Assembly: GCA_964550175.1 (NCBI GenBank)
Contig: CAZJXP010000001.1
Span: 706,774 to 770,773 of the forward strand
Direction of reading: 5' to 3'
Origin: an uncultured Methanosarcinales archaeon
GTDB taxonomy: Archaea; Nanobdellota; Nanobdellia; Woesearchaeales; ARS49
Length of the DNA: 64,000 bases
Numbering within the stretch: the first letter of the stretch is position 1; each line of letters begins with the position of its first letter. The translations under genes and the position numbers were made by a program. Under the pieces are notes generated by a model. The model saw only the letters and a program-made list of their open reading frames with translations, was not told the DNA's origin and did no database searches. Below are positions 1 through 64,000 of the stretch, piece after piece.

Positions 1-255
1 TTCTACCTCAGCATCGACGTCAAGGACGACGCAGCTGTCGGAAGCCATGTCTTCACCGCCACGATCAGCTCGGGCCAGCAGGTTGAGCAACTCGCGCTCA
101 CGGCAAATGTGACCGAAGCAGCATCCAGCATCTGGGCCACGTTGGCAAAGGTGTTCGGCATCGCAGTGCTCGTCGCATTGGTCCTTTTGGCGATCATGTT
201 GGTGTACAACCGCATGAGCGACGAAGACAAGACCGAGCCGCAGACGTACTACTAA
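1..255 (+). CDS. C-terminal fragment of cell-surface protein (CARDB-like beta domain + C-terminal TM anchor); continues upstream of window
   Basis: Frame 1 is open from nt 1 to TAA at 253-255. Product '...HVFTATISSGQQVEQL...IAVLVALVLLAIMLVY' ends in a hydrophobic anchor followed by an acidic tail. Paralogous to the next gene. Preferred over the 3..230 minus ORF. Confidence 0.5.
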   Translation, partial: FYLSIDVKDDAAVGSHVFTATISSGQQVEQLALTANVTEAASSIWATLAKVFGIAVLVALVLLAIMLVYNRMSDEDKTEPQTYY

Positions 256-284
256 ATTATTTTTTTTCCTTTTTTTTATTTAGT
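256..284 (+). terminator. T-rich archaeal-type terminator
   Basis: 'attattttttttccttttttttattt' directly after the stop codon. Confidence 0.4.
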
Positions 285-309
285 TTAGCGCATTGAATAT
301 GGGGGGCAA

Positions 310-2862
310 ATGAAACTTATCAATCTCGCATTGGTCCTGGTCCTTCTTGCTTCCGCTGTTTCCGCCCAATTCGTCGAAGACTTCTCCATTTCCTCAGAAC
401 CCACACTGCAGACGTTCCAAGGAACTCCGGCAGACTCACACTATCTCATCACCAACACGGGCAACGTCGCCTCGGGATATACGGTCTCGGTTGTTGATTC
501 TGACGCGGCATCCTGGGTCAAGCTCGGCCCGTTGAGCTTTTCGCTGCAGCCGGGACAGCAGCAAATCGTGCTGTTGCACCTTGATGTCCCTCGAGACGCG
601 GCTGTCGGCAGATATGATTTGCAGACGGTTTTCACTACTACGCTCGGCACAACGCTCGTTTCTGACCAGGACGTTCGCGTCGACGTCCCGCACAACATCG
701 ACCTAGAGGCGCCCGAATCAAAGGAAATCAAACCTTGCGGCACTGCGACGTACCCCATCACCATCTATAACACCGGCGCGTTCGCCGAAACCTTTGACCT
801 TTCCGTCAGCAAGAACCTCGCATCCGTTGCGACGTTCACCGATGACAACGTGGTTGTCGGCGCCGGCAAGAATGCAATCGTTACCTTGACTATCAAGCCC
901 GACGACTGCACCGTTTCTGGCGACAAGGAGTTCTCCGTCTTCGGCATCGCCGAAAGCACGAACGCGAAAGCCGAATTGGACTTGTTTTTGACCATACAAA
1001 ACCCGTTCATTCCTTCAATTGCTATTGATGATGCTCGTTTGACGATCGAAAGCGGCACGTTCAACGCGACCATCGTCAACACCGGCGACACGAAAGCTAC
1101 TTACAAGTTCGCGCTTGACGGTCCCGACTTCCTGAAAGTCACGCCGACACTTACGCTTGAGTCCGGAGCAGAAGGCACGATTGTTTTCACGTCAACGCCG
1201 GACGAAGAAGTTGCTCAGCAGAAGTATCCGGTCACGCTCAAGACCTCTGTTGAAGGGATCAACTACGAGCAGGACTTTGTCTTGACCGTCAAAGACCTCA
1301 GCTGGTTCGAGCGAAACCCCTGGCTAACGGCGGGATTGACCGTTGTGCTGATTATATTACTCATCGTCGGAGTCATCCTGTTGCAGCGCTGGATCGCGTA
1401 CACCAAGACCGACGAGTACCAAAAGAACAAGTCCGAAGCTGCGCGCGTCGCGGCCGAAGTCAAGGCGCAGCGCGAAGCCGAAAAGGCCGAGCTCGCGAAG
1501 GAGAAGGCGAAAGCAAAGGCAGCCGCCGAGAAGCAGCGCGAAGCCGATCGCAAGGCGAAGGAAATCGCGAAAGCAGCCGCCATCAAGGCGAAAGCGCAGG
1601 CGAAATTCGACAACGCCGTTGCGAAAGAACGCGAAGCCGCAAAGAAGGAAGCCGAACGCGAATTGAAAGCGACCAACGTGCTTGTCGCGAAAGAAAGCCT
1701 CCAAGGAGACACCGCGACCAAGCCGGGCAAAACCGGCTGGTGGATTGCGTTGCTGTTGCTGTTGCTCGTTCTGGCAGTCGTCGGCTATGGATTCCGAACC
1801 TACCTGATCGCGAACCTGTTCGCGTCACTTGCCGGCATCATCACGCTTGTTGTCGTCATCATTTTGTTCCTGTTCTACAAGAAGTTCTTCGGTGCGAAGC
1901 GCGTTACGCAAGAATGGACTGCGCTTAAGGCCCGCCGAGAAAACGAATTCGAGACGGGCTGGAAGCACGGACTTGGCCAATTGTGGATTCGCGTCAAGGA
2001 AGTCGTTCCGAACGTCAAGCTCACGCTCGTTGCGTCACGATCCAATCCGACGCTCATGGCGCCTGAAGGCGTCGTCTACCAGTACCTCTCCTTGCGTCCG
2101 GAAGGGCTCAATGAAGATTTGGTCGAGCGACAGCGATTCATTTTCCGTGTTTCTCGCCGATGGCTTGAAAACAACGACGTCTCCGAAGGAAACGTCAAGC
2201 TCATGAAGTACACCGATGACTGGAAAGGCATCGGCACCGAGAAGGTCCGTTCGGACGCCAAGTGGGTCTACTACAAGGCCGAGACGGTGGGCTTGGACAA
2301 CTTCGCAATCGTTGGCAAGAGCCGCACTGAGAAACAGACTCATTCAGGCCTGGCTCCCGGCTGGTGGTACGTCATCTTTGGCGCAATCATCCTCTTGGCG
2401 CTTTTTGGCGGCGCCTGGTATTTGGCAACCGCGGGCAGCGAAGGAACCATTCCGGTTCCGCCTTCTGGCGTCGGCATTCCGCCGCAAGTCTGGGACGAAG
2501 ACACCAAGCTCAGTATTGATTTGAAACAATACTTCGTCGATCCTGATGGAGATTCCTTGACGTTCACGAACACGCCTGTGCAGAACATCGTCGTCACGAT
2601 TTCGGGCATGGAAGCGACCTTGACTCCCGAGAAGGACTGGTTCGGCACGCGAAACATCACGTTTTCGGCCACGGATGGCAAGGGCGGCAAAGTCACCTCG
2701 AACAATGTCAGCCTGACCGTCCGCGACGTAGCGGAACCGACGTTCTGGACGAACCTATGGAACGGCATCCAGCACTACGCGGGCTACATCGTTGTCGGCA
2801 TCGTGCTGCTTGTAGTCTTGATTGCGATACTCGAGTATCGCAAGAGCTTTGTGAAAGCCTGA
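310..2862 (+). CDS. large polytopic cell-surface protein with CARDB-like domains and a Lys/Ala/Glu-rich coiled segment
   Basis: 850 aa. N-terminal signal peptide 'MKLINLALVLVLLASAVSAQ'; 'ITNTGNVASGYTVSV'-type beta-sandwich motifs; KAKAEAE low-complexity block; at least four hydrophobic TM segments. Confidence 0.6.
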   Translation: MKLINLALVLVLLASAVSAQFVEDFSISSEPTLQTFQGTPADSHYLITNTGNVASGYTVSVVDSDAASWVKLGPLSFSLQPGQQQIVLLHLDVPRDAAVGRYDLQTVFTTTLGTTLVSDQDVRVDVPHNIDLEAPESKEIKPCGTATYPITIYNTGAFAETFDLSVSKNLASVATFTDDNVVVGAGKNAIVTLTIKPDDCTVSGDKEFSVFGIAESTNAKAELDLFLTIQNPFIPSIAIDDARLTIESGTFNATIVNTGDTKATYKFALDGPDFLKVTPTLTLESGAEGTIVFTSTPDEEVAQQKYPVTLKTSVEGINYEQDFVLTVKDLSWFERNPWLTAGLTVVLIILLIVGVILLQRWIAYTKTDEYQKNKSEAARVAAEVKAQREAEKAELAKEKAKAKAAAEKQREADRKAKEIAKAAAIKAKAQAKFDNAVAKEREAAKKEAERELKATNVLVAKESLQGDTATKPGKTGWWIALLLLLLVLAVVGYGFRTYLIANLFASLAGIITLVVVIILFLFYKKFFGAKRVTQEWTALKARRENEFETGWKHGLGQLWIRVKEVVPNVKLTLVASRSNPTLMAPEGVVYQYLSLRPEGLNEDLVERQRFIFRVSRRWLENNDVSEGNVKLMKYTDDWKGIGTEKVRSDAKWVYYKAETVGLDNFAIVGKSRTEKQTHSGLAPGWWYVIFGAIILLALFGGAWYLATAGSEGTIPVPPSGVGIPPQVWDEDTKLSIDLKQYFVDPDGDSLTFTNTPVQNIVVTISGMEATLTPEKDWFGTRNITFSATDGKGGKVTSNNVSLTVRDVAEPTFWTNLWNGIQHYAGYIVVGIVLLVVLIAILEYRKSFVKA

Positions 2863-2892
2863 TTATTTTTCTGTTATTTTTTTCTTAGTAAC
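2863..2892 (+). terminator. T-rich terminator
   Basis: 'ttatttttctgttatttttttctt' after the stop codon. Confidence 0.4.
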
Positions 2893-2904
2893 CTTTAAAT
2901 AACT
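2893..2904 (+). promoter_or_regulatory. TATA box for tRNA-Trp
   Basis: 'cctttaaataac' about 32 nt upstream of the tRNA 5' end. Confidence 0.4.
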
Positions 2905-2935
2905 CTCGACGAGCCAGAATGCTAGAGACCTATGA

Positions 2936-3008
2936 GGGGACGTCGTCCAACCTGGCAGGACGGCCGCCTCCAGAGCGGCTAATCGGGGTTCAAATCCCTG
3001 CGTCCCCA
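2936..3008 (+). tRNA. tRNA-Trp (anticodon CCA)
   Basis: Hand-folded cloverleaf. Acceptor GGGGACG/CGTCCCC; D stem GTCC/GGAC; anticodon stem GCCGC/GCGGC with loop CTCCAGA; T arm CGGGG-TTCAAAT-CCCTG; 73 nt; no intron. Confidence 0.85.
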
Positions 3009-3350
3009 TAGCAGCGTATCACCGACTTTGATTGACGTTCTTTTGGGGATTTCCACAACATATCTCGCCTTGACTTTCGGCGAATACATCGCGAACGGGG
3101 AGAAGTTTTTCTTCACTTCGATGACCTTTCGGTCCTTGTTGAGGTAAAGCACGTCAATCGGGAAGAACACGAACCACATGTGCAGCGGGACGTGCTCGTC
3201 CTCCTTGAACGCGAACACCAAGGTTTTTTTCGGCGAAAACATCAATCCGCGGACCTGAGAGAGCAGTGAACGGCAGACGACCGCGTTTTTGAGCCGATGA
3301 TTCATGGCGTTGCAATCCTTAGTATCGTATTTAATGATTGCGCCATCCAT
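2979..3350 (-). CDS. DUF192-family protein
   Basis: 'RGLMFSPK...LVFAFKEDEHVPLHMWFVFFPIDVLYL' matches the DUF192 core. The 3' ~30 nt overlap tRNA-Trp on the opposite strand, so the true C-terminus is uncertain. Confidence 0.5.
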   Translation of the reverse strand: MDGAIIKYDTKDCNAMNHRLKNAVVCRSLLSQVRGLMFSPKKTLVFAFKEDEHVPLHMWFVFFPIDVLYLNKDRKVIEVKKNFSPFAMYSPKVKARYVVEIPKRTSIKVGDTLLWGRRDLNPD

Positions 3351-3383
3351 AATTATTTAAATCTCTCAGACATTGTTTTCATT

Positions 3384-3947
3384 GTGAAAGAGGTCTTGGT
3401 CAAGAAGGGACGCATCCGCGCGAAGATTAACGTGCCGGGCGTCGCGCTTGACATAAACGTCGCGCATTCTGCTGCTAGTTTGCGGGAAGTGCGACGGATT
3501 CTTGACACTCTTCGGCAGCAGGACGTTATTGTTGAGCAGGACCCGTACAACTGGCAGTTTTCTGAAGAGTTAAGGTCATCCCCCGCGGCGATGGATTTTA
3601 TTAGACAGGCGTCGCGCGCGGAGCAGGGGACGCTCTACCGCAAATTATCGTTTGACAATCTCCGTGTCGTCGACACGTACAAGAAAGAGTTTTTTTCAAC
3701 GCTGGACCCGGTGAAAACCAAAGAGGCAATCAAAACGCAACTGTCTGATGTCGATGGCGACGTCAGATTCGGGCTTGTGCACATCATCGGCACGGTGTCG
3801 AAAGATGACAAAGCGTTGCTTGTTGATTTGGTGCGCAAACGATTCGGCAACGCCGAGCTGAAGACGCAGTTCACGCACAAAGACGTGTTAGGTAAGACGG
3901 TAGTTGAGATGGTGCTGTTCGGGTCGCTGCAGAGAGATGAGTTCTAG
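3384..3947 (+). CDS. hypothetical protein
   Basis: Long ORF. Probable GTG start about 25 nt after the TATA-like 'aattatttaaatc'. No recognisable motifs. Confidence 0.4.
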   Translation: MKEVLVKKGRIRAKINVPGVALDINVAHSAASLREVRRILDTLRQQDVIVEQDPYNWQFSEELRSSPAAMDFIRQASRAEQGTLYRKLSFDNLRVVDTYKKEFFSTLDPVKTKEAIKTQLSDVDGDVRFGLVHIIGTVSKDDKALLVDLVRKRFGNAELKTQFTHKDVLGKTVVEMVLFGSLQRDEF

Positions 3948-3955
3948 CAGAGTTA

Positions 3956-4056
3956 CCTTTTTACCGCCCCGATTCGAACCGTTGGCTCAATTGAATTCAA
4001 AATTATTGCCGTACGCTACGACAAAAAGAGCCGGTAAAAAGTTTGGGCGGTAAAGA
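3956..4056. repeat. MITE-like interspersed repeat, copy A (TIR 'ctttttaccgccc' ... 'gggcggtaaagag')
   Basis: Shares a head and tail with copies at 6604, 10403, 16304, 20829, 30807 and 61137. Confidence 0.55.
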
Positions 4057-4067
4057 GCTTAACGACG

Positions 4068-5774
4068 TTAACGTTGTATTTCTTTCAAGAACTTCTTTGT
4101 CGGCAACGTGTTCACCACGTCCTTCGCCTCCAACCAGCCTCTCCGTGCCTGCGCGACGCCGAGCTCCATGAATCGCAGATGGTCGACGCTGTGGCTGTCG
4201 GTGTTGATGATGAATTTTGATTTGAGCGCTTTCGCGGCCCTGATGTGCGTGTCTTTCAAATCCAATCGGCTGGGCGAACTGTTGATTTCAAGGAAAACTC
4301 CCGTATCGGCGCAGGCCTGCGCGACAGATTCGAAATCGAAATCAATGGGCTCGCGCGCGTTTATCAGCCGACCGGTCGGGTGGCTTATCGCCGTTATATT
4401 TCCCGACTGGATGGCCTTGAGGTAGCGCTGCGTGGCTGCGGCGCGGTCTGGCGTGAAGCGCTGATGCGAACTAGCCATAACTATGTCGAGCTGCTTCAAG
4501 ATTGCTGGCTTGTAGTCGAGACTGCCGTCCTTTTTGATGTCCACTTCGCTACCTTTGAGGATGGTGACGTCAGAATACTTTTTTTGCAGCTTGTCAATCT
4601 CTTCGCAGTGCTTGAGCAGCCGTTTTTCGTCCAGTCCGTTGGCGATGACTGAGCTTTTGCTGTGGTCGGTGATCGCGAGATAGTCATAGCCTTGCTTGAT
4701 TGCGGCTTGCACCATCTCTTCCGTCGTGTTGTTCCCGTCGCTCCAGCGCGTGTGCATGTGGCAGTCGCCCCGCATCGCGTCGTACGGAATCAGGGTCGGA
4801 AGCTTCTTTGCTTCTATTTCGCCCGTGTTCTCGCGAATTTCGGGCGCGGGATACGGAAGATTGAGCTTCTTGTAGATGTCCTTTTCAGTCTTGCCCGCGA
4901 CATACGTTCCTTTGCGGGTGAACAGCCCGTATTCGTTGAGCTTGAACCCCTTGTCGATCGCGATCTGTCGCACGCGGACGTTGTGCTCCTTGCTGCCGGT
5001 GAAGTATTGCATCGCCGCGCCGAACGATTTCGGCTCGAGCACGCGAACGTCGGCCTGCAGGTTGCCGATGAGGATGGCTGATTTTGTCGGGCCTTTCGCC
5101 AGGACTCTCGTGACGTCAGACATCGTCGTGAAGAAGTCCATGACTCTTGAGGGGTTCTTGCTAGTGACTAAGATGTCGATGTCCGCGATGGTCTCCTTTC
5201 TTCGTCGGACGCTGCCGGCGACTTCGGCGCGGTCGACGCCCTGAATGGTTTGCAGTCGTGCTTGGAGCTCGCGCGCTATGTCAAGCCCGGTGACGAGCAA
5301 TTTTCTTTCCTGGCCTTGCGCGTGCAGGCTCAATCCCTTCAGAATCTCCTGCTCGCTCTTCTCGCCGAAACCTGCGAGCTTTCGTATTTTGCCTGACTCT
5401 GCGGCCTTCTGCAAGTCGCGCAAGCTTTTGATGTTCAGTTTTTTGTTGAGAATGACTGCCCGTTTCGGTCCGAGACCGGGGATGTGCATCATCTCGTCGA
5501 CCCCTTTCGGAATGCGCTTTTCTAACTCTTTTAGCTCCTTGATTTTGCCGGTTGTCAGGAACTCCTCGGTCTTGTTCGCTATCGCTTCGCCTACGCCCGG
5601 AAGCTCCTTCAGCGCGGCCATGCCGCCTTTTGCGTAGATGTCCTCGATGGGCTTGCTCAAGGTTTCGATTGTTCTCGCGGCTTTACGAAAGGCGTTCGGC
5701 TTCCATTGCACGGCGAGAATTTCGAGCAGGTCGGCGATTTCGTAGAAGATGTCAGCTAGTTCTTGGTTCTTCAT
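4068..5774 (-). CDS. polX: DNA polymerase X family with C-terminal PHP phosphoesterase domain
   Basis: N-terminal HhH 'GIGEAIANKTEEF'; pol-beta palm; PHP motifs 'GDCHMHTRWSDG', 'AITDH', 'SHPTG', 'NTDSH'. Confidence 0.9.
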   Translation of the reverse strand: MKNQELADIFYEIADLLEILAVQWKPNAFRKAARTIETLSKPIEDIYAKGGMAALKELPGVGEAIANKTEEFLTTGKIKELKELEKRIPKGVDEMMHIPGLGPKRAVILNKKLNIKSLRDLQKAAESGKIRKLAGFGEKSEQEILKGLSLHAQGQERKLLVTGLDIARELQARLQTIQGVDRAEVAGSVRRRKETIADIDILVTSKNPSRVMDFFTTMSDVTRVLAKGPTKSAILIGNLQADVRVLEPKSFGAAMQYFTGSKEHNVRVRQIAIDKGFKLNEYGLFTRKGTYVAGKTEKDIYKKLNLPYPAPEIRENTGEIEAKKLPTLIPYDAMRGDCHMHTRWSDGNNTTEEMVQAAIKQGYDYLAITDHSKSSVIANGLDEKRLLKHCEEIDKLQKKYSDVTILKGSEVDIKKDGSLDYKPAILKQLDIVMASSHQRFTPDRAAATQRYLKAIQSGNITAISHPTGRLINAREPIDFDFESVAQACADTGVFLEINSSPSRLDLKDTHIRAAKALKSKFIINTDSHSVDHLRFMELGVAQARRGWLEAKDVVNTLPTKKFLKEIQR

Positions 5775-6223
5775 TGCTCGACCTTCACCTTTTCAACGAT
5801 TGTGAATTCGATGGGACGCCCGTGCGTGTCATATGCAGCAACACGGTTGAACGTGTACGGCCGGCAGATGATGAGGTTGACAAGGCCCATCGTAAACAGC
5901 CCTCGCTTGTCCATGCTGCTAGGCAGGTTGTTGAAGCTCGGATGGCTGTGGACGGTCCCTACTACTTCGTGCAGCAATGGAAGGTCGGCGCTGATGATTG
6001 CCTGGCTCTCGTTCGCGTGGTAGTGCTCGTAGACGATGCCCTTAACGTAGAGAATCTTGTTCGTGACCTTTCCTTGTAGGTAGGCCGAGAACTCGTTCGG
6101 ATGGGCGTTCTTCGCGAACTCGATGACGGTCTGGATGACTTGGCGTTCGACGAAGACCGAATGGAAGACATACTCCTCAAGCCCCGAGGCTCGGAGAGTC
6201 CAACGCATCAGCTTCTTCCACAT
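5771..6223 (-). CDS. JAB/MPN (JAMM) metalloprotease, RadC-like
   Basis: JAMM motif 'HSHPSFNNLPSSMD' (HxHx7Sx2D); 4-nt overlap with polX. Confidence 0.75.
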   Translation of the reverse strand: MWKKLMRWTLRASGLEEYVFHSVFVERQVIQTVIEFAKNAHPNEFSAYLQGKVTNKILYVKGIVYEHYHANESQAIISADLPLLHEVVGTVHSHPSFNNLPSSMDKRGLFTMGLVNLIICRPYTFNRVAAYDTHGRPIEFTIVEKVKVEQ

Positions 6224-6348
6224 GCTATTGTTATCGGTGGTTGAGGTTAAAGAGCTTTTCGTCTTGTGAAAGTCAGTTTTCGGATTTTTTACTTGGGACT
6301 TTCACAAGACGGGCAAAGTTTAAATAGCGTTGGTGATGGGATGAGCGC

Positions 6349-6570
6349 ATGGGATGCACCGCATGCAACGCGCCGTTGGCGCCGAACGACAAGTTCTGCG
6401 CAGCCTGCGGCGCGGTCCAGCAAAATGCCGCTCAGGTTTCTGAGATTATCGAGGATAGCGCTGACAACCAGGTCACGACCACGTGCGACAGATGCGGCGC
6501 GGGCTTGGTTTCGGGACAGATATTCTGCACCGTGTGCGGCAAACCTTCAGTTCAACTCGGCGAAGAGTGA
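6349..6570 (+). CDS. double zinc-ribbon protein
   Basis: 'CTACNAP...CAACG' and 'CDRCGAG...CTVCG'; TATA 'gtttaaatagc' about 25 nt upstream. Confidence 0.5.
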   Translation: MGCTACNAPLAPNDKFCAACGAVQQNAAQVSEIIEDSADNQVTTTCDRCGAGLVSGQIFCTVCGKPSVQLGEE

Positions 6571-6603
6571 GTTTGTAGTAGTCTTGGTTTCCTTGCCGTT
6601 CTT

Positions 6604-6687
6604 TTCCCAGGCAGATTTTGAGTAGTTTAGGCAATAATTCTATTTTGAATAGAGCCAACGGTTCTAATCTGGGCGGTAAAAAGTTTG
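6604..6687. repeat. MITE-like repeat, copy B (inverted orientation)
   Basis: Starts 'cagattttgagtag' and ends 'gggcggtaaaaag'. Confidence 0.55.
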
Positions 6688-6767
6688 CTTGGGAGAGCTT
6701 ACGTCGACAAAAACTATTGGCATTCATCACCATAATCCTTAAAAACACCTGCCACTCTGGAATAGTC

Positions 6768-7184
6768 ATGGACGAACGTCGACAACAGCTCAGGCGCGAT
6801 ATGGACTCCTACCTTTCGCAGCGGCGAAAGTCGGACTGGGGATTCTTTTCGAAGCCTGTTCTGCACCCGACGGTCCATCCTTACAAGAATAAGGAAATGA
6901 AGGAGGAATCGACCGTGGAATCATCCGAATCAACCGAACAAAAGAAAGGCTGGCTTTCCGGCATGGTCGACAAGCTCTTCGGCGAAGCGGCCGATGAAGA
7001 CGTTCCGGCAGAAGCGGTTTCTCAGGTTACTTCCACTGATGCGTCTGCTGACTTGAAGGAATTGGCGCGAATCTCGCTCGCGGTGATGAAGAAGATGCCG
7101 GGCGACCTCGTGCACGAGTTCAAGCAGTCCGCCGATTACGACCGATTCAAGGAACTTCTCCGCAAGCACCAACTCATCAAATGA
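6768..7184 (+). CDS. hypothetical protein
   Basis: The ORF-track start at 6618 lies inside repeat B, so the first Met after the repeat is used. The stop overlaps the next start (ATGA). Confidence 0.4.
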   Translation: MDERRQQLRRDMDSYLSQRRKSDWGFFSKPVLHPTVHPYKNKEMKEESTVESSESTEQKKGWLSGMVDKLFGEAADEDVPAEAVSQVTSTDASADLKELARISLAVMKKMPGDLVHEFKQSADYDRFKELLRKHQLIK

Positions 7185-7387
7185 GACTATTCGCTCTTTT
7201 CTGTCTGCTTTTGGTTCTTGCCGCGTGTTCGACGCCTTCTGAAAAGCCGGTTGCCGGCGGCGAGCAGGCGCCGAGCTGCATGTGCACGGCAAATTACGCT
7301 CCTGTGTGCGGCTCAGACGGGAAGACGTACAGCAACTCTTGCTTCGCGAATTGCGTGAAAGTAACTTTTGTCGAAGGCGAGTGCTAG
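7181..7387 (+). CDS. lipoprotein with Kazal-type serine-protease-inhibitor domain
   Basis: Lipobox 'LVLAAC'; Kazal signature 'C-MC-x7-PVCGSDGKTYSNSCFANC-x9-C' with six Cys. Confidence 0.65.
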   Translation: MRLFALFCLLLVLAACSTPSEKPVAGGEQAPSCMCTANYAPVCGSDGKTYSNSCFANCVKVTFVEGEC

Positions 7388-8259
7388 TTTCTCCAGAGAA
7401 GAAGCGCGTCGTTGCTTAAGCTGAATTTGTTTCCGTCCGTTGTCAACGTCAACGTCCCTTTCTCGTCCGTGCGGTAGACGTTGTTGTCCGTTTGGGCGTT
7501 CAAGCGCGTCATTACTTCCTGTCCCGGATGGCCGTATTGGTTGTTCAGGCCGACGCTGATCAATGCGACGGACGGGTTGATGGCGCTCACGAATTCTGCC
7601 GTGCTTGAGGTCTTGCTGCCGTGGTGGCCCGCGACGTAGACGTCGCTTTCTAATTGCGCGCCGTATTGGTTGATGACGGCGTGCTCGCACGCGCTTTCGC
7701 AGTCGCCTGGTAGTAGGATGCTTGTGTTTTTGTACGTGATTTTTAGGACGATGCTGTTGTCGTTATCGCCGTTGAATGCCAATGGTGTGTCTGGGTTGAG
7801 AACGTCAATCTGCGCCCCGCCGACGAGGAAAGACTGTCCGTCGTGCCAGTCCAAAAGAACGCTGCCTTCTATTTCGGCTTTCGTGTTCAATGAGGCGCAC
7901 GTTTTCGTGTCGCAGGGGACCTTCGGCTGCAGGTAATTCTTGATTTTAACCGTGTCAAAGGCCTTGATTAATCCGGCGGCATGATCTGAGTCGAGATTGC
8001 TGATCATTGCGTAGTCTATCGTCGTTATGCTGTAGTTCTCGAGGTAGCTGACGAGCCGGGTTCCGCTCTTGCCGGCGTCGTACAGCAGGGTTTCGTTGTC
8101 GGGCAGCTTGATGAGAATGGCCTGCCCTTGGCCGACGTCGAGCATCATGAGGGTCAGGATGCCTTCGGGGAAGGCTATTTTAGCGGGTTGGGGGTCGTTT
8201 ATGACGTTTCCCGTGACACAGCCGGCCAAAAGGAGGGCTAAAACGAGCTGCAGTTTCAT
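7384..8259 (-). CDS. MBL-fold metallo-hydrolase lipoprotein (ComEC C-terminal-domain-like)
   Basis: Lipobox 'LLAGC'; 'DVGQGQAILI', 'HxxxD' and 'AGHHGS' beta-lactamase-fold motifs. Confidence 0.7.
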   Translation of the reverse strand: MKLQLVLALLLAGCVTGNVINDPQPAKIAFPEGILTLMMLDVGQGQAILIKLPDNETLLYDAGKSGTRLVSYLENYSITTIDYAMISNLDSDHAAGLIKAFDTVKIKNYLQPKVPCDTKTCASLNTKAEIEGSVLLDWHDGQSFLVGGAQIDVLNPDTPLAFNGDNDNSIVLKITYKNTSILLPGDCESACEHAVINQYGAQLESDVYVAGHHGSKTSSTAEFVSAINPSVALISVGLNNQYGHPGQEVMTRLNAQTDNNVYRTDEKGTLTLTTDGNKFSLSNDALLLWRN

Positions 8260-8529
8260 GCCATTTTCATGAGTGGGACGTCTATAAAAGCCTTCGGAAG
8301 GCTTATATTTCAGGTCGTTTTACCTGTCAGATACTACTCCAGAGTGCTCTTAAATAGAAAGGTTTATATACCCTTTACACTATATCGTAGTAGTAACTCA
8401 AGTTATAATCACCTCTTTTTCCCGCGCGTACGCCCGCAAGGACGTGCGCTCGGGTTTCAACACTGCTTGACGACAGTCTCTTGGGGATAGTTTAGTTGTG
8501 TTTCGTTTGCTCTCCTTGACGCTCTTTTC

Positions 8530-8662
8530 CCCGGCAGATTTTGAGTACGTTTAATCGTCTTTAGAATTCTAGAAGTAACGACGATACAAAACGTGGCGGT
8601 ACAATCCGAATCCAGTTGGTTCGGATGTACAACAGGACTTGTCCTGTTCGTAAAAAGAGACT
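8530..8662. repeat. composite repeat, copy G (MITE tail + palindromic hairpin modules)
   Basis: 'ccggcagattttgag...gtggcggtac' + 'aatccgaatccagttggttcggatgtac' + 'acaggacttgtcctgt'. Same composite as 61091-61235, inverted. Confidence 0.5.
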
Positions 8663-8680
8663 TGATGGGCAGTGCAGAAA

Positions 8681-10345
8681 CTAACGTTTTCTTTTCTTCG
8701 CCGGCCGCATGAACCACGCGATCAACAGTCCGAGGATAACGCCGCCGAAGACGAGCCCGACGCGGTCCCAAGGCATCTGCCTGCGCGGGGATTTCTGCTC
8801 AAAATAGATGTCGAGATTGCTAAGCTCGGTCGCGTATTCGGCGAACAGCAATGATGAGTATTGATCCTCGTTGCGCAAGGCCTTTGCGTATTCATAATAG
8901 GAGTAGCCGATTAACGGAAAGATGTTCTTCGATTGCGATCGTGCAAGTGAACGTTGGGCAATGCTTAATTTGAGGTCGATGAGCGCTTGCGTCTGGTTCT
9001 CTTCGACACCGGTGACGGTGATTAACAAATCAGCCTCGGCTTTTGCTTTCGCGGCTTCGTGCAGGCACACGACCGGATTACCATCTTTCAATTCGTTTTC
9101 CGCGTGCTTCAAGGTCTTTAACGTGGCTTGCAATCCTTCGGGGTAGAATGTCTGCACATAGTTGTATCGTTCCTCGGCTTCGCTGAGCTTTTCTTGGCAA
9201 GAACGTAGCAGCGTTTCGTTCGTGAAGGTGGTGGCTTTTCCGCCGGTGCCGAAGAATCTCGTCCAAGCTTTTGCGCTGTTCGCGCGCTCGGTCGCGTATG
9301 CGAGGTCGCGCGTTGTCTCGTCATCGGGGCTTTCGTTCAACAGAAGCTCCGCGGCTTCTCGTGCCTCGTCGATTCGTTCTTTCACCATCATGAACGTCTG
9401 GACGTCCGTGATGGTTTGAAGTGGACGGGCCTTCAACGCATTGTCTTGCGCGTCGATGTCTTGGATGAGTTTTGCGGCCTGTTCTCGGAACTCGGTTATG
9501 TCGTTGATCTTGCTGAACTCCTTCTGCGACTGCGCGAGGTTCGCCCGGAAGCAGTACGACGCGGCGGAGTAATATTCCCCCTGCGCGAAATATGTGTCGG
9601 ACAATAGCGTGAGGTTGAGGATTTTTGGGTCGTCAGTCCTTGGCTTGTCGCACAGCTCTTCAGCGACAGCGCGCATCGTTGTTTTGTAGGTCTCGTCAAT
9701 CGTGAATTTCAGCGTTGATTGGACAAGGGGTTTGTTGGTGAACTGCTCAAGCGCCTCTTGGATAGTCGCGACCTCGACGATTTCGACGCCCAAAGTCTTT
9801 CCGTAGGCGATGAGGTCTGTGGTTTCGTTGCCGTCGCGGTAATGCGACGTTCCGGCCGGAATGAGAATCTTTGTCAAGCCATTAGTTGCGGCCGCGGTTA
9901 TCTTTTCCTTCGTGCCGCCAACAGGGCCGATGATTCCGCCCGAGTTTATCGTGCCGGTCATCGCGACGCTTTCGTTCAGTTTTCGCCCTTCGAGCAAGGT
10001 TGCGACGAGGACTGCGGCGGCTCCTCCCGCGGACGGCCCGCCGACGATACCTGGCGCGGCGTTGATCGTGAAGAAGAAATCGGTGTCGTCGCAGTCGTGG
10101 TCAAGCTCGTTGCAGACGACCTGCTTTGCAAGCCGCATCGAGATCTGCGTTGCGATCTTGGTTAACGGGAAGGTTTCGAGGAACACCCGTCCTGACCCGG
10201 GCTGGGTTTCCAAGGATAGATCCGCAAGCATGCCCGTGCTGTTGCCGTTTTCCTCAACTAAGGCCAAGAGTTTTAGATGGGCTTCTGCGGCGGAAACTGA
10301 TGGGATTAATAGAAGCGATAGGAGAATTAATGCGATGCATTTCAT
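8681..10345 (-). CDS. secreted/membrane-anchored Lon-like S16 serine peptidase (no AAA+ domain)
   Basis: Signal peptide; 'GPSAGGAAA' with the catalytic Ser and 'GGTKEKI' with the catalytic Lys; C-terminal TM segment plus 'KKRKR'. Confidence 0.75.
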   Translation of the reverse strand: MKCIALILLSLLLIPSVSAAEAHLKLLALVEENGNSTGMLADLSLETQPGSGRVFLETFPLTKIATQISMRLAKQVVCNELDHDCDDTDFFFTINAAPGIVGGPSAGGAAAVLVATLLEGRKLNESVAMTGTINSGGIIGPVGGTKEKITAAATNGLTKILIPAGTSHYRDGNETTDLIAYGKTLGVEIVEVATIQEALEQFTNKPLVQSTLKFTIDETYKTTMRAVAEELCDKPRTDDPKILNLTLLSDTYFAQGEYYSAASYCFRANLAQSQKEFSKINDITEFREQAAKLIQDIDAQDNALKARPLQTITDVQTFMMVKERIDEAREAAELLLNESPDDETTRDLAYATERANSAKAWTRFFGTGGKATTFTNETLLRSCQEKLSEAEERYNYVQTFYPEGLQATLKTLKHAENELKDGNPVVCLHEAAKAKAEADLLITVTGVEENQTQALIDLKLSIAQRSLARSQSKNIFPLIGYSYYEYAKALRNEDQYSSLLFAEYATELSNLDIYFEQKSPRRQMPWDRVGLVFGGVILGLLIAWFMRPAKKRKR

Positions 10346-10402
10346 TAGCTATTCTTCCTTGGTTATTGTATATAAGGATTTCCACACATTCGTCCTTGCT
10401 GA

Positions 10403-10487
10403 ACTTTTTACCGCCCCGATTAGAACCGTTGGCTCTATTCAAAATAAACTGATAGCCTAAACGACTCAAAATTCGCTGGTAAAAAGT
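10403..10487. repeat. MITE-like repeat, copy C
   Basis: 'ctttttaccgccccgattagaaccgttggctc...cgactcaaaattcgctggtaaaaag'. Confidence 0.55.
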
Positions 10488-10508
10488 GTACTTGGGCGTG
10501 CAACGTGA

Positions 10509-11102
10509 ATGCAGGAATTTCACTGGACAATCGCTCGTAGCCTATTTGAACGCGTATTTTGTTCGCCGGTTGTGCGCCAGATGACCCTCCTTGAGTTCGG
10601 ACTGAAAATCAAGACCGAGTACGTCCCGATGCGGAACTATCCCTACAAATCAAGACATGGATTGTCCGAGTTGCAATTACGAAAACGGCTCGAGAAACAA
10701 GGCTGGCACGTGTGGCGCGGCGGGTTTTTGCACGCCGCTTCGGATTACTTTCCGTCAGTGCGGCGCAGATATAACCAATTGGCCGAGCTTATTACTGAGT
10801 TTTACGGCAAGGAGTTGTTTGAGCGACTGTGCTATCTTTCGTCCGTGCACCACGGCATGCCTGACTTTCTCTGCTATCATCCCGCCACCAAGGAGTTCAA
10901 GTTTGTGGAGTGCAAATTAGGGCACGAATCGCTTTCTCATCGGCAGATAATGACGATATCTAAATTGCGCGACGTTGGGTTCGTTACTGAGGTGCATAAA
11001 TTGGTTGATTCGTGCACGAAAACAAGACGGGCGACGGTTGACGTTTCTTTCGGAAAGAAGGAGGTGCTTGAGAAGGAAATGACGCTGAAGACGAAGTGGT
11101 GA
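10509..11102 (+). CDS. VRR-NUC domain nuclease (PD-(D/E)xK)
   Basis: 'HGMPDFLCYHP...FVECKLGHESLSHRQ'. Confidence 0.6.
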   Translation: MQEFHWTIARSLFERVFCSPVVRQMTLLEFGLKIKTEYVPMRNYPYKSRHGLSELQLRKRLEKQGWHVWRGGFLHAASDYFPSVRRRYNQLAELITEFYGKELFERLCYLSSVHHGMPDFLCYHPATKEFKFVECKLGHESLSHRQIMTISKLRDVGFVTEVHKLVDSCTKTRRATVDVSFGKKEVLEKEMTLKTKW

Positions 11103-13403
11103 TTACTTCTTCGCTTTTGTTTTTTTCACGGTTTTCTTCGCTTTTGGCGCAGGTTTCGTCGGAGCCGTTACATTAGAAGTTGCATTGGGCGTTCCAGGCA
11201 CCGTAGTCGTCCCATCCGCTGCTTTCGCCACACGCTCGGCCTTCTGGATGTAGCGACACTTCGGGAATTGGTCGCACGCGACGAACTGGCCGTAGACAGA
11301 CTTTCTCACGAGAAGCTTGCCAATTAAACACTTCGGGCAAGACTGCCCGACAATCTTTGATAAGTCGACATACTTCTTCGGGCAGTCCGTGTTGATGCAG
11401 ACTTCCTGCGGCTTCTTCGCCTTCTTGATGATGAGAATGATGGGGTGGGTGCAGACGTCGCAAATCTTGTCCGTCACCTGCGTCAATCCGTTCGTCGGCA
11501 GCTTGAATGTCGTCTTGCATTCCGGATAGGTGTCGCAGGCGATGAATTTGCCGAACTTTCCTTTTCGTAAGACCAAATGACCATTTACGCACTTCGGGCA
11601 CTTGCCGACGCGCGTGAGGCTTGTTCTTGTGTCTTGGAAAGTGACTTTGAGCCCTTCGCCGATTTCTTTTTCCTTGGTCTTGAATGCGGCCAGTATCTTG
11701 ATTAATAGTTTCCTTGCATCCTCAAGAATCAACGGGCCTTTTGCCTTGTGCTCGCGGATCTGGTCCATCTCATCTTCAAACTTTTTGGTCAAGTTTTCGT
11801 CGACAATTTCGGGAACGTTCTTTTCCAAAACGTCCGTGATGTGGATGCCGAGCTCGGTCGCCTGGATTGCTTTTCCGGTGATGTAGTTTCGCTCGTACAG
11901 CGTTTCGATGATGTTGGCTCGCGTCGCTTTCGTGCCGAGGTTGCGCTTTTCGAGCTCCTTGATGATGCTCGCTTCCGTGTATCGTTTTGGCGGCTGTGTT
12001 TCTTTCGTATGGAGCGTGAATTCTTTGACTGTCACGGTGTCGCCCTTTTCCATCGGCGGAAGCTCGTCCTCGCCGAACGGAACATACGGCGCGTAGAATT
12101 CGTGCCAGCCCTTGACAACCGTGGTTGTGCCGGCCGCGATGAACGGTTCGTTCTTCGCGTTTAATTCCACGGTCATTGTCTCTCGGGTTGCGGGATCGGA
12201 GAACGTCGCGAGGAATCGTTTGACAATCAAATCGTACACTTTCGCCGGTCGGTCATCCAATCGTTTCGGCAACACACCCGTCGGATAGATGGCCGGGTGG
12301 GCCGGGTCGGTCTTGAGGCCGTTGTGCGGCACCAGCGTGCCCTTCTTCAGGAGTTTGTTGACGAGCGCTTCGTACATGTCCTCGCGCTTGAGCGAATTGA
12401 AAATCTTGTTGAACCCCAACGCGGGCGGGAGCTGCTGGCTGCTCGTTCGCGGATACGAAATGTATCCCGAGGTGTACAAGTCCTGCGCGATGTCGAGCGT
12501 GAACCTCGGCGAGATGCCGAAGCAGCGGTAGGATTCCGTCTGCAAGGTCGTGAGGTCGAATGGCGTCGGCGGGTGCTGCTGGAACTGCTTCTTGACAAGG
12601 CTGGTGACTTCGACCTTCTTTTCGTCCTTCACCTTCGCGTAGATGGCGTCGGCCTTCGGCTTGTCCCAGAACTTGTCCTCCTTGTGCCACGCACTGACGG
12701 GCTTTTGTTTATGGTCACCCACAAGCTCAATCTGCCAGAACGGCACGGGCTTGAACGCGAGAATCTCCTTTTCGCGGTCGACGATGGTCTTGAGTGCAGG
12801 TCCTTGGACGCGACCGGTCGAGAGAATCTTGAACATGCCGGACGTCTTGATTGCGGACGTTAACGCTCGAGAAAAGTTGATGCCGTAATAGTAGTCGAGG
12901 AAATGTCGCGTTTCGCCGGCTTCGGCCTGTCCCCAGTCCAGGTGCGGCATCGCCTTAGCGTAGGCTTCGACAAGGTCTTCCTTGGTCAAGGTGCTGAACT
13001 TCATTCGATGTGCGTCCTTCTGGTTGCACGCGTACTTCACGATATTGAGCCCGATGACCTCGCCTTCGACGTCGTAGTCCGTCGCGACCGTGAACGAGTC
13101 GGCTTTTTTCGCTAAGGACTTGATTTCATCGAGATATTTCTTTGAGAATGCGGCGCTTCGCGAAACGTCGCTGGTTGGCACCCATTGGATGTCGAACACC
13201 GGATATTGGAATCCTTTCGTCTTCACTTTTTCGGCCAGACCGTACAAATGACCGACTGCGCAAGCCACGATGATCTTCTTGCCCTTGTGAGTGAGCTCGT
13301 AATACGGAGCGCCAGAGCCGCCCTTGTGCGCTTTGTCGTCGGCTAACGCGTCGGCGATCTTCTTCGCGGCGTTCGGCTTTTCAGTGATGATGAGCTCAAC
13401 CAT
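11103..13403 (-). CDS. topA: DNA topoisomerase I (type IA) with C-terminal zinc ribbons
   Basis: Toprim domain 'LIITEKPNAAKKIA'. C-terminal CxxC...CxxC ribbon pairs. The start is trimmed to the Met preceding the Toprim domain. Confidence 0.9.
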   Translation of the reverse strand: MVELIITEKPNAAKKIADALADDKAHKGGSGAPYYELTHKGKKIIVACAVGHLYGLAEKVKTKGFQYPVFDIQWVPTSDVSRSAAFSKKYLDEIKSLAKKADSFTVATDYDVEGEVIGLNIVKYACNQKDAHRMKFSTLTKEDLVEAYAKAMPHLDWGQAEAGETRHFLDYYYGINFSRALTSAIKTSGMFKILSTGRVQGPALKTIVDREKEILAFKPVPFWQIELVGDHKQKPVSAWHKEDKFWDKPKADAIYAKVKDEKKVEVTSLVKKQFQQHPPTPFDLTTLQTESYRCFGISPRFTLDIAQDLYTSGYISYPRTSSQQLPPALGFNKIFNSLKREDMYEALVNKLLKKGTLVPHNGLKTDPAHPAIYPTGVLPKRLDDRPAKVYDLIVKRFLATFSDPATRETMTVELNAKNEPFIAAGTTTVVKGWHEFYAPYVPFGEDELPPMEKGDTVTVKEFTLHTKETQPPKRYTEASIIKELEKRNLGTKATRANIIETLYERNYITGKAIQATELGIHITDVLEKNVPEIVDENLTKKFEDEMDQIREHKAKGPLILEDARKLLIKILAAFKTKEKEIGEGLKVTFQDTRTSLTRVGKCPKCVNGHLVLRKGKFGKFIACDTYPECKTTFKLPTNGLTQVTDKICDVCTHPIILIIKKAKKPQEVCINTDCPKKYVDLSKIVGQSCPKCLIGKLLVRKSVYGQFVACDQFPKCRYIQKAERVAKAADGTTTVPGTPNATSNVTAPTKPAPKAKKTVKKTKAKK

Positions 13404-13497
13404 GACGGTTTCGAACAAGAGGGAGTTTAAAAAACTTTGGCATACTATATTATATGCCAAAAGAAGAGTATTTAAAGGAGAAATCGTTACTTCAGCC

Positions 13498-14073
13498 ATG
13501 AGCATTTTCATGGCAGTGCGGATGTTCTTCGGCGGACCGGTCCCCGTCATCACCCGCATACGGAAGAATCCTGAATTGCAGCAGAAGATCGTTCACGCCA
13601 TCGCATTCATTTCGACTGGCTGCGCGCTTTCCGTTCACGAACGAATGCTGAAACAATATCCTCGGCTTAAGAGTATGAACTCATTACTCATAAAGCACGG
13701 ATTCGAACCGGTCACCAGTGTCGAACGTTCCGTTACGCCAAATGGTCAGCCCTTTTTTATGTCGCGAAATGCGCTGAGCGAGATTTTGTATTTGCTTCTG
13801 CCTGATCGAAAAGACATCCCGGCGGAACAGTCGCTTTCTTCCCTGATGAGGAGCCAAACAACCGATTACAAGCAGCATCTTCAGTTGGCTATTCTGTATT
13901 TTTGTGCCGAGGTCGCTCGGGCAGTGCTGCCCGACAACAAGAATAAGAGCGCGGAAACCAAGGCGCTCACGCAAAAATTGTACGGAGAGACCATGTTGTC
14001 TCTTGAGCACGAACTTCTCAACCTTTCTGAGATATCGACAGTTATCTATTCCATTGAGCAAAGCAAGGTTTAA
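13498..14073 (+). CDS. hypothetical protein
   Basis: ORF after TATA 'tatattatatgcc'. No recognisable motifs. Confidence 0.35.
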   Translation: MSIFMAVRMFFGGPVPVITRIRKNPELQQKIVHAIAFISTGCALSVHERMLKQYPRLKSMNSLLIKHGFEPVTSVERSVTPNGQPFFMSRNALSEILYLLLPDRKDIPAEQSLSSLMRSQTTDYKQHLQLAILYFCAEVARAVLPDNKNKSAETKALTQKLYGETMLSLEHELLNLSEISTVIYSIEQSKV

Positions 14074-14100
14074 ATACCCTGTTGCGCATTTTTCAGTTAT

Positions 14101-15120
14101 ATGCACCACGATTTCGCCACCCAGTTCAAAGGAGAGGCGTTCCCGCAGATTCTCGGCCAGACTCAGACGAAGCACCAGCTGAAGTCTGCGTTATTGATGG
14201 ACCGCCATGTCATCATCGTCGGCCCGCCGGGCATTGGCAAAACGACGCTGGCCAAGAACGTGGCGCAACTTCTTCCGAGTATTCTTGTAAATGATTGTGA
14301 TTATCATTGCGACCCGCAGAAGCCGATGTGCCCGTCTTGCAAGAATAAGAAGGCAAAGACAATCAAAGTTTCTGGTGAAGACCGATTCATCCGCGTGCAA
14401 GGCAGTCCCGACTTGACGGCCGAGGATTTGCTCGGTGACATAGATCCAGTAAAGGCATTGCAGTTCGGCCCGACAAGCATCCAGGCGTTCACGCCCGGCA
14501 AAATATTCAAGGCCAACAATGGCATCTTGTTCTTCGATGAATTGAACCGCGCGCCCGAAAAATTGCAGAACGCGCTGCTGCAAGTTCTTGAGGAAGGAAA
14601 GGCAACCATCGGCAGCTACTCAATTGATTTGCCGGCGAACTTCATCTTCATCGGCACGATGAACCCGGAAGAGACCGCGGCAACCGAGAAATTATCCGAC
14701 GTGTTCCTTGACCGTTTCGACATCATCCACATGGGCTATCCTGAGACGGTCGAGCTCGAACGGCAGATTGTTCTGTCCCACGGCAAAAAGATTGAAGTTG
14801 CTTTTGATGTGAATTTACTGACGCTCGCGCTGTTCTTCGTTCGCTCATTACGACAGCACAAGGACGTGCAGAAGAAGCCGTCCGTGCGAGCGTCTTTGGG
14901 AATTTATGAGCGCGCGCAAGCGAACGCCTTCCTCGCGAAGCGAAAATCAGTAACGAGCCAGGATGTTTCGGATGCGCTCATCAGCGTGCTCGGCCACCGA
15001 CTCGAGCTTAAACCTTCAGCTAAATACTTGCAGTCATCCGACCAGTTCGTCGCAGAACAGTTCAAGAATTTCTTGCGGGACACCCCTGCATTCGAAGAGC
15101 ACGGTGGTGGTGGTCTTTGA
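14101..15120 (+). CDS. MoxR/ChlI-like AAA+ ATPase with Zn-ribbon insertion
   Basis: Walker A 'GPPGIGKTT'; Walker B 'ILFFDELNRA'; sensor 'GTMNPEE'; insertion 'CDYHCDPQKPMCPSCK'. Confidence 0.8.
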   Translation: MHHDFATQFKGEAFPQILGQTQTKHQLKSALLMDRHVIIVGPPGIGKTTLAKNVAQLLPSILVNDCDYHCDPQKPMCPSCKNKKAKTIKVSGEDRFIRVQGSPDLTAEDLLGDIDPVKALQFGPTSIQAFTPGKIFKANNGILFFDELNRAPEKLQNALLQVLEEGKATIGSYSIDLPANFIFIGTMNPEETAATEKLSDVFLDRFDIIHMGYPETVELERQIVLSHGKKIEVAFDVNLLTLALFFVRSLRQHKDVQKKPSVRASLGIYERAQANAFLAKRKSVTSQDVSDALISVLGHRLELKPSAKYLQSSDQFVAEQFKNFLRDTPAFEEHGGGGL

Positions 15121-16297
15121 CGTGGAGGACGTCAAAGTCCAAGACCTCCAAGATATAGACGAACTCGACGGGAAGCTTTCCAATTCTAAGGACGAAGCGC
15201 TTATGCATTCGGTGATGCAGAACGACAAGCAAACAATTGATGATGGTAAATTAATCGCGGATTCGTTCAATCAAGGGCTCGGAAGCTTTACGCCGGACAT
15301 TCTTTTTGAGCAGATTGTGAAGAACTATTCGCTTGCGAAACAATTGCTAGGGGATACGATTTTGCGTCTTGTGTCGGGGTATGACCCGAATTATATCGAG
15401 AAGAACCTGCCGATTCCTGAGTTCAGAAAACAACTGATGTCGAACATCCGCAAGAAGATCGACCAGCTCAAGGATAAGAAATTGCTGACGGACGACGGCA
15501 TGATTGCCGAAAAGGGCGTTGATTTAGCGAGCATGGTGCTCTATGTCGAAGAGCTCGACCATCTGATTCCCAAAGGCGCATTTGGCGAACGGACGCTCAA
15601 AAAACGAGCGCAGTACGGCGAGCATGGTGAGGCTCGGATTTATCGAAAGGGGGATAGGTATCGTGACGTCAGCGTGCGCAAGAGCGTGCGACTCGCGGTG
15701 CGACGCGGAAACGCGAAGCTTTCTCCGAACGATTTGAAAATCCAAGAGCGCCGGAGCAAAGGAACGGTTCATTTGATTTACGGCATCGACTCGAGCGCGA
15801 GCATGAAAGGAAGCAAGCTCGAGACGTGCAAAAAAGCAGGGATTGCGTTAGCGTATCAGGCCATCCAGCACAAGGACCTTGTCGGGCTAGTCGTGTTCGG
15901 AAACGAAGTCAAGAACTCGATTGCACCGACGAGCGACTTCAACCAATTGTTGCGGGCGTTGACGACCGTTAAAGCGTCGCGCGAGACCGACTTCACCGCT
16001 TTGATCATGAAAGCGATAGAATTGTTTCCGATTAATGATTCGACCCGGCATTTGATTATTCTTACTGACGCGATGCCGACCGTCGGCTTGGAGCCGCGCG
16101 AGGAGACCATCGCGGCGGTTGGACGAGCTGCCGCAGCGGGAATCACGCTGTCCATTGTTGGAATCCAGCTGGATAGAAATGGAACGTCTCTCGCAAAAGA
16201 AATGGTTCAGATCGGCAACGGACGTCTGTACTCCGTGAAGAACCTTGATGAAGTTGATAAACTTGTTTTGCAGGAATACGATGAGATTAGGGGATAG
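15110..16297 (+). CDS. VWA (MIDAS) domain protein, partner of the AAA+ ATPase
   Basis: MIDAS 'GIDSSASM' ... 'ILTDAMPT'. Start uncertain: a GTG overlapping the upstream stop, or the ATG at 15209. Confidence 0.7.
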   Translation: MVFDVEDVKVQDLQDIDELDGKLSNSKDEALMHSVMQNDKQTIDDGKLIADSFNQGLGSFTPDILFEQIVKNYSLAKQLLGDTILRLVSGYDPNYIEKNLPIPEFRKQLMSNIRKKIDQLKDKKLLTDDGMIAEKGVDLASMVLYVEELDHLIPKGAFGERTLKKRAQYGEHGEARIYRKGDRYRDVSVRKSVRLAVRRGNAKLSPNDLKIQERRSKGTVHLIYGIDSSASMKGSKLETCKKAGIALAYQAIQHKDLVGLVVFGNEVKNSIAPTSDFNQLLRALTTVKASRETDFTALIMKAIELFPINDSTRHLIILTDAMPTVGLEPREETIAAVGRAAAAGITLSIVGIQLDRNGTSLAKEMVQIGNGRLYSVKNLDEVDKLVLQEYDEIRG

Positions 16298-16303
16298 TCA
16301 AGA

Positions 16304-16412
16304 TACTTTTTACCGCCCAAACTTTTTACCGCCCCGATTAGAACCGGTGGCTCAATCGTAAATAGAATTATTGCCTAAACGACTCAAAATCTGCCGGCGC
16401 GAACCAACGTAA
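16304..16412. repeat. MITE-like repeat, copy D (duplicated head)
   Basis: 'ctttttaccgccc' ×2 ... 'cgactcaaaatctgccggcgcgaaccaacgt'. Confidence 0.55.
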
Positions 16413-16458
16413 AGGGAACTCTTACTGCGTAGGAACGCGTAAATTGCCCTAAGAAACC

Positions 16459-16468
16459 TTTATATACT
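16459..16468 (+). promoter_or_regulatory. TATA box
   Basis: 'tttatatact', about 25 nt upstream of the ATG at 16489. Confidence 0.4.
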
Positions 16469-16488
16469 CTTAACTTAAAAACAAGCGT

Positions 16489-16617
16489 ATGAAAAAGAAG
16501 GTGACCAGCCATTCGAAGCACCCTGGCGTGAAGCGCGATCATCAAACTCTCTTCGTCTTTTGGGTGCTCGCTGCCGTGTTGCTCATCATCGTGGTTGCGC
16601 TCCTTCGCGCAGCATGA
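16489..16617 (+). CDS. small (42 aa) single-TM protein
   Basis: 'MKKKVTSHSKHPGVKRDHQTLFVFWVLAAVLLIIVVALLRAA'. Stop overlaps the next start (ATGA). Confidence 0.3.
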   Translation: MKKKVTSHSKHPGVKRDHQTLFVFWVLAAVLLIIVVALLRAA

Positions 16618-17852
16618 AGCGCACCCATTCGCCCGTTCTGACATTGATGCTTATCGTATCGATTGTCGGGTTTGTTCTTGCGGTTTCTGACCCGTCCGTA
16701 ACCGGGGCGTTCCATAAGGTGGACGTTGACAAGTTCAAGAGCATCGCCTGCACGCATCGCGGGCTTTGCCCGGAATCCTTTGCAGGAGGCTCAATTGACT
16801 GCGTCCCGAGCGCCCCAAAGAAAATCGCGGACAGATGCGAAATAGATTTGACTCCCGATGCGGGAAAATCCGCTTGCTATGATTACCCCGCGGGAACGGG
16901 CACGACCGGTCACGCGTGCTCGGGTGAAGACGTGACTTATGTTTGCGACGATACTGGCTTTTACGAGTTACGGCGTGACGCCTGCAAAACTGATGGCGTT
17001 TGCAGCGACAGCGACCATGGCATTGCCGTCACCATTAAAGGCATCGTCACGGTGAAAGAAGCCCGCGATGTGAGCAGCATATTCTCCATTGCCTCAGTTG
17101 ATAGTTCCACAGTTGATACGATTTACAAGGACCACTGCGTCGGAAGCTCAGGAAGCCCGGCGGTTACCAGCTCGATACTTCGCGAGTATTTCTGCACCGA
17201 TGACGGCGCGGGATTCGTCGATTACGACTGCTCGAAATCCGGCGGCACGTGCAAGGACCCGCCCGGCGGACCCGATGCGTGCACGCAATTGGCCGTCGGA
17301 GAAGTCCCGCCGCCCGTTCCGTGCGCGGGAATCGCAAATCCGTGCGGCATCTTCAACCCGTGCCAGCAGGGATTCACTTGCCTGAACTGCAAATGCCAGT
17401 GGGCTCCGCCGGCTTCGATATTCAATGCGCGCCTGGGTTATCCCGTTATTGATGCTGATTGCGTCTCGGGAACGACCGCGATGATGTACGGACAGGCGCG
17501 TGTCTGCACCGCGAACGGCGCGGTGAATAGCTGGGATGTTGTCACGCCCGTTCCTGCGGCGGATGATTTAGAAAATAGTTTCTTCGACGTTTTCGCGAAC
17601 TTGCCGTCGGAAGATTTGACGCTTGCAGGCGGCGCGGTGGTTCCGGCGGTCGCTCCTTCGGTGTCAACGATTCCTGCAACTACTTCAAATAACGTTGTTC
17701 AAGCAAATGTTTGCCCAGGAAACACGGAATGCCATGGGGCAACCATCGGCACGTCCATTGAAGCAGTCCAGGGCTGCAAGCGATTGTATCCGCAATCAAC
17801 GGTTCCGCTAGGTTGCAACACCCAGTGCCGGTGCGCTCCTACGCAGGGTTAA
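16614..17852 (+). CDS. secreted Cys-rich protein
   Basis: Signal peptide 'MKRTHSPVLTLMLIVSIVGFVLA'; many Cys spaced through 'CxxDGxC'-type segments. Confidence 0.55.
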   Translation: MKRTHSPVLTLMLIVSIVGFVLAVSDPSVTGAFHKVDVDKFKSIACTHRGLCPESFAGGSIDCVPSAPKKIADRCEIDLTPDAGKSACYDYPAGTGTTGHACSGEDVTYVCDDTGFYELRRDACKTDGVCSDSDHGIAVTIKGIVTVKEARDVSSIFSIASVDSSTVDTIYKDHCVGSSGSPAVTSSILREYFCTDDGAGFVDYDCSKSGGTCKDPPGGPDACTQLAVGEVPPPVPCAGIANPCGIFNPCQQGFTCLNCKCQWAPPASIFNARLGYPVIDADCVSGTTAMMYGQARVCTANGAVNSWDVVTPVPAADDLENSFFDVFANLPSEDLTLAGGAVVPAVAPSVSTIPATTSNNVVQANVCPGNTECHGATIGTSIEAVQGCKRLYPQSTVPLGCNTQCRCAPTQG

Positions 17853-17856
17853 TCAT

Positions 17857-18451
17857 GAAGATTCTCGCTTTCACCGACGTCCATTCCAGTTTGACTGCGA
17901 TCAAAAAAATTGAGTTGCTCGTCAAGAAAGAGAAGCCGGATTTTCTTGTGAATCTTGGAGATTTTACGGTGTTTGAGCAGAACATAGAGAATGTTTGCAA
18001 GAAACTCGTCAAACTACACCCGCACCAGCTGGTCGTGCACGGCAACCATGAGGAAGACGTCACGGCAGCATTGATGTGCAAGCGTCATGGCTGGACGTTC
18101 TGCCACAAGAAATGCGTGCAGATCGATGATGTCCTCTTTGTTGGGTATGGTGGCGGCGGGTTTGCCGACCGCGAGCCCGAGTTCGAGCGCTGCGTGAAAA
18201 ACGTCGCGAAAACGATACATTCGGCGAAGAAAGTCGTGCTATTGACGCACCAACCAGCCTATGGCACTGCCGTTGACAACAAATATGGTGACCATGTCGG
18301 CAACGAGTCATTCACAAAATTCATCAAAACGAACAAAAACGTGACTTTGGCGTTGAGCGGCCATATCCACGAGACTTCCGGAAAATCAAGCAAAATCGGA
18401 AAAACGTTATTGTGCAATCCAGGGCCGTACGGCAGGGTGTTCACGGTATGA
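17857..18451 (+). CDS. metallophosphoesterase (calcineurin-like)
   Basis: 'DVHS', 'GDF', 'GNHE', 'GHIHE' motifs. Confidence 0.7.
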
Positions 18452-19782
18452 AAATCAACGGCTCGCAAAAGCACATCCTCGACAGCGGAGGCTGGTGGGG
18501 AATGTACGACGGGCTCACAGCAGGCTATCTCATTGCGTATGCGCTCGCGCTCGGCGCGAGCAACACGATCGTCGGCGTCATCGGCGCGATCCCGTTCATC
18601 GCAGCGCTCTTGAGCGAGATCCCCGGTGCGAAATTACTTGAACGCTTTTCGCGGTTGAAGATTTACCGCGTCTCAAGCACGCTCGCGCGCCTCGGCTGGA
18701 TAGGGATAATCGTTGCGCCGTTCGTGTTCACGAAAGCCCCGCTGTTCGCCGTCGTCATGTTCTTCTTTTTGATACGTTGCCTCGATTATTTAGCTGACCC
18801 TGCGTGGACAACGCTGTTGGCAGATGTTATCCCCCCTAAAATCCGCGGCGAGTTCATCGCGCGCAGGATTAAGCTCATTGGCATCGCGGGAATGATCTCG
18901 CTCATTGTAGGCGGCTGGTATTTGGACCTGTTCATTTCCGGCGATTTGTTCGGTTTCGTCACGATGTTCGGCATCGGCGTGCTGTGTGGATTGGCGACGA
19001 CATTCGTGACGACGCGCGTCAAGGAACCGCCGTACCAAGACCACATCCATCATGGGTTCAGGGAGTTCTTCAAGATCGAGGGGGATTTCAAGAAATACAC
19101 CCTGTTCGTCTTCTGCTTCAATTTCGCGTTCATGCTCGCCTCTCCGTTTTTCACGGCGTACATTCTCCATGACTTGGGACAGAGTTACACGATTTTCGCG
19201 CTGTCGACGGCCGTCGCGACCATAAGCAAAATTCTCGTGTTCACGCACATGGGAAAGCTTTCGGACAAATACGGCGACAAGCCCGTTCTGCTATTGAGCG
19301 TCATGAGCACGGCGCTCGTGCCGTTCGCGTTTATTTTTGTCACGGTGGACACGCTGTGGCTGCTCTGGCCGGCGCAAATCCTCGCGGGCATCGCCTGGGC
19401 AGGCTATGACGTGTCCATCTTCAACATGTTCCTTAGCCTGACGACGCCGGACAAGCGCGCGGTGCAGACCGCGACATACAACATCGTCACGAGCATCCCG
19501 CTCGTGATCGCGCCGATCGTCGGCGGCTGGATCGCGGACAATATCGCGATCGGACTTGTTGGAATCCCGGTGATATTCCTGTTATCGGGCGGGCTGCGGT
19601 TCTTGACCTCGCTTCTTTTGATACGCATCCCTGAGAACAGAGTGAAGCACAATTACGCGCTGTCGGAAGTGTTCTTGCACACCATCGAAATGCACCCGTC
19701 GCGCGGGCTGCAGACAAGATGGGTCGGACTGATGCGCAATGTCAAGCGGCGCGGGCTTCTGTTCACTGGACTATTCCGGTAG
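18448..19782 (+). CDS. MFS-type transporter
   Basis: About 12 TM segments; overlaps the upstream stop. Confidence 0.7.
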   Translation: MKINGSQKHILDSGGWWGMYDGLTAGYLIAYALALGASNTIVGVIGAIPFIAALLSEIPGAKLLERFSRLKIYRVSSTLARLGWIGIIVAPFVFTKAPLFAVVMFFFLIRCLDYLADPAWTTLLADVIPPKIRGEFIARRIKLIGIAGMISLIVGGWYLDLFISGDLFGFVTMFGIGVLCGLATTFVTTRVKEPPYQDHIHHGFREFFKIEGDFKKYTLFVFCFNFAFMLASPFFTAYILHDLGQSYTIFALSTAVATISKILVFTHMGKLSDKYGDKPVLLLSVMSTALVPFAFIFVTVDTLWLLWPAQILAGIAWAGYDVSIFNMFLSLTTPDKRAVQTATYNIVTSIPLVIAPIVGGWIADNIAIGLVGIPVIFLLSGGLRFLTSLLLIRIPENRVKHNYALSEVFLHTIEMHPSRGLQTRWVGLMRNVKRRGLLFTGLFR

Positions 19783-19818
19783 CAAAGTTTTTTAAGGGCA
19801 GACGAACGCGAAAACCAA

Positions 19819-20517
19819 ATGGAAAAGGCAAAGAAACCGATTCTTTCATCAAAAGCAACGCAGACCAAATCAGACATTCCTTCTTCATTCGACCATAAGG
19901 ATGAGCAGAAACCGCAGCAATTCGTTATGAAGACGAGCATCTGGCGCAAGATCTGGTGGTTCATCTGGGAAGATACCAGCGTGTGGAGCTGGATTGTCAA
20001 TGTTATTCTTGCATTTGTGATTATCAAATTCTTGGTGTATCCTGGATTGGGATTCGCGTTGGGGACAACGCACCCCATCGTTGCGGTCGTTTCCGGCTCG
20101 ATGGAACACGACGAAAGCTTCGACAAATGGTGGACCGTGTCGGGACCGAACTGCAACAAAACCCCGTTCGAGCTTTACTCGCCGTATGGCATCACAAAAG
20201 AGCAATTTAATGCGTATTCATTCCATAACGGGTTCAATAAAGGAGACCTCATGATATTGAAGCGCACGAATTCGCTGCAGGTGGGCGATGTCGTCGTGTT
20301 CGACGGCGGAATGAGCGATCCCATCATCCACCGCGCGATATTGCTGGCCAATGATACAGTTTCGACGAAAGGGGATCATAACTGCGCCTCTGCGGCTTTT
20401 GAACGCGACATCTCATCCGATCGATTGATCGGCAAGGCAATCCTCCGCATTCCGTTCCTTGGTTGGATAAAGATAGGGTTCGTCGAGCTTGTTGGACTTA
20501 TCACGGGGCGTGCGTAA
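19819..20517 (+). CDS. signal peptidase I (archaeal/Sec11 type, S26B)
   Basis: 'VVSGSMEHDE' Ser box and 'GDVVVFDGG...HRAI' box. Confidence 0.7.
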   Translation: MEKAKKPILSSKATQTKSDIPSSFDHKDEQKPQQFVMKTSIWRKIWWFIWEDTSVWSWIVNVILAFVIIKFLVYPGLGFALGTTHPIVAVVSGSMEHDESFDKWWTVSGPNCNKTPFELYSPYGITKEQFNAYSFHNGFNKGDLMILKRTNSLQVGDVVVFDGGMSDPIIHRAILLANDTVSTKGDHNCASAAFERDISSDRLIGKAILRIPFLGWIKIGFVELVGLITGRA

Positions 20518-20828
20518 TGTTCTGCCCGAAATGCAAGTCGATATTGATGCCGCGCATGATGAATGGCAAACGAGTGCTTGGCTGTTCCTGCGGCTATAAA
20601 GCCGAAGGCAGCGTGACCATAACGGAAGAAGTCCGCAATAACAACAAGGAAGTCACCGTGATGGACAAGGAAGATCATGAGTCTCTTCCGTTGACGGACA
20701 ACATGTGCAAGAAGTGCAAGCACCCGAAGTCTTATTTTTGGGAATTGCAGACTCGTTCTGCGGACGAACCGTCTACTCGCTTTTACAAATGCCAGAAGTG
20801 CAAGCACGTCTGGCGGGAATATAAGTAA
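20517..20828 (+). CDS. tfs: transcription factor S (TFS/RpoM)
   Basis: N-terminal ribbon 'MFCPKCKSIL...CSCGY'. C-terminal 'CKKCKH...QTRSADEPSTRFYKCQKCKHVW' TFIIS-type ribbon with the acidic tip. Confidence 0.85.
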   Translation: MFCPKCKSILMPRMMNGKRVLGCSCGYKAEGSVTITEEVRNNNKEVTVMDKEDHESLPLTDNMCKKCKHPKSYFWELQTRSADEPSTRFYKCQKCKHVWREYK

Positions 20829-20908
20829 TCTTTTTACCGCCCCGTTTAGATGCGTTCAGGCCATAATTTTATTTACTATTGAGCCACTAACTCAAAATCT
20901 GCAGTGGC
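20829..20908. repeat. MITE-like repeat, copy E (divergent)
   Basis: 'ctttttaccgccccgtttaga...ctattgagccactaactcaaaatctgcag'. Confidence 0.5.
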
Positions 20909-20936
20909 TAGAACTGCCTGGGAAAAGTAACTTCAC

Positions 20937-21179
20937 ATGGATATTACGCAACACATAAAAAACGGAAAGCTCGCGGTCCGCGTAAAACCCTCGGCGTCTG
21001 AGACTGCAATCATCGGTTACGACGCGGAACGGGAGGCCGTTATCATCTCCGTCGCGGCGCAGCCGGAAGACAACAAGGCGAACATTGCGTTGTTGAAATT
21101 TCTTAAAAAACAGTTGAAGAAGCAAGTGCGACTGGTTTCCGGCGCGAAGTCGCGCGACAAAGTCGTTTCTGTCGATTAG
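20937..21179 (+). CDS. DUF167 (YggU) family protein
   Basis: 80 aa 'LAVRVKPSASETAIIGYD...LKFLKKQL...VRLVSGAKSRDKVV' matches the YggU signature. Confidence 0.6.
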   Translation: MDITQHIKNGKLAVRVKPSASETAIIGYDAEREAVIISVAAQPEDNKANIALLKFLKKQLKKQVRLVSGAKSRDKVVSVD

Positions 21180-21261
21180 TTCCGGAAATCTTCCGCTTTT
21201 TCAGCAAATCTTCCGGAAATTCTTCAGAAACGCATTTGAACGCGAAAATCATTGAGAGTGT

Positions 21262-21507
21262 ATGTCCAACGTCACGTTGATTGTCATGAGCGCCGGAACG
21301 ATGCGCATCACGCAGGCGCACTGGAGAACGGTCAAACTTCTTCTGCAGCACGGATTCAAAGGAGTGCACTGGGCCTCGCAGCCGTGGGTCTCGGAAACAG
21401 ATGCTGGCTATATATTATTGGATTACGGGCAAAAGGTGCTCATTAATGCGCAAAACGCGTTCGATTTAACCCAAATCAAGGGATGGGATGTCATACGGTT
21501 TGTCTAG
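21262..21507 (+). CDS. hypothetical small protein
   Basis: ORF only. Confidence 0.25.
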   Translation: MSNVTLIVMSAGTMRITQAHWRTVKLLLQHGFKGVHWASQPWVSETDAGYILLDYGQKVLINAQNAFDLTQIKGWDVIRFV

Positions 21508-21545
21508 AGAAACCTTTATAAATCACCCATTCGGGGATTGCCTGG

Positions 21546-23609
21546 GTGAATGTAATGGAATATACACAATTAGCACTACCATTTGTTATGATTGTGAGCG
21601 CACTCGGCCTCCTTTTGGCTTGGGGCTTAGCTCGAAACGTCATGAAGCAGGACAAAGGAACTGCTGCCATGCAGAACGTCGCGGGCGCCATCAAAGAAGG
21701 GGCAGAAGCGTTCTTGAAGCGACAGTACAAAACGATTGGCATCCTCGCCCTCGTGGCGGCTGCTGTGCTGTTCGGCGTTTACTGGGGCTTCGGCCAAGTG
21801 AACCTTGCCGTCAGCACCACCATCTCATTCCTTGTCGGCGCATTCCTGTCCGCGATTGCGGGCATCGTCGGAATGGCCATTTCGGTTCGCGCAAACTTGC
21901 GAACGGCCGCGGCCGCACAAACCAGCATGAGCAAAGCGCTGCTCGTCGCGTTGCGCGGCGGAGCCGTCTCTGGCTTGCTTGTTGTCGCATTATCTCTCTT
22001 GGGCGTCGCGGGACTCTATCTCGCGTTCGGCGGAAACCCGACCGAAACTCCCTTTATGATCGTAGGCTTCGGATTCGGAGCCTCATTCGTCGCGTTGTTC
22101 GCGCAGCTTGGCGGCGGTATCTATACCAAGGCAGCTGACGTCGGCGCGGACCTTGTCGGCAAAGTCGAAGCTGGCATTCCGGAAGACGACCCCCGAAACC
22201 CTGCAGTCATCGCAGACCTTGTCGGAGACAACGTAGGCGACTGCGCGGGCCGAGGAGCGGACTTGTTCGAATCAACGGCGGCCGAAAACATCGGAGCGAT
22301 GATTCTCGGAGTCGCGCTCTTCCCGACGTTCGGCGTCGCGGGCGTATTGTTCCCGCTGGTCGCACGAGCGTTCGGCTTGATCGCATCCGTCATCGGCTTG
22401 TTCTCGGTTCGACCGTCTGAAACCGGCGACCCGATGAAGGCATTGAACCGCGGCTACTGGGTCGCGTCAATCTTCGCGGTTGGCGGACTCTACCTCGCGA
22501 CAAAGATGCTCTTGAATAACATCTGGTTCTTCTGGGCGGGCGTTGTCGGCATCGTCGTCAGCATCCTCTTCGTGTACATCACCCAGTATTACACCGAGTA
22601 CAAGTACCGACCGGTCAAGACCATCGCAGAAGCGTCCAAGACCGGCCCGGCGACGAACATTATCGCAGGCTTGGCAATCGCATTTGAGAACACCGGCTTG
22701 CCGGTATTGGTTATTTCAGGCGCATTGTTCCTGTCCAACTGGCTCGGCGTCAACAGCGGCGTCGCGCACGGCGGACTCTACGGAACGGCCATCGCAACGA
22801 TGGGAATGCTGTCAACGGCAGCTTATGTGCTTGCTATGGACACGTTCGGCCCGATCACGGACAACGCAGGCGGCATTGTCGAAATGTCAAAGGCATCTGA
22901 AGCCGTCAGAAAGCGAACGGACAGGCTTGACGCAGTCGGCAACACCACCAAGGCATTGACCAAGGGCTACGCAATCGGTTCGGCTGCGCTTGCGGCGTTC
23001 TTGTTGTTCGCAGCATACATGGACGAAGTTGCCAAGCTTACGGGCGCGGCATTCGCCGTCGTCGACATCGCAAAGGTGCCGGTGTTCATCGGCGCATTGC
23101 TCGGCGGCATGCTTGTCTTCGTCTTCGCGGGATTGACCATTGCGGCCGTCGGAAAGACGGCGCAGTACATCATCACCGAAGTCCGTCGACAATTCAAGGA
23201 CAAGGGCATCATGAAGGGCACCAAGAAGCCTGACTACGCGGCCTGCGTCGACATCACGACCAAGGGAGCCTTGAGAAACATGGTCTTGCCTGGCATCCTG
23301 GCGATCGGATTCCCGATCCTCGTTGGATTTGCCTTGAAGGCAGAAGCCATGGCGGCATTCCTCATGGTCGGTACGATTGCGGGTATCTTGCTTGCGATTG
23401 TGTTGAACAACGGCGGCGGCGCCTGGGACAACGCAAAGAAGTACATCGAATCCGGTGTCTTTGGCGGAAAGGGCTCAGAAGCGCACAAGGCAGCTGTCGT
23501 AGGAGACACGGTCGGAGACCCTTGCAAGGACACGGCAGGACCGTCTTTGCACGTCTTGATAAAGATGCTTGCAACCATTACGTTGGTGCTTGCACCTTTG
23601 TTCCTGTAA
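21546..23609 (+). CDS. hppA: membrane-bound H+(or Na+)-translocating pyrophosphatase
   Basis: 'GDNVGDCAGRGADLFES', 'DNAGGIVEM', 'GDTVGDPCKDTAGP' and about 16 TM segments. Confidence 0.95.
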   Translation: MNVMEYTQLALPFVMIVSALGLLLAWGLARNVMKQDKGTAAMQNVAGAIKEGAEAFLKRQYKTIGILALVAAAVLFGVYWGFGQVNLAVSTTISFLVGAFLSAIAGIVGMAISVRANLRTAAAAQTSMSKALLVALRGGAVSGLLVVALSLLGVAGLYLAFGGNPTETPFMIVGFGFGASFVALFAQLGGGIYTKAADVGADLVGKVEAGIPEDDPRNPAVIADLVGDNVGDCAGRGADLFESTAAENIGAMILGVALFPTFGVAGVLFPLVARAFGLIASVIGLFSVRPSETGDPMKALNRGYWVASIFAVGGLYLATKMLLNNIWFFWAGVVGIVVSILFVYITQYYTEYKYRPVKTIAEASKTGPATNIIAGLAIAFENTGLPVLVISGALFLSNWLGVNSGVAHGGLYGTAIATMGMLSTAAYVLAMDTFGPITDNAGGIVEMSKASEAVRKRTDRLDAVGNTTKALTKGYAIGSAALAAFLLFAAYMDEVAKLTGAAFAVVDIAKVPVFIGALLGGMLVFVFAGLTIAAVGKTAQYIITEVRRQFKDKGIMKGTKKPDYAACVDITTKGALRNMVLPGILAIGFPILVGFALKAEAMAAFLMVGTIAGILLAIVLNNGGGAWDNAKKYIESGVFGGKGSEAHKAAVVGDTVGDPCKDTAGPSLHVLIKMLATITLVLAPLFL

Positions 23610-23641
23610 ATATCTTCTTTTTTTTCTTTTTTTTATTAATT
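23610..23641 (+). terminator. T-rich terminator
   Basis: 'tatcttcttttttttcttttttttattaatt'. Confidence 0.45.
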
Positions 23642-23653
23642 AATGGGACTGTT

Positions 23654-23853
23654 ATGGCATTGGAAATCAGACTTGGCGAAATAGAATTGGATATGCATCA
23701 TATCACCGTAGTTCTTTGCAGAGCGGCGCACACTGACACTGCGGTCAAAACGCCCGTCGTTTTCGGAAAGCAGATGGATGTTTATTGCCCGAAATGCAAA
23801 GTGCAGTATACCCGTCGGATGACCGCGCCCGAAAAAAGGATTTATACTTGATT
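23654..23853 (+). CDS. small hypothetical protein (possible CxxC metal-binding)
   Basis: 66-aa ORF containing 'CPKCK'. Weak support. Confidence 0.2.
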
Positions 23854-24498
23854 CTAATATTTCAGATTTACCAGCGTATTGTTCAGGAACTTGAAAATAT
23901 CCTCCGTGACCTTGTCCTTCGGCTGGTTCGCGTCGATGTGCTTGACGATGCCGCGCGGCTCGTAGAACGCGATGACGGGTTTTGTGAGGGTTTCGTACTC
24001 ATGCATGCGTCGTGCAACAATCTCTTTCGTGGTGTCATCGTGACGCGTGAACAACGGAATCCTGCACTGGCCGCATAGCGCGGGATTGCTCAAGCCGTCC
24101 GTTAGCCCGAAGACCCGTCCGCATTGGTTGCAGCAACGCCGCGCCATAAGGCGCTCTTTCGCGATTTCTTGCGGCAGATCCAACGCGAGCACATATTGAG
24201 GCCGGCTTATGTTGTCAAGCGCTTTCGCCTGAGCTACCGTTCTCGGGAAACCGTCCCAAAGCCTGCCTTGCCGCACCGGTTTCGTCATAAGATACTCGAT
24301 CATCAGGTCGTCCGGCACAAGCTGTCCGTCGTCTTTGATGACACGTAATTTTCTCCCGTAATACGTGTCCTGCTTGACTTCCGCACGGATGAGGTCTCCG
24401 GTTGAAAGATGAACGATGCCATAATGGGCTTCGATGCGCTTGCCTTGCGTGCCCTTGCCCGCGCCTGGAATGCTAATGAGCACGACGTCTATGCTCAC
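23854..24498 (-). CDS. adk: adenylate kinase (long form with Zn lid)
   Basis: P-loop 'GAGKGTQ'; lid 'CNQCGRV...CGQC'. Confidence 0.9.
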   Translation of the reverse strand: MSIDVVLISIPGAGKGTQGKRIEAHYGIVHLSTGDLIRAEVKQDTYYGRKLRVIKDDGQLVPDDLMIEYLMTKPVRQGRLWDGFPRTVAQAKALDNISRPQYVLALDLPQEIAKERLMARRCCNQCGRVFGLTDGLSNPALCGQCRIPLFTRHDDTTKEIVARRMHEYETLTKPVIAFYEPRGIVKHIDANQPKDKVTEDIFKFLNNTLVNLKY

Positions 24499-25235
24499 CT
24501 AAATCCCTCCAACGTGGACTGCTTCTTGTCAAACTCTTCCAAGTATTTCGGCGGCTTTATCGCTTTGAACTCGTAGCCCCAATCCTCGAGCATCGCTTTC
24601 GCGTTTTCGGTGATCTTCGGGGCGGCGAGGATGCCGCGAATCTTTGAGACTCCCTTGCTGACCATCATCTTTTCTATGTAACGTCGTAATTGTGTGACGG
24701 CTGAAAGGTCGGCGCAGTAGCGCTTGCATTCGACAATCGTTAACGTTCCGTTCTTGTCCGTCCCGAACACGTCGATGAACCCGTATGCGGTTTGTTCTTC
24801 TCTTGAGACTGGCTTGAACCCGGTTTCGATCATCTCTGGATGCTCATAGAGCATGTTGCTCATGTCCTCTTCCGTGCCACTGACGACAATCGTTTGGCTG
24901 TCTTCCAGCTTTTGCGAGTTGTAGAAATGGATTCGGTCAAGCTGGATGTCCAAGAATTCCTTGAACGCGAGGTTTTTGCTTTTGAGCAACAGATGGTTGC
25001 CCTCGACCACGACGCTGTGGCTCGTCTCGGGCTTCATGTAGTTGATCGGGGCGTTCCCGGTCGGCTGGTGCACAAGAATAGCTTTATCATTTTTGATGAG
25101 AATAATCCGGTCGCCGCGGCCCAAGACGCTTTCCGCTCGTCCCGAGTAGCGGATGGAACAGGTGCAGCCGATGACGAGAGTTTCGTTGCGGGACAGCGCG
25201 TCGGTGATGAGCGTGGCATAGTCCTGCAAGTTCAT
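24495..25235 (-). CDS. nucS: mismatch endonuclease NucS/EndoMS
   Basis: C-terminal RecB-like 'GFIDVFGTDKNGTLTIVECKR...QLRRY'. 4-nt overlap with adk. Confidence 0.85.
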   Translation of the reverse strand: MNLQDYATLITDALSRNETLVIGCTCSIRYSGRAESVLGRGDRIILIKNDKAILVHQPTGNAPINYMKPETSHSVVVEGNHLLLKSKNLAFKEFLDIQLDRIHFYNSQKLEDSQTIVVSGTEEDMSNMLYEHPEMIETGFKPVSREEQTAYGFIDVFGTDKNGTLTIVECKRYCADLSAVTQLRRYIEKMMVSKGVSKIRGILAAPKITENAKAMLEDWGYEFKAIKPPKYLEEFDKKQSTLEGFR

Positions 25236-25258
25236 GGTGAGAAGGAATAATTGAGGGT

Positions 25259-26305
25259 TTATTTACTTTTGGTCATGCCGGCGTACGTCAGCATTTCATC
25301 ATGGAGGACTTCGAGCTTGACATTCGCGCGCTTGAACAGCTCGCGGGTCTTCTGGGCGCCGTGGTAGCGCTTGTCAGCTACGACTCGCGCGATTCCCGCG
25401 GTGATGATGAGCTTCGCGCAGACATAGCAGGGCTCCATGCGCACATAGATTGTTCCACCGTTGATTGCGATGCCGTGCTTCGCGGCCTGTGCAAGTGCGT
25501 TCTGCTCGGCGTGCGTTGTTCGGATGCAGTGCATCCTCGGCTTCCCGTCGTCTCCGATGACTTCCTGAATCTCGTGGCCGACCTCATCGCAATGCGGGAC
25601 CCCTTTCGGTGAGCCGACGTAGCCGGTCGCGAGAAGCTGTTTGTCCTTGACGATGACCGAACCAGCACGTCCTCGGTCGCAGGTCGAACGCTTCGCGACT
25701 TCGTTCGCGATGTTCATGAAATACTCGTCCCAGCTCGGCCTCGGGAGCGCGAGCTTATGCCCCCAATCGTCGATGAACTTGTCAATTTTCTTGTGGAGCT
25801 GCTCTAACGTGCCGTCGTTCTTGATTACGATTCTTGCGAGCTTGACGGTTCGGTTGAGCTGCTGATGCGAGGGATTGTCGTGGTTTTCCTGCTGCTCGCA
25901 TCTTTTCAGGTCGTTCGCGGTCTTTATTTTCTTATCTTCCGGCTTGTTTCTTGCCTTTATTCTTTCAAACCGGACGCCGAACGGCGCATCGATGCACAAC
26001 AGGATGAAGTCTTTTCGTTTCTTTAGTTCTTCAACCTCGTGCGGGTTTCTGATGCTGCTGATGACAAAATTCTTGTCGGCGTCGATCTTCTTTATCGCGC
26101 GCTCGCCTAACACTCCCGGCCCGAACTTTTCTCTCAACTCGTTCCCGAGATTGATGAGATTCTCCCTGGTCACCTCTGTTCCCCGAACCTTCGCTTCCTC
26201 GCGGATCATGTCAGAAAGAGAAAAATGGCCGTATCCCTTGGACATCAAGTAGTCGGCGACCGTGTCCTTGCCGCTGCAATACAAGCCTGTGAGCCCGATA
26301 AGCAT
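25259..26305 (-). CDS. fusion of P-loop (d)NMP-kinase-like domain with dCMP deaminase domain
   Basis: N-terminal 'GLTGLYCSGKDT' Walker A. C-terminal 'HAEQNA...PCYVCAKLI' cytidine/dCMP deaminase zinc motif. Confidence 0.75.
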   Translation of the reverse strand: MLIGLTGLYCSGKDTVADYLMSKGYGHFSLSDMIREEAKVRGTEVTRENLINLGNELREKFGPGVLGERAIKKIDADKNFVISSIRNPHEVEELKKRKDFILLCIDAPFGVRFERIKARNKPEDKKIKTANDLKRCEQQENHDNPSHQQLNRTVKLARIVIKNDGTLEQLHKKIDKFIDDWGHKLALPRPSWDEYFMNIANEVAKRSTCDRGRAGSVIVKDKQLLATGYVGSPKGVPHCDEVGHEIQEVIGDDGKPRMHCIRTTHAEQNALAQAAKHGIAINGGTIYVRMEPCYVCAKLIITAGIARVVADKRYHGAQKTRELFKRANVKLEVLHDEMLTYAGMTKSK

Positions 26306-26472
26306 GGATTTTCAATTCTCCTGTTGCTTAAATGGATTCTGCGTCGCAGAAGTAGAGGTTAGAAACGCATCGTTATTGACGACAAATTTCGTCTTTATAA
26401 ACTTCTGACCAGTCAAGAATACACGTTGGATGACAATAATCGATTTAAGTATGGGTTGAGAGAAAAATCGAT

Positions 26473-27624
26473 ATGGGGGAGTTCGTAAAAAACAAATATG
26501 GCGTGCTACCGCGCCAGGAACTTCTCGACGCATTTGATTGCGGAATGCTCAGTTCTGAAACGGATCCAAAATCATATATGCAGCCCGCGAGCGTCGACAT
26601 TCCGCTCGGCGAACGAGTCATTCGTTTAAAATCATCGTTTTTGCCCGATAATAAGATAGGGTCCGTTGAGGCAACCATTAAAAAATTGAGTCGTGATGAA
26701 TTTTCTTTAAATGAGCTTGTTCCCAAAGCGTTAGTTCGCGGACAAACCTATCTTGCCGAATTGGATATGGAAGCTAACTTACAGAAAAATTATTCTGGCA
26801 CGCTTAATCCAAAAAGCACAACCGGACGAGCGGACTGTCTCACGCGGGTTATTGTCGACGGCGTGCGCAATTATGATACGGTGTCGGAAGGAAAGGGGCG
26901 AAAATTCTGGCTTGAAATCACTCCCTTGAGCTGGGACGTGAAAGTGACCAAAGGCCTCGCACTTAATCAGTTGCGATTATCCTACGGCGAAAATCCGCTT
27001 GATGAAGGAGCATTAGTCATGGCATACATGAAGACTCCGTTGCTTATCGACCCGGAAGGACAGACCATACCCATTGAAAAAGCGTGCTTCAAGCGAGGCG
27101 GGCTGGAAATGACCGTTGACCTCGATGCGGATATTGTAGGGTATAAAGCGAAAAGAAATTCGCTCCTCGAGTTCAATCTTAGCGCGGAAAAAGGGACGCT
27201 TGCGGAACAACAAAACAAGTTCTTTGAGCCGATTGAGCGCCCGAAAGATGGCGAGCTGGTTCTTGAACCCGATACGTTCTACCTGCTCGGCACGCGTGAA
27301 AAAGCGGTGATTCCCGAGGGTCTTTGCGGCACATTGCGGGCGTACGATCCGGCATCGGCCGAAGGACGCGTTCATTACGCCGGTTTCTTCGATCCGGGCT
27401 TTTGCGCGCACGCAACATTGGAAGTCAGACTCAATCATTTACCGTTCTTGATCAAGGATGGACAGCCCATCTGCGTCTTGCAGTACGAACGCATGAAGGA
27501 CATTCCCCGCGACGAGAACGGCGAACCAAAGCTCTATGTGGGGAATTACCAGGACCAGCCGAGAGGACCTAACTTGCCGAAACAGTTCGGCGTGCGGAAA
27601 GTAGAAGCGGGAAGTTTGAGGTGA
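26473..27624 (+). CDS. dcd: dCTP deaminase-like protein, long form (dUTPase fold)
   Basis: 'LGTREKAVIPEGLCGTLRAYDPASAEGRVHYAGFFDPGF' dUTPase/dCTP-deaminase beta-barrel motif. 383 aa. Confidence 0.65.
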   Translation: MGEFVKNKYGVLPRQELLDAFDCGMLSSETDPKSYMQPASVDIPLGERVIRLKSSFLPDNKIGSVEATIKKLSRDEFSLNELVPKALVRGQTYLAELDMEANLQKNYSGTLNPKSTTGRADCLTRVIVDGVRNYDTVSEGKGRKFWLEITPLSWDVKVTKGLALNQLRLSYGENPLDEGALVMAYMKTPLLIDPEGQTIPIEKACFKRGGLEMTVDLDADIVGYKAKRNSLLEFNLSAEKGTLAEQQNKFFEPIERPKDGELVLEPDTFYLLGTREKAVIPEGLCGTLRAYDPASAEGRVHYAGFFDPGFCAHATLEVRLNHLPFLIKDGQPICVLQYERMKDIPRDENGEPKLYVGNYQDQPRGPNLPKQFGVRKVEAGSLR

Positions 27625-29336
27625 ACAGGATGACAGGAACACTAGCCCCATTAGTCAAGCACAGAGAATATTCTGAGCCTGAAAAGGTTGTGCTGAATCA
27701 TTTTTTCACTAACACGGACAAAAACATCTATTGCCCAACCGAGCATATGCCCTCTCCTGTCTGGACATTCCTTGTCGGCCAATACAGCAGAACGCCAGTT
27801 TCAATGCGCGAGCGCTTCATCGACATCTTTGACATGATGAAATCGCGCTCGGAGAAAGGAGATTGGCCAAAGAATGAAACCGTGACCGTCGAGCAGGCTG
27901 CCGACGCCATCGGCGCAGGCAAGCACGTTCCGCTCTCGTTCTTTTTTAAGACCGCGGAGAATTTCCTCGCGAAATGGGGCGTGCAGTACGGCCACAACTC
28001 GCTCAAGGACGCAGATATCGTGCGTGTCGCAATTGAAGGAGTGACGCAGACAGCGACTAACTTCATTGAGATGCCTGACCCTGAATTGGGCGCATACCAG
28101 GAAAAATCAACCAGATACATTCCATTCAGCAAGGATGACGTTGTCATTCCGCCGAGATTGGCGAACTCCCATTTTGGTCAGCGCATCAAGGCGTTGAATG
28201 ACCAGCGTATGGAAACTTATGAGCGTTGGACGCCGATATTCAGGCAATGGCTCGCGGAAAACGTGGTGCTGCGAAAGGATCACAAGACTGATGCCGCGCA
28301 CAACGGCACGCTCACCGCGCGCACGTTCGACACGATGCGATACTTCCTTCCGTTGGGGCTGACGACGTCGCTTGGCGCAACATGGCCGACCAGAGTCGCG
28401 GAAATACACCTCTCTCAGATGCTCAGCCATCCGACGGAAGAGATGCAGCTTATTGGCAAAAGCATCCTTGAAGAAGGCGTCAAGATTACGCCAGGTCTTC
28501 TACGCCATGTTAAGCCGAACGAATATTTCGGGGAAACGACGGCATCTATGAGTGAGTTGACGAGAAGCATTATAGATGCACAGCCCACCAAATATCATCG
28601 TGGCGACAGCACACTCAAGCATGCGACACTCGTCCATGCAACGCCAGGACTTGAAGACTTGCTGATTACCGGCATGCTTTATGAGTTTACGGCCAACCGT
28701 TCGTTCGCAGAACTGCAGGGCACGATTAAGGGGTTCAGCGATGCGCAGAAAGACGCCATCTTTGATGAATATCTCCGTCGACGCGGACCTCACGACCTGA
28801 TGATGCGTGGCGTAAAGCTCGGCCAGTTCACATTTGATTATTTCATTGACCACGGTGCGGCGCGGGATGTAAAACGTCAGCGCGTAGGTACGATGCTACA
28901 CCAACGTATCGGCGCGGATGAAGGGTATTCTTACCCTGAGTTCATGGAGCACGAACCTGACCTTGCTCAACTGAAAGCAGATTATGAAAAGCTGATGGAG
29001 ACCACAAGCGAACTTTACCGCGAAGTCGATCGGGATTTCCCGAATGATTCCTGCTATATTCCATCGATGGGACACCTCGGGCGCTGGCTTCATGAACATC
29101 ATGCAAGGCAAGGATCTTATGAGATCGAGCTCAGAACCCCGAGCGCCGGTCACTTTTCGTATCGACGCCTTTACCAAGAGGAATTCCGAGAAATTGAAAA
29201 AATCGCGCCGCGGTTCGCAAAATACATCCGCGCAGTGATGGGCCAAACGTCCAGCGGACGAGCGGAAGCAGAAGAGCGTGCCGCAGCGAAAGCGGCTAAG
29301 GCACTGGAAGAAGACCGAAAGAGGGCCGCACAATGA
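27621..29336 (+). CDS. hypothetical 571-aa protein in the thymidylate-synthase position of the operon (at best a very divergent ThyX-like)
   Basis: 4-nt overlaps with dcd upstream and tmk downstream. Only weak ThyX-like fragments ('YQEKSTRY'; 'TSLGATWPTRVAEIHLSQ'). The canonical RHR is absent. No ThyA 'PCH'. Confidence 0.5.
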   Translation: MNRMTGTLAPLVKHREYSEPEKVVLNHFFTNTDKNIYCPTEHMPSPVWTFLVGQYSRTPVSMRERFIDIFDMMKSRSEKGDWPKNETVTVEQAADAIGAGKHVPLSFFFKTAENFLAKWGVQYGHNSLKDADIVRVAIEGVTQTATNFIEMPDPELGAYQEKSTRYIPFSKDDVVIPPRLANSHFGQRIKALNDQRMETYERWTPIFRQWLAENVVLRKDHKTDAAHNGTLTARTFDTMRYFLPLGLTTSLGATWPTRVAEIHLSQMLSHPTEEMQLIGKSILEEGVKITPGLLRHVKPNEYFGETTASMSELTRSIIDAQPTKYHRGDSTLKHATLVHATPGLEDLLITGMLYEFTANRSFAELQGTIKGFSDAQKDAIFDEYLRRRGPHDLMMRGVKLGQFTFDYFIDHGAARDVKRQRVGTMLHQRIGADEGYSYPEFMEHEPDLAQLKADYEKLMETTSELYREVDRDFPNDSCYIPSMGHLGRWLHEHHARQGSYEIELRTPSAGHFSYRRLYQEEFREIEKIAPRFAKYIRAVMGQTSSGRAEAEERAAAKAAKALEEDRKRAAQ

Positions 29337-29965
29337 GCGACGGACTGTTTGTTGTATTAGAAGGCATTGACGGCTGCGGCAAGGGCACGCAGATGAAACG
29401 TTTGGCGAACAAACTATTCGACATGAACAAGCGTCATCATGTCGTCATGACGCGAGAACCAGGACGAAGCGATTACGGTATCGAAATCAGGAAAATATTG
29501 GCGGAAACAAACGATCCTTACCAACAAGGCGTTCGGCTTGCGCAACTATTTGTTGATGACCGGCGCAGGCATGTTGAAGGAATTATTTTGCCAACACTCG
29601 CCTACGGCGGAATCGCTTTGTCCGACCGTTATAAACATTCCACGTTGACATTTCAACACGCGCAAGGCATTCCCATGGATGAACTGTTGGCAATGCATGA
29701 AGGGCTCCCCGTCCCTGACCTCACCGTGATACTTGATGTTCCTTCTGAGGTTGGAATGGCGCGAATCGGAAAGGATACGAGCCGCGAAAAGCCAGAGTCA
29801 TTTGAGAAATTGGAATTTCAGGAAAAGCTTCGTTGGTTTTATCGCGGATTGTGTCTTACGCTTAAAGATGAGACCATTAAAATTATTGACGCAAATCGCA
29901 AACCAGAAGAGATTGAAATTGATGTCTTGAATGCAGTTATGCCTTATTTAGAAAAGGTAAAATAA
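29333..29965 (+). CDS. tmk: thymidylate kinase
   Basis: 'VVLEGIDGCGKGTQ' P-loop, DRY-like 'SDRY', lid region. Confidence 0.85.
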   Translation: MSDGLFVVLEGIDGCGKGTQMKRLANKLFDMNKRHHVVMTREPGRSDYGIEIRKILAETNDPYQQGVRLAQLFVDDRRRHVEGIILPTLAYGGIALSDRYKHSTLTFQHAQGIPMDELLAMHEGLPVPDLTVILDVPSEVGMARIGKDTSREKPESFEKLEFQEKLRWFYRGLCLTLKDETIKIIDANRKPEEIEIDVLNAVMPYLEKVK

Positions 29966-30148
29966 TCACTCGGCCTTGACTTCATCTTCGTCAAAGCCCA
30001 TGAGCGTTTTGTTCTTCTTGATTGCGGCGTACGAAATAATGCTCTTTCTGATATCCACTTCAGCACCTCTTTTTCCCGCGCTCGCGAGAGTTTGATTGAG
30101 CGCGATTTCGTATTTAAACACTATGACGCTTTGAAGTAGAGTTTGCAT
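29966..30148 (-). CDS. hypothetical small protein
   Basis: ORF only. Confidence 0.2.
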   Translation of the reverse strand: MQTLLQSVIVFKYEIALNQTLASAGKRGAEVDIRKSIISYAAIKKNKTLMGFDEDEVKAE

Positions 30149-30243
30149 CTGTCATATCAGTTGTTGCGCGGGAGTGAAGAACTTGTTTGTCGACGGAAAA
30201 ACGCGAGTGTCACGGAAGAAATGGCGTTGAGTGACGCGCTTGA

Positions 30244-30753
30244 TTACTTCAACGGCTTGTCCATTTCCATCAATGTCTGGAACGAGTTCGACAACAATTT
30301 TCCGTCCTTCGCGTCGAACTTGAGGTTCAACGTTTTCATGGACTGGAAAAAGAATGTGACGTTGTAGACCGTTTCCGCGTTTATCTGCTGGATGATGAAG
30401 AACTGTTTTAACACTAATTCGCGCGGATGGTGCAGCTGGTGGTATTCGCGTGACTGCTTGAGAATTTGTTCGCTTTCAATTTTGATGTGCTTCACTTCGA
30501 GCGGTTCGATCGCGTTCGGGCTTCTCAGAATTTCCTGATTCGGGATGACCTCGACATGGAGCGCGGAAACGATGAACGTCGTGATGTTCTCCTTTTCCGC
30601 ATCGTAATAGCCGAGCTGCCAGGTGTCTTGATTTGCTTCGTCAAGCAGCTTGAACGCGTGCGCCAAGAACGGCTTCGGATTTTCCTTGCGCCAAACTTTG
30701 AATTCCTTGCTCGTGTCGAGTTGTTTGGCGATATCGGCGAATTCCATGGTCAT
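30244..30753 (-). CDS. hypothetical protein
   Basis: ORF with coherent codon usage. No motif. Confidence 0.4.
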   Translation of the reverse strand: MTMEFADIAKQLDTSKEFKVWRKENPKPFLAHAFKLLDEANQDTWQLGYYDAEKENITTFIVSALHVEVIPNQEILRSPNAIEPLEVKHIKIESEQILKQSREYHQLHHPRELVLKQFFIIQQINAETVYNVTFFFQSMKTLNLKFDAKDGKLLSNSFQTLMEMDKPLK

Positions 30754-30806
30754 TTGTCGAGAAGAGGGCTATAAAAGGTTTGCTGTGCAATTGTTCGTGA
30801 GTCGTG

Positions 30807-30897
30807 AACTTTTTACCGGCGAATTTTGTCGTACCGCGATTGTACTTAGAATTGATACGCTAACGACTAAACAAAACGTGGCGGTAAAAAGGTTGCC
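30807..30897. repeat. MITE-like repeat, copy H
   Basis: 'ctttttaccggcg...cgactaaacaaaacgtggcggtaaaaagg'. Confidence 0.5.
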
Positions 30898-30911
30898 GGA
30901 ATTAGCAAAGA

Positions 30912-32771
30912 TTACTTTTTCTCGTACACAAACGCCCCATCCCAGTCCTTGGCTGGCGGATGCTTCAAGTAGAGTTCGCAGCGTTCGATGAACAACGCGC
31001 AGGACGGGTCGTTCGGTCGGATCTTTGCAGTTTCTTTGAATCCCTTGAGCGCGTCGTGGAACTTTGCCTTGAAATACAGCTCCAACGCCTTTTCGAACGA
31101 CGTGACGAACGCTTGGTCCTGGTCGACGCATAAATGATAGAGTAAAACAGGAACCTTTTTTCCCTTCACTTTCACGGCGTCGAGCTTGCGGCATAAATAT
31201 TTGCCTTTGATGTGCTCGTACGTGCTTTCCGAGATGAGGATGCTGACGCCGTACTCTTTGGTGAGCCCTTCCATGCGCGAGGCAAGGTTGACCGTGTCGC
31301 CGATGGCCGTATAGTCAAACCGTTCTTCCGAGCCCATGTTACCGACTACGGCCGGGCCGGTGTGGATGCCGATGCCGATGTTCAACGACGGGACGTTGCG
31401 CTGCTTCCAATTGGCTTGCAATTCGCGAAGCGCTTTGATTTGCTCGACGGCTGTGTCACAGGCCTTCACCGCGTGGGCATCATCAAGTAAGGGGGCGTTC
31501 CACAACGCCATGATGGCGTCCCCGATGAACTTGTCAACAGTTCCTTGGTGCTTGAGCACGATGCGCGTCATCGTGGTGAGATATTCATTCAAGAGATGGA
31601 CCAATTCTTCCGGCGAGAGCTTTTCGCTGATGCTGGTGAAGTCGCGTATGTCCGAGAACATGACCGTGAGGATTCTTTTTTCGCCACCGAGCGTCAACTG
31701 CTGGTTTTTTGAAAGTATTTCATCCAACAGTTCTTTGCTCACATATTTCGAGAACGCGTCGCGCAAATACGCCCCTTTCGTTTTTTCCTCTGTGTACGCC
31801 ACGCTCACGCCTGCGCCGGTGAAGACGGCGAACGCCAACGGGGCGAAAAACAGGTCGATAAGGAGGTTGAACTGGTTGAACGAGATGATGGCGACAATTG
31901 CGTAAACGACAAGCAACCCGATTGCCAACGGGATGGCGTAATAATACTTCAGGCGCGCGATGAGAAACATGCCAGCAAGCGCGGCGAGGATGACGCCGAG
32001 CATTACAATCAGTTTGTCCGGCGCGCGCAAGAAATCATTGTTGATGATGTTTTGGAGTATGTTTGCGTGAATCTCGACGCCGGGCATAGCTTTTCCGTCC
32101 GACGTCGGCACAAAATAGTCGTCGTGCAAGTTCGGGGCCGTCGCGCCGATCAGGACAATCTTGTTCGCGAAACTGAGATTTTTTGCGAGCACGTCGTTGA
32201 CGCTGACGGTTTTGAACGAATGAGGGGCATCCGCGAAGTTGATGAGCAACGTTTCTTTTTCGGTCGGAGTGGCGTAACCAGCCTGTTCCGCGATGGCGAA
32301 TGAGAACGGCTTCATATCATTCGCGATGCTCGGGTTTACTCGGCGCGTTATCCCGTCAGCGTCCCCGAGAAGGTTCACATAGCCCGTGATTGACGGGAAT
32401 ATCGGCAAATACGTCACTCCTTGCTGGATTTCGGACGCTAACACGACGTTATCCATCGACTGTAACGTCGTATTCAAGAGAACATCATTCGGGCTCGGCT
32501 CAAAAAAAGAAACATCAATGCCGATTACTTTCGCGTCATTCAGTTTCTCGAGAAGATTCGCGTGGACGTCGCGGCTCCAAGGCCAGTGGCCGATTGAGTT
32601 GATGCTCGCGTCATCGATTGCGACGATGACGATGCTGTCAAGAACCGCGTTACCGCCGTACAGCTTGTCCGTGAGCGTGCCCCGCACGTGGCTGAACGAA
32701 TCAACCTGCACGAGCAGCAGCGCAAGCGCGAGCAGCCCGAGGAAAATCCCTAGCTTGCCAACTTTAGCCAT
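30912..32771 (-). CDS. CHASE2 sensor – class III adenylyl cyclase – TPR protein
   Basis: Signal/TM + periplasmic CHASE2 + 3 TM; cyclase motifs 'FSDIRDFT', 'DKFIGDAIMALW', 'IGIHTGPAVVGNMG', 'NLASRME'; C-terminal TPR-like helices. Confidence 0.85.
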   Translation of the reverse strand: MAKVGKLGIFLGLLALALLLVQVDSFSHVRGTLTDKLYGGNAVLDSIVIVAIDDASINSIGHWPWSRDVHANLLEKLNDAKVIGIDVSFFEPSPNDVLLNTTLQSMDNVVLASEIQQGVTYLPIFPSITGYVNLLGDADGITRRVNPSIANDMKPFSFAIAEQAGYATPTEKETLLINFADAPHSFKTVSVNDVLAKNLSFANKIVLIGATAPNLHDDYFVPTSDGKAMPGVEIHANILQNIINNDFLRAPDKLIVMLGVILAALAGMFLIARLKYYYAIPLAIGLLVVYAIVAIISFNQFNLLIDLFFAPLAFAVFTGAGVSVAYTEEKTKGAYLRDAFSKYVSKELLDEILSKNQQLTLGGEKRILTVMFSDIRDFTSISEKLSPEELVHLLNEYLTTMTRIVLKHQGTVDKFIGDAIMALWNAPLLDDAHAVKACDTAVEQIKALRELQANWKQRNVPSLNIGIGIHTGPAVVGNMGSEERFDYTAIGDTVNLASRMEGLTKEYGVSILISESTYEHIKGKYLCRKLDAVKVKGKKVPVLLYHLCVDQDQAFVTSFEKALELYFKAKFHDALKGFKETAKIRPNDPSCALFIERCELYLKHPPAKDWDGAFVYEKK

Positions 32772-33567
32772 ACGCCGACAGTTTTTGGATTTCCTTCGTT
32801 ATGTCCGCGATTTTGTTCAACGAATCGAACTGCATCGGAGACTTTGCCACGGCGTCGTCAATGTCGATTTCGCCGCGGTCGGCTTCCTCGAACTTCTGCG
32901 CGATTTCCGCGTCGTCCAGCCCATAGGTTGATTTTGCCAAGCTCACGAGAGTCGGATGTTTGTCTAATTCTTGCTGGCGTAAGAACCTCAAGGTTTGAAT
33001 GGTTTGCGCAACATGTTCTTTCACGGACGCAAGCTCTTCTGCCGTCGCGTCTCGTTCCATGCCGGCTTCCACGACTCGGCCGGCGTTGACGATGAACGTC
33101 ATTCCATCAGCATCATACGACACGCTTCCTTCGCCGGTGAGCATGAACCCTTCCGCGAATTCGAAGCCAGTTCCACGGACACTGGCGACGTTGTTGCCTT
33201 CCTTGATGGAGTAAGATTCAACGCCCAACAATTTGGTGAACGTGTTCCAGGTGCGGCCCGATTGTTGCGAAACGACTGGGTGCTCCTTGACTAATGAGTC
33301 GAGCGTGACTTGGCTGTTTTGCTCAAGATTGAGAATGACGCTTTCATATAGGATGACTGAGGCGTGGCCGTCTCCGGTCGCGATGACGTCGCCTTCGGAT
33401 AGCTTCGTGTTGCCTGAAACCGGGTTTCCGTTTACGCTAACCGCGCCGTCGTCCACGACAAGCTGCGCCTTAACGGTCGAAGAACCGGTCGCGATTAAGT
33501 ACGCCGAACCAAGCCCAACAACAAGCACCAGAATGACAATTCCAACGATCAACAATCCTTTCTTCAT
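32764..33567 (-). CDS. FecR-domain membrane-anchored protein
   Basis: N-terminal TM; 'GDVIATGDGHASVILYESVILNLEQNSQVTL' FecR beta-fold; overlaps the cyclase start. Confidence 0.65.
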   Translation of the reverse strand: MKKGLLIVGIVILVLVVGLGSAYLIATGSSTVKAQLVVDDGAVSVNGNPVSGNTKLSEGDVIATGDGHASVILYESVILNLEQNSQVTLDSLVKEHPVVSQQSGRTWNTFTKLLGVESYSIKEGNNVASVRGTGFEFAEGFMLTGEGSVSYDADGMTFIVNAGRVVEAGMERDATAEELASVKEHVAQTIQTLRFLRQQELDKHPTLVSLAKSTYGLDDAEIAQKFEEADRGEIDIDDAVAKSPMQFDSLNKIADITKEIQKLSAYG

Positions 33568-33629
33568 GTCAACACCCCGAGCATTTTCAGGCGCATACCT
33601 TTATAAAGCTTATCTTCGTAAATAAGCCT

Positions 33630-34211
33630 ATGCGAGTGAAGTTCCAACAGCGGTGCGTCAGGTGCAGAAAGAACCTCGTGCCGATGCATTCCGGCAGGCA
33701 ATTTCCCATCTGTTCCCAGTGCCAGATGAAGGAGATCAACCAGCCTATTGAAAGCAAGAAGATGGCGAAATTCTTTGACATTCCATTGACACTTTACGAA
33801 CAATCCTCGTTTTTACGCAGCATCAAGTCACAATATCTTAGATTCGGCAGTCTTACCACGGCACAACGCTCAACATTCATCAAAGTCGTGAAGGAATTGA
33901 AGGACCCGAAGCTGCAAGCCGAGCGAGCCGCCAAGCTGGCGAAGAGCAAGGAAATGCAGCTCTCCTCAAATGATGATTCTTCAAGCTCGGTGTTATTGGT
34001 CAATGCCATCAAGAATCTGCTTGAGAAAGACACGCCGACCAAGCGACGGGCGCTTCTTACCCTCCTGTCCGAATATCAACGTCAACCGATCACATCAGAG
34101 AAGTTGTTGCTCGCGGTGCACGCCCTCGCGTCGAAATCGCGCGGCCGGCCCAAGCTCCTGCTCATGACGCCTGACGAGATCAGGTACGTGTTGGCGGGAC
34201 TTGAAGTATGA
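33630..34211 (+). CDS. hypothetical protein with N-terminal zinc ribbon
   Basis: 'CVRCRK...CSQC'. Confidence 0.45.
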   Translation: MRVKFQQRCVRCRKNLVPMHSGRQFPICSQCQMKEINQPIESKKMAKFFDIPLTLYEQSSFLRSIKSQYLRFGSLTTAQRSTFIKVVKELKDPKLQAERAAKLAKSKEMQLSSNDDSSSSVLLVNAIKNLLEKDTPTKRRALLTLLSEYQRQPITSEKLLLAVHALASKSRGRPKLLLMTPDEIRYVLAGLEV

Positions 34212-34687
34212 AGGAAAAGCACGTCGGTTACTTCGAGGGAATTCTGCAGCTCCGAGACATCGACCAGACTATCTATGATTGGGTTTTCGACACGATTGAG
34301 CGCGACGGAAAAGCCAGAGTCGCGAAAGAAGAGATTCTTTCTAACGGGTATGACCTTTACTTATCTGACCAACATTATCTTCAGGCGCTTGGGCGCAAAT
34401 TGAAGGAAAAGTTTCCTGGCGAACTCGTGGTGAGCATGCGATTGCACTCCAAGGAGCACATGACGCAGAAGGCGCTGTACCGCGTCACGGTCTTGTTCCG
34501 GGCGTTGCCATTGCACGTTGGCACCATACTGAAAATAGCCGACAGTGAATTCAAGGTGCTGTTCGTTGACAAGAAAGTGCAGATTCAGGATTTGAAATCA
34601 GGGAAGAAATCAACGATGACGCTTGAGCAAGCCGCAAAATACGCCAAATTGAATCCGGATTACGAACCCCCTACTTCAGAACGATAA
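34208..34687 (+). CDS. hypothetical protein (possible distant NMD3-like OB domain)
   Basis: Overlaps the upstream stop; 'GYFEGILQLRDID' segment. Confidence 0.4.
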   Translation: MKEKHVGYFEGILQLRDIDQTIYDWVFDTIERDGKARVAKEEILSNGYDLYLSDQHYLQALGRKLKEKFPGELVVSMRLHSKEHMTQKALYRVTVLFRALPLHVGTILKIADSEFKVLFVDKKVQIQDLKSGKKSTMTLEQAAKYAKLNPDYEPPTSER

Positions 34688-35357
34688 CGTTGCCGCGGCC
34701 TTTCTTGATTTTCTCAATCAATCCTTTGTGCTCAAGTTCAGTGATGATGAGGGAGACTTTCGCCTCGCCCAACGGGGTTTTTTTCCGAATATCTTTCTGC
34801 GTCGTTCGTCCGCCTTGCTCTTTGATTATGTCGAGCACGTGCTTGGCATCGTCTTGCTTTGAACTCGTTTCTTTAGCCGAGTCTCCACCCTGATGTTTCT
34901 TTTTCTTTTCTCGCAGGAAAAACCATAGCAACGCAATCACTAGAGCTGCGCCGATGCCTACGCGAAGCCAGGTCGTGCCGTTGTCAAAAGTCTCGAGTTC
35001 GTCTATCTCGATCTGGTCCGTTTCATTGAGCAGCTCGCTCTGGTCATCGAATTCAGGAAACAGAATGAGGTCAAGCACATAATCATTGTCATCCGTTACT
35101 TGAATGGATTCGCTGGCACTCGCCTCGACCGTTCCGTTTTTGATCAGCTTCGCGGTAAGCGCATACGTTCCCGTAGGGGCGTTAAATGAGAATGTGCCGT
35201 CAAGCGCGATGAATACTTGTTTCGGGCTGGTTAATTCCACTTTGACGTTCTTGACCGGGTTCAAGTCAAGATTATAGACCGTGCCATGAATGGTCGCGGC
35301 TGAGACAATCGACACGTTCAGCAGAAGAATCAATAACAAGACGAAACCGCGGTTCAT
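34671..35357 (-). CDS. membrane-anchored winged-helix regulator with extracellular CarboxypepD_reg-like domain
   Basis: Signal peptide + 'IHGTVYNLDLNPVKNVKVEL'; TM 'LRVGIGAALVIALLWFFL'; C-terminal 'GRTTQKDIRKKTPLGEAKVSLIITELEHKGLIE' wHTH. Confidence 0.55.
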   Translation of the reverse strand: MNRGFVLLLILLLNVSIVSAATIHGTVYNLDLNPVKNVKVELTSPKQVFIALDGTFSFNAPTGTYALTAKLIKNGTVEASASESIQVTDDNDYVLDLILFPEFDDQSELLNETDQIEIDELETFDNGTTWLRVGIGAALVIALLWFFLREKKKKHQGGDSAKETSSKQDDAKHVLDIIKEQGGRTTQKDIRKKTPLGEAKVSLIITELEHKGLIEKIKKGRGNVIVLK

Positions 35358-35550
35358 ACAGGACCTGAATTATTATGAGTATAAATAGCTTCCTTCCCGC
35401 GTAAACTGGCGCAATAAAGCCTCGTAAAGGGTTCTAGAAAGCTTCCTGGAAAGTGTGTTTATAAAGTAATCCCGCGTAAATGAGAGTTAGGCGATGCAAG
35501 CATCGTCAATCAAGCTAAAACAATACGGGCGCAAGCCCGGAGGCAACACA

Positions 35551-36726
35551 ATGGATTTCAAGAAATGGACCACGATGTTCGTGTTGTCGCTGTTCATCGT
35601 CAGCGTCGTTCCCGCGGTATTTGCGGATGAAGGCTCTGATGATGCTACTGACGACACGGATGCAGAAGATATAGCGGAAGATACCGCGGATGATGCTGCG
35701 GATGCCGCAGAAGACGCCGCAGATGACGAAGCCGATACGGCAAAAGACCGTATGAAGGCACGCGCAGACCTGTTGAAGGACCGCGCGGACAGATTGAAGG
35801 ATGCGCGAGAAAAGATAGAAGCTTCGCGAGAAAAGGCGCGAGAGACTCGAGGAAAGATCCTGGAAGCTCGACGCGAGTTCAAGGACGCGCGCGAGCGATT
35901 GCACAGCCGAGACGCGACCAAGGAAGATAAGCAGGAATTCTTGCTTTCATCCGCGGACAAGATCTTGGAATTGCTTAACAATATCCGCGATCGAGTGGAC
36001 GCATCGGACCTTGAAGACAAGGACGAGAAGCTCGCGAGCATCGATGAAGCGATCGTTGTGGTCACGGAAGCGCAGGCGACCGTTGAAGCATTAGATATGG
36101 AGACTGCGACCTCGGAAGAGATCAAGGCAGCCCGTGACGAAGTCAAGGACGCCTGGGACAAGGCGCGCAAGGTCTTGAAGACCAGCGCAGGCCATGTTGT
36201 CGCGAAGCGTGTCGGCTTGATTGTCGAACGTATGGACCACTTGGATGACAAGCTGGACAAAATCATCGCGCACTTGAGCGAGAAGGGATATGATGTCAGC
36301 GTTGCAGAATCTCTGACGGCGGACTTCGAGGCAAAGCTCGAATCAGCCGAAGCAAACTGGGAAACCGCAAAGACAGCATATGATGCTGGCGATGCAAAGG
36401 CAGGTCACGACGCACTTGTTTTGGCGCACGCCGACCTCAAGGAAGCCCACAGGCTGTTGAAGGAAATCGTCAAGAGCATCCGAAGCACGACCAAGACGGG
36501 CGCGCTTGAGGACGCGGAATCGGCGACCGAAGACGAAACCGAAGACGAAACTTCCGAAGACGTCGATGATGACGCAGCCGATGACTCGGATGAAGCCGAA
36601 GAAGCGGATGATGATGCGGATGATGAATCCGAAGACACCGTCACTGCGGATGTCAGCACAACGACTGAGACCACTATCATTGACACAACGGCAACGACCG
36701 ATGTCGATGTTGGCGTGACAGTGTAA
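35551..36726 (+). CDS. secreted acidic coiled-coil protein
   Basis: Signal peptide; D/E/A low-complexity termini; heptad-rich middle. An alternative start at 35494 is possible. Confidence 0.5.
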   Translation: MDFKKWTTMFVLSLFIVSVVPAVFADEGSDDATDDTDAEDIAEDTADDAADAAEDAADDEADTAKDRMKARADLLKDRADRLKDAREKIEASREKARETRGKILEARREFKDARERLHSRDATKEDKQEFLLSSADKILELLNNIRDRVDASDLEDKDEKLASIDEAIVVVTEAQATVEALDMETATSEEIKAARDEVKDAWDKARKVLKTSAGHVVAKRVGLIVERMDHLDDKLDKIIAHLSEKGYDVSVAESLTADFEAKLESAEANWETAKTAYDAGDAKAGHDALVLAHADLKEAHRLLKEIVKSIRSTTKTGALEDAESATEDETEDETSEDVDDDAADDSDEAEEADDDADDESEDTVTADVSTTTETTIIDTTATTDVDVGVTV

Positions 36727-36758
36727 GCTTTATAAAGCTGAACACCGGAGCAACAACT

Positions 36759-36962
36759 ATGAAATGGCTCATCGTAAGTGTCCTCATCGCGCTCGTCGCG
36801 CTTGCGGGCTGCGGACAGAAGGCTGTCCCTGCGGCAACCACTCAGTCAACTGAGTCGCAAGTGTCGGGCTTCGAGCAGGACATCGCGGACGTCGATACCC
36901 TCGACAAGGACTTGGACACCAGCGAATTGGATTCGTTGGATCAGGATCTGGCAACAGTTTAA
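36759..36962 (+). CDS. small acidic lipoprotein
   Basis: Lipobox 'LALAGC'. Confidence 0.5.
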   Translation: MKWLIVSVLIALVALAGCGQKAVPAATTQSTESQVSGFEQDIADVDTLDKDLDTSELDSLDQDLATV

Positions 36963-37010
36963 TTTTTTTTATTTTTTAAATTTTTATAAAATTTAATTAA
37001 ATTCCTTCTT
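36963..37010 (+). terminator. T-rich terminator
   Basis: 'taatttttttttattttttaaattttt'. Confidence 0.45.
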
Positions 37011-37039
37011 GTTTCGCTTCGAGAAACAAATGATATCTG

Positions 37040-37122
37040 TTTCCTTCGGAAACAGGAATAAAACACAATCAGAACGTTCTACGTTCTGATGTGCATGAGA
37101 ACTTATAGTTCTCATTGCATTC
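37040..37122 (+). other. array of three perfect stem-loops upstream of rtcA
   Basis: 'ctgtttcc-ttcg-ggaaacag'; 'cagaacg-ttcta-cgttctg'; 'atgagaact-tat-agttctcat'. Confidence 0.4.
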
Positions 37123-37152
37123 TCTCAGCTCAACAATGAAGGAACCACTCAC

Positions 37153-38280
37153 GTGCGCTTAGCAAATCCATTTAAGGAACCACTTGTTTCTTCAGGTATG
37201 ATTGTCATTGACGGAGCGCAAGGGGAAGGCGGCGGGCAGATGCTTCGGACTGCGCTAGCACTATCTGCGGTTTCTCAAGAGCCGTTTCGAATGACCAATA
37301 TACGTTCTGGTCGAGATGTTCCAGGACTGAAGCCGCAGCATCTTGCCGCGGTTAAGACGGTGCAGAAGCTATGCAACGCGGTCGTGGAAGGAGATGCGAT
37401 TGGGTCGACTGAACTTACGTTCTTTCCGAAACCCATCAAAGGCGGCGCGATTGAGATTGATGTCGGAACGGCCGGAAGCGTCACTTTAGTTCTGCACGCT
37501 GCGGTGTTACCTTCATTGTTCGCGAAACAAAGCACGCGATTGCTGATTACTGGCGGGACGGATGTCGAGCATGCGCTGTCCATTGATTATTTTTCTGAAG
37601 TGTTTTTGCCGCAAATGAGGGGGTGGTGCGAGAAAATCGAAGTTAAACTGATTAAACGAGGGTATTATCCTGCCGGCGGCGGACAGGTTGAACTGTTTGT
37701 CAAGCCGAAGATCAAACGAAGCGAGTTTGAGACATTTGACTCGTTTGTTACGGCGTTGCGGGCGGTTGTTCCTCGAATGAATCTTTCTGAGCAAGGACAT
37801 CTGATGTTGATAAAAGGTGTTTCGCACGCGTCGCACGAGCTCGAGCGCGACAAAGTGGCTGAACGCCAGGCAAACGCGGCTTTAGCGATGCTGATGAAAC
37901 GCGGCGATGTCAAGATTATTTCTGAATACGTGAAAACAAGTTGTTCTGGCTCGGGGTTGACACTCTGGGCAATTTATTCTATTTTGCAGGATGACATTGA
38001 GTTTTCACGGCCGATACGACTTGGTTCTTGTGTCTTGAGTAAAGACCCGGAAGAAACGGGGAAGAACGCGGCACTGCGACTGATTGACGCGATGGATTCG
38101 TTATCTCCGGTTGACGAGCATCTGGGCGATATGCTGGTGCCGTTTGTCGCGCTTGCTACGGGGAGCTATGCAGTCGCGAACGTGACGGAGCATACGAGAA
38201 CGAATGTTTCTGTCGTGAACAGATTCTGTCCTGACGTTGTTATTGACGGAAACAAAATCAAGAAATTGCTGCAAGTTTGA
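37153..38280 (+). CDS. rtcA: RNA 3'-terminal phosphate cyclase
   Basis: 'IDGAQGEGGGQMLRTALALS' signature. The true start may be the ATG at 37198. Confidence 0.9.
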   Translation: MRLANPFKEPLVSSGMIVIDGAQGEGGGQMLRTALALSAVSQEPFRMTNIRSGRDVPGLKPQHLAAVKTVQKLCNAVVEGDAIGSTELTFFPKPIKGGAIEIDVGTAGSVTLVLHAAVLPSLFAKQSTRLLITGGTDVEHALSIDYFSEVFLPQMRGWCEKIEVKLIKRGYYPAGGGQVELFVKPKIKRSEFETFDSFVTALRAVVPRMNLSEQGHLMLIKGVSHASHELERDKVAERQANAALAMLMKRGDVKIISEYVKTSCSGSGLTLWAIYSILQDDIEFSRPIRLGSCVLSKDPEETGKNAALRLIDAMDSLSPVDEHLGDMLVPFVALATGSYAVANVTEHTRTNVSVVNRFCPDVVIDGNKIKKLLQV

Positions 38281-40444
38281 GCGACGTCTTCAAATCAAGA
38301 ATCTCGTAGCCCAAGGTGCGCTTGCTGTCGCCGTCACGCAACGACGCGTGGATGTGCTGCAGCTTTTGAAGTATGATTTTGGTCGTTGACAAATCATGGC
38401 TCGCCAACGCGTCATGCGCCTGGTTGAGCAGGTGCGGGATCTCTGCCGGTCGGGCAGCGGCGATGCCGGCTTCTTCATGACCTGAAATTTTTTCCGGCGG
38501 CTCGTACACGTGGTCTTCTATTTCTTCCACATGCGCCGGAGCTTGTGTTCTTGGCTGCGGCGGGGTGAATCGGTGCGGAACCGGGACTTTCTCGGATTTT
38601 TTAGCGGGGTGGTATTGTCGCAGTTCCTTCAATCGGTCTTCCTTGTGATGGATTGAGCTGGTTACGGAAATGACTTTGCGCGAATCCTTCTCCAACGTCC
38701 ATTCAAGTTCGTTTCGTAAGGCTTCAAGGCGCTTGATGTCGACTTTCGTTTCCTTAACCTTGGCGGCCTTTGCCTTCAACGCGTCGGCTTGTTTCCTCAA
38801 TTCTTCCGCTTTGGCCAACGCTTTCGTGATGAGCTGCTCTTTCTTCGCGAGCGAGGATTCGTATTGCTTCAATGCTGATTCTCTCTGCTTGAACTGCTCT
38901 TCGACCTTGCCGTGCGCATGAGCGACTCGTTCGAGCTCTCGGACGCGTTCAATGACGCTCTGCTCTTCCTTTGCAAGCTGCTTCTTGTCTTTTTCGAACT
39001 CTTTCGCGGCTTTCACGAGTTCGTCTTCCATTTCGCTCAAGGCGTTGATGTCGCCTTGAACGAGTTTGTTCAGCCCGGATTTCTCGTGCTTGACCTGGTC
39101 TTGGATTGCGGAAACGGTATCGCGTTCCGATTTCCATTGTGACATTGATTCTTGGAATTCTGCTTTGCGGCCATCGATTTCGCTTTGCAGCTCTTCCTTG
39201 AGCTGCGTGAGCTCCTCTTTCGCGTTTTCGATTGACGCACGGGCATTGGAGAGATTCAATTCGTCTTCCGCAAACTCCTTCTCTCGCGCAGCCATTTCTT
39301 TCTGATGCTTCTCGAGCTGGCGATCCAACGCGGTCAAACCATCTTCTTTCTGCGCGAGCGCCTTTTCTTTCTGGTCGAGAATATCTCGTCGCTTTTCAAT
39401 TTCGGATTGGAACTTGTTCATCTGCTGCGAGCGCTTCTGCAATTCCTTGTTCGCGCTTTCGGCGGCGGACTGGTGGTTCGCAAGATCTTTCTGGGCAAGC
39501 TTGATCTGCTGCTTTAAATCATCGAGACGGGATTGGGCTGCCTGCTCCTGCTGAGCGGTTTTTTGTCGGAAGACCTTGTTGAATTCCTTCTCTTTTTCAG
39601 CGTAGAGCGATTCTAGCTGCCTGATCTGGGCGCAGAGCTCGCTGTACTTCTTTCCGGCTTCCTGTTCTCGCTTTTCCTTCTTCTGCTGGAAGACCTTATT
39701 GTATTCCTTATCTTTTTCGTCGTAGAGCTTCTCTACCTGTCGGATTTGGGCGCAGAGTTCGCCGTATTCCTTTGCCGCGTTGTCGCGTTTGGACTGGGTC
39801 GCTTGCGCCGCGCGCTCCAATGATGCCTGCTTCGAGCTTAAGCTTGATTCTTGCGCGGAGATTTCCTTGGCGCGTTTTTGCAATTGGGCGTTGAGCGAAA
39901 GCAGCCCGGCGTCTTTGTCGTTCAGGACCTTTTCTTTGATATCGAGGAGCTGTTCTCGCTTTTCAAGATGATTCTGCAATCCTCGTAATTCGTGGTATTT
40001 TTTTGCGATCGCGCGCTCGCTGCTGCTCAATTCAGTTCTATTTTCGACCAAATCATCGCTGAGCGCCTTCAGTTCCGACTTCACCAATTTTACCTGTGCT
40101 TCCGCGTTTCTCTTTGCGTTTTCGAGCCCCTCGATTTCCTTCAGCACTTCGTGCTTCCGGTTTTCGGCGCGGTTGACCTTCGCCATCGTTTCCCTGATGA
40201 GGGACTCCTTGTCAGAGAATGCGCGCGCTTTTTGAACGAGAGTTGCTTCGAGATCGGCTAATGCGTGCTCTTTCTTCTTTATTTCTTGCGACTTCTTGTC
40301 AAAGACCTTTTCGAGGTCGTGCAATTGGGAGGATTTCTTTCTGAGAATGCGTTCGTAGTCCGCGGTTGACGGGGCGGGAGGAGGCGGGAGCTCGCTCTTA
40401 AACATCGAAAACAGGGTCCGCGCCCCTTTCGCGGTCGTTGCCAT
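38258..40444 (-). CDS. long coiled-coil protein with internal repeats
   Basis: 728 aa, heptad-rich, Q/E/K-rich. No enzymatic motif. Confidence 0.55.
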   Translation of the reverse strand: MATTAKGARTLFSMFKSELPPPPAPSTADYERILRKKSSQLHDLEKVFDKKSQEIKKKEHALADLEATLVQKARAFSDKESLIRETMAKVNRAENRKHEVLKEIEGLENAKRNAEAQVKLVKSELKALSDDLVENRTELSSSERAIAKKYHELRGLQNHLEKREQLLDIKEKVLNDKDAGLLSLNAQLQKRAKEISAQESSLSSKQASLERAAQATQSKRDNAAKEYGELCAQIRQVEKLYDEKDKEYNKVFQQKKEKREQEAGKKYSELCAQIRQLESLYAEKEKEFNKVFRQKTAQQEQAAQSRLDDLKQQIKLAQKDLANHQSAAESANKELQKRSQQMNKFQSEIEKRRDILDQKEKALAQKEDGLTALDRQLEKHQKEMAAREKEFAEDELNLSNARASIENAKEELTQLKEELQSEIDGRKAEFQESMSQWKSERDTVSAIQDQVKHEKSGLNKLVQGDINALSEMEDELVKAAKEFEKDKKQLAKEEQSVIERVRELERVAHAHGKVEEQFKQRESALKQYESSLAKKEQLITKALAKAEELRKQADALKAKAAKVKETKVDIKRLEALRNELEWTLEKDSRKVISVTSSIHHKEDRLKELRQYHPAKKSEKVPVPHRFTPPQPRTQAPAHVEEIEDHVYEPPEKISGHEEAGIAAARPAEIPHLLNQAHDALASHDLSTTKIILQKLQHIHASLRDGDSKRTLGYEILDLKTSLKLAAIS
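39570..39790. repeat. intragenic tandem duplication, about 120 bp ×2
   Basis: '...gaagaccttgttgaattccttctctttttcagcgtagagcg...gggcgcagagctcgc' repeated with about 85% identity. Encodes 'EYGELCAQIRQ(V/L)E(K/S)LY'. Confidence 0.6.
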
Positions 40445-40572
40445 GCATGCATTATCCTTGGTTTGCTTTAAATAAGTGTGTTATGATTACGGAGTGGTTG
40501 TATGGGGGTTTAACGCGGTTGAAAGAACCCTTCAGGCAAAGCTTTTTAAACCCCTGAGAAGCCCCAATCTTC

Positions 40573-40734
40573 ATGAAGCAATGCTCATCCTGTAAGACGC
40601 CGTTGGCGAATGTTCGTGGCGCGGTCACGTTCAAGTGCCCGGGCTGCGGCAAGCACGAACTGTGCCGATGCGCACACTGCCGCGAAATTGCGGCTGCCTT
40701 CAAGTGCGTCTGCGGATTCTCCGGACCGAACTGA
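40573..40734 (+). CDS. small Zn-ribbon protein
   Basis: 53 aa, four CxxC pairs. Conserved archaeal neighbour of aEF-1β. Confidence 0.6.
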   Translation: MKQCSSCKTPLANVRGAVTFKCPGCGKHELCRCAHCREIAAAFKCVCGFSGPN

Positions 40735-40735
40735 T

Positions 40736-41014
40736 ATGGGCAAAGCGTACGTCGTTCTCACTTATCGCGTTATGCCGACCTCTCCGGACGTCGACATGGC
40801 TCACTTGCAAAAGGATTTGCATGATGTTATTTCTAAAGAGTCCAAAGGCGAACCGAAGTTCGAAGTCAAGCCTTTTGCGTTCGGATTGAAAGCCATTGAA
40901 GTAACGTTCATGATTGACGAAGTCAAGGGCTGCGACGCCATCGAAGACACGATGCGTAAAGTGCCTCACGTTGAAAACTTGGAAGTTATTAGGTTGGATA
41001 GGGCGTTGGGATAA
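40736..41014 (+). CDS. translation elongation factor aEF-1 beta
   Basis: 'MGKAYVVLTYRVMPTSPDVDMAHL...FAFGLKAIEV...VENLEVIRLDRA'. Confidence 0.8.
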   Translation: MGKAYVVLTYRVMPTSPDVDMAHLQKDLHDVISKESKGEPKFEVKPFAFGLKAIEVTFMIDEVKGCDAIEDTMRKVPHVENLEVIRLDRALG

Positions 41015-42112
41015 TTATTTTAGAAGTTTCTTGATTAATTGTAATGGCGCATTTGTCCTTATTGCCGTGTCTCGGAAGTGCGTCGTCGCGGCGTGATAGC
41101 CTTTCTTGTCAAGCGCTTTGATGATTGATTCTGTTTTCGGGACTGAGACGTTTAACATACTCGCCAGCTTGTGCAAATCATAGAATCCTACTGTGTTGAT
41201 GTGCGATTCGTCGTGAATCAATTTGACGAGCTTCAGGTCGCTCATTTTGCGCATCTTCGCGACGATGGCATGGTTCCATAACGATCCGAGCCACAACGGG
41301 CCGGCGACGTGCATCATCGTTCCGCAGGAACAACGTTCGACGTTGATGCCTGACGAGGAGTGTTCGCCGCAGTTGTTGCAATAGCGCACAAACCCGTGAA
41401 GGCTGCTGATCGTCTTGATGACTGATTTTGATTTCTCCGAGTGGAGATAGATGCGCGTGTAATGGTCGGAGGCGTGGCCGAAGACCGGAATCAACGCCTT
41501 GTCGTACTGCATGCCAATGAGTTGGACTTTTCTGATGAGAATGCGCATTCCGATCTCGTGCATCAGTTCGTTGCGCAAAGGTTCGGCCCAGTATTTTCGC
41601 CGGCAGGCGTCCGGAAAACTTCCGGCAAGCGCGCCGGTGTCTGTGGCTGTAACTGCGAGAATGCCGTCGCGGCTCATCCGCTTGCATGCGGCATCGAGAA
41701 ATTGATTGGGACTGCCGAACGGGTCGATTTCGATGTAGTCGAACCCGATCCCGTCAAGCAGGAATTTAGATGCTTCTTTTTGCGAAATCGAAACGTTTTT
41801 TGCGGAAATCTTGTTGAGCTTCAGTTGCTTCTTGAACAAGGTTTGAAATTTAGGATTGCCGTCGTTCACAAAAATCTCTTTGACCATCCCTTTCGGAAGT
41901 TCTTTCAAGAATCTTAATGAACGAATTCCTGTTCCGGCCAACGGGTCGGCGATTATTAGTCCCTTTTTGCCGATGGCCTTCAACAGAAGAACGGAAATGT
42001 CGCGATTCAAACTCATCACCGGATTGTAGAACACTTCAAGTTCTTTCGAGACCACTTTCGCGACGGGAGCGAAGAATGCTATTTTGCCTTCGGAGAGTTT
42101 CGTTAACGTCAT
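41015..42112 (-). CDS. trm1: tRNA (guanine26-N2)-dimethyltransferase
   Basis: 'FYNPVMSLNRDISV', 'DPFGSP', C-terminal Cys cluster. Confidence 0.9.
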   Translation of the reverse strand: MTLTKLSEGKIAFFAPVAKVVSKELEVFYNPVMSLNRDISVLLLKAIGKKGLIIADPLAGTGIRSLRFLKELPKGMVKEIFVNDGNPKFQTLFKKQLKLNKISAKNVSISQKEASKFLLDGIGFDYIEIDPFGSPNQFLDAACKRMSRDGILAVTATDTGALAGSFPDACRRKYWAEPLRNELMHEIGMRILIRKVQLIGMQYDKALIPVFGHASDHYTRIYLHSEKSKSVIKTISSLHGFVRYCNNCGEHSSSGINVERCSCGTMMHVAGPLWLGSLWNHAIVAKMRKMSDLKLVKLIHDESHINTVGFYDLHKLASMLNVSVPKTESIIKALDKKGYHAATTHFRDTAIRTNAPLQLIKKLLK

Positions 42113-42196
42113 AGTCGCAACCTGGCGCGAGCGACCGGGGGTCGTCCCTTACGGGGTGGTCGCGAGCCTGCCACGGTTGCGCACGTCATTAAAATT

Positions 42197-42508
42197 CTAT
42201 TTATGCTTCTTCTTGTCCGGCGACGCGCCCTTGCTGAACCCTTCCTCGGCGTCGTCAATCTCGTCGTCGTCGATGAGCTCTTCGCGGCCTTCGTCCGTGT
42301 AGACGTCCGGCTCGGCTTCCTTCTTCTCGACCTTGTCCTCGTATTCTTCCTTCGTGAGATCGTAATCCTCGTCGTCGTGTGAGGTCTGCGGCACCATCGG
42401 CTCGTCGTCCTTCGCCTGGCTTTTTGACTTGACTTTAGGTTTTGGAGTGTATTTCTTCGGAGAACGGCTTGCTTTACGTACTACCTTCTTGACGCTCTTT
42501 TTTGACAT
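42197..42508 (-). CDS. highly charged disordered protein (basic N-terminus, acidic C-terminus)
   Basis: K/S/P-rich N-terminus; D/E-rich C-terminus. Confidence 0.4.
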   Translation of the reverse strand: MSKKSVKKVVRKASRSPKKYTPKPKVKSKSQAKDDEPMVPQTSHDDEDYDLTKEEYEDKVEKKEAEPDVYTDEGREELIDDDEIDDAEEGFSKGASPDKKKHK

Positions 42509-42530
42509 ACACGCACGCGTGTCTTTCGGC

Positions 42531-44426
42531 TTATAAAGTTTTTGCCGGGGCTTCTGCGGGTTTGGGAGTGAAGAACTGCTTAATTATAGGGAGCGGATTG
42601 AGCGCGATTCTCGGATTCCAGTCAGTAGGGAAGCATTTGCTATACATCGGCTGAGCGTAGCGCTCGTCCAAGAAGACCAACACTCCTCTATCGGTCTCGG
42701 AACGGATGCATCTGCCGGCGTTCTGCAACGTCTTCGTGATTGCGGGAAGGACATAGCCATAATCCCAGCCCTTGTGAAACTTCTTATCATAATAATTGAT
42801 GAGCTCCTTCGTCTCGAGATCGGGTCTATCAAGAGGAATGCCGACCACGATTACGCATTTCAACACGCCCGGCAGGTCGACCCCTTCCCCGAACGAGCCG
42901 GCGGCGACGCCTAACAAAACCGCGCCAATCTGCTTGTACTGCGAAAATCGCTCCAGCAAGCCTTGACGGTCCTCTTTGCTCGCTTTGGAATCTTCGGTGA
43001 ACACGGTTTTTTTGCACGCCGTGTTGAAATAGTTCGCGACGCTGTCGCGCAGCGCGTAGCTCGGAAAGAAAATAGCGGAACAGCCGGGAATCTCGTTCAC
43101 GATGTCGGCGCATTGCTTTGCGATGTTTTGGTACTGTTGTTCCGAACGCGACGCGAACTTCGTCGTGCCATTAGGAAGTATCAAACAGCACTTGTTGATG
43201 GACGGAAACGGACTCGGAAACTCTTTTTGGACGGTTGTTTTCGGAAACCCGAGCAAGTCCGCGAACATTGCAGTAGGGGTTAACGTTCCCGACATCAAGA
43301 TAGTTGTGTGCGCCTTCGCGATGACGTCGCGCGACAACAATGACGGGTCCATGCAGCGGTGCGAAAGAATGATCGATTTCTCGTTGCGGAAATCCTTGAC
43401 TGAAACGGTGCGGCTGAAGCCGGCATCTCCGGACGTCCAGCCCTTCATAAAAGCAGCCACTCCGCCGATGGCGCTCGCTTCCTCAAGTGCGCGGATGTCC
43501 TCGGCAGCTGAGTCAAGATCTTCCATGAGCTCGTCAATATCCTTGATTTTCTTGATTTCGTTGACGAACGTCTCTTTCGTCACGAGTTTTTCCTGGTCGC
43601 GATACAATCCGGTCGCGAGCTTCTGCAACACGGCTTGCATCTCAACAAGATAATCGTGCTCCTTGTCGTGGCCGTGCTTTTTCGCCTCGTTTATCGCGCG
43701 CCGGAGCATCGTCGTCGTGAGACGCTGCGTCATTTCGTCCCGCAAACGGTCGGGAAGGTTGTGCCCCTCATCGATAATGAGGATTGCCTTTTCCAGCTGC
43801 TTGTTTATTTTCGCCATGAATCCGTCGCGGATCCGGGCGTTGAACAAATAATTGTAGTCCGTGATGATGACCTTCGAGTCTTTCGCTAAGAGCAACGAAA
43901 GTTCGTACGGACACATCTCCTGCGTCATGCCAAAGTCGAGCACGCGCTCACTCGTGCACGGGCTTTCGCGCTTCAGCTGCACGGTCGCGAGGTCGGCCTC
44001 CATCGTCGCGAACCCCTTGTCATTCCGAGTGTTGAGATAGTTCGAGCATTTGCCTTCTTCCTTCATCGACTTGCAATAATGCGCAAAGTCGTCCGAGCGC
44101 ATCAACGCCGCGCCGGGCTGGGCGCACAGATGGCGCTTGCCAACGACGGAAACGGTTCCGAGATTCACGTCGAATTTATTTTTGATTGCGGTCAATGTTT
44201 GTAATGCAATCAAGTGCTGCGTTTGTCGTGAGGTGAGGAAAAATACTGTGAGATCTTTTTCTTTTACGGCAGTTAACGCCGGGGCGATTGTCGCCGCTGT
44301 TTTTCCCAGCCCCGTCGGAGCGTGCACAATCAGCGGCGTTTTCGTCTCGATTGCCTTTTTCACGCACTCGATGAGCTCGTTTTGGACCTTGCGCATCGTT
44401 TCGTGCGGAAAAAGCAGCGGAAGCAT
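42531..44426 (-). CDS. xpd: XPD/Rad3-family 5'-3' DNA helicase
   Basis: 'APTGLGKT', four-Cys FeS domain, 'DEGHNL', helicase C motifs. Confidence 0.9.
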   Translation of the reverse strand: MLPLLFPHETMRKVQNELIECVKKAIETKTPLIVHAPTGLGKTAATIAPALTAVKEKDLTVFFLTSRQTQHLIALQTLTAIKNKFDVNLGTVSVVGKRHLCAQPGAALMRSDDFAHYCKSMKEEGKCSNYLNTRNDKGFATMEADLATVQLKRESPCTSERVLDFGMTQEMCPYELSLLLAKDSKVIITDYNYLFNARIRDGFMAKINKQLEKAILIIDEGHNLPDRLRDEMTQRLTTTMLRRAINEAKKHGHDKEHDYLVEMQAVLQKLATGLYRDQEKLVTKETFVNEIKKIKDIDELMEDLDSAAEDIRALEEASAIGGVAAFMKGWTSGDAGFSRTVSVKDFRNEKSIILSHRCMDPSLLSRDVIAKAHTTILMSGTLTPTAMFADLLGFPKTTVQKEFPSPFPSINKCCLILPNGTTKFASRSEQQYQNIAKQCADIVNEIPGCSAIFFPSYALRDSVANYFNTACKKTVFTEDSKASKEDRQGLLERFSQYKQIGAVLLGVAAGSFGEGVDLPGVLKCVIVVGIPLDRPDLETKELINYYDKKFHKGWDYGYVLPAITKTLQNAGRCIRSETDRGVLVFLDERYAQPMYSKCFPTDWNPRIALNPLPIIKQFFTPKPAEAPAKTL

Positions 44427-44630
44427 GCGTTTTCAGTTCGGCCGAGCTATAAATTGGTTTGTGTTTTGCATTTTTTTGACGAACAAACGAATTCTTTTCA
44501 CTACTTTTCACGAAACATTTATATAGAATTTCGATGCGGGTGAAATTAGTGGTTTGATTTCGCGCCGGGAGCGTTTTCCGACGGAAAAATCGCGATGCGT
44601 CATTAGCGAAACATTTAAATATCGCTTAGG

Positions 44631-44954
44631 ATGTATCTATTCCACTATCTAACTAACATGGCAAGTACTTGGGGGGCATTATCAGCGAGCAACAAGGAGA
44701 TCTTCAAGGTCTTCTTCCGCGAAAAGCCCGCAATGATGCTTGTCGAACTTCGCAACGCGAAGACTGAAGTGTACGCGAGTTCATTAGCAAAGCAGATTGA
44801 TTGCACGTATTCTCACGTTGTCAAGATTCTTCAGCAAATGGAGAAAGAAGGCTTGATCAATTTCGACAAGCAAGGTCGATTGAAGCTTCTGACGTTGACC
44901 AAGAAAGGCACGGAAGTCGCGGAACGCATCGACCACATTAGAACGACGTTGTAA
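44631..44954 (+). CDS. winged-helix transcriptional regulator
   Basis: 'SSLAKQIDCTYSHVVKILQQMEKEGLI'. The start may be the ATG at 44658. Confidence 0.55.
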   Translation: MYLFHYLTNMASTWGALSASNKEIFKVFFREKPAMMLVELRNAKTEVYASSLAKQIDCTYSHVVKILQQMEKEGLINFDKQGRLKLLTLTKKGTEVAERIDHIRTTL

Positions 44955-44993
44955 TTCGTAAGCTTTTTAGACTCTTTCGCAGTATTTTCTCAC

Positions 44994-45395
44994 ATGATTG
45001 TCGCGGCTTCAGGCGGATTCGACCCATTGCACATCGGCCACGTTGAATATCTCGAGAAAGCGAAGAAGCTTGGAACTAAATTAGTCGTCATTCTCAATAG
45101 CGATGACTTCTTGGTGCGCAAGAAAGGACAGGCATTCATGCCGTTTGCCGAGCGAAAACGGATTCTCGAGGCGTTGCGCTGCGTTGACGAGGTCATCCCG
45201 TGCATCGATGAGGACCAGAGCGTGTGCAAAACACTAGAACTGTTGAAACCGGACATTTTTGCGAAAGGGGGCGACCGGACGTCCGGAAACATTCCCGAAA
45301 AAGAGGTCTGCGATCGTCTCGGAATCAATATTGTCGATGGACTTGGCGAGAAGATACAGAGTAGTTCTTCGTTGATTGAAAAGATAAAGAAATAA
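44994..45395 (+). CDS. cytidylyltransferase-family nucleotidyltransferase (HIGH motif)
   Basis: 'GGFDPLHIGHV'. Confidence 0.7.
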   Translation: MIVAASGGFDPLHIGHVEYLEKAKKLGTKLVVILNSDDFLVRKKGQAFMPFAERKRILEALRCVDEVIPCIDEDQSVCKTLELLKPDIFAKGGDRTSGNIPEKEVCDRLGINIVDGLGEKIQSSSSLIEKIKK

Positions 45396-45415
45396 AATAA
45401 GAAAAAAAGCAATGA

Positions 45416-45871
45416 TTATTGCGTGTACAGCTTGAGCTGCGTCGGATCGTACTTGAAGCTGATCGGCATCGTGCCGACGCGCTGATAGTACTTGATCAAT
45501 CGCTTGATCTTCGCATCCGTGAGCTGCATGCCTCGCAACGCGGGCATGTCCTGCTTGTTCGCGTCCAAGTGCTTTCTGACGGCGAACGCGCGCTTCATCA
45601 GCGCGAGCAAGTCGTCCGGCATCTTGGGCTTGTGGCCCTTTTCGACGAGCATTTCCGTGATGCGCTTGCCGGTGACGGTCTTCACATCAGGGATGCCGTA
45701 GCTGTCTCTTAATTCTAAGCCGATCTGGGAGGCGCTCTTGCCTTCCTTGTTCAGCTTCATGATGAGAAGTTCGACTTCCTTCTCCTTCATTCTGACCCAG
45801 CTGGGCTTTGTCTTGATCAACGGTTTCTTCGAACCGGAATTTCCTCGCTTTCTGCTGTGCATCTTTGCCAT
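45416..45871 (-). CDS. rps15: ribosomal protein S15 (uS15, archaeal type)
   Basis: Archaeal S15/S13e-type; 'AFAVRKHL...LRGMQLTDAKIKRLIKYY'. Confidence 0.9.
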   Translation of the reverse strand: MAKMHSRKRGNSGSKKPLIKTKPSWVRMKEKEVELLIMKLNKEGKSASQIGLELRDSYGIPDVKTVTGKRITEMLVEKGHKPKMPDDLLALMKRAFAVRKHLDANKQDMPALRGMQLTDAKIKRLIKYYQRVGTMPISFKYDPTQLKLYTQ

Positions 45872-46058
45872 TCATGACACCTTTGTCTGTTGATGACGAG
45901 ATTCGGAGAACTTGTCTCTCCCGTCCGCCCGAGTCTTTCAACCCTTGCGTCGCTCGATATCAGAGATTGCCGAGGGAGGCTTTAAAAAGGTTTCTGTCGA
46001 AATAGACACTGGACATTTTCGCGCAGAGCATATAAATGACTTTTAGATTGATTGTGCA

Positions 46059-46820
46059 ATGGAAATAAACGCACAAACTGCGGAATTATGCGGCATCATT
46101 CTTGGTGATGGTCACATGCATAAAACGAAAAATCGAATAACGATCTCTGGCAGCAAGGATGACATCCATTATTTCCGCAACCGAGTTATTCCCTTGTTTC
46201 TCCAATGTTTCCCAGACATACATCCCGTATTAGTTCGACTTAAAACAGCCGAGGCATATAATCTTCAAGTTGAGAATAAGTTAGCATTTCAGTTTTTTAT
46301 TCAATCATATAATTTGCAACGGGGACCCAAAGAGGCTATGCACATTCCTTTAGTCATCCTTGCGAATGATTCACTTATTCCTCATTTTCTCCGAGGACTT
46401 TTTGATACTGATGGTTCATTTAAATTTTGCAAACAGGCACGCGGTTATGCATATTACCCTCGAATACGCATTGCTTTAGCCGAGTCTCCTCTCACTGATG
46501 CGTTACAGTTCCTTTTTACGCGCGCGGGATTTAAGGCGATAAAATCAGTGAAACTGAATCATGGGTTTGCAACGATGAAGAATCTTGTAACCTACGAAAT
46601 TTCCGGTTGCGCGGCTTTTGAACGGTGGATGACTCATATTTGTCCCGCTAATCCTGTGCAAAAAGCAAAGTATGACTATTGGACGAAATATGGACGTCAT
46701 GAGCCAGGAATGATTTATGAAGAAAGAATTTACAAAATAGCCTCGGGCGGATTCGAACCGCCGTCAACGCGTCCAGAGCGCGCTATACTTGACCAACTAT
46801 ACGACGAGGCTTTAAAGTAA
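46059..46820 (+). CDS. free-standing LAGLIDADG homing endonuclease (double motif)
   Basis: 'LCGIILGDGHM' and 'LRGLFDTDGSF'. Own TATA 'catataaatg' about 22 nt upstream. The last ~28 codons are antisense to tRNA-Gln. Confidence 0.7.
   Translation: MEINAQTAELCGIILGDGHMHKTKNRITISGSKDDIHYFRNRVIPLFLQCFPDIHPVLVRLKTAEAYNLQVENKLAFQFFIQSYNLQRGPKEAMHIPLVILANDSLIPHFLRGLFDTDGSFKFCKQARGYAYYPRIRIALAESPLTDALQFLFTRAGFKAIKSVKLNHGFATMKNLVTYEISGCAAFERWMTHICPANPVQKAKYDYWTKYGRHEPGMIYEERIYKIASGGFEPPSTRPERAILDQLYDEALK
46738..46811 (-). tRNA. tRNA-Gln (anticodon CTG)
   Basis: Acceptor AGCCTCG/CGAGGCT (A1:U72); D stem GTAT/GTAT; anticodon stem GCGCG/CGCGT with loop CTCTGGA; T arm GGCGG-TTCGAAT-CCGCC. TATA 'agctttttaaacc' upstream. 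Confidence 0.8.
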
Positions 46821-46886
46821 AATAAACGTGTAATTGTGGGTTTAAAAAGCTTTATGTGGCTCTTGAGTTGGGCGTTCAAGAATTAT

Positions 46887-47327
46887 CTAAGCAAGCCAAA
46901 CAACAAAGAATCCTGTGAGCGTTCCCAACACGACGCCCCAGACACAGTCAGAGAAGTAATGTTTCTTCAGGAACGCGCGCGTGCTCGCGACCAATAACGC
47001 GACCACAATAAAGAACGTCGAGAGCCAAATCTTCTGGAACACATCCATCAAGACAATGGCGAGGATGGCGGCGCGCATCGAGTGCATGCTGACGGCGGTT
47101 CCGGCGTCGATCTTCTGCCACCAGGTGCGGTAGAGCACGGGCTTCGGTCGGTCGCGAATATAGAATGACCGGACAACCGAGATGATGACGTATGCGATGA
47201 CGAGACCGAGGAACAATCGCCAGAACGTTCCGAAGTCTTTGAGAAGAATGAATGTGGCGCTCGTTGCGAGATAGACTGGTAACCCGCCTAAGGCGCTAAG
47301 GTCGCTAATGACGTCGTCGAGTGACAT
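46887..47327 (-). CDS. PAP2-superfamily membrane phosphatase
   Basis: 'SMHS', 'SRAFLKKHYFSD' phosphatase motifs; 4-5 TM segments. Confidence 0.6.
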   Translation of the reverse strand: MSLDDVISDLSALGGLPVYLATSATFILLKDFGTFWRLFLGLVIAYVIISVVRSFYIRDRPKPVLYRTWWQKIDAGTAVSMHSMRAAILAIVLMDVFQKIWLSTFFIVVALLVASTRAFLKKHYFSDCVWGVVLGTLTGFFVVWLA

Positions 47328-47402
47328 AGCCGTACTTAGGAGTTGGAGGTATTTAAAGCTTGAGGGATATCTTTAAGTAGAGGTTATTCGCGCAAGACGT
47401 GT

Positions 47403-48041
47403 ATGGGGGAAACAGAGAAACAAGTCAAGAAGTATTTTTCGCGCAAAGTCAAGCGTGGAATCTATTCCGCAACGGTCGCGTTCTTGAAAAAGAATTACGC
47501 TCCCGGTAAAAAACTGCTCGACTTGGGCAGCGGCATCGGCATATTCTCCGATTACGCCAAGAAGCTGGGCTATGCCGTTCGAACGTGCGATTACGACCCT
47601 AACTATTGCGTTTTTCCGGATGTCAAAATAGATATCTGCGACGGCGACTGGAACCCGTTGCCGTACAAGAACCAATCGTTCGATGTTGTCTTGTATACGG
47701 AAGTCATCGAGCATGTCGGAAACCCGCTGCACTGGCTGCGGGAAATAAATCGAGTCTTGAAGCCTGGCGGAGTGGTCATTGTTTCAACTCCGAACCTGTT
47801 GAACTGGAAGCAGAAGCTTTGGTTCGTTTTCACGTCGTTCTTTGTCACGCACGCGATCGCCAAGAAACCCGGCGACCATATCACGCACATCACGCCGCAG
47901 TTCCTAAACTATTTCATGAACATCGAAGGGTTTGAGACGCACACGTTCTACGCGAACTCGTACGTTCCGTTCACTTCAATCAAGACGCCGAATTCTGCGC
48001 TGCTTTCCGACACGGTTTTTGTTGTCGGGAAGAAAAAGTAA
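47403..48041 (+). CDS. class I SAM-dependent methyltransferase
   Basis: 'LLDLGSGIGIF', 'VLYTEVIEHV'. Confidence 0.75.
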   Translation: MGETEKQVKKYFSRKVKRGIYSATVAFLKKNYAPGKKLLDLGSGIGIFSDYAKKLGYAVRTCDYDPNYCVFPDVKIDICDGDWNPLPYKNQSFDVVLYTEVIEHVGNPLHWLREINRVLKPGGVVIVSTPNLLNWKQKLWFVFTSFFVTHAIAKKPGDHITHITPQFLNYFMNIEGFETHTFYANSYVPFTSIKTPNSALLSDTVFVVGKKK

Positions 48042-48056
48042 CTAGCATACAATAAA

Positions 48057-48129
48057 TAGCCCCACCCGGATTCGAACCGGGGTCCGGTGGTCCAAAGCCA
48101 CCTATCCTTGACCGCTAGACGATGGGGCT
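48057..48129 (-). tRNA. tRNA-Gln (anticodon TTG)
   Basis: Acceptor AGCCCCA/TGGGGCT (A1:U72); anticodon stem GGTGG/CCACC with loop CTTTGGA; T arm CCCGG-TTCGAAT-CCGGG. TATA 'ctttttaaagc' upstream. Confidence 0.8.
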
Positions 48130-48227
48130 GGCGATACGTTTCCGTTCTCAAGACGCTTTAAAAAGGTTGCGTGAATAAGTTTTGCAGTTGCACAAAGATT
48201 AAGAATGAGCGGTCGTCCTGCAAAACC

Positions 48228-48995
48228 ATGATGAAGGGAATCATTCTCGCGGCGGGAAGAGGGTCGCGGATGCATCCGCACACCCACGCGACCAACAAGT
48301 GTTTGCTGCCCGTAGGCGACGTGCCAATGATCGTGCATCCGCTTAAGTGCCTGATCAACGCGGGCATCCGCGAGATATGCATCGTGACTGGCGGAGACCA
48401 CTTCGACGCGATCGCAAAACTATTGGGCTCAGGCCAAGACCTGAAGCATCTTGGAATCACCGTCCCTGTCTCGCTCGCGTACCGCGTGCAGGACAGCCCG
48501 CGCGGAAGCGCGGACGCCATCGGACTCGCGCGGATGGTCGTGGGCGAGAATGCTGTCGCGGTCCTGTTCGGCGACAACATCTATCAGGATTCGCAGGTTC
48601 TTAATGACGCGGTGGCGAGCTATGTCTCCGGCGGGCATATCTTCCTCAAAGAGGTCCCCGATGAACTCTTGTTCGAGGACAATAAAGGAATACGCAAGGC
48701 GAAGTACGGCATGGCGACGCTTCAAGGCGACAAAGTCATCAACATCGAGGAAAAGCCACAGCACCCGAAAAGCAATTTCGCGGTCACCGGAGCTTATCTT
48801 TATGACAAAGATGTTTTTGACGTGGTTTCGACGCTGAAACCGTCTGCGCGCGGCGAGCTTGAGATTACCGATGTGAACAATCACTATATCAACAAAGGAA
48901 CGATGCGTTCCTCCGTCATCAAAGGCTGGTGGACGGACGCCGGCAGCCCGAATACGTACGCATTGGCGAACAAACTGCTTTGGGAGAAAGAATAA
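48228..48995 (+). CDS. sugar-phosphate nucleotidyltransferase (RmlA/GalU-like)
   Basis: 'MKGIILAAGRGSRMHP...NKCLLPV'. Confidence 0.8.
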   Translation: MMKGIILAAGRGSRMHPHTHATNKCLLPVGDVPMIVHPLKCLINAGIREICIVTGGDHFDAIAKLLGSGQDLKHLGITVPVSLAYRVQDSPRGSADAIGLARMVVGENAVAVLFGDNIYQDSQVLNDAVASYVSGGHIFLKEVPDELLFEDNKGIRKAKYGMATLQGDKVINIEEKPQHPKSNFAVTGAYLYDKDVFDVVSTLKPSARGELEITDVNNHYINKGTMRSSVIKGWWTDAGSPNTYALANKLLWEKE

Positions 48996-49442
48996 TTATT
49001 TCTGCGCCGCATATTGTGACGCAAGAAGATCCGTGAAGAATTCTCGAATGCCGACAAAGTTCGCGAGCCTGATTCTTGCGTCTTTCCGAATCGGATACGC
49101 ATCTAGCCATTCGAGCGCGGGCTGGTCGGCCAAGAACGCGCCGTATGGTGTTCGTTGCGCAAGCCAAGGAAGGAATCGCGCAAGATCCTGCGCCTGAACA
49201 TCAAATCCTAATGAGTAGTTACCCCAATGCGAGGATGCGGCGATTTTGCGGCTTCCGATGCGGAACGCCAAGTGTTCCGCTTCGACACGGTAGAACTGCA
49301 CTTTTGCGTCGCCAACAATTGACTCAACCGCGAAATCGGCGTCATACTTCCTTCGCATCTTGGGGGATTCTTGCCAGGGCAGGCTCAAGTCCATCCATAG
49401 CTCTCTTGCGACGCGCTCAAGCTTGCTGATGGGTCTTTCCAT
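48996..49442 (-). CDS. hypothetical protein
   Basis: ORF only. Start ambiguous (49442 or 49394). Confidence 0.3.
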   Translation of the reverse strand: MERPISKLERVARELWMDLSLPWQESPKMRRKYDADFAVESIVGDAKVQFYRVEAEHLAFRIGSRKIAASSHWGNYSLGFDVQAQDLARFLPWLAQRTPYGAFLADQPALEWLDAYPIRKDARIRLANFVGIREFFTDLLASQYAAQK

Positions 49443-50181
49443 AGTCTTCCTCGGCAAAATGGCGTTTGCCCGGTATGATGAGGCAATGCACGGGTTTGCC
49501 AAAGTCTTTTTTTAGCACGTCTTTGGCTTTTCCTTGGATGATGAGCTGGGTTTTTGACGCAAGTCTGGCGCAGCCGATGACGAGCGTATTGTCGGTGACG
49601 AGCTTTTTCCCGTGCTTCTTTTCGAGCTTGAACAAATAATTGATTGCGTCATTGACGCTCATGAACTTGTTTTCGCCCGGCTTGAGGTCGAGCAAAAAGA
49701 GCGTGTGCGCGCCGATGGACTGGTTTTCCGCGAGGATTTGGTAAGGCGTATCCGGCTCGAAATTATCGTCCGTGAACGGGATGCTTGCTGTTTTTCCGAA
49801 CTTGTAGAGCTGCAATCCGGTTTCGCCGATTGCGGTCAAGATAGAGGCGTTATGGACGACGGCTGTTTTTATCTTCAGTTCCTTCGCGCGCATCAGCAAG
49901 TCCGTGTGCGTCGTTGCGGAAAGAGCGTCGCCGATGACGAGCAGCGAGACGTTCTTCGTTTTCGCGGGCTTTAACAGGAGTTCTTCTGCTTTCTGTTCCA
50001 CAACTGCGCGGTCAGCTAGGAGAATTTTCTTTCCGTAGAATGATTCGAGCTTTGAAACGGGAACTTGCAGCAAGGAAGTGTAGCTTTCCAAGTACACGAT
50101 GTCCGAATCCTTGACAAGCTCGAGCCCTTTGACCGAGATGTCCTTCTCGTCCGAAAGGCCGATGCCGATGAGGTTGAGCAT
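49417..50181 (-). CDS. dph5: diphthine synthase
   Basis: 'MLNLIGIGLSDEKDISVKGLE...DIVYLESYTS', tetrapyrrole-methylase fold. Confidence 0.85.
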   Translation of the reverse strand: MLNLIGIGLSDEKDISVKGLELVKDSDIVYLESYTSLLQVPVSKLESFYGKKILLADRAVVEQKAEELLLKPAKTKNVSLLVIGDALSATTHTDLLMRAKELKIKTAVVHNASILTAIGETGLQLYKFGKTASIPFTDDNFEPDTPYQILAENQSIGAHTLFLLDLKPGENKFMSVNDAINYLFKLEKKHGKKLVTDNTLVIGCARLASKTQLIIQGKAKDVLKKDFGKPVHCLIIPGKRHFAEEDYGKTHQQA

Positions 50182-50218
50182 GGCTCTTTTGTCGAGAGCT
50201 GCCTTTTAAACGTTGTGC

Positions 50219-50638
50219 TTAACGGCGAATCATGATACGCGCTTTTGGATTGTAAGGTACAATGCCATTAGGAAATCGATGCGCGATATCTTCCGTCTCA
50301 TCGAGAAAGGAAAATGAGGGAAAATTTTGCGGAAGTTCCAACATTAATGGTTTATTTTTTGAACTGTACAGTGTTATCACGTGGTCTACTAGGCGATCAT
50401 CTGGCTCTGCCGGAATTATGCTGATGATTTCCTTGGTAACGTTAATCTCGGCCACGATAGTGACCCAGCTTTCCTGCTCCTGCAAGTCGTCTTCTGAGTA
50501 CTGCAAACGGAAGATTCCGGGTTGCGCTTGAGCATGCAGATAAACTGACCTTCCATATGAGCCGGGTTGGTACTTGCCGCGCACCTTTTCAATCATGTGC
50601 TGTAGTTCTTGCGTTCGTTGTTCAAGCGTTTTTGCCAT
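50219..50638 (-). CDS. hypothetical protein
   Basis: ORF only. Confidence 0.35.
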   Translation of the reverse strand: MAKTLEQRTQELQHMIEKVRGKYQPGSYGRSVYLHAQAQPGIFRLQYSEDDLQEQESWVTIVAEINVTKEIISIIPAEPDDRLVDHVITLYSSKNKPLMLELPQNFPSFSFLDETEDIAHRFPNGIVPYNPKARIMIRR

Positions 50639-50695
50639 AATTCCAAGAAAAATTTAGGAATTTATAAACGGAATGAACTTCAGATCAGGATAAGA

Positions 50696-50722
50696 AATTA
50701 AAAAAATAAAAAAAGAAAGCCC
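50696..50722 (-). terminator. T-rich terminator of ftsZ (minus strand) followed by a GC hairpin
   Basis: Minus strand reads 'tttcttttttatttttttaattt'; adjacent hairpin 'gccctcgcgggccctc'. Confidence 0.4.
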
Positions 50723-50783
50723 TCGCGGGCCCTCTTGTGTCCTCCGCCATATTTGTTGGGGGGTACGGCGGAGGCAAAGAAAA

Positions 50784-51854
50784 TCAGTTGACGATTTCGA
50801 TGCCGAGTTCGTCGCTCATTCGCGCCTGCTTGGCGGCGACGTCCTTCTTGACGTTCGATGAGCCGGTGATGTACGGCGAAGTCACGCCGGTGATGATGGT
50901 CATCACCATGAACTTGCCCTTCATCTCGTCCTGCACTCGAGCGCCCCAGATGACGTTCGCGTCCTCATCGAGCGATTCGGTGATCAGTTCGCCTGCGCGG
51001 TTGATCTCGTCGAGGGTCATGTCCGGACCGCCGACAACCTGGATCAACGCTCCCGTCGCGCCCTGGTAGTTGATGTCCAGGAGCGGGTTCTCGAGCGCGC
51101 CGCGGACAGCTTCTTCGACTCGGCTGTTCGTGTCAGATGTTCCGACACCGATAGCAGCGACGCCGCCGTTGGTCATGATGGCTCGCACGTCGGCGAAGTC
51201 AAGGTTGACCAAGCTCGGAACTGCGATGGTTTCGACAATTCCGCGGATCATCGTGCTGATGAGTTCGTTCGCGACGGCAAACGCCTGCTGGATCGGGAGG
51301 TTTCCCGCGATCTGGACGAGTCGGTTGTTGTCGATGACGATGACGGTGTCAGATGCCTTTCGCAACTGAGCGAGACCGAATTCGGCCTTGTCGACCCGCG
51401 CGCGTTCAATCTTGAACGGCATCGTGACGGTGCCGATGACAATTGCGCCCATGTCCTTCGCGATTTGCGCGACGATCGGAGCTGAACCCGTACCGGTTCC
51501 GCCGCCCATTCCGGCGCAGACGAAGACCATGTCGGAACCCTTGAGCACCATCTTGAGTTCGTTGACGCTCTCCTGAGCGGCTTCGGCTCCCTTTTGCGGG
51601 AATCCGCCGCAGCCCAATCCGCGCGTGACGTCTTTGCCAATCAAGAATTTCTTGTCAGCTTCTGAGATTTTGAGATGCTGTTGGTCGGTGTTGACCGCGA
51701 TGATTTCCGCGCCCTTGACGCCTCGCTTGTACAACCAGGTAACCATGTTGTTACCGCCGCCACCGCAGCCGATGACCTTGATATTCGCTTGACCGACCGA
51801 GAGGTCGTCATTTTGCTGTGCCTGCTGTTGTGCTCGTTCTACAATAAAGTCCAT
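50784..51854 (-). CDS. ftsZ: cell division GTPase FtsZ
   Basis: 'GCGGGGNN', '[12 protein letters not shown]', 'IVIDNNRL'. SD-like 'ggggg' upstream of the start. Confidence 0.9.
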
Positions 51855-52242
51855 TTGTTTTTTCCCCCGTTTTTTGGTTTGTTGACAATGCATTAGCGTG
51901 TGCAGTATATAGGTTCCACTACCAAAACCTTTATATGCAACTTTATACCAATGCCTCTTAGAACAACACGATTGCTTCGCGCCAACGAACGATCGTCAGC
52001 GGTGTTTTTCGAACGCCAATTCGAAACACACGAAATTGAATTTTCCAAACCCACAGTTGATTTTTACTTCCCCGCCAAGGGTCGTCGAAATCGTTTATTT
52101 TATCTCTTTCGTATTTAAACTTCTTTATATACTTTATTGTGTTTAAATATAGCTTTTAAAGGACTAGGCCTACGGTTCTGATGGAATTCTACCTTGATTT
52201 CGCGTGGAAAGGTTTAAAAAGACACCGACGATAAATCATATC

Positions 52243-52587
52243 ATGTTCAAACAATTTGTTTATGCGGGATTGTTGGCAACAATTGCAGGCTGTGATATAC
52301 AATCAACCCCAGCCTCGTCAAAACCTACGTCACCACCTGTGCCCGTGCTCAATGCATACGAGAAAAACACGTACGTTCCCATCCAGTCATTTGATACCTT
52401 TGGTCGTTATGAAAACCCCAATGATGTCACGTATGAATGTAAAGGAGTTACTACGGGAGATCTTGATGGCGACGGTGATGTAGATGTCATCATCATTACG
52501 AATCGCGGATACTTTTTGATTGAAAATAAACTACCGCAAAAAACTCTCGACGCAAAATTAACTCCTGAACAAGAAGATAAGAAATAA
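52243..52587 (+). CDS. small lipoprotein with FG-GAP/VCBS-like 'GDLDGDGDVDV' motif
   Basis: Lipobox 'TIAGC'. TATA 'ctttatatact' upstream. Confidence 0.45.
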   Translation: MFKQFVYAGLLATIAGCDIQSTPASSKPTSPPVPVLNAYEKNTYVPIQSFDTFGRYENPNDVTYECKGVTTGDLDGDGDVDVIIITNRGYFLIENKLPQKTLDAKLTPEQEDKK

Positions 52588-53250
52588 CTATTTCACTTTC
52601 TGCAATTTCTTTAACGCGTTTTCGGCCCACTGACGCGCGGCCTGCAAGGCTTTCGAGACGTGCGTCGAATACGTGCCGAACAATTCGGCTTCGTCGCTGA
52701 CGCGGTTGCCGTGCTTGTGGAAAAAAACGAGATTGTGAAGTTCGAACTTTAAGGGCGCAACGGGTTTCTCGTCGGAATAACCAATAGTTATTACGCCGAT
52801 CGGCATGACGTCGTCGGGAATAACGCAGGCTTTTTTCAGCAAGCGCTCGTCGAATGCGCTGACCCAGCAGGCGCCGAGATGTTGCGCATGAGCGGCGAGC
52901 AACATATTTTCCGCCGCGGCAGCGCCGTCGAGAATCGCGTACAATTCTTGCCCGCGCTTGCCGTAATAGCGTTCTGACTTTTTCGGCTCGACGCAAATCA
53001 CGATATTTAGCGGGGCTTGCGCCATCCAGTATTGCTGGAGGCAGGCTTCTGAAATTTCGAGTCGTTGCTCGGGAGAAATGACGAGGATGAATTTCCACGG
53101 CTGAATGTTGCCTGCAGATGGGGCGAGACGCCCGGCGTCAAGAATGCGGCCTATCTTTTCGAACTCAATCGGGATGTCGAGATATTTCCTGATGCTTCTT
53201 CGCGAACGGATAGCCTCTAACGCGGACAGCATATCCTCTTTTTTGTGCAT
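52588..53250 (-). CDS. nitroreductase-family oxidoreductase
   Basis: 'RRSIRKY', 'PSAGNIQPW'. Confidence 0.8.
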   Translation of the reverse strand: MHKKEDMLSALEAIRSRRSIRKYLDIPIEFEKIGRILDAGRLAPSAGNIQPWKFILVISPEQRLEISEACLQQYWMAQAPLNIVICVEPKKSERYYGKRGQELYAILDGAAAAENMLLAAHAQHLGACWVSAFDERLLKKACVIPDDVMPIGVITIGYSDEKPVAPLKFELHNLVFFHKHGNRVSDEAELFGTYSTHVSKALQAARQWAENALKKLQKVK

Positions 53251-53324
53251 ACGATGTCTAACGAGAATCCGTTTATAAAGCTTTCAGTAGCTCGGAGGAA
53301 CTTTTTACGATGAGGATTCGAGGT

Positions 53325-53368
53325 CCACATGTACATCCGAACCCACTGGATTCGGATTGTGCCACCAC
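53325..53368. repeat. palindromic hairpin module of the composite repeat (solo copy)
   Basis: 'gtacatccgaacccactggattcggattgtgccaccacgtttgg'. Confidence 0.5.
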
Positions 53369-53529
53369 GTTTGGAAGTTCGTCGTCAGAGGTTAAAGAAT
53401 CTGAAGTTGCTGTAACGACGACTCAAAAATTTCGAACTCGGTTCGAAAATTCTCGAACGCAACGTTCGAGATATCTGCCGGTGCGAGCCCGCGTAGTGGG
53501 AACAGTAACGAACAAGGCAGCAGAGGTAA

Positions 53530-53850
53530 CTAATAACCCTTGCCCAACTCGTCCGCGATGTTCATGCAGGCAGTCGTGAGCTTTTGCCTTCGCGGCTGCT
53601 CGAGCCCCATATAGGCCCGGACATCGTTGATGAGCTGCTGCGGAGCATAGCCTTGCTTTGCGATTGCAGAAGAGAGCTTCATTCCATCCGTGAGCATTAT
53701 TCGCTCCAATTCTTCGATGAGTTTTGGAGGAACATCGGAGTCAGGATGAAAAACAAGATCAATTCCCGTGCGCCGGAACAGGTGGCTAAAATCAGTCTTA
53801 TCGCTTGCGCTCATCAAAAATACCTCTACAGCACGCTGATTTAAATGCAT
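53530..53850 (-). CDS. hypothetical protein
   Basis: ORF only. Confidence 0.3.
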   Translation of the reverse strand: MHLNQRAVEVFLMSASDKTDFSHLFRRTGIDLVFHPDSDVPPKLIEELERIMLTDGMKLSSAIAKQGYAPQQLINDVRAYMGLEQPRRQKLTTACMNIADELGKGY

Positions 53851-53910
53851 TATTGGTTTACAACAGTTGCTTTGCCATACTTTTTTATAGTAACATTCTG
53901 AAGAACTCCT

Positions 53911-55692
53911 ATGCGCTACGCAGAATTAGCCGAAGTCTACGAGAAGCTGACTTCGACGACGAAACGTCTCGAGAAAACGCATATCCTTTCGGAATTCATG
54001 AAGCGCATTCCGGAAACTGATTTTGACCATGTGCTGCTCTTGGTGCAAGGACGCATCTTTCCGGCATGGGACCAGCGCGACATCGGCATGGCGAACCAAT
54101 TGGTGTTGAAGGCGATGAATCTTGCAACCGGCGTCGATTTGGTAACTATTGAGAAACGTTTCAAAAAAACCGGCGATCTCGGGCTGACGACGTTCGAGCT
54201 GATGAAAACAAAGACACAAGCGACCTTGTTCAGCCAATCATTATCCACCAAAAAAGTGTTTGACAATCTTAGAAAGCTTGCGACACTTGAGGGGGCGGGA
54301 ATGGTTCAGGCGAAGACGCAGCTCGTGGCTGAATTATTGACGAGCGCGACCCCGATTGAAGCACAATATCTTGTCAGAACCGTGCTGCAGGACCTCAGGA
54401 TCGGGCTGGGCGAAGGAACGATGCGCGACGCCATCGTCTGGGCGTTCTTCCTCAAGGACACGGGCTGCCATTATGATGAAGCGAAGAAAACGCTCGTCAT
54501 CCCGGAAAACCGTGAGAAATACGCTTCATACGTTGCTGCCGTTCAGGACGCCATCAATCTCACAAATGACTTTTCTTCGGTAGCTCGAACTGCGAAGAAG
54601 AAAGGATTAGCGGGACTGAAAAACATTGAATTGAATTCCGAAACTCCGATTAAAGTCATGTTGTATCCTAAAGCGAAAGGAATTGAGGACGCGTTCGAGA
54701 TCGTAGGCTCGCCGGCCGCGTTCGAGTACAAGTACGACGGATTCAGGATCCAAATCCACAAGAAAGGCAAAAATGTCATGCTTTTCACGCGCAGCTTGGA
54801 AAATGTCACGGCGCAATTTCCCGAAGTCGTGAAGCTCGTGCTTGACAAAGTCAAGGGAGATGAATTTATCCTCGATGGCGAGGCCGTTGGGTTCGACAAG
54901 GCCACGAGCAAATACGTCCCGTTCCAAAGCATCAGCCAGCGCATAAAAAGAAAATATGACATCGCTGCGCTCGCGGCAAAGATTCCGGTTGAAGTGAATT
55001 TGTTTGACGTCATCTCGTACGAAGGGAAGGATTTGCTCTTGACGCCGTTTCACGAGCGTCGAGTATTACTGAAATCATTAGTTGCGAAGCCTGAGATTCA
55101 TAAGTTGAAATTGGCGGAGCAGATCATCACGGACTCGGTCAAAGAAGCCGAGAAATTCTACAAGCAAAGCCTCGCGACGGGGAATGAAGGAATCATGGTC
55201 AAGTCATTGTCGGGACAGTACATCCCCGGCGCGCGCGTCGGGCAGGGCGTGAAGGTCAAGCCAGTCATGGACACGCTCGAAGTCGCGGTTGTCGGCGCCG
55301 AATGGGGGGAAGGGAAGCGCGGCAAATGGCTGGCGACATTCGTCATCGCCGTGCGTGACGCCGATACCGGCGAACTGATGGAAATCGGACGCGTCGGCAC
55401 CGGATTCAAGGAAAAAGAGGAAGAAGCGGTCGACGGCGGAGTTACGTTCCAGAAGATGACGGATTTGCTGAAACCATTAGTTGACGGAACTGACGGTCGC
55501 GTCGTTTCGGTGCGGCCGAAAATCGTCATCGAAGTCAATTATGAGGAAATTCAGGCGAGCCCGACGTACTCTTCAGGCTATGCGTTGCGGTTTCCGCGAT
55601 TCGTGAAATTGCGAGAGGATAGAGGACCTGACGACGTTTCCACGCTCGCGGACGTCGAACAGCTTTATTCCGGCCAGCGCGGAAGAAATTAA
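53911..55692 (+). CDS. lig: ATP-dependent DNA ligase
   Basis: 'EYKYDGFRIQIH' (KxDG), 'DGEAV', 'EGIMVK', OB domain. Confidence 0.9.
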   Translation: MRYAELAEVYEKLTSTTKRLEKTHILSEFMKRIPETDFDHVLLLVQGRIFPAWDQRDIGMANQLVLKAMNLATGVDLVTIEKRFKKTGDLGLTTFELMKTKTQATLFSQSLSTKKVFDNLRKLATLEGAGMVQAKTQLVAELLTSATPIEAQYLVRTVLQDLRIGLGEGTMRDAIVWAFFLKDTGCHYDEAKKTLVIPENREKYASYVAAVQDAINLTNDFSSVARTAKKKGLAGLKNIELNSETPIKVMLYPKAKGIEDAFEIVGSPAAFEYKYDGFRIQIHKKGKNVMLFTRSLENVTAQFPEVVKLVLDKVKGDEFILDGEAVGFDKATSKYVPFQSISQRIKRKYDIAALAAKIPVEVNLFDVISYEGKDLLLTPFHERRVLLKSLVAKPEIHKLKLAEQIITDSVKEAEKFYKQSLATGNEGIMVKSLSGQYIPGARVGQGVKVKPVMDTLEVAVVGAEWGEGKRGKWLATFVIAVRDADTGELMEIGRVGTGFKEKEEEAVDGGVTFQKMTDLLKPLVDGTDGRVVSVRPKIVIEVNYEEIQASPTYSSGYALRFPRFVKLREDRGPDDVSTLADVEQLYSGQRGRN

Positions 55693-55714
55693 GTGTTGCG
55701 TTGGCTTTCCCCGG

Positions 55715-55790
55715 CCGTTATTGTCATGCCGTTTCGTACGTTAACGACGACTCAAAATCTGCCGGCGCGAGTCAACGTGTGGGGTAGGCT
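55715..55790. repeat. partial MITE-like repeat (tail module), copy I
   Basis: 'taacgacgactcaaaatctgccggcgcgagtcaacgtgtgggg'. Confidence 0.5.
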
Positions 55791-55830
55791 TGCGTTGAAA
55801 TGCATTCGTGCAGCGTCATTCTTTCCATAA

Positions 55831-55842
55831 GGTATATAAAGC
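55831..55842 (+). promoter_or_regulatory. TATA box for tRNA-Arg
   Basis: 'ggtatataaagc' about 25 nt upstream. Confidence 0.4.
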
Positions 55843-55861
55843 GACCCCGAGCTTTTCAGAC

Positions 55862-55935
55862 GTATTACCTTGCTCCCGTAGTATAGCTTGGATAGTACGC
55901 GGCCCTGCGGAGGCCGCAGCCGGGGTTCAAATCCC
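55862..55935 (+). tRNA. tRNA-Arg (anticodon GCG)
   Basis: Acceptor GCTCCCG/CGGGGGC; anticodon stem CGGCC/GGCCG with loop CTGCGGA; T arm CGGGG-TTCAAAT-CCCCG. Confidence 0.85.
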
Positions 55936-56022
55936 CGCGGGGGCGTCTTACTTCATTTGTAGTCACTTCGTAGTGGTTAATAATAGAAAGATTTATAAAG
56001 GGGAACTTGGGTTATTGACGGT

Positions 56023-57357
56023 ATGACCGAATCTGAGCACCGCATCGACGCGACGTCGAAAGACTCCCAGCACGGCGTAGATGCCCGACTCGAGAATGAG
56101 ATTCGAAAGCACGCGCTCAACGCGCTTCTCTACATCAACCAGCGCGCGAGCCTAACGACCGAAACCATTGATGGAAAGACCGTTGAACTCAGCCCGCTTG
56201 AATCGGCTTGCAGAGCTATTGCCTTGTCCGTTTCTGATGTGTTCTCCCATACCAAAAATTCGGAGGGCACCATCGATTGCGCCGTGAGCATTGCGCCGAA
56301 ATCCGATCCGAAGCAAGCGCGCGTCTACGCGATCAAGGAATCGGACGACGAACATTGGAAAGACCTCAACGGCGTGCACCATCGACAGGGAGCATCCAAC
56401 TTCGCAACCTACGAGATTCCCCTCGGCGCGGACGCGACGAACACCGCGCTGATTTACATCTGCGCACCGCTGAGCCAAGTTGACGATTATGTCCAATTCC
56501 GATTCTTGCAGGAAATAAAGCCCCATTTAGCGACGACCTTGAAGGTGGCGAACGGCCGCACCAAGGAACTTGACGCTAACCGAAACTTGACGAAGAAATT
56601 CGTGCGCAGCCATCTCGGCAAGAACTATGAGCTCGCCGAAATTTCAATCCTTCCGCCGTATTTCAAGAAAAGCTCGGGGTTGCAGCTGTTGGGAAAAGTC
56701 ATCCAGAAGATGCACAAGTCAAACGAACCGTTGAGCGTCATGATACTTGACTTCGACAATTTCCATGATTATAACGGTGCCTATGGCCACGGTCAAGGAG
56801 ATGTTGCGCTCACACATCTGGGACGGGAAATCTACAAAAATATCGATCATACCCATCCGCACGACATCAAAAGCATCTACGATTATTTGCTCGCCTCTTC
56901 GTGCCCGGGCGACTCGGCAAACCACGAGCCCGACGCGGAAAAGCACTTTAAAGCGTGCGAAGAATGGAAGAACCAAATTGTCGAGAACCTCGCGCACAAG
57001 ACTCCAGGCGACTTCCTCATCAGATACGGCGGCGAAGAGCTCGTCGCGGTTCTTGTCGGAGCAACTCCTCAACAGGCAGAAAGCGCGGCCAAGCGAGTGC
57101 AGCAGCACATCAACGACTTAGTGATTCCCGCGCCGATGAACAGCAAAGCCCAGAGGCTCTACGGCCCGAAGCAGCTGCCCGTCAGCAAAGTCACCGTTTC
57201 CATCGGGGTCAGCGGCATGCTGCCCGATTCGATGATATCAGGTAAAGAGCTCATTGAAGAGGCGGACGGCGCGCTGTACGCGGCGAAAGACGCGGGCAGA
57301 AACCGCGTCATGCTGTACGATCCTGCGACGATGAAACCGCACGTTACCCAAGAGTAA
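56023..57357 (+). CDS. GGDEF-domain nucleotide cyclase (GGEEL variant) with N-terminal sensor-like domain
   Basis: 'MILDFDNFHDYNGAYGHGQGDVAL', 'RYGGEELVAVL', 'VTVSIGVS', 'EADGALYAAKDAGRNRV'. Confidence 0.8.
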   Translation: MTESEHRIDATSKDSQHGVDARLENEIRKHALNALLYINQRASLTTETIDGKTVELSPLESACRAIALSVSDVFSHTKNSEGTIDCAVSIAPKSDPKQARVYAIKESDDEHWKDLNGVHHRQGASNFATYEIPLGADATNTALIYICAPLSQVDDYVQFRFLQEIKPHLATTLKVANGRTKELDANRNLTKKFVRSHLGKNYELAEISILPPYFKKSSGLQLLGKVIQKMHKSNEPLSVMILDFDNFHDYNGAYGHGQGDVALTHLGREIYKNIDHTHPHDIKSIYDYLLASSCPGDSANHEPDAEKHFKACEEWKNQIVENLAHKTPGDFLIRYGGEELVAVLVGATPQQAESAAKRVQQHINDLVIPAPMNSKAQRLYGPKQLPVSKVTVSIGVSGMLPDSMISGKELIEEADGALYAAKDAGRNRVMLYDPATMKPHVTQE

Positions 57358-57418
57358 CCTTTTAATAGTAGTAATTTAAAAAGCTCCCAGGAGCTTCAGG
57401 AAGGGGTGGAGATGAACA

Positions 57419-57976
57419 ATGAAAACATACTCCGAACTCAAAGAAGACAGCCTGCCCACGATTAAAGAGTACACTCCTGAATTGCTGGTTTCTCGCATTC
57501 AGGACGCCGTTGCTTCGCATCCTGAACAGCCTCGTTTGGCAATGCTGGCGGACATCGACGCCTTCAAGTGCTATTTCGACGAATACGGCCCTGAACAGCG
57601 ACTTATCGTGCTCGGCAACGTCAATGACTATTTCAGTCATTTGAAGAAAAAACACGAAATTTCATTAATTGACCGCATGAAGATCGACCAATTTTTCCTG
57701 CTCGCGCCGATGAAAGACGGGCTGGCAGAGCGAATCCGACAGGACATCGACCAAATGCGCTTTCCGAAGCACGATCTGAACTCGACAGAGGTCCCGCTTG
57801 AGGACGGAAGAACAATATCGCCGAACCACGTGACGGTCCACATCGGCCAGATCGGATTCATCCCGAACCAGTCGCTCGACTACAGAACGATGCTCTTCCG
57901 ATTACATGAGCTCACGCGTGGCATCGGCGCGGACAAGACGCTTAGAAAAGACTGGAACGAGTATTCAGTGCTTTAA
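57419..57976 (+). CDS. degenerate GGDEF-like domain protein
   Basis: 'MLADIDAFKCYFDEYGPEQRL' and 'VTVHIGQIG' are conserved, but the GGDEF motif is replaced by 'DRMKIDQFFLL'. Confidence 0.5.
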   Translation: MKTYSELKEDSLPTIKEYTPELLVSRIQDAVASHPEQPRLAMLADIDAFKCYFDEYGPEQRLIVLGNVNDYFSHLKKKHEISLIDRMKIDQFFLLAPMKDGLAERIRQDIDQMRFPKHDLNSTEVPLEDGRTISPNHVTVHIGQIGFIPNQSLDYRTMLFRLHELTRGIGADKTLRKDWNEYSVL

Positions 57977-59481
57977 TTGTGCTCTCCCGTCTGCTTCTTC
58001 ACGTTTAACGCGACGGCTTTTCCGAGAATGTCGGTGAGCTTTTCAATGGATGCTTTTCTGACGTCGCCCAAATCCTTGATGCCTGATTTGAACATTGTCC
58101 TTGCGCGGATGCGACCGATGCCTTCGAGCTTCAAAAGCGGCAACAATTCTTCCTTCGCGCCGTACTTCAATCTTGTTCGCGCGCGGTTTATCTCTTTGAT
58201 AATGGGGTTGAGGCCGAGGATGTTCGCCAGTTCCTTCATGCCGTACAGCAGCCAGTCCGCGTTGTCCTTCTTGACGTGCAGCTCGCCGGGACGCACATTG
58301 AACTGATCCAGGAGCGCCTGCTCGTCATCCTCCTCCATCCAGGCATTGAGCATCATCGTCGTCTTCACGGCGTTGAGGTAATCGTCGTATTCGGCCTCGA
58401 ACGCGCTCGGCTCGTCGACAAGCAGTTCAGGCTGCCATTCGACTAACTTAGCCTGCACTGGAGCGTAGTCTTTCGTTCCCACGTTGAGCAACGGCCGCAT
58501 CTCGAGCGTCGTGCACAACGTATGGATGAACGCAATCACATTCGTTGTTTTAGCCTTGATTGCCTTTCTCAATGCGGTTACGAGCTCGTGCGCGGTCAAC
58601 GGGTCGAGATACAGTTCAGCGACGCGCTTACCCAACACGGTTGCGTTGAACGCGACGTCTTTTTCCAGCTCGTCCGCCGAGACGAAATCGTCTGCTTTCT
58701 TTGACGGCAGGATGAATTCCCATTCTTCCAGCATCGCGAGCATGCGGTCAATGATGTGCTCGAGCTTTTCTAAATCTTTGAATTGGAATGCCCAGAACGT
58801 CTTGCTGAAGAACGTCATCAATTCTTTTCTTGTATGCACGAATCGTGACGCGATGAGCGAGAGAATGTAGGTTCTTAACACGGGCTCGACCGCGAGCTTC
58901 GAGTAGATGTCTTCCGGCACGCCGTTGATGTAGCGCACGGTAAGCTCGTCCTTGTCGAATTGCGAGCTCGCGACGCAGATGGCCTCGCCGACATTTTCGA
59001 ACTTCGGACGGCCGGCGCGGCCAGCAATCTGCAGATATTCCAGCACGGGAATGAACCCCATCCCGCGCTGGCTGTAGCGTTTCAGGTCTCGGATGATGCA
59101 GCGAAACGCCGGAAGGTCGACGCCCATTGCCAACGTCGGCGTGCATGCGATGAAGCTTATCGTCCCGTTGCGGAAGTTGTCCTCGATGAGCGTCTTTTGC
59201 GTGCCATGCAAGCCTGCGTGGTGGAACGCGACGCCTTGTTCGACGCAACGGGCGAGGCGCTCGCATTGGACTGTTGGTCGAGGGAGAGCGTGGAGCAATT
59301 TTTCCGAAAGCTCTTTCAGCGCGGGTGAGGAATGCTTGATTTTTTTCCCGATGTCCTCAGCGACCTTTTCGGCGCTGCGCTTGGCGTTGACGAACACCAA
59401 TGCCTGCTTCTTTTTTTCCAGCGTGTCGAGACAGAGATTGATGACACCATCAGACGTCTTTTCAGGGATTTTAACTAACAT
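57973..59481 (-). CDS. Hel308/Ski2-like helicase lacking the N-terminal RecA1 (DEAH) domain
   Basis: Motifs IV-VI present ('LVFVNAKR', 'TPTLAMGVDLPA', 'QIAGRAGRP') + WH + ratchet + HLH. Walker A/DEAH absent. Only 53 bp of AT-rich DNA upstream. Confidence 0.75.
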   Translation of the reverse strand: MLVKIPEKTSDGVINLCLDTLEKKKQALVFVNAKRSAEKVAEDIGKKIKHSSPALKELSEKLLHALPRPTVQCERLARCVEQGVAFHHAGLHGTQKTLIEDNFRNGTISFIACTPTLAMGVDLPAFRCIIRDLKRYSQRGMGFIPVLEYLQIAGRAGRPKFENVGEAICVASSQFDKDELTVRYINGVPEDIYSKLAVEPVLRTYILSLIASRFVHTRKELMTFFSKTFWAFQFKDLEKLEHIIDRMLAMLEEWEFILPSKKADDFVSADELEKDVAFNATVLGKRVAELYLDPLTAHELVTALRKAIKAKTTNVIAFIHTLCTTLEMRPLLNVGTKDYAPVQAKLVEWQPELLVDEPSAFEAEYDDYLNAVKTTMMLNAWMEEDDEQALLDQFNVRPGELHVKKDNADWLLYGMKELANILGLNPIIKEINRARTRLKYGAKEELLPLLKLEGIGRIRARTMFKSGIKDLGDVRKASIEKLTDILGKAVALNVKKQTGEHN

Positions 59482-59534
59482 AATGAAATAAGAAAAGAAG
59501 AGATATAAGAATTATGCCCAATTTGGGAGGGTAA

Positions 59535-59936
59535 TCATGCGCAGCTTTTGGTGCAGTCGCGCTTGCATTCGCTTCGGAAGACGATTTCGCATTCTTTCGT
59601 GGCTTCCGTGTTGCACGAGGCTTTGCAGCCTTCCGGTCGAAGGAAGGTTCCGCAGTTCTCCACGCAATCATAATAGTTCGTGCCTTGGCCGCAGACTTTG
59701 TTTGAGTTCATTGCGCAGGCATCGGTGCAGTCAGGAACGCACGTTTCAGAGGTGATTGGGGTTTCAGAAGCCGACGGAGTTGTGGGCGTTGGAGTCGTGA
59801 CTAGGGGGGTTTCTGGCGCGGGAGCAGTCGGAGTCTCAGGGGGAACCGTCATCGGCGTTTCGACAACGGGCGGAGTTGTTGGCTGGCAGGCTGCCAAAAT
59901 AATTGAAAGCAGTCCGACAATCAGGATTTTTTTCAT
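59535..59936 (-). CDS. Cys-rich lipoprotein
   Basis: Lipobox 'ILAAC'; Pro/Thr linker; 16 Cys in the C-terminal 70 aa. Confidence 0.55.
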   Translation of the reverse strand: MKKILIVGLLSIILAACQPTTPPVVETPMTVPPETPTAPAPETPLVTTPTPTTPSASETPITSETCVPDCTDACAMNSNKVCGQGTNYYDCVENCGTFLRPEGCKASCNTEATKECEIVFRSECKRDCTKSCA

Positions 59937-59945
59937 ACATTCACC

Positions 59946-60872
59946 TCAACAGGTCACGGCGCAGGCGGCTTTACAGGCCACCAAATCATCGCTGCACGTT
60001 GATGTGCAGCGTGGAACAAGATAGTCTTGGCATTCATCGATCGTGCCTTCTTGGCAGCCGTCGCGGCAGTATACCGGGTGCATGAACACGTTGCATGCAT
60101 CTCGGCAGAAGTCCTCATCTTCGGCTTCGCAGCCCGCGGTCACGGCGTCCTCGCAACCAGCGCCGCAATCATCATCGGCCGTGTCGCAGGCATCGGAGCA
60201 ATCGTCAATGCAGCTTTCGCGCGAGGTGTTGAGCTGCAGTACGGTGAACAGTTCGTCAGATGAACGCACAACCGTATCTGCAAGCGTTGTGAACGTGACT
60301 GTTCTGTTCATAATTTCGACTCCATCCCAGACTTCCGCCTTGAGCGACGGCGTGATGTAGGCGCTTTCACCGACAAGCCTGACGGTGCCGGGCAAAATCG
60401 TGAGCAGCACGCCCGTCGGGTGCGTTTCAACGAGCTTCAGCGTTATTGGCAACGTGATTGTGCCATAAGGAATTTCGCCGTCATATTCGACGTTATCTTT
60501 CGTCGCTTCGGCATCCAATTTGAATCGCATCTGCGTGAATTCCTGCGGCGGCATCTGGACATCGATCACCAATTGCGGGTTCTCGTTCGCGACGATGTCC
60601 ACGCTCACCTTTTCTGAGCTGAGCTTTTTCCAGCTGTCTTTTGTCTTGTCGTACAGCTCGATTTCGCCAACTTTGAGCTTGAACACGTCAAAGCCTTCAA
60701 CTGTCCCGGTCGTCGCGACGACGAACTGCGCGAGCTTTTCTTCGACTTCAACGGGCTCGGGAGTCGTGTTCGTGACGTTCGGAATCACAGGAGATTCAAC
60801 CGGGACTTTCGAGGAGCAGGCGACTAACAAGAATACGATTAACAACAACCACTTTTTTTGCATAGCATTCAA
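59946..60872 (-). CDS. Cys-rich lipoprotein (paralogous C-terminal domain)
   Basis: Lipobox 'LLVAC'; beta-rich middle; C-terminal 'CxDDCSDACD...CRDGCQEG...C' cluster. Confidence 0.55.
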   Translation of the reverse strand: MNAMQKKWLLLIVFLLVACSSKVPVESPVIPNVTNTTPEPVEVEEKLAQFVVATTGTVEGFDVFKLKVGEIELYDKTKDSWKKLSSEKVSVDIVANENPQLVIDVQMPPQEFTQMRFKLDAEATKDNVEYDGEIPYGTITLPITLKLVETHPTGVLLTILPGTVRLVGESAYITPSLKAEVWDGVEIMNRTVTFTTLADTVVRSSDELFTVLQLNTSRESCIDDCSDACDTADDDCGAGCEDAVTAGCEAEDEDFCRDACNVFMHPVYCRDGCQEGTIDECQDYLVPRCTSTCSDDLVACKAACAVTC

Positions 60873-60927
60873 CTTCTCTTTCGTTATTTAAGCTTTATGG
60901 GGATGAAGTTGGCTCGATGAAGACTGA

Positions 60928-61000
60928 CGCCCCCCGCCAGAATCGAACTGGCGACCTCGTGGTTAACAGCCACGCGCTCTAACCGCTGAGCTAGGGGGGC
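60928..61000 (-). tRNA. tRNA-Asn (anticodon GTT)
   Basis: Acceptor GCCCCCC/GGGGGGC; D stem GCTC/GAGC; anticodon stem CGTGG/CCACG with loop CTGTTAA; T arm GCCAG-TTCGATT-CTGGC. Confidence 0.85.
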
Positions 61001-61090
61001 ACTTGTTCTTGGCTTTCGAGTCGGTTTAAAAGCTTTTCTTCGTCATTTGAGGAAGTCGCTTTGCTTGTCCCATTCTACCTTTTTACGAAG

Positions 61091-61235
61091 AGGACTCGAA
61101 GTCCTCTTGTACATCCGAACCCACTGGATTCGGATTGTACCGCCCCGATTGGACGAGTTTAGGCTATGATGCTATTTACTATCGAGCCACTCACTCAAAA
61201 TCTGCCGGGGCGAAGCCAACGTGCGGGGAAGAGCA
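61091..61235. repeat. composite repeat, copy F (hairpin modules + MITE core + tail)
   Basis: 'gaggactcgaagtcctc' + 'gtacatccgaacccactggattcggattgtacc' + 'gccccgattgg...ctcactcaaaatctgccggggcgaagccaacgtgcgggg'. Confidence 0.55.
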
Positions 61236-61271
61236 GGCTAAACTCATCAAGACGCCATTCAGGAATAGTGA

Positions 61272-62440
<1,169 letters not shown>

Positions 62441-62473
62441 CTATTTTTTATAATTCAGCGCAACTTCAAACCC

Positions 62474-63643
62474 ATGCCCTTCCGCACCATCAAGGACCTC
62501 GACGTCAAGCGCAAGAAAGTGCTTGTGCGCGTTGATTTCAACGTGCCGATGAAGGACGGCAAGATAACGGACGATTCTCGCATCAAGGCATCCATTCCCA
62601 CGATTGAATACTTGAAGAAACAGAAAGCGATTGTTATCCTCATTACGCATCTCGGTCGGCCTGAGGGAGTTGATGACAAGTTCCGACTCGATCCCATCGC
62701 AATCCACTTGAGCAAACTCTTGAAGTCGCCCGTCTACAAATGCGACGACCTCATCGGCAATGATGTTGAGGAACGACTGAATACGTTGGCGTACGGCGAA
62801 GTGTGTTTGCTCGAGAATCTCAGATTTTATCCTGAGGAAGAAGCGAATGACTCAGGGTTTGCGCGAGCGCTAGCTGAACTGGGACAAGTGTACATCAACG
62901 ACGCGTTCAGCGTTTCACATCGAAGCCACGCGAGCGTGACTGGCATCACAAATTATCTTCCGAGCGCTGCCGGATTACAGCTCCAGCACGAAATAGAAAC
63001 AATGGACAAGGCATTGCACCATCCGAAAAAGCCGTTTGTCGCGATTTTGGGCGGAGCTAAAGTCTCGGACAAGATTGAGGTCATCGAACACTTGATCACC
63101 AAGGTTGATGCGTTGCTGATCGGCGGGGCGATGATGTTCACGTTCCTGAAATCGCAGAAACTCGAGATCGGGAAAAGCAAAGTGGAGCTGGATAAGGTTG
63201 TTGTCGCGAAGAAATTATTGAAATCGCGCAAGATTATCCTTCCGGTTGACTGTATAGTTGCAGATTCGCCCGACGGCAAAGGAACAGTCGTTGACGTTCG
63301 AAAGATGCCTAAAAACAAGATGGGATTGGATATCGGCCCGGAAACGGTTGCGGTGTACCAATCAATACTTTCAAAGGCTAAAACGGTTTTGTGGAACGGC
63401 CCCGTCGGCATGTTCGAGAAGAAACCGTTCGCGACAGGCACGCTTGAGCTCGGAAAGACCATTGCGAAATTGGACGCCACGACGATTTTGGGCGGAGGCG
63501 ACACGGCTGACGCGGTCAAGGGAATCAAAGGGTTCACGCACATCTCGACCGGCGGCGGAGCGTCGCTTGAATTCTTCGGTGGAAAAACACTGCCGGGTAT
63601 CAAGGCATTAGAAGATAATTTCAGGAAATTCAAGCGAGTGTAA
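62474..63643 (+). CDS. pgk: phosphoglycerate kinase
   Basis: 'VRVDFNVP', 'ILGGAKVSDKI', 'GGGDTA', 'STGGGASLE'. Confidence 0.9.
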   Translation: MPFRTIKDLDVKRKKVLVRVDFNVPMKDGKITDDSRIKASIPTIEYLKKQKAIVILITHLGRPEGVDDKFRLDPIAIHLSKLLKSPVYKCDDLIGNDVEERLNTLAYGEVCLLENLRFYPEEEANDSGFARALAELGQVYINDAFSVSHRSHASVTGITNYLPSAAGLQLQHEIETMDKALHHPKKPFVAILGGAKVSDKIEVIEHLITKVDALLIGGAMMFTFLKSQKLEIGKSKVELDKVVVAKKLLKSRKIILPVDCIVADSPDGKGTVVDVRKMPKNKMGLDIGPETVAVYQSILSKAKTVLWNGPVGMFEKKPFATGTLELGKTIAKLDATTILGGGDTADAVKGIKGFTHISTGGGASLEFFGGKTLPGIKALEDNFRKFKRV

Positions 63644-64000
63644 GCGTCAATCCTGTCTTTTCTTTGAGCTGTCGCAACAATTCTTGTTCTAGTGCTCGCC
63701 GTCGTTGCTCTTCCGCTTGTTTTGCCGCATCAATCTTGTCCTGCGCTGCTTTTAATTGGTCTCGCGACAATCGCACTCGGGTTCTCGCGTTCGCAAGCGA
63801 GTGGAACGCGGCGGAAGAATCAATCTGCTCGATAATTTTATTTTGATCAAGGACGAGCGCGCCGTAACTTCGCAGGAAGGTCCCGATGCGTTCTGAGGTC
63901 AGGCTGCTGACGATCGGTTGCAGCTCCGGCGTCGTCGGTAGAGAGTCAACTACTTGCAGAATTGCGAGCTCCCGGTCGCGCGCGAGCGTTTCGACGGGTT
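63630..64000 (-). CDS. partial CDS (C-terminal part), coiled-coil protein; N-terminus beyond window
   Basis: Minus frame is open from the window end to TGA at 63630-63632 and encodes '...RLSRDQLKAAQDKIDAAKQAEEQRRRALEQELLRQLKEK'. Overlaps the pgk 3' end by 14 nt. Confidence 0.4.
   Translation of the reverse strand, partial: PVETLARDRELAILQVVDSLPTTPELQPIVSSLTSERIGTFLRSYGALVLDQNKIIEQIDSSAAFHSLANARTRVRLSRDQLKAAQDKIDAAKQAEEQRRRALEQELLRQLKEKTGLTLTLA

Follow-up and report, generated by a model that had tools for sequence, protein, structure and literature searches.

A headless Hel308/Hjm gene of Woesearchaeota/Nanoarchaeota as the probable larger half of a helicase encoded by two unlinked genes

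We analysed the gene at 57973..59481 on the minus strand of a 64-kb stretch of DNA (the window, meaning throughout this whole stretch) and found that its product consists of the back two-thirds of Hel308/Hjm only, with the front, ATP-binding third missing. In our assessment, the gene product is very probably the larger of two polypeptides that assemble non-covalently into a Hel308/Hjm DNA helicase. Since RecA1 is encoded in these tiny archaea by a separate, unlinked gene, we consider it most likely that two proteins together build the helicase motor. We infer that the two proteins physically assemble, that the complex is active and that the partner is present in this genome.

The gene, its product and the upstream region

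The ORF starts with ATG and encodes a 502-aa product. In phmmer searches of the PDB, residues 16-490 aligned to residues 229-689 of the 720-residue chain of P. furiosus Hjm (2zj2, E 1.3e-93), residues 10-494 to 238-703 of S. solfataricus Hel308 (2va8) and residues 26-494 to 244-678 of A. fulgidus Hel308 (2p6r). Identity to these structures is 33-37%, with domains 2-5 in the same order. The protein thereby covers Hjm from about residue 214/229 to the end, that is, RecA2, winged helix, ratchet and helix-hairpin-helix. The features of the gene are as follows.

57973..59481 (minus strand): probable C-terminal subunit gene of a split Hel308/Hjm, 502 aa, with RecA2, winged helix, ratchet and helix-hairpin-helix (phmmer, Pfam, AF2)
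58927..59481 (minus strand): RecA2 motor domain, aa 1-185, with motifs IV, IVa, V and VI (phmmer, alignment, AF2)
59389..59409 (minus strand): motif IV, KQALVFV; Q26 and F30 invariant in 55 C-halves (alignment)
59209..59232 (minus strand): motif IVa, VAFHHAGL; F86, H87, H88 and G90 invariant in 55 C-halves (alignment)
59107..59145 (minus strand): motif V, CTPTLAMGVDLPA; T114, P115, L117, A118, G120, P124 and A125 invariant in 55 C-halves (alignment)
59005..59031 (minus strand): motif VI, QIAGRAGRP, with the arginine fingers R155 and R158; Q151, G154, R155, A156, G157, R158 and P159 all invariant in 55 C-halves (alignment)
58711..58941 (minus strand): winged-helix domain 3, HTH_61, aa 181-257 (Pfam)
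58159..58533 (minus strand): ratchet domain 4, Helicase_dom4_arc, aa 317-441, E 1.3e-29 (Pfam)
57997..58140 (minus strand): helix-hairpin-helix domain 5, HHH_5, aa 448-495, just below the cut-off (Pfam)

The initial annotation had the protein begin directly in the second RecA domain with motifs IV, V and VI intact, and this agrees with the alignment to Hjm, which sets in at about residue 229 and has all motifs in place. Its statement that a Walker A/DEAH domain is lacking also holds, as Pfam placed Helicase_C at aa 81-159 and found no DEAD/ResIII domain in the 502-aa protein, and no RecA1 remnant lies upstream. RecA1, with its Q motif, motif I (Walker A), motif Ia, motif II (DExH) and motif III (SAT), is thus not part of the same polypeptide. 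RecA2 carries motifs IV, IVa, V and VI, and winged-helix domain 3, ratchet domain 4 and helix-hairpin-helix domain 5 follow in this order according to both Pfam and the fold match. The winged helix and the ratchet had been recognised correctly, whereas the supposed 'HLH' is in fact the helix-hairpin-helix domain 5 of Hel308. A comparison of the predicted structure with Hel308 domains 2-5 supported the assignment: an AF2 model of the C-half, built on 55 relatives, reached a mean pLDDT of 88.1, and its best structural matches were Hjm/Hel308 structures (2zj8, 2p6r and 2va8) with a TMq of 0.70-0.73 over about 490 columns.

A PIP-box-like tail, KRKGQxSLxx[YF], is found at the C-terminus of 37 of the 55 C-halves. 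The 502-aa protein, whose chain stops 7 aa past the helix-hairpin-helix, and its nearest relatives lack this tail, which makes the lineage somewhat atypical.

The region 5′ of the gene contains the following features.

59482..59534 (minus strand): putative own promoter region, with the same BRE/TATA-like placement in relatives
59503-59508 (minus strand): TATA-like box TTATAT, 22-27 nt 5′ of the ATG (sequence inspection)
59516-59526 (minus strand): palindrome CCCAAATTGGG, directly past the stop of the upstream gene (sequence inspection)
59535..59936 (minus strand): upstream neighbour, an intact, unrelated Cys-rich lipoprotein-like ORF of 133 aa (ORF reading)

The spacing between the ATG and the stop codon of the upstream ORF is 53 bp. 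The description of this DNA as promoter-like fits the TATA-like box, from which we infer a promoter, and the neighbour beyond it is indeed an unrelated, intact lipoprotein-like gene. Because the box lies 22-27 nt before the ATG, a placement typical of archaeal leaderless transcripts, the mRNA is probably leaderless. In relatives, BRE/TATA-like boxes are located 22-33 nt 5′ of the ATG in most loci of N-halves and C-halves alike.

The missing domain is the sole point in favour of an artefact or pseudogene, in which an assembly break, a frameshift or a 5′ truncation would have shortened a normal hel308. An in-frame stop lies 11 codons 5′ of the ATG at 59481, none of the three frames upstream of the ATG contains a RecA1- or helicase-like remnant, and an intact, unrelated gene begins only 53 bp away. 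The independent Logan assembly (SRR13076528) has the identical arrangement with the same gene order, and the same start residue is used by more than 100 orthologues among the best 120 listed. Moreover, the ORF is intact, its motifs are conserved and the gene has its own TATA-like box. This reading is refuted, and we regard its probability as next to nil. Neither an in-frame upstream extension nor an adjoining N-terminal half, either of which the initial annotation would have taken as evidence against itself, was present.

Two complementary families of half-proteins

The best 120 homologues of the C-half were all proteins of 484-572 aa without a DEAD domain from Woesearchaeota/Nanoarchaeota MAGs, and their alignment showed a common start position. 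At the level of 50%-identity representatives, the closest relatives (47-57% identity) were headless, and the closest full-length Hel308 (P0141) was 49% identical. In a rough NJ tree, 42 of the 49 headless representatives fell on one side with eight full-length proteins nested among them, which indicates that the split was mostly one old event, although its history is not clean.

The RecA2 motif residues listed above are invariant in 55 C-halves, a set that contains this protein and the ten relatives closest to it. To our knowledge, SF2 helicases need these residues only for ATP binding and hydrolysis together with RecA1, and the invariance of motifs IV-VI in the C-halves therefore points to a functional composite ATP site. 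The intein that some headless genes have in motif V speaks for the two-polypeptide helicase as well, since inteins typically occupy such sites in functional ATPase motifs.

For the N-half search, the first 223 residues of P0141 were used as query. The best 120 matches were DEAD-only proteins, almost all with a length of 219-231 aa and mostly 59-65% identical to the query; the longest of them (P0271) has 274 aa and is 46% identical. Those that carry a name are Woesearchaeota/Nanoarchaeota proteins labelled 'DEAD/DEAH box helicase'. A second search with P0387, which itself matches Hjm residues 21-214 with an E of 3.6e-64, resulted in the same picture among the best 120, and no full-length protein occurred in the best 120 for either the C-half or the N-terminus queries. 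Motifs that stay invariant across 40 diverse N-halves are the Q motif, CTPTASGKT (motif I), VPLxALA (Ia), DE[IV]H (II), LSAT (III) and WRPV. Judged from these alignments, both halves of the ATP site are under purifying selection. An AF2 model of the N-half (pLDDT 88.7) has a RecA1 fold followed by a terminal beta-hairpin at residues 210-219, just past WRPV.

A scan of GTDB with the N-half alignment, using one genome per species, gave at least 600 stretches, 596 of which were confirmed. The best 80 of these N-half loci all belong to Woesearchaeota/Nanoarchaeia MAGs, and the ORF ends at 208-225 aa in 78 of the 80 genomes (243 and 284 aa in the other two). Synteny of the N-half with ftsY, prefoldin and prs is conserved.

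When both families were aligned to Hjm, N-halves ended at about residue 214-217 and C-halves started at about 214-229, so that the two ORF families jointly cover a full-length homologue and abut without overlap. Together, 221 + 502 aa come close to the 720 aa of Hjm, and because of the abutting ends and the summed lengths, the two families are exact complements.

The two genes are not neighbours. None of the best 80 GTDB genomes has a C-half within 10 kb of its N-half, and no DEAD gene was located within 10 kb of the C-halves that were examined with full flanks. Both halves occur at separate loci of one genome in two relatives, namely in MAG YT1_182 (JAHWIK01), with the N-half on JAHWIK010000011 and the C-half on JAHWIK010000015, and in MAG MEGAHIT-group-1.1032 (JBDRAZ01), with the N-half on JBDRAZ010000017 and the C-half on JBDRAZ010000068. 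These are two of five NCBI assemblies with a C-half, chosen with this aim, that were compared with the best 80 N-half genomes; because these 80 make up no more than 13% of all genomes with an N-half, two matches in five fit a general co-occurrence. The MAGs of the C-halves P0102, P0111 and P0112 are outside the best 80 N-half loci, and the C-half P0052 was traced to a Logan contig only. A further pair, P0365 and P0104, was ruled out as one organism, since the two stem from different habitats, groundwater and the sea.

Both families raise the question of whether the halves might be joined covalently through protein trans-splicing by a split intein. Nanoarchaeota do use a split intein, for example in the DNA polymerase of N. 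equitans, and inteins are also present in the C-half family, as some headless relatives (P0122) have an insertion in motif V and the intein-bearing representatives reach about 1000-1250 aa. However, this known intein is located in motif V and not at the junction. The N-halves stop at about 220 aa directly past the Hel308-homologous hairpin, leaving no room for an intein, and the C-half is Hel308-homologous from residue 1-10 onwards. Accordingly, neither an IntN at the end of the N-half nor an IntC at the start of the C-half was found, with Hel308-homologous sequence at both termini instead, and the summed lengths are those of a normal Hel308. We consider trans-splicing very improbable.

The partner gene and the proposed assembly

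Within the 64-kb window, tblastn with 42 N-termini detected no N-half (best E 0.18), nor did a six-frame regex search for Walker A/DExH. The usual N-half neighbours FtsY, prefoldin and Prs are also absent from the window. Among the best 120 matches of each of the two N-terminus searches and the best 80 GTDB loci, none was an N-half on a contig of 969,452 bp, the length of the contig studied here. The sole other SF2 helicase in the window is an XPD-like gene at 42531..44426.

We also ran a GC-biased DNA pattern for motif I on JGI metagenomes, which yielded N-half ORFs on GC-rich JGI contigs and no match in Ga0534153, the metagenome of the closest relative. The tetranucleotide composition of one N-half contig (L120) gave r = 0.94 against L002, a contig of the nearest relative with a good assembly, whose C-half is 69% identical, and r = 0.75 against the window; for two others (L121 and L128), the values against the window were 0.73 and 0.71. 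These GC-rich contigs of similar composition suggest that the lineage retains a partner N-half. The candidate L049 (JACQNA01, 52% GC) was ruled out as part of the same MAG because its tetranucleotide correlation with the window stays under r = 0.4, whereas parts of the window correlate with one another at 0.92-0.96.

The initial annotation had offered two readings, a split helicase whose N-terminal half is encoded elsewhere and a naturally ATPase-less paralog. At the family level, the RecA1-only proteins, the co-occurrence and the invariant RecA2 motifs lend strong support to the first. According to the second, the protein would be a lone DNA-binding, clamp-like or regulatory factor that acts through its winged helix, ratchet and helix-hairpin-helix and, in this lineage at least, lacks a RecA1 partner. 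The window without an N-half for this genome, the loss of the PIP-like tail in this subclade and the confident folding of the C-half alone in silico (AF2) speak for such a factor. Nevertheless, motifs IV, V and VI and both arginine fingers are invariant here and in 54 relatives, including 10 of the subclade, and we know of no role for these elements without RecA1. The phylum is also rich in RecA1-only proteins that complement the C-half and co-occur with it, and N-halves are present on GC-rich contigs of similar composition. The invariance of the motifs and the RecA1-only partner family thus disfavour an ATPase-less paralog, which appears improbable to us; because the partner N-half of this genome was not seen in the 64-kb window, this reading is, for the present lineage, only disfavoured.

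For the two-polypeptide helicase, we propose the following model. An ancestral hel308 would have been split in Woesearchaeota/Nanoarchaeota in the loop after the short beta-hairpin that follows the WRPV linker. RecA1 (Q motif, Walker A, Ia, DE[IV]H and SAT) together with the hairpin would be supplied by a gene of about 220 aa elsewhere in the genome, and RecA2 (motifs IV-VI with the arginine fingers), the winged helix, the ratchet and the helix-hairpin-helix by the gene at 57973..59481, each half being expressed as a leaderless mRNA from a separate TATA-box promoter. The two proteins would then associate non-covalently, with the ATP site at the RecA1/RecA2 interface. The site of the break makes it probable that the N-half hairpin docks either on RecA2 or on the first strand of the C-half. 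The winged-helix, ratchet and helix-hairpin-helix domains would handle DNA as in the Hel308-DNA structures, and the assembled complex is predicted to act as an ordinary 3′-5′ Hel308 in fork restart and repair.

The split might also be more than a by-product of genome erosion, namely a regulatory design in which the RecA1 subunit is exchangeable or separately regulated and its association switches the helicase on or off, and in which the PIP-less C-half may act alone or with another partner in ATP-independent DNA binding. We regard this extension as speculative and rather unlikely.

Significance and comparison with known systems

A conserved, clade-wide two-gene core repair helicase is predictable in kind for DPANN archaea and undescribed in this instance. 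In the literature searched, we found neither a description of a split Hel308 nor a paper that joins Hel308 with Woesearchaeota, and a split form is also missing from surveys covering the archaeal Ski2-like and Lhr helicases. If the halves assemble, they would constitute a natural, clade-conserved SF2 helicase in which the products of two unlinked genes form the ATP site in trans, and direct tests of RecA1-RecA2 coupling and of ratchet action would become possible. The split-gene trait of Nanoarchaeota, known from a small number of hyperthermophile genomes, would then also cover a core repair helicase in hundreds of mesophilic DPANN genomes. Annotation pipelines currently name one half 'helicase-related protein' and the other 'DEAD/DEAH box helicase', so that surveys of Hel308 distribution and quality checks for frameshifts or pseudogenes will misread these genomes.

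Compared with the characterized Hel308/Hjm enzymes (2zj2, 2p6r and 2va8), the C-half has domains 2-5 in the same order and all RecA2 motifs, and the N-half corresponds to domain 1. These enzymes are, however, single chains of about 690-720 aa, whereas two unlinked genes are found here, with the break after the post-WRPV hairpin. Among the split relatives, most have the C-terminal PIP-like tail that the 502-aa protein lacks.

Nanoarchaeota (N. equitans and Nst1) are known for split protein genes, which affect reverse gyrase, RNA polymerase B and others and include a split 'large helicase-related protein' (NEQ003-409), another SF2 helicase (PMC3655853 Table 1; PMC6349945). The latter may be either Lhr or Hel308. 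The present case resembles these in that it belongs to the same phylum-level group and that unlinked half-genes jointly correspond to one conserved protein. In contrast, the lists for N. equitans and Nst1 do not contain Hel308 by name and relate to one or two highly reduced hyperthermophiles, whereas the Hel308 split is conserved across hundreds of Woesearchaeota/Nanoarchaeia genomes.

An SF2 helicase interrupted by an intein, located in RecA1 or RecA2, is known from aLhr2 (PMC8301817). Some members of the C-half family likewise have an intein in motif V, but splicing of aLhr2-type inteins gives one chain, whereas the Hel308 break is devoid of intein parts and leaves two chains. The RecA2-winged helix-ratchet architecture is also shared, with weaker matches, by the eukaryotic Hel308-type cassettes of Pol theta (helicase-like domain), Brr2 and ASCC3; these are far more distantly related (about 20% identity) and form part of larger proteins, and in contrast to the C-half, their RecA1 is always fused.

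Genes flanking the helicase gene

The split Hel308 C-half in the window lies between two GGDEF-type genes and a pair of lipoprotein-like genes, and two further window genes were recorded.

Window features (coordinates, strand, description)
27621..29336, +, 571-aa ORF with a ThyX (Thy1) domain at residues 110-291 only
30912..32771, -, fusion of a CHASE2 sensor with an adenylate/guanylate cyclase domain
56023..57357, +, 444-aa protein with a GGDEF diguanylate-cyclase domain (motif GGEEL; Pfam E 1e-25)
57419..57976, +, degenerate GGDEF-like ORF, 185 aa (E 2e-4), following the 444-aa GGDEF gene
59516..59526, perfect 11-nt palindrome CCCAAATTGGG
59535..59936, -, lipobox-type Cys-rich secreted protein, no Pfam match
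59946..60872, -, lipobox-type Cys-rich secreted protein, consecutive with the preceding gene, no Pfam match

The 3′ end of the 185-aa GGDEF-like ORF overlaps the stop of the oppositely oriented helicase gene by 4 bp. In the closest well-assembled relative (L002), the same lipobox-protein pair is found ahead of the C-half, with DUF4382 in its larger member. Because a ligase gene directly follows the C-half in L002, the two GGDEF genes of the window look like an insertion relative to that locus. A GGDEF gene likewise adjoins the C-half in another Woesearchaeote (L099). To our knowledge, there is hardly any record of archaeal cyclic-di-GMP signalling. The CHASE2-cyclase fusion is encoded in the same small archaeal genome. 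The palindrome, which lies between the lipoprotein-like gene stop and the helicase TATA-like box, might serve as a terminator or operator. At 571 aa, the ThyX-domain ORF is unusually long for ThyX.

C-terminal tails and inteins

A PIP-box-like motif, KRKGQxSLxx[YF], forms the C-terminal end of 37 of the 55 aligned split Hel308 C-halves and is possibly a PCNA-binding tail. The window protein (C-terminal end at window 57973..57996) and its closest relatives end approximately 20 aa sooner, without this tail. Motif V of some Hel308 relatives, headless and full-length alike, carries intein insertions (TPTL|C...HN|S), the carriers being P0122 (1040 aa) and other representatives of approximately 950-1250 aa. 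An intein bearing a LAGLIDADG domain was also observed in a PEP-utilising enzyme (PPDK-like, 1321 aa; L005 3617..7582) that adjoins an N-half locus.

Genome labels and full-length Hel308 proteins

A scan of one genome per GTDB species gave at least 600 N-half stretches. Among the best 80 loci, many of the MAGs with an N-half of the Woesearchaeota type bear the title 'uncultured Methanosarcinales archaeon' (L028, L033, L036, L040, L041 and others), and a single one is called 'Aminicenantes bacterium'. Mislabelling or contamination of the bins is the probable reason. In five GC-rich metagenome contigs (L102, L129, L141, L154 and L156), the motif I sequence CTPTASGKT occurs within a contiguous full-length Hel308. 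Identity of these proteins is approximately 48% in the N part and approximately 38-43% in the C part, and they could serve as outgroups for dating the split.
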